A stretch of DNA of 54,971 bases. It comes from Chiloscyllium plagiosum. Taxonomy: Eukaryota. This document shows positions 1 through 54,971 of the stretch, in pieces (the stretch's first letter is position 1; each line of letters opens with the position of its first letter). The notes under the pieces are model-generated. The model searched no databases. It was not told where the DNA came from and was given only the letters and a program-made list of their open reading frames with translations. The position numbers and the translations under genes were made by a program. Location of the stretch: the NCBI RefSeq assembly GCF_004010195.1, contig NC_057719.1:20546731-20601701 (forward strand). The letters are read 5' to 3'.

Positions 1-645
1 CACAAAGGAACAGAAATGGTTCCCAGAAGGAAATCACAATCAGTTAGGTGTTCAGGGAGCTTTATGGAATTTTCAACTCAACAAGGAAGAGTGTGTGTAC
101 AGTCTGCATTTTATGGAAGAGATGCTTGTTGAAATCTGCTGCCTGTTGAAGTGAGACTCTTCATGTTGAGGTCTGTCAACGCTGAATTTGATACCTCTCA
201 CATTTTCCATTTTCCGATCCAGAGGTCATTGCTTGCCCAGCACAGCAGAAGAGGGACATGGCATTGCATTCTCTTTCCAGACAAAAATCAAACAGATTGT
301 GCGTGGGGATTTTTTGGGTCAAGTGTGCATTATATTTTGCATAATGTTCATAGTTGATTTAATCTATTCTTTAAAATAGAGGGATTCAAATTGAGGGATT
401 AATATGTGGTTCAGTCTAACAGATTTCAATGCATTTTTGAATACTGAAACCATTAATAACTGGACTGCTTTCAGCCAATGATCTGAACTGGCTCTTCCAA
501 AGTCTCTCATGAAAAGCCTGATTCTGTGATGACTCAGAACAGGCTATTTTGTCCCTTTTAATTTTCTGACATGGGGGATTTTTGGACAGATTCCACTTTC
601 TCTCCTGCAGACACACATGATGGGGATGTATCAGATTTTGCTGAA

Positions 646-734
646 GCTCCTCAGATGCTGCCTGAACTGCTGTGCTCTTCCAGCACCATTGATCCAGAAT
701 CTGGTTTCCAGCATCTGCAGTCATTGTTTTTACC
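646..734 (+). mobile_element. Penelope-like pLTR 3' tail fragment (family A, no ribozyme part)
   Basis: GATGCTGCCTGAACTGCTGTGCTCTTCCAGCACC...CCAGCATCTGCAGTCATTGTTTTTACC, near-identical to 1632-1712. Confidence 0.8.
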
Positions 735-1263
735 ATGTATCAGACACCAGTCCATCAGAACAACAGACATCAACAGAACTCACCCTCAGTGGCAATTGAT
801 TATCTTCCAAGAGACATATATGATGATCTGGGAGAGGACATCCAAACAAGAGGATTTTTCTTCAGGTTCTTAAGAGGATTTATCTTCATCAATGCAGTCA
901 CATGGCACTGCTGTGTTGTTCTAACATGGATGTTGCTGTTATTCCAGTGCTATGAGTCCACGCTAGGTCTTCAAATGGCCCCATCTTCATGTTTGAGATG
1001 TGGATCCATCTCGGATTTGCAGCCAGCAGGTGCAGGGGGGTCTACGCCACCAGATGTGGACAGGTAATGTGAATTAAATAATCTTCACAAATTCATATAG
1101 ATTCAGTTTTTAAGGGAGAAGATGAGATTGAATGGCCTTTCCATGTAAGCTGGTAAATGATTAATCAAAGTTGCAGGGTGCTTAACAGTGCAACAATTTA
1201 CTATGCCCTATTATAATGGGGAAACTAAAGCCAATGTCACCAACACTATCACAAAATAATTAG

Positions 1264-1440
1264 CATTGCTGAAGGGATTAAGTTTAAAAGCAAGGAGATT
1301 ATGCTGCAGCTTTATAGGGTGCTGGTGAGGCCACCTGGGGTACTGCATACAGTTTTGGTCTCCTTACTTGAGGAAAGATGTACTGGCACTGGTGGGGGTG
1401 CAGAGGAAGTTCACTAGGTTGATTCTGGAGTTGAGGGGGT
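1264..1440 (+). mobile_element. CR1 LINE ORF2 fragment (within left inverted arm)
   Basis: Encodes MLQLYRVLVRP...RKDVLALVGVQRKFTRLILEL, a CR1 ORF2 C-terminal motif. Confidence 0.85.
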
Positions 1441-1484
1441 AACAGTATATAAGAACATAAGAACTAGGAGCATGAGTAGGCCAT

Positions 1485-1713
1485 TCTGGATCAGTGGTGC
1501 TGGAAGAGCACAGCAATTCAGGCAGCATCCGAGGACAGGCAAAATCGACGTTTCGGGCAAAAGCCCTTCATCAGGAATATTTATTCCTGATGAAGGGCTT
1601 TTGCCCGAAACGTCGATTTTGCCTGTCCTCGGATGCTGCCTGAATTGCTGTGCTCTTCCAGCACCACTGATCCAGAATCTGATTTCCAGCATCTGCAGTC
1701 ATTGTTTTTACCT
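1485..1713 (+). mobile_element. PLE-derived hairpin mini-element (perfect 97-bp arms 1483-1579/1582-1678 plus ~35-nt tail)
   Basis: Perfect palindrome with 2-nt loop; 15-bp TSD GCATGAGTAGGCCAT at 1470-1484 and 1714-1728; arm sequence resembles the 3' end of the RT-bearing element at 25556-27055. Confidence 0.9.
1583..1618 (+). ncRNA. Minimal type-I hammerhead ribozyme motif (mirror copy on - strand at 1543-1578)
   Basis: attc CUGAUGA A GGGC-uuuu-GCCC GAAAC GUC gauu. Confidence 0.8.
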
Positions 1714-2425
1714 GCATGAGTAGGCCATCTGGTCCTTCGAGCCTGCACCGCCATTCAATAAGATCGTGGCTGATCTTTTTGTGGCCTAAGCTCCACTTAA
1801 CCACCATCTCACTGTAATCCTTAATTCCTTTACTGTTCATAACATTATCTATCTTAGCTTTAAAAGTATTCAATGAGGAAGCCTCAACTACTTCACTGGG
1901 CAGGGAATTCCACAGATTCACACCCCTCGGAGCGAAGATGTTCCTTCTCATTTCGTCCTAAATCTGCTCTGCCTAATTTTGAGGTTATACCCTTTTGTCC
2001 TAGTTTTACCTAGCAGTGGAAACATCTTCTCTACTTCTATCTCATCAATTCCCTTTATAATTTTATATGTTTCTATAAGATTCCTCCTCATTCTTCTAAA
2101 TTCCAATGAATATAATCCCAGTCTACTCAGTCTATCCTCATAAACAAACCCCCTCAACTCCAGAATCAACCTAGTGAACTTCCTCTGCACCCCCACCAGT
2201 GCCAGTACATCTTTCCTCAAGTAAGGAGACCAAAACTGTATGCAGTACCCCAGGTGGCCTCACCAGCACCCTATAAAGCTGCAGCATAATCTCTCTGCTT
2301 TTAAACTTAATCCCTTCAGCAATGCTAATTATTCTGTGATAGTGTTGGTGACATTGGCTTTAGTTTCCCCATTATAATAGGGCATAGTAAATTGTTGCAC
2401 TGTTTAGCACCCTGCAACTTTGATT

Positions 2426-2785
2426 AATCATGAGGGGCATGTACAGGGTAAATAGACAAGGTCTTTTCCCTGGGTTGGGGGAGTCCAGAACTAGAGGGCA
2501 TAGGTTTAGGGTGAGAGGGGAAAGATTTAAAAGGAACCTAAGGCGCAACTTTTTTATGCAGAGAATGGTGCATGTATGGAATGAGCTGCCAGAGGAAGTG
2601 GTGGAAGCTGGGATAATGACAACATTTAAAAGGTATCTAGATGGTATATGAATAGGATGGGCTTATAGGGATATGGGCCAAGTGCTTACAAATGGGACTA
2701 GATTGATTTGGGAAATCTGGTCGGTGTGGATGAGTCGGATTGAAGGATCTGTTTCCAAACTGTACATCTCTATGACTTTACTATG
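2426..2785 (+). mobile_element. CR1 LINE 3' fragment
   Basis: MRGMYRVNRQGLFPGLGESRTRGHRF...VWNELPEEVVEAG; CTATGACT tail. Confidence 0.9.
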
Positions 2786-3444
2786 CCAGGATGTAAAACA
2801 AATGCCAATTCACTAACTCCCATTGTGTCCCATTGTTAAGGTCCAGTTTTTCTTTCAACATATTTTTAATGAATTGATCTTTGTAGAAAAGGTTGGTAGA
2901 AAATTTGTCTGATGTGCTTGGCATCTTCACAGTGACCCTGAGAGCAATCCAAATATCTCAACAGGATGTAGATGTCTCTCATATTCATTAACATGTTATC
3001 ATAGGTAGCATGCCACAGCTAATGATAGTGTCTGAATAGACATCTTGTAGAAAGGCAGTAAAGAGCTGAAAAGAAAAGTCTCAATTCACCCAAAGGACCC
3101 GAAGACCTTTAATTGTTATTTCATGAAAACTAAAGCTCTTCTTATTTATTCTATTTGGCAAACAGTAAATTAGCTGCAGACGTTCAGGAAAGAAAGGAAT
3201 AGCAACTGCAATAACACAGTTACAAGCTGTGCAGGACTGTAAGCAGAATTAGCTCACAGTGTGTGAAGGCTGCTTCACATTATGAACTAAAAATTGTAAA
3301 AAAAAGCTTGTCAAAATTGAATCCAAGCTGTTGCTTTTATCTGATACTGAACTGATTGAGAGACAGAATTTCTCCATGGTCACTGTCAGATTCTCAGAGC
3401 TCATGGTATACTCCAGGCAATTACAAATATTGCTGGTGTTGCAA

Positions 3445-3686
3445 TAGAGTCATAGAGTCATAGAAATGTACAGCATGGAAACAGACCGTTCGGTCCAACC
3501 CGTCCATGCCGACCAGATGTCCCAACCCAATCTAGTCCCACCTGCCAGCACCCGGCCCATATCCCTCCAAACCCTTCCTATTCATACACCCATCCAAATG
3601 CCTCTTAAATGTTGCAATTGTACCAGCCTCCACCACATCCTCTGGCAGCTCATTCCATACACATACCACCCTCTGCGTGAAAAAGT
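3445..3686 (-). mobile_element. CR1 LINE 3' end (young)
   Basis: (ATAGAGTC)n tail complement followed by the reverse complement of the CR1 3' UTR seen at 2560-2780. Confidence 0.9.
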
Positions 3687-4124
3687 TTAGAATTACAAAA
3701 TGTTAAACTGAAAGCAAGTCCTGCACTTTATTTAAATCAAATGACAGGTAACTGTTCAGCTCTGCTACAGATTATGCAAACATCAGTTGGCCAACTTTTT
3801 TCCTCTTCGACTGTAATAGAGCAGGAGTTTTGGTTGCTGTTCCAATTTTCAGTTGTAATTGCTTTGCTTTTGAATGGGAAGGTATCTTGCATTAGACCAA
3901 GAGCAACAAGAAAGAAATGCAGACTAATTAGCTTAATAACTTAAATATTTTCAATTGCTTTGGAATTGTTTTGTTGGTGGAATGCTCCTTTAAGGGTTGT
4001 CAGCTAAATTTTGTTTAATGTAGTCAATTTGATGTCATGGTTACTGAATTGACTACAAAGAGGTATCTATCTTTGAAGGGATTGATCTTTAGTTATTCAG
4101 TTTTATATTATTTGGCATTACCTC

Positions 4125-4910
4125 CCTTTTCTTAAACTCTATGTCTTCACTAATAAAGACTAGTATCTCATATGATTTCTTTACCACACCATCTACCTGT
4201 CTTGCTACCTTAACAGACTGGTTGGCATGCACACAGAGGTCCCTCTTATCCTTGAGCTTTCCAGAGTTCGACTGTCCGTCAGGTATTCTCTTGCCTTGTT
4301 TGATTTGCCCAAGTGCATCACCTCACACTTATCTGGATTGAATCCCATTTGCCACTGATCAACCCATCTGACCAGCCCATCTACAGCCTCTTGTAGTCTA
4401 TGGTTATCCTTCTCACTATTTATCACCCGACCAAATGTTTTGTATCATCTGCAAATTCTCCTACATTCAAGTCTAAATCATTTATACAAATTTTCTTAAT
4501 CTCTCTATATCTGTCAGTAGGCTCTGCGTCATCTTCAACACTCACCTTGCCATCTATTTTCTGTCATCCACAAACTTATCTATAGTACGTTCATTTTCCT
4601 CATAGAGTTTACAGTATATTACAGTATATTTGATCCCTGTGGCACTCCACTCAATACAGGTAACAACCCTGAAAATGCGATCACCCGATCACCCCTTCTG
4701 CCAGGCCCCTCTAACCTCGTTCCAACTCTCTGTGTCTCTGTCTTCTAGTAGTTGGCAAATCTTTGATCCAAGCTATTACCTCCATAGGTGGTTGTCTTAC
4801 TAAATCTCTTCTACCTTACTAATGTGCCATTCTTTAACAAACACCTTCGGAAGATCCAACTACATAATATCTACAGCTTCCCCTTTATCTATCCTTGTTA
4901 CCTTCTCATT
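4125..4910 (-). mobile_element. Degraded CR1 RT fragments (two pieces, ~4125-4480 and ~4490-4910)
   Basis: LVRWVDQWQMGFNPDKCEVMHLG and VTRIDKGEAVDIM on the minus strand. Confidence 0.75.
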
Positions 4911-5049
4911 TAACACAAGCATGCCAGTGGAAGTCCATCTGGGAAGGATTTCAATGTGACTGCGGCTGAACAGGAGGTTCGTTGAATTTGCACAAAACCA
5001 AATGTTCTGAAGCCACAGGTTAGCTGCAGGTGAAATTCTGACTCTCTTC

Positions 5050-5280
5050 ATCAAAACTTTCTTCACTGAGAAAATCAGAATGTGGAGCTTGCTGTCTCAA
5101 ATCATAGTTGAAATGATTGGCAGATATAGATTTAAAGGAGAGTGAAATGACTGCAGGTACTATTGAATAAAAGGAATGCAGAGAGGGTTAGATGCAGGAG
5201 GGTGTGCATAAACATAGATATAGATCAGTGTTACTGAAAGGCCTACTTTTGAGTTGTAAATTCTACATCATTCTATATGA
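5050..5280 (+). mobile_element. Old CR1 3' end remnant
   Basis: TTCTTCACTGAGA...AATGTGGAGCTTGCTG...GAAAGGCCT...TTCTA tail pattern. Confidence 0.45.
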
Positions 5281-5839
5281 AAAGCATTGAACTGCTTTGG
5301 TTTTTATTGTGTTTTTCTATTTACTGTACAAATTGATCTCTGATGTAAAATGCTGTTACATGGTAAGTATGGTTGTTTAAAGCATGAGTAGAGAGTTAAC
5401 ATGTAAAAGGGATGTGAAGAAAATGAGGCATTCACTCCCCAAATAGTCACAAATAGATGCCATATAATAAAGACAGTATAGAAATGATGCACTGATTACA
5501 CTAACACTTAAAATAAGTGCGGAATTGAGCCGCAGGTGTTAGACATGCAATTTTATTTGCACATAAGGATGGTGTTTCCTTTAATCTAATGTAACTTTGC
5601 ATGCTGGAAAAAAAACACTGTTAGTGAAAATTGCTTTTTGTTTTATGGGCAACAGTTGTATACAATTTCTTTTTGGCATGATTCATATGAGTGGCAATGA
5701 ATAAAGGCCTTTGCACCTCTTTTTGAAGAATAGTATACAAATTGATCTACTATCCATCAGGAATGAACAAAAAGAGGACCATCACTCTAATACTAAATTG
5801 CTGAAATTCTATTCAGCAAATACTCATAAAAAACAGATG

Positions 5840-6080
5840 TAGGGAGGCACAGTTGGGTAGATGGCTAGCTTTTTGTCTGGAATAATTTCAATGACGTGAG
5901 TTTGATTCCTGTTTCTGCTGAGCTAGACTTGGGGCTTATCTCCTCCCTCCAGCTCTGAGGGTGGAAGGCAATGATGAATATCCACTTACAAAAACTGCCA
6001 AGGAAACAGGTCAGGGGTAGCACCAACAGTCAAGGGACCCAGCATTTGTCTTCAGGCAGATTGCACATGACATTATGATA
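5840..6080 (+). mobile_element. Degraded tRNA-derived SINE-like element
   Basis: A/B-box-like head (B-box-like GAGTTTGATTCC) followed by a GGAAGGCAATG...CCAC...AAAAACTGCCAAG body; family recognised from memory only. Confidence 0.4.
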
Positions 6081-6454
6081 ACGTGACCAAGTGAATAGTT
6101 GAAGAGTGATATTGAAGGGTTGTCATCTGCAGACCACTCAAATACCTACAACTAGAAATGAGTTACAAAATGTCTGAGGTATTGTTTTATATTTTAGGGA
6201 GAGATATTAAGATAGAAAAAGGCCTAAATCTTCACACCACCAGAAGCAGGACAAATCATAAGTACACTTAATTATTTATTCAGAATGTGGATGTCTGATA
6301 AAGCACATTTTCAGGCATTCAATCCAAACAGATCCAGTATGAAATATGTAATGAATGGTTTGTGAAAAATAACTCTCTAAATCTAGAGACAATTGGTGGT
6401 TGTTTAGTCTGAGTGTCAACTAAACCAACTGACCATTCCCCCCTTCCCATACCC

Positions 6455-6565
6455 AACCAGATTACTGAGGAGAATTCACCTTGATCTTCCTCAAAATAGT
6501 GCTGGGTGTCTTTTACAGAACATAGATGGGACTTATTGTGGCATCTGCGTGAAAATGATGTCATG
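6455..6565 (-). mobile_element. Deu-domain SINE remnant (SacSINE1/AmnSINE1-like)
   Basis: GGAGAATTCACCTTGATCTTCCTCAAAATAGTGCTGGGTGTCTTTTAC resembles the reverse complement of the Deu core. Confidence 0.5.
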
Positions 6566-8318
6566 CAGATTTTGATCCGCATTAAGTTTTTGATTTGAAC
6601 TCTTGAGGCATTTTCATCAAATTGGTTAACACTTCACTTCAGCAAGCAAAGGAACTGCATACAAATTAATTAAACCTTCTTCCTGTTTTGTTCACACAGC
6701 ATAATTTCAAGGCCAGTGGAATTTATGTCATTTATCTTTAAGGAAAGGCTGTAAATAACATGTGTTCAATCAGAGATTGTTATACACTAATACGCTGAAT
6801 GCTTCTGCCAGGCAGGTAATGCAGTTACAGAATGTTACATCAGCTTTTGGACTTCTTTGCATGGAAAGCAGTGACTGCAAATTGTCAAGACGCAGAATAT
6901 TTACCCAAATCATGAACTTGCAAAGGCTATAACAAGCATCTGATAACCCTGTTTTCAAGAAAACTGTGTAAATGATTTTTTGAAATGTATTTTCTTTGAA
7001 ATACTAATTTCTCACTGATATTAATTTTAATTCTCTGCACATTTTACTTGAAACTTCCACCAACCCCCAAAATACCAAAACCATCTTTGAAGTTAAATTT
7101 CATAGCGTCCTCTCCAACGTTTACTTTAGCACCAAAACATTAACATTTCAGTCAGGGCATAGGAATGAGCATCAGGCGTCTTCTTCACATCTCTGCGAGC
7201 AAACAGGTTTGCAGAACGGGAAGACTTTTTTTACAGTCCAACCATCTTTAATCAATAGATCTGAAGAACTTCCTTTCTATTTGATCAATACAGGGAGACT
7301 ACTGCTTGTGATATAGAATGTATAACCGAACAGTGAATTTTGTTCTCATGGGAATCACTCATTGGGTGGGAGATGGAAGGTGTTTGTATGCCTGCTGTAT
7401 ACATCTGTGGAGTTTGATAATATCAGTCTGGCTCTTTTTCACATAAATGTAACTTGTTCTCCCTTATCAAACTAGGCCTTCATTGCTACCAAAACACTGC
7501 ATGCTCAAGTCTGTTATCTGTATGTATACAGAAGTTGATAGACACACAGAACAAGGTATACAGAATAAGATTTGAAAGAATTGTCAGCTACAGGCCTGAA
7601 AGGTAGCTTATTTATCTTCCGATTACACATGATTGGCTCGAAGTTGGAAAGGGCAGTTCAGTCACAATATTTTGCCAATGCCACAAAACGTCAAGAGTGA
7701 AACTTCAGTGATTTATGAGTGTCATAAGACTTACAAAATTGGCTTAAACTTATTGTCAGAGTGTCATTGAAATATATTGAATAATGTTGATTTGTAGTCA
7801 CAGCAACAACATTAAAACATTTCTTATTCCCATCTGGTTACCAAGCAGAGGATGGAGACAATGAAGCACAAACACTTTACAGAACTGGTCAGTCTCTGAA
7901 ACTGAAAGGTGGATATTTAAAAGATAATTGAGATAATTGAGAAGTAAATCCGCACCACATTAACTTTGCAACATATACATTATAAAGTATGGTTCAGAAA
8001 GGAGCCCTCAGAATACATATGTTTACCTGTCGAAGAGGTGGATTATTTAGAAATAGAAATTATTTTAAAGCAATCAAGACAGACAGATACTCTGAGAAGA
8101 GGTGGTGGCCTGGGAGTTACAGACAGCAATACTATCATAAAAATTCTGAAAACAATCAAATCAAATTGCTATGCCTGACCTTGTTTTTCTTTTCTTGCCT
8201 ATCTGTTGAATACATACAGGGCAAAATGTTTACGACAAGTATGTGGCTTGCCTTGGATATTCTCTTTGGTAAAATGGTGCCAGATGTCTCTGTACTCAGT
8301 CAGAAGGTCCTGCATTTA

Positions 8319-8654
8319 AGAATTATAGAATCCCTACAATATGGAATCAGGCCACACCAACCTTCAGAAGAACATCTCAACCAAAACCACGTCCCTTCCC
8401 TATCCCTGTAACCTGCACCTCCTATGGCCAATCCACTTAGCCTGCTCACCCCTGGACACTATGGACAATCTATGTAATCTGGACTGTGGGACTTTCCTCC
8501 CACCTTTGGACTGTGGGAGGAAAATGGAGTACCTGGAGAAAATCCATGCAGACACAGGAAAAATGTGCAAACTCCACACAGACAGTCATCCAAGGCTGGA
8601 ATCAGACTTGAGTCCCTGGAGCTCTGATGCAGAAGTGCTAGCCACTGAGCCATC
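8319..8654 (-). mobile_element. HE1-like V-SINE (older copy)
   Basis: GGACTGTGGGAGGAAA...TGTGCAAACTCCACACAGACAGTC V-domain complement, tRNA-like head, CR1-like tail; small internal duplication of GGACTGTGGGA. Confidence 0.88.
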
Positions 8655-8694
8655 ATATATCTGTGAATTACCAAACGTCTAACTGTACTTTTAA

Positions 8695-8870
8695 AAAAAA
8701 AAGTCCATGGAATATGGCTGTCGCTCAGTCTGCCAGCTTTAATACACATCCTGAAGTGAACTTGAGAACGTAGTTGTGAGTCTCCTTGATCTGCTGCAGT
8801 CCATGTCAGGTAAGGTAAACCAACAATGTTATGAGTACTGACTGGTAATGTCAGTCGGAGATGTCCCTTT
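8695..8870 (-). mobile_element. Degraded L2/CR1-clade LINE 3' tail
   Basis: Weak reverse-complement similarity to 11930-12060. Confidence 0.45.
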
Positions 8871-9006
8871 GTTCTTGATGATTTTTTCCAAATGCAACTC
8901 ATCTACAATCTCTTGGAAAGATGGTTTCAGCCTGCATGATAATATGAACTCCCAATGGAGTATAAGCCATTTTCAAGAATTAACACATCCCAGTGGCTTT
9001 TTATCA

Positions 9007-9668
9007 ATTGGGCCAATGGCCCAAGGCATGGCAGATGGAGCTTAATTTAGATACTTGTGAGACATTGCATTTTGGTAAGACAAACTAGGGCAGGAATTAC
9101 ACAGTTAATGGTGAGGCCCTCATGTGTTTTGTCTAACAAAGAAACATAGGGGTGCATGTTCAGTGTTCCTTGAAAATATTGTCACAGGTAGAAAGGGTGG
9201 TGAAGAAGGCATGTGGCATGATTGCCTTCATTGGTCAGAGATTGAGGACAGAAGTTGAGACATCATTTTATGGCTGTACAAGACATTGGTAAGATCACAT
9301 TTGGGATATAGCATACAATTCTGGTTGCCCTGCTATAGAAAGGATGTTATTAAACTGGAAAGGGTGCAAAATAGATTTAAAAGGATATTGCAGAGTCTGG
9401 ACGAGTTGAGTTATAAGGAATGGCTGCATAGGCTGGGACTTTTCTCCCTGGAGTGTAGAAGGCTGAGGGATGACTTTATAGAGATTTATAAAATCATGAG
9501 GGTCAGAGATAAGATGAATAGCCAAATTCTTTTCCCCAGGGTGGGGGTGTCCAAAACTAGAGGTGATTGGTTTAAGGTGAGAACAGAAAGATTTAAAAGG
9601 GACCTGAGGGGCAACGATTTTGCACAGAAAGTGGTTCATATGTGAAATGAGCTGCCAGAGTAAATGGT
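9007..9668 (+). mobile_element. CR1 ORF2 C-terminal fragment
   Basis: VRSHLGYSIQFWLPCYRKDVIKLERVQNRF...LGLFSLECRRLR. Confidence 0.92.
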
Positions 9669-10080
9669 AGAACATAGAACATAGAACAGGATAGAAGTAC
9701 AGGCCCTTCGGCCCTTGATGTTGCGCTCATCTTCATCTTCTCTAAGATCAAACTAACCTTCATTTTACTATCATTATTGTGCCTATCCAAGAGTCTCTTA
9801 AATATCTGGAATGTATCTGACTCTACTACCACCATTGGCAGTGCATTCCACGCACCCACCATTCTGTGTAAAGAACCTACCTCTGAAATCTCTCCAAACC
9901 TTCTTCCAATCACCTTAAAATTATGCCCTTAGGTGATAGCCATTTCTGCCATGGGAAAAAATCTCTGACTATCCATTATGTCTATGCCTCTCAACATCTT
10001 GTACACCTCTATCAAGTCACCTCTCACCCTTCTTCACTCCAATGGGAAAAGCCTTAGCTCCTTCAACCTTTCTTCATAAG
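9668..10080 (-). mobile_element. CR1 3' fragment, tail-to-tail with the previous copy
   Basis: (TAGAACA)3 tail; MVGAWNALPMVVVESDTFQIFKRLLD. Confidence 0.9.
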
Positions 10081-11659
10081 TCCCAAGTCTACCTCAGCAG
10101 GAACTGGAATCAAACCCACATCAGCTCATCACTCTGAGGAAAGCAATCCCTTTCAATGCACAGCCAATCACCACAGCACCTCACTTTCTCTACCACTGCA
10201 AACCACAATGACGTTGTCCACCTACAAATCACTTGTGACTATCAATACAACACCAACCAAAGGTCGGTCCTTCTCTTGAGCAGCAAACATGACAACTTCA
10301 TTTCAGGACAGTTTCGGTACCTGGACTACTAAAGCCCCAAAGATAAGTGCAAGACTAACTGCTCCAAGAACTAAGCTATTCTCTTGATCTATGTATTTTT
10401 TTAAAATATCTGAGCTCATCCTTATGTTACAAGGAGACAAATGCAGACTCCGGCTTTATCATAATGGATATCTTGAAGTAGTGCAAATAAAGTGATCAAT
10501 TTAATGAAAACATTGTGCTAATTAATACAAACTTTGAAAACAAAATGCAGCAATTGAATAAATGCCAAAAAACTAAAGAGTAAACATTGTAGAAAAGAGC
10601 AATAATTTTCGAGACATTGCAGGCCTTGCAGCTGGAGGAGAGCCAACAACCTCCATGACAAACGTAACCTCTAAGAACTGTAAGAACTTGTGAAAAAGAG
10701 AGTGTAAGCAAAGTTACACTGAGACAATAAGACAGTGTAAGTAAAGTTGTTTTTGTGGGTTTACAATGGACAATGAAAGCTTGTTGACAAAGATAGACTA
10801 GAAGTTTGAAAAGCCAACATTCATATATTCTCAGAGAGAACAGCCACCTGACGACATGAGAAACAGAGATAAAAGATATCTTAATGAACTTATACTGCAT
10901 TGTGATGATAGTTTTCCTTATATCTTATTCATTTGAATAAGTAAAAGGGTTTTTCGGTGAATTTAAACATTATACTTAAACGTAAAACAGCTGACATGCA
11001 TTATCATTGTATTTGATATTCTATGATAAAGTTAACTCCTATAAATGTAATTTAGAACTGAGTCTTGAAATAAGTATTGACATGGAATTGTAGAAAAGTT
11101 GTAGTTTCTTAAATCAACCTGTTTTTGACTTATGCATATATTGAGGACAGTTGAGACTTGAACATGGATCTTCCAGCATAGAGGTAAGGACAACACCACT
11201 GCACTGCAAAACTTTCAAGTTGTAGTTGCCTAATTTATCTCCACAGTGACATAACAATATTGTAAAATTCTGAAGTTAGGATGCTAAGTGCTAATATTGG
11301 CAAACTCAAAGAAACGTTGTTCTGGCAGAATGTACGTGTAGGAATACTGTATTTTACTCTGAGATAATTTTGCTGCTTTGAAAACTCCTAGTGGATGTGA
11401 ACATTTCATCACATGATCCAGTCTATAGTAGTTAAAGCTAAATAAGTTCCTTTAGTGATCTGAAGTTTCTCCTAGTTGATGTTTTAAGCTGGCAGGTTTG
11501 ACAGAGGATGTTTACGTTTTGGGGCTCAGAGGTGATCGGGCATTAACAGTAGTATAACTATTATCAGAGCACTTAGATTCTATTCTGGCTTTTGGGGGGA
11601 AGATATCTGTACCAGCTGCTTATATCTTAGTAACCATGTCTGACCAAATGTAATAAAAA

Positions 11660-12066
11660 TGACTGCTATCACCCCAGCTTGATTGACACCACATCCACTC
11701 CTCTCACCACCAACGCTCAGTAGCAGTAGTGTGTACCAACTACAAGACGCACTGCAGGAATTCACCAAAGATCCTTAGACTGCACCTTCCAAATCCATGA
11801 TCACTTATGTCTGGAAGGACAATGGCAGCAGATACATATGAACACTAGCACTTGCATGTTCTCCACCATCCTGCCTTGGGAAATACATCACCATTCTTTC
11901 ACTACTCCTGGGTCAGAATCCTGGAATGTCCTCCCTAATGGCATTGTAGGTCTACCTATGCACATGGACTGCAACATTGCAAGAAAGCAATTCACCACCT
12001 ACTTCTCTCAGGCAATAAATGCTGGCTAGCCGATGATGCCCGTGTCCCATGAGTGAATAAAAAAAA
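11660..12066 (+). mobile_element. L2/CR1-clade LINE 3' end with A-rich tail
   Basis: SFTTPGSESWNVLPNGIVG motif; GGCAATAAATGCTGGC...CCCATGAGTGAATAAAAAAAA terminus; related pieces at 19812-19985 (-) and 36890-37030 (+). Confidence 0.75.
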
Positions 12067-12516
12067 TTGATATTAATACAGTTTACAGCTCTACTGAAAA
12101 AAAAAAATTCTGTATTACAGAAACACAGTTTCAAAGAAAACATAGTTATGTTATTGTGGTACAAAATCTAGCAAGCTTCAAAGACATTCAAATTAAAATA
12201 ACATGGTTGAATAAAAGAAACAAGCTTAAAGAACTGCAGACTTAAACCAGATTTAAAATTGTATGGATTAAAAATATCTTTGCAGTAATAAGATTAATCA
12301 ACATATTGAAAATATAATATGCCTTAGCAGATTCAAGGTCAGCGAACACAGAATTAAAGGTTTTTCATTGCAATGTTGACAGCTCTTAAGATACAGAATT
12401 GGTTCAAAATTAAACAATAAGTGGAGAGTTAGGACACAGTTACTGAGCTACAGAAAAGGAAGAGGTTATGTGTGTAAAAGGCTCAATATGACCATGCAAC
12501 TTCAAATTGAAAAATA

Positions 12517-12778
12517 TCGAAAAGATGTTGTGAAACCTGAAAGGGTTCAGAAATGATTTACAAGGATGTTGCCAGGGTTGGAGGATTTGAGCTAAAGGGA
12601 GCGGCTGAACAGGCTGGAGCTGTTTTCGCTGGAGCATTGGAGGCTGAGGGATGACATTATAGAGGTTTATCAAATTATGAGGGGTATGGATAGGGTAAAT
12701 AGGCAAAGTCTTTTTCCTGGAGTCGGGGAGACAGGAACTAGAGAGCATAGGACGGGTTGGACCAAAGGGTCTGTTTCC
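12517..12778 (+). mobile_element. CR1 3' fragment with internal deletion
   Basis: RKDVVKPERVQK...MRGMDRVNRQSLFPGVGETGTREHR jumps directly to 3' UTR GACGGGTTGGACCAAAGGGTCTGTTTCC. Confidence 0.88.
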
Positions 12779-12942
12779 AAGGAGCAGGAGAATCGACGTT
12801 TCGGGCATGAGCCCTTCTTCAGGAAAGGGCTCGTGCCCGTAATGTCGATTCTCCTGCTCCTTGGATGCTGCCTGACCTGCTGCGCTTTTCCAGCAACACA
12901 TTTTCAGCTCTGATCTCTAGCATCTGCAGTCCTCACTTTCTC
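12777..12942 (+). mobile_element. PLE hairpin mini-element; intact hammerhead core on - strand (~12794-12829)
   Basis: Arms CCAAGGAGCAGGAGAATCGACGTTTCGGGCATGAGCCCTT / AAGGGCTCGTGCCCGTAATGTCGATTCTCCTGCTCCTTGG; tail ...CATCTGCAGTCCTCACTTTCTCC. Confidence 0.88.
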
Positions 12943-12955
12943 CAGTCTGGCCATT

Positions 12956-13428
12956 TAAAGGAAAGCATACCAAACGCCTTCTTCACTATCCTATCTACCT
13001 GCGACTCCACTTTCAAGGAGTTATGAACCTGCATTCCCAGGTCTCTTTGTTCAGCAACACTCCCGAAGGCCTTACCATTAAGTGTATAAGTCCTGCTAAG
13101 ATTTGCTTTCCCAAAATGCGGCACCTCGCATTTATCTGAATTAAACTCCATCTGCCACTTCTCAGCCCATTGGCCCATCTGGTCCAGATCCTGTTGTAAT
13201 CTGAGGTAACCCTCTTTGCTGTCCACTACACCTCCAATTTTGGCATCATCTGCAAATTAATCAACTGTACCTCTTATGCTGCATCCAAATCATTGATGTA
13301 AATGACAAGAGGACCCAGCACCAATCCTAGTGGCACTCCACTGGTCACAGGCCTCCAGTCTGAAAAACAACCCTTCACCACCACCCTCTGTCTTCTACCT
13401 TTGAGCCAGTTCTGTATCCAAATGGCTA
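12956..13428 (-). mobile_element. CR1 RT fragment
   Basis: [15 protein letters not shown]...WRPVTSGVP...FADDAKIGG...WAEKWQMEFNSDKCEV...AFGMLSF. Confidence 0.93.
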
Positions 13429-13459
13429 GATATTCCTTAAAATCTAACTCTACAAACAA

Positions 13460-13755
13460 TTAGCATTGTTGCCTCACAGTGCCTGGGTCCCAAGGTTGAT
13501 TCCAGCCTCAGGCAACTGCCAGTCTGGAGTTTGCACATTCTCTCTGTGTCTGTATGGGTTTCCTCTGGGTGCTTCAGTTTCCTCCCACAGTCCAAAGATG
13601 TGCCTGTCAGGTGGTTTAGCCATGGTATATGCAGGGAGGATTATGGGTATAGGGTAGGGGGGCTGGTTTGGGTGGGATGCTGTTCAGAGGGCTAGTGCAG
13701 ACTCGATGGGCTGAATGGCCTCCTTCTGCACTGTAGGGATTCCATGATTCTATGA
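13460..13755 (+). mobile_element. HE1-like V-SINE
   Basis: TTAGCATTGTTGCCTCACAG head, GGAGTTTGCACATTCTC...TTTCCTCCCACAGTCCAAAGATGTGC V domain, GATTCTATGA tail. Confidence 0.9.
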
Positions 13756-15398
13756 AGGGTCTCTCTCACAGATCTTCACTGGAGTTGTCACATGCATCAT
13801 ATAAAACAATAATTCAGATAAATGTCATGCGTGTCTTAACAGTTTTGACAAATATTAACAAATGGATTTCTATTAATTCGCAGTACATTTAGTTCAATCC
13901 TGCATGACTGTAGACAATGGAGATACTTATATTATTTTCTTATGTGCACAAGGCCCACGCACTCAGTATCCCTTGCCTCTCTTACTGAGGATAAAATGCA
14001 AATTGTTCTCCAGCTAACACATTTCTGTTCCTTCTCTGCATCTTACTCTGCTCAGTGATTTTCTGTGCTTCATCTTGTGAATTTTGTCAATGCTATCTCC
14101 TAACAGCCTGTGGGACAAGGCTGGAAGACAGGGTCACCGGACGCATAAACATTTGCTGTCAGTATGGAGGTCAGTTTTGGTTCTCTGGATCTTTGTGCCA
14201 ACACCCCTGACATGTAACATCCCCATGCTTGGTTTTTAAGGTACTAAGCAATAGTACATACTCACACTGACACTGGTTTAATTAGAAGTCCCAACAGAAA
14301 GGATCCAACTCAGGTGATGAATTCATTAACAGATCTCCAAGTGTGTCTTTAAAGCAGCTGACTGAATCACTGAAGAAACATCAGCATCAAGTTGTTCACG
14401 GAGTCTTCCTTTACACCTCTTCTTTGTGATGGCTATTTGTCATATAAGGGGACACCTGTTTTTGGCCTATTTAATTGGTTTTTAATAGCATCATTCATGC
14501 AAAGAAATAATCAGAGGGATAACCATCCACTTGATGTAGTACAACATTGGATAATTTTACTTGCATCAACATCTTGTATGCATTAATTCCTTCATAGTTT
14601 ATTTTAACATATTTTCTGGAGTGTAAAATCTACATTGGATTTATTTTCAATGTGGAGTGAGAGTGGGCAATTCTCATTTTGGAAAATGCTGTAAAACAGC
14701 TAATATTATAAGCATATTATATTAGATTAGAATTAGATGTACGTTATAGGTTTTTGATTTTCTGTGGGAAGAAAAGTTGTGTATGGTTTGTAATGCTTAA
14801 CTAATCCACAAATATTCATTTCATACCATCACCAGAAGTTAAATTACCTACTTGGACTTCTTCATTTGAACTTGCATGAATGTGTGCAATCTTCCTGCAG
14901 TTGTGCAATGAGAGGGGAATAATTAATAATCTCATTGTGTGGATTCACTGGTGAAGAGTGATCATAAAATGATAGAGTATATCAGGATGGAGATGTTAAA
15001 ACAAAAACTACAATTCTAAATCTAAATAAGTTGTGAGTTGGTAATGATTAATTAGAGAACCTTACTAAAAGTGATGGAATTGGCTGGAGAATAGCTAATA
15101 TTTAAGGAATAGATGCATGATTTGTAAAAATCACCCATGATTGAATGGCAGAACAGATTCAACAGACCAAATGGCTTGATTCTACTCATATATTGTGGTG
15201 TTATGATCTTATCTGGAATAAAAAAGTAAAATGGGTAAGGTGGCTTAACCATGGCTTTCAAGATAAATTAAGAATATTATTAGATCCAATATGGGAGCAG
15301 CTTCAGCAAAAGAAGACAAAGCCATTGATAAAGAGAGAGAAAATAGAGTGTAACAGTAAACTTGCAAGGAACCTAAAAACAGACTGTAAAAGCTTCTG

Positions 15399-15400
15399 GG

Positions 15401-15439
<39 letters not shown>

Positions 15440-15449
15440 AAGAGAGAGA
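15399..15449. repeat. (TG)n-(AG)n compound microsatellite
   Basis: About 14 TG units followed by AG repeats. Confidence 0.95.
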
Positions 15450-15904
15450 AAATACAAAGATTAATACACACAAAAGTAGGTCTCTTATGGTCAGAAATGG
15501 GGATAATTATAATTGGGAATCATGAAACAGCAGAAGTATTGAAAAGATATTTTGATTCAATCTTCACAGAAAAGGACACAAATAATTTTCCAGATATTTT
15601 AGTAGAGGAAGAGTCTAGTAAGGAGGAATATTGAAGAAAATAATTATTACGGCAAAAAAGAGATGCTAGTGAAATTAACGGAGTTAAAGAATGGCAAATC
15701 AGCAGAGCATCCCAGTGTACTAAAACAACTGGCCTTAAAAATATTGGATGAATGGTAATCATCTACCAAAGTTCTAGACTCTGGAGCAGTTCCTACAAAT
15801 GAGAGGATGTCAAAAATAACCCCCCATTTTTTAAAAAAAGAAAGAGAAACAAATAGATTTGCAAGCCAGGTAGGAGCAGATTACTGCAAGCATTTGAATC
15901 TGTA

Positions 15905-15960
15905 CTGAAAACAGCAAATGCTGGCGATCACAACGAGTCCCCAGCATTTGTTGTTTTCAG
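15905..15960. repeat. 56-bp hairpin, probable collapsed PLE-tail mini-element
   Basis: CTGAAAACAGCAAATGCTGG / CCAGCATTTGTTGTTTTCAG 20-bp arms with one G-T mismatch; resembles the CCAGCAT...GTTTT PLE tails. Confidence 0.7.
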
Positions 15961-16267
15961 AATTGCGAACCATTTAACCTACCATTATTTGTGATGGAAA
16001 TGCTAGAATCTATTATAAAAGATGCAATCACAGAAAACGTGGATAGTGTTAATGGATTAAATAAAGTCATAATGTACTTATGAAAGGGAAGTCATGCTTA
16101 ACCAATCTACTGGAACTTTTCTTGACCATTTAAATGTAGTAGAATAAATGAAGGAAAACCAGTTGAGGTTCTGCACTTGGATTTGAAGAAGGCTTTTAAT
16201 AAGGTCCCACATATGAGGTTAGAACATTGAACATTACAGGGCAGGAACAGGCCCTTCAGCCCACCAT

Positions 16268-16396
16268 TTTTTAGATCAGAATGGTGCTGGAAAAGCACAG
16301 CAAGTTAGGCAGCATCCGAGGAGCAGGAAGATTGACGTTTCGGGCAAAAGCCCTTCATCAGGAATAGAGGCAGGGAGCCTCCAGGGTGGAGAGATA
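16268..16396 (-). mobile_element. PLE pLTR single arm with hammerhead motif (~16331-16366, - strand)
   Basis: Reverse complement reads ATTC CTGATGA A GGGC TTTT GCCC GAAAC GTC AATC...GATGCTGCC. Confidence 0.88.
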
Positions 16397-16727
16397 GTCA
16401 CACACACTCAATCACATATACACACACACACATTCACTCATTCATTCTCTCACACACATTTATTCTCTCTCTCTCACATACTCTCTTATACACCCACACT
16501 CACTCTCTCTCACAGTCACTCTCTCACGCACACACACTCTTTATCACACACACTCACACACACTCAATCTCTCATACACACACTCACACACACTCAATCA
16601 CACACTCACTCACACTTACACTCATCACAAATACACTCAATCACACATACACACTCACTCACTCTCGCAGACACTCTCTCTCACACACACTCTCATACAC
16701 CCACACTCATTCTCTCTCACACACACC
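16397..16727. repeat. CA/CT-rich low-complexity tract
   Basis: Degenerate CACACACTC/CACTCAATCA repeats. Confidence 0.92.
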
Positions 16728-19149
16728 ATGTCTGTGATAACCAAGATGCCATTCAAACTTATCCCATATTCTGCATTTAGACTGAATGCCATTATTCCCT
16801 GCCTGTTCATGTGGCAGTCCAAAGCTTCTCTTCACCACTGCTACTGTATGTGCTTCTACCATTTCCCCTGGCAGCACGTTCCAGGCACCTACCACCCTTT
16901 GTGTAAAAAAAAACTTCCCTTGCCTCTCTGCTTTAAACTTTCCCCTCTCACCTTAAACCTGTGTCTCTCAGTATTTGACATTTGCAGCCCAGGAAAAAGA
17001 CTCCAACTATCCATCCTATCCATGCCTCTTGTAATTTTCTATATTTGTATCAGGTTGCCCCGTAGCAAAAATAATTCAAACTTGTTCAATCTCTCCTTGT
17101 TGCTAATACACTCCAACACAGGCAACATCTTGGTACAGCTCTTTTGCACCCTCTCCAAAGCCTCCACATCCTTCCTCGCGCAGCACAAAACACTACAAAT
17201 GTGGCCAAACTAAAGTCTTCTACAGCTAAGAGACAAAATCAAATTACACTGCATTAGTGTTGATACACTGATAAACATTGAGTATTTGTTGACATACAGG
17301 AAACGGAGAGTGGCAGGCAGTGATTGTAATGTATGGCAGGGATTAGTAAGTGGGCTGTAGCTAATTTATATACATTTATACAAATTACATGAAAAAGGGG
17401 GCCAAATGCATTATTTTCAAGTTTACTGATTACGTAAAACTAAGTGGGATTGTGAGTCGTGAGGACGATGCAAGGAGACTTCTGAGTGATCCAGATAAGC
17501 TGAGTCTGTTGGCAAGCGCAAAGCAAATGCAGTGTAAACAGCAGTGTGAAGTTATACACTTCCGTGTAAAAAAAACAGAAAGACAGAATATTATTTAAAG
17601 AGTGATACATTGGGAAATGTGGTACACACCAGTCAATGAATGTCAGTAGGAAAAGGCAGCAAGGAATTGGGAAGACAAATGGTATGTCAACTTTCATTGC
17701 AAGAGGATTTGCGTTAAGAAGTAAGGATATCTTACTGCGGTTGCACAGGACCTTGGTGAAACTTCTACAGAAGTACTCTGTGCAGTTTTGGTCTCATAAC
17801 CTACTAAAGGATACACTTGCCACAGAGGGAATGCAGCTGATACTGGTAATGGCAGGACTGTGATATTAGGAAAATGTGTTTGACTGAACTTGTATTTGTT
17901 AGAGTTTTGAAGAATGAGAGGAGATCTGATTGAAATGTATGAAACTCGAACAGGGCTGGAAAAACTAAATGCAGAGATGATGGAAAGTCCAGTGCCGGGG
18001 GCCATAGTCTCAGGATACAGGGTAATCTCTGTCTGAGATTATGAAACATTTCTTCACTCAGAGGGTGGATTCATGGCCACAGGATATGAAGACTGCGTCA
18101 CTGAGAATATATTCCAGAAATTGATAGATACATTTTTAGCTATTAAAGGCATCAAGAGAAAGTGAGAAGATGGAGGATTGGCCTGGTATAGCAGGATAGA
18201 GGGGCTAAATGGACTAGGCCTGTTCCTAGTTTCTACTTTCCTTTCCTCTGCTGTGAGAAATCCATAAGGGGATCCAAAAATGCAGCAGGAACAACGAATG
18301 TGTAATCATGAAACAGCTAACACAGACTCAAGCATTGCAGCAGCACCACATTTCCCAGCCACTCAAGCCTCAGGGTCAGTCTTGGCCTGAGAACTTGCTA
18401 TTTTTAATTAATGAGCCCAGCATCAAAGGTTCTTGTAAAATTTGCTTGCTTCCAGCAAATGATCTTCTTCTAGGTCCCATCAGTTCAGTGTCTGGGCCAG
18501 GAAAACTGCCCTCATAAATATCAAAGGTAAGATGATAAGCCTTGTACGTAAATATGCATGAAGTAATGACATTGCTGAAATATTGTAGTTGGTTAGAGCA
18601 TTTTCATAACAAAGAGTTATGAGAAACGGGCCATTACTAATCAACCCTTTCTGCAGGAATAGGCAAGGCTAGTGTATGAAAGTAGTTAGAGTTGAGTCTG
18701 AATACCTATTGCAGTACTATGATTTTGGTCACTATCTGCTTAAGTAGATATTAATGACTCTCATTGAATGAAGCAGGCATCGGAAAATGGAGCACAATAG
18801 TGTGGTGAGAGACAGGAATGGAGCAGGAACAGGGACAATTTTAATTTCATGGCTCTTTCAGATTGACTTTAATAGGTAAGTTACACAGAATAGATGTGCC
18901 ATAACTCCTTATTTATACTATTGTTCACAGTCAAAACAAATGACAACATAAGCAGAAAAATGTGCCAAGTTCAGTTCTTCTTTAAAAAATAAATCAAGGA
19001 ATTAGAGCAATAGCAAAAGAAAAGATTCATAAGGAAGTTAATGCATTAAAATGACCATGGGTAAGAATTGAACATCTTGAATTCTGAAGGATTGAGACCA
19101 TCATCAATGGATATTTGATTTTATTCATCAAAATTTTACTGTTCACTTC

Positions 19150-19700
19150 AACATCTATCTTATTTATGTTACTTCTAGACTTGATTATTCCAAAGCATTG
19201 CTGGTTGCCCTCCATAAACTTTAGGTCAGTCAAAGTTGTGCTATCTGTGTCCTAACTCACACAAATCCTGTTTGAATTGTAGTCCCTCGCTTATACTTGC
19301 TCTCAGTCAAGCAATGTCTCCATTTTAATGTTCTTTGTTAACAAATCCCTTCATGTTTTCATCCCTCCTTATCTCTGGAATCATCTTGAATCTCGTGACT
19401 ATCTCAAATATCCATTATCATCTAAATCTGATCTCTTCAGCATTCCTGGTGTTAGGTTCTCCATTATTTATAGCCACACTATCAGATCTTTAAGCTCTCA
19501 AATCCCTCCCTAAACATGTCTACCCCTCTTTCCTCTTTTAAAACATTCTTTGAATTTACCTTTTTGAACGAACTTGGCAATCTGCCCTTTTACCACATTC
19601 TGCAGTTTTGTCTCATATTTTACTTCACAAAGCTCTCACGAAGTTGACATGTTCCATAATGTTAAAGCCACGATCCTAATACACATTATTGTTATTGTTT
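19150..19700 (+). mobile_element. Old L2-like LINE 3' remnant
   Basis: CAAGCAATGTCTCCATTTTAA...CAAATCCCTTCATG...CCCTCCTTATCTCTGGAATC resembles the L2 ORF2 C-terminus; TTATTGTTATTG-type tail. Confidence 0.6.
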
Positions 19701-19811
19701 TTACACTTCAGTAACTGAGAGAAAAAAAAGAAACAAGCATTTATAATTGTGTCATATTGTGGCTTAGCCAGCAAAAAAAAGCAAACCTATGATGGTGTGA
19801 AACTTTTCTAC

Positions 19812-19985
19812 TCATTCGTGTGAGTTGGCATCACTGGATAGCCAAGCATTTATTTTCCATCTAAAGTTATCCTTCACCAGGTGGTGGTGAGCTGTCTTCC
19901 TGAACTGCTGCCATCCGTTTGTTGTTGGTAGACCGACAATGCCATTGCAGAGGGAGCTCGAGGATTTTGACTCAGCGACACTTGT
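19812..19985 (-). mobile_element. L2/CR1-clade LINE 3' tail
   Basis: SLCNGIVGLPTTNGWQQFRKTAHHHL, homologous to 11920-12060. Confidence 0.72.
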
Positions 19986-22212
19986 CAAAGATAATTGCTC
20001 AGTATGAAGCATGGCTGTGAAAAACTTCCAAAGCGTGTACTTTCAGCACATATTTATGGGAGTGTCTAGACATTCCTACCAATGTTGAATGCTCAATTAT
20101 GATCCTAAGGATGTCAATGGTAGACAAGCTGCTTTCAGCGATGAGGTTGCTGGATAATTTCAGCATCAGCAAGCAGGAAGATGGCAGATTGTTCTCCCAT
20201 TATACGTCCCATCAGACCTTCCTGTATCTTCACGTTGAACTAATTGAGGGTGTCTATCATTAACAAGCATGGGTTGATCATCTTAAACACATGCATGTTC
20301 CCACTGGTTCCACACAGTAGCAGAAAAAAATTGAAATGTAAGTCAGCATGAGGCATTAACTTAGATAGAAAATAAAATCCCAATTAGAGTGGGGAAGAAT
20401 AGGAAAAGCTGTTCAATTATGCAAGTAGCATTGCTTGATTTGATTGTATTAGTATGCAGGTACCAAATGCTATTGAAAGGACAGAATTTTTAGGGTCTAA
20501 TTGAAACTTCAAACTGTTGTGGTAAAACTACTGTACTGTGAACAATCTGCTAATGGCTGTGCACTGCTTTTATTCTTGCAGTGACTAGCTGAGTGTAATT
20601 AAAGTAACACTGTTGATGTTGCATGCACTTAATCTGACTTCTTTTCATTAAAATATTTGCACTCAAATTGTTGCGCTTTTACAATTGAGAGCAGTCTTAA
20701 CAAAGCAACTGTTCTTTAGTAGCCACCAAACTTCTAATTGCCTGTGTTACAGTAAGAGAAACAGGTTACAAATGATCATCTCACAATGTTGCATTGTCAA
20801 AGCAGGTGCAGACCTAAGGCATACTGTTAATTAATCATTGATTATGATACTGGCATTTTAAATTTTCTTTTCAAATCTGTCTGAGTTCCTGTTTCCTAAC
20901 AGTGGAAGTGCTTTTATCTTTTTATAGATTGAGATGGAATATTTTATCTGTAAAAGGAACAGAAAGGAGATATGTCTGTCTCTCATGAATTCAGACTAAC
21001 AGAAAGGCACATGATGTACTAACCCGTTTTCCCTGAATAATTATCTCTGTCCTGAATCACATCCTGGCACTGGTAAACCCATCTCATTTCAACGACTGGA
21101 CAAGTTGAAACACTGTCAGCAGCATTAATTTATCATGTTTCATTAAAGTGACAACCTAGGAAGTGAGGGACTAATCAGACATTGTGAAAGAAAAAAGAAA
21201 ATTAGCTGATTTTATTAGCCAGCATCTGTAATGATGAGATGGAGCCGACTACCTACTGGGCTCCAGTGTTCTTCTATGTCATATGTAAGCAAGACGTGGA
21301 GGGAAAATGAATGCCAATTTATAGCTCTGCTTTAAAATGCACTTATCTGAACATCATCATTATCGCTTAGCTTTCCAGGAGTTCAAAATTTGACCATCTG
21401 TTGCCATTTAAGTACAATTTAATAATTTAATATTCAACCTTATCAAGATGGTATTTCCTCTCTGGTTTTCAAAGCAGTGTTACTTGTCCAAGTTACAGTC
21501 AAATGATCTCTCAATTCTTTTGCAGTACTGTACTCTTGGAGTTTTAACAGCACTTTTACTGAAATCTGTGCATGAATCCTAATTCAATTTCCTCATTTAC
21601 CAGTAAATTAAAACCATACCTCTGTTTATTCTATTACAAAATTAAGATGTGGTACATTCAGTGCAAAGTAGTCACTTTGTTTTACACAAATTGCAATCAA
21701 TGTACTCATATATTTTGCATGAATATCAGATAATTCTTCATTTTGCTTCTGAAATATACAGACATTATTTGAGCATACCTGGTTATTCCTTCCTATATGT
21801 CAAGTAATAAAGTCTATATTTCTATCTCAATATTCCCAGGACATTACCAGATTAATGTAAGCAGTACATTACTGGAACCAGGTAACAGTATTATTTTAGA
21901 TGACCTGAAATCTGAGGATTTGGGCAATCATTGCATTTGCAATTTGAAACATCATTTAGGATCGAAAGGATTTTACTTTTGACCAATACAGAAAGTTGGC
22001 AGACATGTTATGCAGAGATGTTACTGTTTTAATATATGGTAACAGATGGTCTACATGCAGATTACAATGCTTCGAATTTTGTTTATTTTCCTCTTTGCAA
22101 ATTTTCTTCTGCCTCATTATGAAGTTTGATTTCCCCCTTAATGTGCTTCTGGAAATGCATTTGTGTGCAATTTAAATTAGGTTGAAATGCAACCCACCTA
22201 GTGTCGACGTTC

Positions 22213-22352
22213 TGTAGTTCTGAAGAAGGGTCACTGGACCTAAAACGTTAACTCTGCTTTCCCTCTGTATTGCAGCCAGACCTGTTGAATCTTTCCAGCA
22301 ATTTCTGGCTTTTGTTTTTGATTTCCAGCATTCCCAGTTCTTTAGATTTTTT
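22213..22352 (+). mobile_element. PLE pLTR family B with decayed hammerhead motif
   Basis: AGTT CTGAAGA A GGGTC ACTG GACCT AAAAC GTT AACT then GCCAGACCTGTTGAA...GATTTCCAGCAT tail. Confidence 0.8.
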
Positions 22353-22482
22353 TTGTTTAGTGTTCACATGTATTTTTTTTCACTCCTGAAGCTGTATTTA
22401 ATTTATAATCTTCATAGCACTCCCTCAATTTCAGCAGCAGTACACTTCATTGGGCAGTGCTGTACATCAGACTTATCCCACA

Positions 22483-22750
22483 GTCATAGAATCTTACAAC
22501 TCTACAGGAGGCCATTTTGGTCACACAACCAGTGACAGTTCTTTGAGAAAGCCTTCCCATTAATCCTACTCCTGTTGTCTTTCAGATGGCCCTGAAATTC
22601 GTTTTATTCCTTTCCATACATATGTACAGTTTCCCCCTTGAAAGTTACTGTATTTGAATGCTTCTTCCACGCTTTCATGGCAGTGTACTGCTGATCATTT
22701 TAACAGGAAACATGATAACACTTTTCTCCACCTCCCCACTGTTATGTAGA
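22483..22750 (-). mobile_element. Old CR1 3' end remnant
   Basis: GTCATAGAATC tail, GGAGGCCATTTTGG, CTTCCACGCTTTCATGGCAGTG. Confidence 0.55.
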
Positions 22751-22999
22751 AGATTCTTACTGATCATGAGTATGCTGCAGGCCCAGGCATCACTGTTGGA
22801 GCTTCAAGCAACTGTCTTTCTGTCTGCTGATTATTTAAATATCTCAGCACAATACGAACTGGCAATGTTTTAGTGATGCTTGTCCTGTTTCCTCCTCACC
22901 CATTAATTTTGGCAACTGGTCTGAGAAATCACTAAGGATTGTTACTGAATCATTAGTTGAAGTCTTTTAAGATGCTGAGCAACTTGGGACTATGGTGAG

Positions 23000-24030
23000 A
23001 CTTAAGGTCAAAAGGTCCAGTGAGGCTCATCTCAATGCCTGGAGCAACTTGTTGCTTCTTTTATGCATTTGAGGTGAATTTCTCATTAGGCAGCAGCAAG
23101 TTGTCAATTAAGGAAATTGCAGATTGTTAAATGCCTGATTACCCTTGCAAGTGGTCTCTCCAATATTCAGTCTCCTGCCTTGGTAAATACGGCAAAGGAA
23201 CTAAATATCAAGAAGTCTTGAGTTGAAAGTCAAAGCGGGTACCTGGTGCCTTCAGCTCACTGATGGCTGTGAGGAGCTTCGATGATGCTTAGCACCAAAA
23301 CAGTTTCTTAGCTCATGATCCACAGGCACCACCTCCATGCCCCCTTCATTCATGCACATTAGCACCCGACATTTGCCAACCAATCTAGGGTGTCTCCGAT
23401 TTACTGGTATGATGGAAAGATTTGCATTACAGGATGCATTGGTATCCAGCATTGCAAGATTGAAGAACGGATACATTGTGTGCAAATTAATTTGAGTTCC
23501 AGTGGATGGGAGAGGTTTGGGACCCTTTTGGTGCAATATATTGCTCACCTAGCCAGCAAAAAGGGCATTCACCAAGTTGATGCACATGTTGAATCTAAAT
23601 GTATGATAGAGGCATGGCCCTTGTAGTTGGTGAACAGTATGTTTTACTGTGTGGAGCAGTGTGTGCAGCCCTTATCTGCAGGACACACCACCACTGACTC
23701 TTCTGAGACCTAAGAAACTCTTTTGCTCCTAATATCACCAACATCGTTCATTTCTACCCAGAGTCCTGCGCCCTGCCGCTGGCAGGATATTGGGCACTGG
23801 GACTGCTTTCCTAAGAAGGTGAAGAGAGATCGGGAGGTAAGAGCCAATTGCAAACCCAGGAGCAGCAGTCGACTGCTGCAGAGGAAGAGGAGCAGCCAGA
23901 TCAGGGAGAGGTCACAGCCTGGACATGATTTTCTGGGGATGAACGAGGCATAAAATTAGTACAAGCTCCATACGTTTCAGGACACTGTGACAGAACTATA
24001 CGAGATACTGGAGTGGGACCTGAGGGCTAC
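23000..24030. pseudogene. Possible PIF/Harbinger transposase relic
   Basis: + strand 23930-24028 FLGMNEA*N*YKLHTFQDTVTELYEILEWDL resembles a HARBI1-like N-terminus; - strand 23605-23637 LFTNYKGHASI resembles the NRKGxxS motif. Confidence 0.4.
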
Positions 24031-24416
24031 AGATTTCGGGTGCTATCTTCTCCCAGTTGTTGTGAAGATGGCAGTCATTTTGAACTTGATTAATTTCTTT
24101 TTTAAGTAATACCTTTCACTTTCTATATCTGTCTAGGGTTTCCACTGTTATTGCTCTTGGTATGTGCCATAAGATTCCCTTTTACTCCTTGCCGAGTCCT
24201 ATATATTCCTTAATATTCAGGGTTCTCTTTTTGTTAGGACATATTATCATATCAAATTTCTGAAGCTTTGAAACTTGTCTGACAGCATGGAATGTGACGA
24301 GGAGAATGTGACTCTTTTGTAAAGTTTGGATTTCTGTTAAAACATGTTGTTAAGCTTTAATTCACGTATATCTCTTGAACACAATAAAGGATGTCTGCTT
24401 AATTTCTCCATTACAA

Positions 24417-25142
24417 AGTCATAGAATCATACAATCATACAACATGGAAACTGACCCTTCAGTTTGACCAGTCCATGCTGGCTGTATTCCCCAATCTAAC
24501 TTGCCCCACTTGCCTGCATCTGACCTACATCCCTCCAAACATTTTCTATTCATGTACTTATAAAAAATCTTTTAAATGTTGTAACTGTACCTGTGTTTAT
24601 CATTTCCTCTGGCAGTTCATTCCACGTATGGACCAGTCTCTGTGCAAAACAGTTGCCTCTAGTGTCCCTTTTAAACTCTTCTACTATCACATTAAAAATA
24701 TGCCCCCTAGTTTTGAACTCCCCACCCTATGGAAAGGACTCTTGCTATTCACCTTATCGACACTTCTCATGATATTCTAAACCTCTGTAAGGTTACTCCT
24801 CAACCTCCTACGCTCCAGTGAAAAACGTTCCAGCCTATCGTTATAAGTCAAACCTTCCATTCCTGGCAACATCCTGGGAAATCTTTTCTGAACTCTCTTC
24901 AATTTAGTAATATCCTTCCTGTGGAAGGGTGACCAGAACTGCACACAGTACTCCAGAAGAGGCCTCACCAAAGTCCTGTACAATCTCAACATGACATCCC
25001 CCCTCCTATACTCAAAGGTCTGAGTTGTGAAGGCAAGCATGCTAAATACCTTCTTGGCCACCCCGTCTGCCTGTGATGCAAATTTCAAAGAATGATATAC
25101 CACAAGGCTCTATCATTAATTATATAAGTCCTGCCTTTGTTT
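24417..25142 (-). mobile_element. CR1 3' fragment
   Basis: MLRLYRTLVRPLLEYCVQFWSPFHRKDITKLKRVQKRF; (CATAGAAT/CATACAAT) tail. Confidence 0.93.
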
Positions 25143-25554
25143 CTGCCATTGTCCTGCCAATGTTTGGTCTTGAAATTTTCATTCTTTTTTCTTGCTTAGT
25201 GGTACAACTGAGGTTAAATTTTCTCAGTTTCACATAACACATTCAGGTTTCTAATGAAATATTGCTGGTTTGGAATTTTCAAACTGAAACCCCTCTCGCA
25301 GAAGTATACTATTTCCTTACCGCTCTGAACTAACTTCTTCTCCAGGAGAAACTATACACACACCATACTTTCTGCAAACTGATCTCAAAAGCTTTTCAAT
25401 CTGTAGGTTTTGTCTCCAAGCAAGAACAAGACAATTAATTCCTGATTCTTCGAAACTGAAAGCAAGCTAATGCTTTAAAATGTTTGCTATCTTTGATGCA
25501 AAAACTCTGACAACGTAAATAAATTCCCATAACCATCCAGGAGTCAATTACTAA

Positions 25555-25917
25555 CTGTCCCCCTTAGTCCAAGAACTCCCCACCTACGTTCGGGACACCA
25601 CCGACGCCCTCCACCTCCTCCATGATTTTCGCTTCCCCGGGCCCCAACGCCTTATCTTCACCATGGACATCCAGTCCCTGTACACCTCCATCCCTCATCA
25701 CGAAGGACTCAAAGCCCTCCGCTTCTTCCTTTCCTGCCGTACCAACCAGTACCCTTCCACTGACATCTTCCTTCGACTGATTGAACTGGTCCTCACCCTG
25801 AACAACTTCTCTTTCCAATCCTCCCACTTCCTCCAAACCAAAGGAGTAGCCATGGGCACCTGCATGGGCCCCAGCTATGCCTGCCTCTTCGTAGGATATG
25901 TGGAACAGTCCATCTTC
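25555..25917 (+). CDS. Penelope-like reverse transcriptase, partial open frame
   Basis: LSPLVQELPTYVRDTTDAL...FTMDIQSLYTSIP...VLTLNNFSF...FLQTKGVAMGTCMGPSYACLFVG, no stop in 121 codons. Confidence 0.9.
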
Positions 25918-27055
25918 NNNNNNNNNNNNNNNNNNNNNNNNNNNNNNNNNNNNNNNNNNNNNNNNNNNNNNNNNNNNNNNNNNNNNNNNNNNNNNNNNNN
26001 NNNNNNNNNNNNNNNNNNNNNNNNNNNNNNNNNNNNNNNNNNNNNNNNNNNNNNNNNNNNNNNNNNNNNNNNNNNNNNNNNNNNNNNNNNNNNNNNNNNN
26101 NNNNNNNNNNNNNNNNNNNNNNNNNNNNNNNNNNNNNNNNNNNNNNNNNNNNNNNNNNNNNNNNNNNNNNNNNNNNNNNNNNNNNNNNNNNNNNNNNNNN
26201 NNNNNNNNNNNNNNNNNNNNNNNNNNNNNNNNNNNNNNNNNNNNNNNNNNNNNNNNNNNNNNNNNNNNNNNNNNNNNNNNNNNNNNNNNNNNNNNNNNNN
26301 NNNNNNNNNNNNNNNNNNNNNNNNNNNNNNNNNNNNNNNNNNNNNNNNNNNNNNNNNNNNNNNNNNNNNNNNNNNNNNNNNNNNNNNNNNNNNNNNNNNN
26401 NNNNNNNNNNNNNNNNNNNNNNNNNNNNNNNNNNNNNNNNNNNNNNNNNNNNNNNNNNNNNNNNNNNNNNNNNNNNNNNNNNNNNNNNNNNNNNNNNNNN
26501 NNNNNNNNNNNNNNNNNNNNNNNNNNNNNNNNNNNNNNNNNNNNNNNNNNNNNNNNNNNNNNNNNNNNNNNNNNNNNNNNNNNNNNNNNNNNNNNNNNNN
26601 NNNNNNNNNNNNNNNNNNNNNNNNNNNNNNNNNNNNNNNNNNNNNNNNNNNNNNNNNNNNNNNNNNNNNNNNNNNNNNNNNNNNNNNNNNNNNNNNNNNN
26701 NNNNNNNNNNNNNNNNNNNNNNNNNNNNNNNNNNNNNNNNNNNNNNNNNNNNNNNNNNNNNNNNNNNNNNNNNNNNNNNNNNNNNNNNNNNNNNNNNNNN
26801 NNNNNNNNNNNNNNNNNNNNNNNNNNNNNNNTCTCCGCCCCCACCCCACTCTGGCCTATCACCCTCACCTTGACCTCCTTCCACCTAGCACATTTCCAAC
26901 ACCCCTCCCCCAAGTCCTTCCTCCTTACCTTTTATCTTAGCCTGCTGGACACACTTTCCTCATTCCTGAAGAAGGGCTTATGCCCGAAAAGTTGATTCTC
27001 CTGTTCCTTGGATGCTGCCTGACCTGCTGCGCTTTTCCAGCAACACATTTTCAGC
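25556..27055 (+). mobile_element. 5'-truncated Penelope-like retroelement spanning the gap
   Basis: PLE-type RT before the gap, pLTR with hammerhead-like motif (26962-26996) after it; 12-bp TSD TCAATTACTAAC at 25544-25555 and 27056-27067. Confidence 0.92.
25918..26831. other. Assembly gap (914 N)
   Basis: Run of N. Confidence 1.
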
Positions 27056-27264
27056 TCAATTACTAACACATACTGGTTTAAAAATCATTATTCTAAAAAT
27101 AATAACAACTTATTTATTAAACTGCTTCTTAAAAATATGACAAAAGTCACATGCCACTGCTATAAGCTCCAAATTTTAAAATAAATCTTATATATATCAT
27201 ACACATTACATCACAATATGGTTGTATGAATGCAATATACCTCCTACACAAGGAAGAAAGAAAA

Positions 27265-27790
27265 TGCTGTATTTATTTCAACTTTTTCAAGTGTCACAAA
27301 ACACTTTACAGGCAAGGAAGTATAAGTGTAGGTACTAATGTGGTGTAAGAAATACAGTATAAAAGCCGAAAGAACTGCGAATGGTATAAATCAGGAATAA
27401 AAACAGAAATTGTTGGAAAACCTCAGCAGGTCTGACAGCATCTGTGGAGAGAAATTAGAGTTAAATTTTCGGGTTCCGGTGACCCTTCCTCAGAAGTGAG
27501 ACTGAGTTCTGAGGAATAACTACCAGACCTGAGATGTTAACTCTGATTTCTCTGCACAGATGCTGCCAGACCTGCTGAGCTTTCCCAGCAACTTCTGTTT
27601 TTGTTTAAGAAATGCAGTAGTTTATTTGTCCACAGGCAATTCACACAAATTGCATCGAGGTAATGACTGGATCATCGCTTTGATGTTGATTGAGGGATAG
27701 ACATTGCTTCAGATTTTGAATTTCTCAGCCCTTCTCGTCAATACTGCCATCTTTTCCACCCACCTGAGAAGGTAGAGAGATTCAATGCCT
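27265..27790 (-). mobile_element. Deu-domain SINE remnant, interrupted by a PLE hairpin
   Basis: CACTTTACAGGCAAGGAAGTA...TGATGTTGATTGAGGGATAGACATTG...ATCTTTTCCACCCACCTGAGA. Confidence 0.6.
27360..27605 (-). mobile_element. PLE family B hairpin mini-element
   Basis: Imperfect ~100-bp arms around an apex at ~27500; TSD TAAGAAAT(A/G)CAGTA at 27346-27359 and 27606-27619; GAGTT CTGAGGA...TGTT AACTC motif. Confidence 0.85.
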
Positions 27791-28477
27791 CAATTCCACC
27801 ACCAGCTATTCTGCATATAAATTTTGAGCAGCACTCTTTTGATATTGAGTTATGAACATTATTGCTTGTACCGCACATTCAGAGGGAGATTTACTTTCAG
27901 GTTGCATAGAAATGATTCGATTGAACTTCACCACTTAACTCACTCCCTCTAGTGGGAAGTAAAAGTAATGCTCTTTGCTGTCAAATTAAACTGGAAGAAA
28001 AAAACATAATGGTTGATTAGTACAAATCAAATGATGTGAAGCAATATAGTTCAGCTGGCCACCTTTGCCCGATAGGATGTGAGCCAGTATGTTGTCAGCT
28101 GTGGCCTTTAATGCTTCACTTGAATTTGTATCCTGGGTTTTTTTTGTGTGGAATATGCAAGAGTTATGGATGACTGAGAATAATTAGAAAAACTTGTTTT
28201 CAGTAAATTCTTTCAAAGGCCAGATTGTGATGACCTAACGGAACAAGAAAAGAATGCACAATTTGTTTGATATTCTATGAAACAGTATACTGTAAAATGT
28301 TGTTCTTCAAATAGAAACATTAATGAAGGTAAAAATAAAATCAGTTAAACCATTCAGAGGCACGAAAGATTTAGCAGCTGAGAGCTGGTTAGGAGCCAAG
28401 TGATAGTGGATTTTATTTAATAGTATTTGTCCATCTTTACTTTGTGAGGAGAGTTTGTAAAACCTGCTTAATGAATT

Positions 28478-28845
28478 CATAGACTCACTACCATGAGAAA
28501 ACAGGCCATTCATCTGAAGGTCATCCCACCAGACTGATCCCCCTACTTGTCCCTGTAACCATGCATTTCCTATGGCCAATCCACCTAACCTGCACATCCT
28601 TAATTTGTGGGAAGAAATCCATGAATTCATTCCTGAAGAAGGGCTTATGCCCGAAACGTCAATTCTCCTGCTCCTTGGATGCTGCCTGACCTACTGCGCT
28701 TTTCCAGCAACACATTTTCAGCTCAGGGAAGAATCCATGTAGACACAGGGAGAAGGTGCAAACTCCACACAGAGTCACCCAAGAGAGGAACTGAACTCCA
28801 GTGCCTGGGGACATAAGACAGCATGCTAACCACTGAGCCACTGTG
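28478..28845 (-). mobile_element. HE1-like V-SINE interrupted by a PLE insert
   Basis: GGCCAATCCACCTAACCTGCACATC, GTGCAAACTCCACACAGAGTC, GCTAACCACTGAGCCAC. Confidence 0.88.
28624..28725 (+). mobile_element. 102-bp PLE insert: hammerhead motif plus pLTR end
   Basis: ATTC CTGAAGA A GGGC TTAT GCCC GAAAC GTC; TSD GGGAAGAA(A)TCCATG at 28609-28623 and 28726-28739; near-identical to 26960-27057. Confidence 0.9.
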
Positions 28846-28939
28846 CTTCTTGAATTCAAGAAGAAATTATAGCAATTCACATTCAAACATGCAAAAGACC
28901 CGAATGGCATTTTTTCCTCCTCACCTTGACACTGTGATT

Positions 28940-29872
28940 GCAATAATATGAGTAATACTGTGTGAACAGCAGAGTAGAAGATTGCAAAGACTTCATCTTT
29001 TGTCTTTGATTTTTTGATTTGTGACTGAAAGTGGACAAGGGCTGTTTTTAAAACCAAGGACTGGTGAAGGAATTGCTGCACTTTTGAAGACAATGTACAA
29101 GTTCTCGTTGTGAGTTGTGTTTACGCTGTTGCTTTATCAGCAGTGAGGGAGGTGAGATACAATGACACAATATATGGTGAGAATGGCAAGAAGTAACCAA
29201 TTGGTTCGTACAAATATGACCAGCTGCGGATGCTCGGAGCTATCATCCTAACAACAGCTCTCTGGTTACTGTGCATGTGAACAACATTTGGGTTGGCAAC
29301 AGGTTGTAAGAAGCCTCTAGACTGCTGGACGAGCAAGTGCTGTTTCTCTTTCTCCCAGCTGAAAAAGTTGCTGAGGTTTGAACAAAATGGTTATTTTCTT
29401 CCACCAGTTTCTCCAAGCTGTTACTTTGAACAATTAACAAAGAAATTGAGTATTTACTGTACCAATTGCCCTGTACCTACTGCAAAGAAATGGCAGAACC
29501 TGTCCAAAAGGGAATAATCATATCACCATCCCTATGGATTGATGCTATCAACTCACTTTTTTAACCTCTCACCACAATTCCATTTTATATTTGTATCTGT
29601 GTGTAAGAGTTTAAAAGAAAGTTAGAGTTTCAACTCAGTGAGTCGTGTGTTCATTGTTCACAGTTTTAGAATATTTAGAATATATTTATTTGTAATAAAC
29701 AATAGTTCATATCAAGTACAGGAACCAGATCAGTGTTTTATGTTCATTTGATTCCATCAGACAGGTAAATTGGGACTTGATGGACTTGAATGAAATCATT
29801 AACTTCTATGGTGACCCTGGGAGTAATGGAGAATCAATGCATTTTTCCAAATAGGTTATAAGAAGACAAGAA
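28940..29872 (+). mobile_element. Possible decayed solo LTR
   Basis: TGTGA start, internal AATAAA (29694), end region resembles shark LTR termini from memory; no TSD found. Confidence 0.3.
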
Positions 29873-30772
29873 ATTGTCTCTGACCTTGCCGTCCAACATA
29901 GCCTAGGAAAACCATAAAAAAAGGGATAGAAAGGCCAGGCAATCCAACACACTGTCAAGTAAGTCCATGCCTGAGGTACAGAAGTGTTATAATGTCACCG
30001 TGACACATTAATTCAACCTTTCCCAACCCCCACATCGACTCACACACAAGCTCTGCAGCAATCAGTGCAAGGTGACAGGGATGAGATTGTGAGATCTGAA
30101 GGTTCCTCACTTTGGACCAGCACTCAGGAGGTTGACACAATCACATCACTCTTGAACTAAGAACAAGGAAAGCATTTTGGCAGCTTTCTTCATATCTGAG
30201 CAGCCTTCTTTAAGATCCAGTCTGCCCATCCTACATGGGGAATGGCCCAGATAAAGTGCCCTAAAAACAGTCTGTTCTGTCACCTTCCTACCTGGAAAAC
30301 CACATTTAACAGGCTCATCTACCTGTGGTTTAACATGCGATAGAAGACCCTGTCAAAGGTCGCCTGTCCTGTGAAATTAATCAACATCCTTTGTCTCCGC
30401 CACAATAAGATTTCGGCATGGTCCTCACCAATGGTAATATGACTATCCTTTAAGGTCAAGACAAAGGTCAGACAGGAATTTGTCATCATCCCCATACTTT
30501 TATCCATCTTCATCACCATCACCCTTCATCTTGTCAAGCCTCCCAGTGGTGTGGATATAGTCGAAAGGATGGACAGGAAACTTTTCAACCTTAATCTATT
30601 GAAATCTAAGAAGAAAATGACACTGATCTCCCTTGGGGAAGTTCAGGACATGGATGACAATGTTCCTTCTGGTCTCTTAGAAGGAAATCGTCAAGCCTGT
30701 CTTAAGGTCTGCATGGAAGCATACCGATGAATTTGTCTCAGCCTCAACTGTAAGAATACATCAATCCTTTAC

Positions 30773-30963
30773 TAGATTAGAGTGGTGCTGGAAAAGCACA
30801 GCAGGTCTGGCAGCATCTGAGGAGCAGGAAAATCGACGTTTCAGGCAAAAGCCCTTCACCTCGATTTTCCTGCTCCTTGGATGTTGCCTGACCTGCTGTG
30901 CTTTTCCAGCACCACTCTAATCTAGACTGATTTCCAGCATCTACAGTCCTCACTTTTGCTTAG
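30773..30963 (+). mobile_element. PLE family A hairpin mini-element
   Basis: Arms TAGATTAGAGTGGTGCTGGAAAAGC.../...GCTTTTCCAGCACCACTCTAATCTA; 12-bp TSD TCAATCCTTTAC at 30761-30772 and 30964-30975. Confidence 0.9.
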
Positions 30964-31548
30964 TCAATCCTTTACCACCTTGTGCTAAGTCAAGTTTCAG
31001 ACCATTAAGATCAATGGAGAAATCCTCCCAGCTGTGGGACATTTCCCCTACCTGGGACCCTATTGCTCATCTAAAGATGATAGCGATGTAGAGATTTGCA
31101 TCCAAACTATGAATGATGCTTCAGACAACTAAGGATGCCAAGATCCTTGTGTATAAGGCAGTCATCTGTCTGACTCTTCAATATGACTCCAAAATTTGGA
31201 CTCCTTACTGATGTTATCTCAAAACTCTTGAGAAGGACCATCAACTCTGTCCGGAATGGATTCTCTGCATCACCTGGAAGGACAAATTCACTAAAATCAG
31301 TGTTCATGAAGCAGCTAACAGCACTAGCATCGAGACTATGATTATCCAAAACCAACACCACTGGGCTAGCTGTGTGTTTAGGATGCCTGAATTCCCATTG
31401 CCAAAGCAGGCTTTCTTGCCCAGCTCACGGAAGGCATTCAAACAAGAGGAGAACAAAGGAATTGTTTCAAAGACTGTTGAAGTCTTCCTCCAAGAAATGT
31501 AGCAGAAATGTCAATGCATGCCAGACCGTCTTACAGAAGAAATTTACA

Positions 31549-31856
31549 TTAGATTAGATTACAGTGTGGAAACAGGCCCTTCGGCCCAACAAGTCCACAC
31601 CGACCCGCCGAAGCGCAACCCACCCACACCCCTACATTTACCAATTACCTAACACTACGGGCAATTTAGCATGGCCAATTCACCTGACCTGCACATCTTT
31701 GGATTGTGGGAGGAAACCAGAGCACCCGGAGGAAATCCGCACAGACACGGGGAGAATGTGCAAACTCCACACAGTCAGTCGCCTGAGGCGGGAATTGAAC
31801 CCGGGTCTCAGGCGCTGTGAGGCAGCAGTGCTAACCACTGTGCCACTGTGCCACCC
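31549..31856 (-). mobile_element. Young full-length HE1-like V-SINE
   Basis: Head GGGTGGCACAGTGGCACAGTGGTTAGC (A box), GGTTCAATTCC (B box), V domain, (TAATC)n tail. Confidence 0.95.
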
Positions 31857-32847
31857 ACATTTACTTGGAGGAAATTATTGTGTGAAGGACACAATTTTTT
31901 GAGAACTCTCAGTAGTAAGAGGAAGTCCAGAAAACAAAGTGGAGAAAGTAATGCCAATGGTTTCAAGGCCAAGGACCAATTCCAACTCCAGGAAAGACCT
32001 GCCAATGTGTGGGCAGGGATTCGGCACTCAGGTCAGTCTCATTAGCCACACAAGGACCCACGGAACCAATGACCAGTGACACAGAATTTCCCAGATGAAT
32101 AATCATCCTCATTAGCAAGTGATTGCCAATGACAATGAATGTGACGATGATTGGTGAATAAGACAGTGACCTGTCATCTCTGGATTCAGGCCTGCAGTCA
32201 CCACCAGCAATGACCAGCAGCACGTTTCTTAAGCCATGGAGTTTGTTCTGTTGCTTTAATAAAATAATGACTTTGAGGTTGGTCTGGACCTGTTCATTGC
32301 ATTTTTGGACCCCCTGTAATTCTGGGGTCCAAGAAACAATGAAAGGAGGAAGAAAATTGAATCTCTTATAACCGTTCAATTTATTCAAAGAATATGCTGG
32401 CTTTAAAACATAAGCCTTAAAATATGAACGTGTAATAGAGCAGGACATCAGTAGATAGATCAGGGAAGTGATTAATAATGTCAAATCTATTGCTCCAAAC
32501 AGATTTTAGTTACTTGATGTTCTGATTGTGACAGTGAGGGATAATGTTGGTCTTGATCTAGTAAAGTGTAATGAAGCAGACCAAGTGGATGAGTGAAAGG
32601 TGCATAGACAACACTGGAATATTGGCCACAAAATTGGATGATCATAGTCCAAATATAAAGGAAAGATAATCATGCATTTTTTAAAAAAATCATTAGATTT
32701 GAAAATGACAGGTTTCTGAAGGCAGCAGGCCAGCTGAGGTGGAGGGAATAAAAGCAGGTGTCAAAACTATTGATCAACATTCTCAGACACTGCACAAGGC
32801 CCAAAATGGTCTCCCTCAATATTTTGCTCCTTTTCCTTTTGTAAAAT

Positions 32848-33395
32848 TATAGAGGTCTAAAGCTTGGAAATAGGCTCTTCATCACAACTTGACCGTGCCG
32901 CCCAGTTTTCACAATTGATCTACTCCCATTTGCCTGCATTTGGTCCATATCCCTCCTTACCTATTCCATCCATGTACCTGTCTTAATGTTTCTTAAATGT
33001 GAAATTGTTTTCACTTCCACACCACCTCTAGCAGCCCATTCCGGACACTCACCTCCCTCTGTGCAAAAACATTGAGCCATTGGGTCTTCGTGTACCTCTC
33101 TCCTCTCACCTTAAACCTATGCCCTCTAGTTTTGGATTTCTCTTCCATGGGGAAAAGCTGTTGACTTTCTACCTCACCTATGCCTCTTCATAATTTTATA
33201 TACCTGCATCAGCCGCCCATACTCCAGGGTAAAATGTCCCAGCCGATCCAACCTCACCTTATAACTCAAACCTTCCAGTCCAGGTAGCATCAAAGTAAAT
33301 CTTTTCTGCACCCTTTCCAGTTTAATAATTTCCTCCTTAAAGTAGGGCAACCAGACTGCATACAGTACTTCAAATGTGGTCTCCCCAACACTAAC
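32848..33395 (-). mobile_element. CR1 3' fragment
   Basis: WLPYFKEEIIKLERVQKRFTLMLPGLEGLSYKVRLDRLG. Confidence 0.9.
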
Positions 33396-33574
33396 CCTTT
33401 CCTCCAAGACATTGGCATTCTCTCAGTTACACACATTTTAAGGTTTCTAATCATATTTGATTCTATTTGCAAATAATAATAACATCTATTTGTTTCAGCT
33501 ATAAGTTTTTGTAAGCATTTAAAAGGAAAGGAAATTAATCATAAACCAGCATTCGTTTTCTTGATCTTCCATTA

Positions 33575-33905
33575 GATCTGGCAGTCACTGGCAAGCTCTG
33601 TTCCCAACAATGGAATTAATTTCTAGGCCTTTTCAGATGGGAGTCAAGAGTCAACCTCAATGCAGAGAGGTCCAGAACATTTTTTAGAAAGAGCGTGAGG
33701 ATGATGATGTTCTCCACTCAAGGATATCATTTTTAATGGCAATTGGCAAAGTTCATAGTCACCATGATTGAGAGTAGCTTTTAATTCCAGGCTTATGAAC
33801 TTTTACAAATTCAACCAGCTTTCCTACCAGGACTCGAACCATGCTCCCAAAGCATTAGTCTGAGCCTTTGGATTGCTCGCCCCATACCACTACCCCACTG
33901 CCTCC
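33575..33905 (-). mobile_element. Degraded tRNA-derived SINE (same family as 49795-50140)
   Basis: GGACTCGAACC B-box complement; colinear similarity to 49800-50130. Confidence 0.6.
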
Positions 33906-34291
33906 TCATTCTGGTTGCATTTTCCATCTGGAATTAATGGCTGACTGGATTGATTAATTTCTCATTCTGCTTTTCAGTCATTGTTCAATTGATCTGACAC
34001 GGTATCTCCAGACGAGTGAAATTTCTTGAGCTGACAAAGTGACAGATTCGAACGGTAAGTCAGGATGTGTTGCCAACCTGGCCCAACCATTTATTGCTGG
34101 CCATTCCAATGGTTGCTAGAGTTTTGTCACTGCAGTAAGGCAACAACTTACATTTCTAGGTACAATGCTGCTCTGTTTACTGCTCGCCACGTTAACTTTA
34201 ATTGCTTGTTTCTGAGGCACTATTTCCACAATTTGAGTAAAATCATTATGTAAACAAACGCCCATCAATATATGAATAGGTCATGATAGAT

Positions 34292-34808
34292 AATAACGGA
34301 AATAACTGAAGAAACTCAGCAGGTCCGGGAGCAACTTTGGTGAGAAAGCAGCATCAATGTTTTGGGTTCAGAGACCTTCTTCAAAACTGGTTGTAGATAG
34401 CAAGCCTTTCGTGGGGACCATTCCCGCTGGGACACCCTAACCTCCCCCCACCCCCACAGCACTTCCTCACCCAATTGCAGAAGGTGTAACAGCTGCCCGG
34501 TTATTTACTTCCTCCACACTGTCCAAGGCCCCAGACACACCTTCCAGGTGAAGCAGCGATTTACCTGCACTTCACTCAATCTAGTCTACTATATTCACTG
34601 CTCATAATGTCGTCTCCTCTACATTGGAGCCCGTTTTGTGGAATACTTAGTTCTGATCAAAAAAATGACCCCAGGCTTCCAGTTGCCTGCGACTTCATCA
34701 CACGACTGTGTTGCCTGGCCAACATCTCTGTCTAAGACCTCCAGTGCTCCAGCATCACATTTTCCTAAAGCCTTCGGGAGTTAATACCGAGTTAAATAAT
34801 TTTAGGTT
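34292..34808 (+). mobile_element. Penelope-like relic: inverted family-B pLTR (34292-34387) plus GIY-YIG endonuclease remnant
   Basis: 34476-34628 translates CRRCNSCP...FQVKQRFTCTSLNLVYYIHCS*CRLLYIG, the CxxC/VY-YIG signature of PLE endonucleases. Confidence 0.85.
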
Positions 34809-34880
34809 CTAGATTAGAGTGGTGCTGGAAAAGCACAGCAGTTCAGGCAGCATCTGAGGAGCAGGAAAATCAACGTTGAT
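34808..34880 (-). mobile_element. PLE family A inverted arm
   Basis: TCTAGATTAGAGTGGTGCTGGAAAAGCACAGCAGTTCAGGCAGCATC. Confidence 0.85.
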
Positions 34881-35004
34881 GGACTTGATGAAGGAGAATC
34901 GTTTTGAAAGCTAGTTCTTCCAAATAACCCTGTTGGACTATAATCTGGTGTTGTGTGATTTTTAACTTTGCACGCCCCAGTCCAACACCGGCTCCTCTAA
35001 ATCA
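34881..35004 (+). mobile_element. PLE pLTR family C with decayed hammerhead-like motif
   Basis: TTGATGA A GGAG..TTTT GAAAG CTA GT then CCTGTTGGACTATAATCTGGTGTTG...CCAGTCCAACACCGG; family recognised from memory. Confidence 0.65.
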
Positions 35005-35384
35005 GTCTGACTGAGGAAAAGTGAAAATGACAAGGCTTACTGGCATAAGACAATAACACTGGAATCCATAAATGATCTGATGCAAAGTTGATACCACAAC
35101 AATTAGCCTTACATCTATTTTATATCTGTCTCTACTTCCTTCAAATAAGGAAGTATTCCTGTTACTCCTTGAGGATGGTAATGTGATGAAACCTCTCAAG
35201 ATAATAAAATCTTCTGCCTGTGTTTCTGAAATAATGTTCAACAACTGGCTTCTAAGCACTAGGTCTGGTCAATTTGTGCCCAGTTGTGATATTTCTGGCC
35301 CCACCCAATGATTCACTAATATGTGTCTACTCCTTCTTCCATTGTTTTCCTTCTCTTTCTATTCTCATCCCTATCTTGCTCTAC

Positions 35385-35485
35385 ATCCAAAATGTCGACT
35401 TCCCCACCTCCTGATGCTGCCTGACTTGCTCTGTTCTTCCAGCCTCCTGCTCGTCTACTTTTGATTCCAGCATCTGTTTTTTTTT
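35385..35485 (+). mobile_element. Divergent PLE pLTR tail
   Basis: AAAATGTCGACTT...GATGCTGCCTGACTTGCT...TTCCAGC...GATTCCAGCATCTG. Confidence 0.65.
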
Positions 35486-35494
35486 GTCTCTATA

Positions 35495-35610
35495 ACTCTC
35501 CCCTTACTTCCTCGTCTTCCCTCTTCCCCCTTCCCTCTTTCCTCTAGCTCTCTTTTCCCCTCCCACATTCAATCCTTACTTTTCTCTCTCCCTTCGTTCC
35601 CTTTCTCTCA
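35495..35610. repeat. Polypyrimidine low-complexity tract
   Basis: Almost exclusively C/T. Confidence 0.8.
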
Positions 35611-36136
35611 TGTACCCATTAAATTATCTCCCAGAACACCCTCCTCTCCATGACATCATCCTCTAAACACAACGTTTATAATCATTGTTTAGACCTTGTG
35701 AAACTTTAGATCCACTCTAAGGAAGCAGCGTTTTAAATTCACTTACTTTTGAACTGATTTCCTTTTAGTCTGTGCTTATGCTGTTCCGGTGAAAACTGAA
35801 GTAGTTTTCTTTAACACAGCTGTAAACCTATATTCTACCTTTGGTTCTATTACCCTGACATACTTACGTAAGGTATGGTTACCATGCAAAACAATACTTT
35901 TCACTGTATCACGGCACATGTGACAATAATAAAACTAAATAAAATCAACTTTCTTGCTCTTCAATAAAATTATTTTCTTGACCTCGATGCAATAAATAAG
36001 TGACTATCACTTTTCAAATTGCTGTCTTGTGCCAGCATTCACGAATCTTTCCCAAAATGTTCAGACTATTGTAGCACAGAATTGTGTTCAAAGTAGCATT
36101 TTCCAAGATTAGTTGTAGATAAAGCGTGGGGTCTGG

Positions 36137-36397
36137 CTTAGAGTGGTGCTGGAAAAGCACAGCAGGTCAGGCAGCATCCGAGGAGCAGGAAAATCATTTT
36201 GGGCAAGAGCCCTTCATCAGGAATAGAGGCAGGATGCCTGCAGAGCGGAGAGATAAATGAGAAGGGGTTGGGAGTGGGGAGAAAGTAGCATTGAGTCTGT
36301 TTCAGGACATGGTTGAAGAGCTTCAGGGCAGAGGAGATGACCAGGGGTTGCAGTGAGAGAAAGACTCACTCAGAGTCTTGTAGAGAGATGAGTAAAA
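36137..36397 (-). mobile_element. PLE family A pLTR with adjacent element sequence
   Basis: Same arm and GAATAGAGGCAGG...GGAGAGATAAATGAGA extension as 16270-16396 and 41835-41966. Confidence 0.82.
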
Positions 36398-48821: not shown

Positions 48822-49794
48822 TCCTTCAGCTGTTAACACACAAACAAAGCACTGACCATATCCAACCAATCTGCACTTAGAATACTCAAAACATAGTGTA
48901 TAATATTTGATATGATTCTTCAAATTGGATGACATTTGCTAAATTATCCTGAACGGGCAAAGAATTGCAATGACAACCAATTTAGGACTCAGTCTGGTAC
49001 ACTTGCATGTATTGGAAGCTACATATATAGATAGACAGAACACTGTTCTTTACAAACAGAAAGGACACGTACATGTGCTGTGTCTTTTCAACTCAACAAA
49101 ATAGATGACAACCATTCACTGGCTCATTCTGCGGGGCAATGTTTGATTGATCAGAATCGAACTGAATGGTTTGAAAGTGAAATAAAACTGGTAGTTAATA
49201 GTCAATCATCATCAACTATTTCATTATCCATGGCAGTACAGTCCGGTTCCCAAGAAATTAGCACTTTTCCTTCTTACTGTATATCTGTTGGTTTTCCCCT
49301 TTATTGGTATTCTTGTGAGTTGTCATGATGAACGCAAAATGAAAAGCTTTTAAAAAGGTACTCCAATTATACTATATTTGTTTCTCTGCTGAGAAAAGAA
49401 TGAATCTCTAATTCCTTTCCATATGGTTCTAATTAAAAATTTGCAGAAAAACTTTGAGTTGTAATCATTTAAGAAAAGTGGCTGTTATTTTTCACAGAAA
49501 TTCATAGTGATGAAGATGCACTGAATTTACATCAACAGTGAGTGAGTTAGCACTTCTTAGTTGAACACTTCAAATGGGTAGAGTAACACTTCAGAATAAG
49601 TAGCACATATCCTCCAGATATTGACATAATGGATTGAGCATTTTCTTACATTGTGTGTACTGTCATATCATAAACACATTCATTGACCTATGACTTCTGT
49701 CTTCATTGTTATTTAAATTTGATTCTTCTCGAATTTCATGTGCTCTGTTTCAAATCAACTATGAACAAGAATTTTATTTTAATTTTATTCAAAC

Positions 49795-50140
49795 ATAAGA
49801 TGAGGGCATCACTGGCTAGGCCAGCATTTGTTACCAATCCCTCACTGTCCAGAAGGCATTTGAACGTCAAACACAACCCTATGGATTTGAAAGTACATGT
49901 AGAACAGACCAGGCAAAGGTGGCAGTTTCCATCCTTAAAGGACATGAAAGAACCAGATGGGACTTTTCTCGCAATCGACAATGGTTTCATGGTCATCCTT
50001 AAACTCCTAATTCTAGACTTTTATTGAATTCAAATCCAATTATCTGCCATGATGGGATTCGAACACAGAACCCCAGATTATTACCTTAGTCACTGCATCG
50101 ATACTGTCACATTAATACCACTAGGCAATTGTTGTGCCAT
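49795..50140 (-). mobile_element. tRNA-derived SINE with L2/CR1-type tail
   Basis: GGGATTCGAAC B-box complement at 50055-50065; GGCATCACTGGCTAGGCCAGCATTTG end matches the reverse complement of the 12010-12045 LINE tail. Confidence 0.75.
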
Positions 50141-50257
50141 TATTTTTAGTTTTAATCTTGTTTTAAGATTCAGTATTGCAAATAGTTCTCATAAGTAGCT
50201 TTCACTGCTTATCTGTTTATCATTTGTCTGGATCATTAACAATTGCCAAGGATTAAC

Positions 50258-50600
50258 CATAGAACATAGAACATAGAACATTACAGCACAATACAGGTCC
50301 TTCAGCCCTCGATGTTGCGCTGACCTGTCATACCAATCTGAAGCCCATCTAACGTACACTATTCCGTGTACGTCCATATGCTTGTCCAATGATGACTTAA
50401 AGTTGGCGAATCTACTACCATTGCAGGACAAAGCATTCCATTCCCTTACTACTCTCTGAGTAAAGAAACTACCTCTGACATCTGTCCTATATCTGTCATC
50501 CCCCAATTTAAAGCTATGCCCCCTCGTGCTCGTCGTCACCATACTTGGAAAAAGGCTCTCCCTGTCCACCCTATGTAACCCTCTGATTATCTTATATATT
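50258..50600 (-). mobile_element. CR1 3' fragment
   Basis: (CATAGAA)3 tail; STRGHSFKL...FFTQRVVREWNAL. Confidence 0.92.
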
Positions 50601-50877
50601 TTATCACTTGTATGATATATGGTTATCCTTTAGTTACAGTAGGGATGCAATGGTTTGTTAGGTCGAGACTTACTGATTCATCTTAACCTATCCAGAGTGT
50701 CAGCCTAAATGTATCCCCAAGACTTTAACTGTATAAAAAAAAATCTAATAAACAGCGACGAAAGTAAGACAACAGTAGCAATGCTTAACATAGTCATTAA
50801 GCTATGTAGTTCTTAAGCTTTAAAATTTTCTTGAGAAAACTGAAAATAATGAATGATCCAATCTGTTTTGCTAAGCT

Positions 50878-51116
50878 AAGATGAGAGGGGAATGATTTAA
50901 AAGGGACGTAAGGGGCAACTTTTTCATGTAGATGGTGGCGTGTGTATGGAATGAGCTGTCAGAGGAAGTGGTGGAGGCTGGTACAATTAAAACAGTTAAA
51001 AAGCATCTGGATGGGTATATGAATAGGAAGGGTAGAGAGGGATATGGGTCAAGTGCTGGCAAATGGGACTAGATTAATTTAGGTCAGCACGTAAAGGTTG
51101 GACTCTATGACTCTAT
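50878..51116 (+). mobile_element. CR1 3' fragment
   Basis: VWNELSEEVVEAG; GACTCTATGACTCTATG tail. Confidence 0.9.
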
Positions 51117-52204
51117 GCATATTTTATGGTCACTTAAAAAAAAACTAATCTCTCATTAAAATTATCTTGCCTGACCATCATCATTAAAAGCTTTCAGAAG
51201 GATGTTCAACTGGAATCTATCAAACTGAGAAATAGTTTTCAGGAACAAACAATACATTATTTTTATCCAAGATCTCACTGAATTGAGAACGGTTTGGTCG
51301 GGTTAAATGTTTAAATCATATTAGTATGTTGTTCTTCATAAAAAAAAGTTAACCTGTTTGTGCTTGAATTAAATAACTTGATCCCTTCCTTGGATAATTG
51401 GCTTGAGGATATAACTAAAACATGTTAAAAAAATTCAAAATAAACTTTTGTTTTATACCATTATGTGCCAGGGCAAAATTGAACAAGCCAATAATATATA
51501 CATCTGAAGAGAAAATGTTGCATTGTTGTCATATCAGTTTCAAATAAGCAGGATAATTTGATTTTCTGCTTCATTTCCAGTAAATTCTTACAATGAAGCA
51601 GATAAACTTGACAGAAACCTGATTCTGTTGAATGCATACATTGCTTCAGGTGCAGAATGACGGGAATGGAGATCAATTATAGAATGGATCAATGTTGTGG
51701 AAAGAAACAGGGCTAAGATATTGTAGAGGGTATTTGGAGTTAAATGAATTACAGCATTCACACCTGTCTTTACAATGACTAAAGATTTTTGCAACTACAT
51801 GATACTTCAATTATTTTTTTCATTTTATTTGGCAGTTGTTTCAGTGTGTCCATCTGTTTCTCCAAACAAATGCCATTTGTACTAACACTGATCACTTTAA
51901 TTGGCAGAACGTTGCTCTCACTTAAAGCTTCAGCTGCCATTCAAGGGACCTGCTTCATTGTTGACAAGCAGAAGCTGGAAATGCAGCCAGATACTGTTTT
52001 AGGATATGCTTATATAAGGACAGTAAAGGAGTAGATGTGTTGTTTGAGATTCATGGACGGCCTATAAGGAATATCATTAGCAGAATGTAAGCAGAACCAT
52101 TTATCGAACAACTCCACCATATGGAAGAAGGTGAAGTTCAAAAGATTAATAAACCCAGGAAGTCAGCTATGCTAAAACAAGACAGGATTTCACTAAGCCA
52201 AGTA

Positions 52205-52378
52205 CAGAGGAACCTCAACTATCCGGCATTCAATTATCGGATTATTGGATTATCCGGAAAGATTGCAAGGTCCTGACGCTAGGCTAAACCATGTTATCTT
52301 ACACTCGATTATGTGGAATTCGATTAACCAAATGAAATACTCCCCGCCCTCGTCCTTCGGATAATCGAGGTTCCTCTA
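52205..52378. mobile_element. Tc1/mariner-pogo (Tigger-like) MITE, 174 bp
   Basis: TA flanks (52203-52204, 52379-52380); TIRs CAGAGGAACCTCAACTATCCG / CGGATAATCGAGGTTCCTCTA. Confidence 0.85.
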
Positions 52379-52411
52379 TAAATAGAAGGAAACATCTTGA
52401 ATTTCCATAAC

Positions 52412-52841
52412 ATAAAATGAAGTCCTGCACAGGCTGGAGATTAGATTAGATTACTTACAGTGTGGGAACAGGCCCTCCGGCCCAACAAGTCCACACCGCC
52501 CCGCCGAAGCGCAACCCACCCATACCCCTACATTTACCCCTTACCTCTTACTACGGGCAATTTAGCATGGCCAATTCACCTGACCTGCACATCTTTGGAC
52601 TGTGGGAGGAAACCGGAGCACCCGGAGGAAACCCACGCAGACACGGGGAGAATGTGCAAACTCCACACAGTTAGTCGCCTGAGGCGGGAATTGAACCTGG
52701 GTCTCTAGCGCTGTGAGGCAGCAGTGCTAACCACTGTGCCACCGTGCCGCCCAAATTACAGGAGAAACTTAGCAGATCTAGATGGCATTTGTGAAGAGAA
52801 AACAAAGTTAGCGTTTTGAGTCCAGTGATCCTTCTTCAGAA
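52412..52841 (-). mobile_element. Old PLE family B arm split by an HE1 SINE
   Basis: 52412-52439 tail piece plus 52755-52841 GAAACTTAGCAGATCT...GTTAGCGTTTTGAGTCCAGTGATCCTTCTTCAGAAC. Confidence 0.7.
52440..52752 (-). mobile_element. Young full-length HE1-like V-SINE
   Basis: Highly similar to 31549-31856; CpGs retained; intact A/B boxes. Confidence 0.95.
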
Positions 52842-53021
52842 CGCTTCTTCTGTGAACCTTCTCGTATTTCCATATCACCTTTCATTTGAATATACCCTAA
52901 AGTACTTTCTAACCAATAATGTACTTTGGAAGTGTCATCACTGTTTAAATCTATGAAAATATTGCAACATAATATTGACAAAACTGAGAAGACAATCTTG
53001 TTTCATAAGATAGACTGATAA

Positions 53022-53582
53022 AGTCATAGAGTTATAGAGTGTGAAAACAGGCCCTTCAGCCCAACTCATCCATGCCAACCAGGTTTCCGAAATTGAACTA
53101 GTCCCATTTGCCAGCGTTTGGCCTATATCCTCTAAACCTTCCTATTTACGTACCCATCCAGATGCCTTTTAAAAGTTTCACTTGTATCCACTTCCATCAC
53201 CTCCTATGGCAGCTGGTCCCATACACACACTACCCTCTGCATGAAAAAAATGGCCCACAGGTCCCTTTTACATCTTTTGCCTCTTGCCTTAAATCTGTAT
53301 CTGATGCTCCAGGGGAAATAGCCCCAGCCTATTCAGCCTCTCCCATAACTCAAACCTTCAATCCTGGCAATGCCCTTCAAAATCTTTTACTAACTCTTTG
53401 AGTTTAACAACATTTTTCCTGTAGGAGGGAAACCAGAATTGAATGCAATATTCTGAAAGTGGACTCACCAGTAACCTGTGGAGCTGGAACAAGATGTCTC
53501 ACCTCCAATCCTCAATGCGTTGACCCACAAAGACAAGATTGTCAAATGCCTTCTTCATCTCTCTGTTCCCCTGCAACTCCAC
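53022..53582 (-). mobile_element. CR1 3' fragment with internal deletion
   Basis: GTCATAGAGTTATAGAG tail; CCAGAATTGAATGCAATATTCTGAAAGTGG = PLSEYCIQFW on the minus strand. Confidence 0.85.
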
Positions 53583-54426
53583 TAAACATTTCTTTCAGTT
53601 AGCAGATCAAAGAACGGGTACCCACAGAGGTGGAAGTAATGAAGACATCAATGTTGACAAGTATGTTTGGCCACTGACTATGCAACTGAGAGGGGAACTG
53701 AGTCAATGTTGTACTCAGCTGAAGATCTTAAAGGTGAGGCCCTTCTATATAGTACTCCCTGATGGAAAGCAGGCTTCTTTATTGCTGTATTTGAGCATTA
53801 TAATTATTTCCGGCTTCATCCTTAGCAGCAAGCAAACCTCCTCCGCCTCCTCTACCTCTTCCAGCTGCTCAGTAATTCAGTGCTTCTGAACTACAAAATT
53901 GTACAGCATGCCTGAGACTATAAGAATGTTTAAATTCAGCTCACATTATACTGTAGGGTAATCCTTGATCTTTCCAGGCATTTAAAATGCCTCTTCAGTT
54001 ATCGACTGAGAATTTATTGATAATGATGGTGTCAAGATGAACTTTGTAACTTCATTGATCAACAACTTGTTCTGTCTCAATGATGTCCTCAGCCATGGTC
54101 CCCTAGGAACCACCTCTATTGGCTTTTTTTTCCTTCAGTTAGGCCCAACACAGAACACCATTAAATCAAAACATCATGAATGTGGCCCAAAAGGTTGGCC
54201 TTGCTTAGGCGGTCCTACCCTCCTGAGGCACATTCTCATTCCCTCGTTCAGGATCAACTCGATAGAAGGGGGTCACTTAATCAGGTAGAATGGTGGCACA
54301 GTCCTACCTCCTGCCTACTTGCATCCATGGACTGAATTCCCTGGTGTGTTTGCTTGCTGCGTCCCAGGAGGGTCCTCATTTTAAGGAACTGAGACCTGAT
54401 TGAGGAACTGACTATTGACAAGACTA

Positions 54427-54571
54427 AATAAAAACTGAAAGAACTGCAGATTTTGTAAATCAGAACAGTTCTGAGGAAGGGTCACTTAACCTGAAACATT
54501 AACATTAACTTGATTTTTTTGCACAGATGTTGCCAGACCTGCTGAGCTTTTCCAGGAACTTCTGATTCTGA
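54427..54571 (+). mobile_element. PLE family B element with decayed hammerhead motif
   Basis: AGTT CTGAGGA A GGGTCACTTAACCT GAAAC ATT AAC; GCCAGACCTGCTGAGCTTTTCCAG; inverted tail piece at 54427-54464. Confidence 0.78.
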
Positions 54572-54631
54572 CAATTGGCAAGGACCTGCCTAAAACCCCT
54601 CTCCTGCCTTTGATGTTGATTCCTCTACAGC

Positions 54632-54971
54632 TTGATCCTTGTCAACAGGGAGGAAAGGGTCATGTGAGGGAGCCGTGGTTTAATAAGGAATTGGAATCCC
54701 TTGTTAAATGGAAGAGGCCGGCCTATGTAAAGATGAGGCATGAAGGTTCAATTGGGGCGATTGAGAGTTATAAGGTAGCCAGGAAGGACCTGAAGAGAGA
54801 GCTAAGAGCAGCAAGGAGGGGACATGAAAAGTCCTTAGTTGGTAGGTTTAGGGAAGCCTTAGGGTTTGTCAGGTAGGTATGTCAGGAATAAAAGAATGAC
54901 TAGGAGGAATAGGTCCAGTCAAAGATAGTAGTGGGAAGTTGCGTGTGGAGGCTGAAGAGATTGGGGAGACA
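54632..54971 (+). mobile_element. CR1 ORF2 fragment (EN-RT linker), runs off the window
   Basis: REPWFNKELESLVKWKR...LKRELRAARRGHEKSL; GPVKDSSGKLRVEAEEIGET. Confidence 0.88.

Follow-up and report, generated by a model that had tools for sequence, protein, structure and literature searches.

Head-to-head leader hairpins of a Penelope-like element in Chiloscyllium plagiosum are probably twin-primed products made anew at each insertion

The genome of Chiloscyllium plagiosum carries many short palindromic insertions in which the 5′ leader of a Penelope-like element (PLE) occurs twice, head to head, once in each arm. In these insertions we observed the identity of the arms with the leader, one tail per insert, target-site duplications (TSDs) of 11–18 nt, a pile-up of 5′ ends at one site, an extra G at that site, and an apex that varies independently of the side of the tail. 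We argue that each hairpin was probably produced anew at its insertion site by twin priming on the leader, followed by run-off of both cDNAs at the 5′ end of the RNA, which is likely capped, and joining of the two ends by repair.

The focal insertion lies at 1470–1728 of the window, which is the whole 54,971-nt stretch that was analysed (contig NC_057719.1, positions 20,546,731 to 20,601,701, assembly GCF_004010195.1). Leader positions are numbered so that C3 of the hammerhead motif, window position 1587, is +1. A left TSD of 15 nt (1470–1484, + strand), delimited by alignment and by copies of the host repeat, overlaps the first arm by its final 2 nt. This arm is an inverted copy, without tail, of the leader repeat or pLTR (1483–1579, − strand, −5 to +92) and holds a minimal hammerhead motif at 1547–1574 (−). 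The second arm is a direct pLTR copy (1580–1678, + strand, −7 to +92), in which 1580–1581 form the apparent loop and a second minimal motif occupies 1587–1614 (+), with a cut predicted after 1614. It is followed by a 35-nt tail (1679–1713, +) and the right TSD (1714–1728, +). The preliminary description of this site, made from the sequence of the window, had given perfect 97-bp arms, an unpaired tail of about 35 nt and a 15-bp TSD, and all of these are borne out: the arms 1483–1579 and 1582–1678 are 97 nt each with 100% complementarity, and the TSD halves agree at 15/15 positions. The 2-nt loop given there stands as a spacing of 2 nt between the arms, but these nucleotides are templated leader sequence of the right arm. 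The hairpin folds with z = −26.8, and none of 200 shuffles folded equally well. Since the unit is nested in another repeat, of which 23 other sampled copies carry the 15-nt stretch once and so provide a virtual empty site, the direct repeat is a true duplication. In contigs from four runs of three organisms, no empty orthologous site was found that spanned the locus; the family is very deep and the flanks are themselves repeats.

The same design had been described at seven more sites in the window, with TSDs of 10–17 bp except at 12777, and all of them are present, varying in how much of the hammerhead each arm includes. At 12776–12943 the left arm is cut at +47 and no TSD was found. The copies at 30761–30975, 41218–41450 and 48621–48831 have arms starting at +5 and +27, +19 and −4, and +32 and +2, with TSDs of 12, 16 and 10 nt, respectively. 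A longer copy at 41781–42098 has both arms extending ∼40 nt upstream of the motif and a 13-nt TSD, and the copy at 44990–45256, with a 17-nt TSD, has a 12-nt locally templated insert at an apex that is unique in the genome. The seventh, at 27343–27619, has a longer stem II loop and a degenerate 17-nt TSD with 2 mismatches; by alignment it belongs to an older, distant family. Both arms include the whole motif only at 1.5, 41.8 and 45 kb, and to these the reported ribozyme motif on each strand is confined within the window. A lone, tail-less pLTR stub starting from −6 lies at 28627–28725 (+). Hairpins are also made by the older family, which differs by its longer stem II loop and by a compensated pair in the stem (27343–27619, 54471–54500 and similar weak matches), and the process is therefore old and recurrent. 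Two further features of the window are a separate inverted repeat at 42948–43152 (68-nt arms, 90% identical, 69 nt apart), which is unrelated to the Penelope leader, and two overlapping frames at 46691–47628 that match RVT_1 (E 2e-15 and 3e-7) and are likely a frame-shifted LINE fragment.

That the arms derive from a PLE leader came from longer copies. The element described as encoding a reverse transcriptase (RT) at 25556–27055 is indeed RT-bearing (25555–27058, +), but it is 5′-truncated, consists mostly of an assembly gap (∼25919–26832) and belongs to a sister subfamily and not to that of the 1.5-kb copy; its final pLTR lacks a tail. When the RT fragment at 25555 was used in a protein search, 150 of 32714 candidates were scored as matches. 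We fetched 29 other RT-bearing loci: 19 end in this pLTR ∼1.4 kb downstream (7 tailed, 12 tail-less), several of the remainder break off at gaps, and an inverted pLTR copy lies upstream in 8 of the 29. At one locus, L100, the RT is followed by a GIY-YIG motif (RVT_1 E 1.5e-4, GIY-YIG E 2.9e-4, both below the Pfam curated cut-offs); this copy is frame-shifted and belongs to a sister subfamily of the focal copy. Comparison of the RT with solved structures gave no match. In long copies, the tail continues into AG and then the start of the open reading frame (ORF; 8 and 181 exact matches). Because RT loci end in the arm and the tail leads into the ORF start, we conclude from sequence comparison that the arm is the 5′ leader of a PLE, probably one encoding RT and GIY-YIG, which recurs as the pLTR at the 3′ end of the element. 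The traits of endonuclease-bearing (EN+) PLEs are found here: RT with C-terminal GIY-YIG (in the sister subfamily), direct and inverted pLTRs, a 30–40-bp tail at one end and a variable TSD. The Penelope origin proposed earlier is thus upheld by the pLTR at the end of RT-bearing loci and by the variable TSDs. The pyrimidine run of the tail directly precedes the AG in long copies, resembling a 3′ splice site (window 1700–1713; L189–L196, L228–L257), and no donor was identified.

The wider population was sampled in 1.45 Mb, comprising 13 blocks on 13 contigs, with the window included in one. Filtering by score and at least 80% identity, which drops older families, reduced 338 profile hits to 259 arms, among which were 56 short head-to-head pairs with a median length of 204 nt, or 40 per Mb; extrapolated from this sample, the genome would hold ∼1e5 hairpins. 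TSDs of 11–18 nt, with a mode of 14, were found in 37 of 54 first-pass pairs and in 0/60 mismatched controls. The tail is on exactly one arm in 52 of the 56 pairs, the other 4 being scored as two-tailed, and in all 30 of 30 loci sharing one apex. Tail-less arms have their 3′ limit at about +86 to +92 and tailed arms at +122 to +128. Long inverted repeats, small size and high copy number would also suit a MITE or another derivative of a DNA transposon. The fixed short TSD and symmetric, transposon-related ends of such elements are absent, however, and the variable 11–18-nt TSD, the one-sided tail and the identity of the arms with an RT-element leader make this origin extremely unlikely and agree with the earlier view that the copies arose by retrotransposition.

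Could the hairpins be a mobile non-coding retroelement of their own, similar to a SINE or a retrozyme, with transcription and reinsertion of the whole unit? The preliminary description had offered this as one of two alternatives, with recurrence of identical apices at unrelated loci as the test. Apices do recur: at ∼40 hairpins per Mb, the commonest sampled apex has 737 exact occurrences genome-wide and the focal apex has 3. Recurrence is not decisive, since the side of the tail and the haplotypes speak for re-formation. In the first 30 of the 737 loci, which all differ in their flanks, the short arm is the tailed one 18 times and the long arm 12 times, and both classes carry the same haplotypes, several of them; for the focal apex, the tail is on the right in two loci and on the left in one. 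Because one master copy cannot yield both tail sides, nor two masters the crossed haplotypes, the 737-fold apex appears to have been re-formed each time through a 3-nt microhomology. A looser apex pattern matched 936 loci, and 46 different apices were counted by eye among the 50 listed; exact repeats there are confined to short simple apices, plus a near-identical pair 1.2 kb apart. The one complex apex that was checked, at 45 kb, is single in the genome. Furthermore, divergence in 49 pairs is 0.061 between arms, 0.031 between an arm and its nearest outside copy and 0.121 between random pairs. As the arm–arm value is about twice that to the nearest outside copy, the two arms would have decayed independently since insertion. 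Taken with the cost of ∼52 kcal/mol for opening the ribozyme core of the focal hairpin, described below, these data largely refute a mobile hairpin unit for the bulk of the hairpins, and we regard it as very unlikely. The near-identical pair (L026 and L027) shares a 15-nt complex apex except for one base and is probably a local duplication, as is the pair L264 and L265, whose flanks are shared.

The motif in the arms fits a minimal type I hammerhead in 117 examples, with the CUGANGA / GAAA / UH core, an extra base after A9, a G10.1–C11.1 pair and palindromic positions 15.2–16.2. Stem II is fixed with a variable loop, and a C–G pair is changed to U–A in older families. ACGU is found in 70/117 motifs, most of the others being explained by CpG decay. 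Helix I is weak: pairs 1, 2 and 4 are mostly standard, and pair 3 is U–U in 66/117. A search of Rfam gave no hammerhead family match and only sub-threshold microRNA hairpins. Both arms span the motif in 16 of the 56 sampled hairpins, with both cores intact in 9, so that a ribozyme on each strand describes these 16 and not the remainder, and pairing of the arms would bury the ribozyme. In the focal transcript, the hairpin is worth −203.7 kcal/mol and opening the ribozyme core costs ∼52 kcal/mol; the ribozyme is therefore predicted, from folding energies, to be inactive within it. No pile-up of 5′ ends was seen at the ribozyme cut site. Genome-wide, 267 copies have A or G before +29, under 1% of the ∼35,000 copies expected for the same 31-mer (scaled from 14 in 1.4 Mb), and 12 ends fall at +27 to +32, against 19 and 12 in the flanking 12-base bins.

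The 5′ ends accumulate instead just upstream of the motif. Among 168 arms reaching −1, 91 stop at −7 to −1, 1–7 nt before the hammerhead core, and the stop density there is 0.077 per base, against 0.004–0.016 in five other bins. Single stubs (34 unpaired arms) share this stop zone, and shorter arms stop throughout +1 to +45. For a motif of one young subfamily, 6146 copies genome-wide start at −3 and 5724 at −4, while 15396 keep the templated C at −5. The sequence around −4 fits YYANWYY, which we take to be the initiator consensus, with the A at −4 in 30/42 long reference copies. Copies comprising leader plus ORF begin at −7 to −1 in 7/30 cases, and 7 more are tandem. We considered a 3′ splice site at −4, like the one described for D. 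virilis (PMC4209133), and rejected it, since no AG lies before the boundary.

Copies starting at −4 also carry an extra base. Among the first 100 matches listed, the base preceding them is G in 65, A in 20 and T in 15, where a G share of 0.25 is expected (p about 1e-16), and this excess is present in single stubs and hairpins alike. Control positions among the matches listed gave G in 13/100 one base further in, and 46 G and 54 A at +29. The excess derives from one young subfamily; it was not seen in the mixed 1.45-Mb sample (5 G among 19 arms ending at −4; 14/72 versus 15/52). An extra G is a known trace of a reverse-transcribed m7G cap, according to work on LINE-1 and AMV cited in PMC4038843. 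The untemplated G in copies starting at −4 is what copying of a cap leads one to expect, although untemplated addition of C without a cap would give the same signal, some of the extra G’s lie within microhomology to the target or the other arm, and the ends range from −1 to about −10 rather than marking a single base. We suggest that the 5′ ends of the stubs, in their thousands, likely mark the start of a capped RNA of the element.

The other earlier alternative was that the hairpins are extreme truncation products, which does not agree with ends that cluster at one site and are not random. A related explanation is ordinary 5′ truncation combined with the known inverted pLTR: synthesis would start in the downstream pLTR of a read-through RNA and tend to fall off once past the structured hammerhead, and an RNA end would play no part. 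It accounts for the shorter arms that stop across +1 to +45, and read-through templates do exist, since ∼21/30 copies with C at −5 continue upstream (by eye). Nevertheless, synthesis has already passed the motif where it stops; the stop is at ∼10 times background, coincides with the initiator-like sequence and the untemplated G, and matches the 5′ starts of the leader-plus-ORF copies, and we consider truncation unlikely. The proposed run-off is also consistent with partial tandems, in 14/26 of which a second copy begins at −12 to −3 after a variable piece of ORF; such starts therefore fit a run-off cDNA jumping to another RNA. Short partial tandems occur, 65–300 nt after the tail, at L229, L230, L234, L235, L236, L239, L245, L248, L251, L253 and L255; they consist of the leader and a variable ORF piece followed by a second leader from about −4, and in some of them a short stretch of A marks the joint. 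They have the appearance of template jumps to RNAs that were broken or had ended too early.

How the second arm arises could also be explained by fold-back, in which a single cDNA, after run-off at the end of the RNA, folds back and serves as both primer and template for the second arm; self-priming has been proposed in PMC3846280. The arms nearly always share a haplotype, being discordant at one C/T site in 2/30 loci against 12.6 expected from independent templates, which supports the earlier claim that both arms derive from one source, and many apices are near-perfect palindromes, as fold-back would have it. But under fold-back the tail-primed arm should reach furthest 5′, and it is the tail-less arm that does so more often (28 vs 10, p = 0.005). 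Moreover, a tail cannot arise from copying a tail-less cDNA, tail-less arms end at +86 to +92 as single copies and long elements do, which indicates a priming site, a 3-nt slip is seen by eye in 4/60 arms and never in both arms of a locus, and apices with zero loop exist. Fold-back is therefore rather unlikely to be the source of the second arm. The junctions of the sampled hairpins comprise 20 short overlaps, 26 inserts and 3 blunt joints, with 7 ambiguous. Individual loci show further irregularities: at L001 (1400–1500), the tailed arm has a short internal tandem duplication and the other arm has none, and in the right arms of L218, L224 and L225 the apex region is copied once again inside the arm, as though priming had been attempted repeatedly while the ends were being joined.

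Our proposal of twin priming resembles a process of LINE-1, in which both target ends prime cDNA on the element RNA and joining by microhomology leads to an inversion. In LINE-1 the two cDNAs copy different, adjacent parts of the RNA, whereas here they would copy the same part, giving a palindrome. A dimeric protein would cut the target with a stagger ∼14 nt wide, and the 3′ ends of both nicked strands would prime in the leader, one at the end of the tail to yield the tailed arm and the other ∼35 nt nearer the 5′ end to yield the tail-less arm. Both cDNAs would reach the RNA 5′ end, ∼100–130 nt away, or terminate short of it; run-off would take place at a putative transcription start 4 nt upstream of the hammerhead core. 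Host repair could then join the cDNA ends through short microhomology or templated patches, and filling of the gaps would create the TSD. It is conceivable that the tail-less arm is made first and the tailed arm second, perhaps via displacement on the same RNA, an order that fits because the tail-less arm is more often complete. A single stub would result if just one cDNA survives, and priming in the downstream pLTR would give a long copy with an inverted pLTR. The hairpin product itself is likely dead.

An inverted pLTR, a one-sided tail and a TSD are a published architecture, of which the hairpins are the smallest form. The insertion unit of the EN+ element Pen2a_Av has a head-to-head inverted pLTR, a 30–40-bp tail at one end, a TSD spanning the unit and a palindromic inverted junction (PMC3846280; PMC8557442), all shared with the hairpins described here. 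Compared with the Pen2a_Av described there, these hairpins have no ORF, are ∼200 nt long, have a TSD mode of 14 rather than 8–10 nt, and are a dominant product, at ∼1e5 copies by extrapolation. The anole Poseidon protein cuts and extends both target strands in vitro, starting reverse transcription at two internal sites, one at each boundary of the tail (PMC11167929). These two sites match the 3′ limits of the tail-less and tailed arms seen here; a hammerhead likewise stands at the front of the Poseidon leader, and extension of both strands is what we propose for the hairpins as well. That paper describes neither palindromic products nor run-off at the end of the RNA nor a cap-derived G, and the Poseidon ORF starts inside the hammerhead, whereas here the ORF appears to start after the tail (PMC11167929).

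Minimal metazoan PLE hammerheads (PMC4209133) share with ours the core, the base after A9, the G10.1–C11.1 pair, the palindromic 15.2–16.2 and the lack of helix III, and pairs 100–700 bp apart on opposite strands were noted there; in the hairpins, by comparison, the two motifs are directly adjacent, with pairing predicted between them, and helix I is weak. Non-LTR retrozymes (PMC7229834; bioRxiv 10.64898/2026.07.22.740005) are small, non-coding, head-to-tail tandems with a type I hammerhead and kinship to PLE pLTRs. Size, non-coding nature, hammerhead type and pLTR kinship are common to the hairpins, but these are head-to-head and do not start at the ribozyme cut site, and autonomous propagation as a unit is unsupported. 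Our search of the openly available literature found no account of the miniature palindromic form, of twin priming by PLEs or of a cap-derived signal, though one may exist in Repbase, Dfam, supplements or subscription papers.

We would like to raise, tentatively, that the stubs could be the Penelope counterpart of retroviral strong-stop DNA, with a start primed in the leader, copying of the cap and a jump to another RNA end that is obligatory for making a long copy. If so, hairpins and single stubs would represent jumps that failed and partial tandems jumps that missed their target, and the short terminal repeat that guides a precise jump might come from cleavage of the downstream pLTR by its hammerhead. 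A single scheme would then cover the pLTR, the inverted pLTR and the tail, and the start sites of Penelope elements would be mappable from DNA alone.

The origin of the inverted pLTRs and tails of PLEs is stated to be undefined in PMC8557442. The ∼1e5 miniature products turn this open mechanistic question into specific tests, as they make hard predictions for the in vitro system that already exists: two cDNAs per target, one tailed and one tail-less, both ending at the cap. For the genome that carries them, the 200-nt hairpins seeded throughout can form double-stranded RNA in introns and can mimic microRNA precursors or MITEs in annotation.
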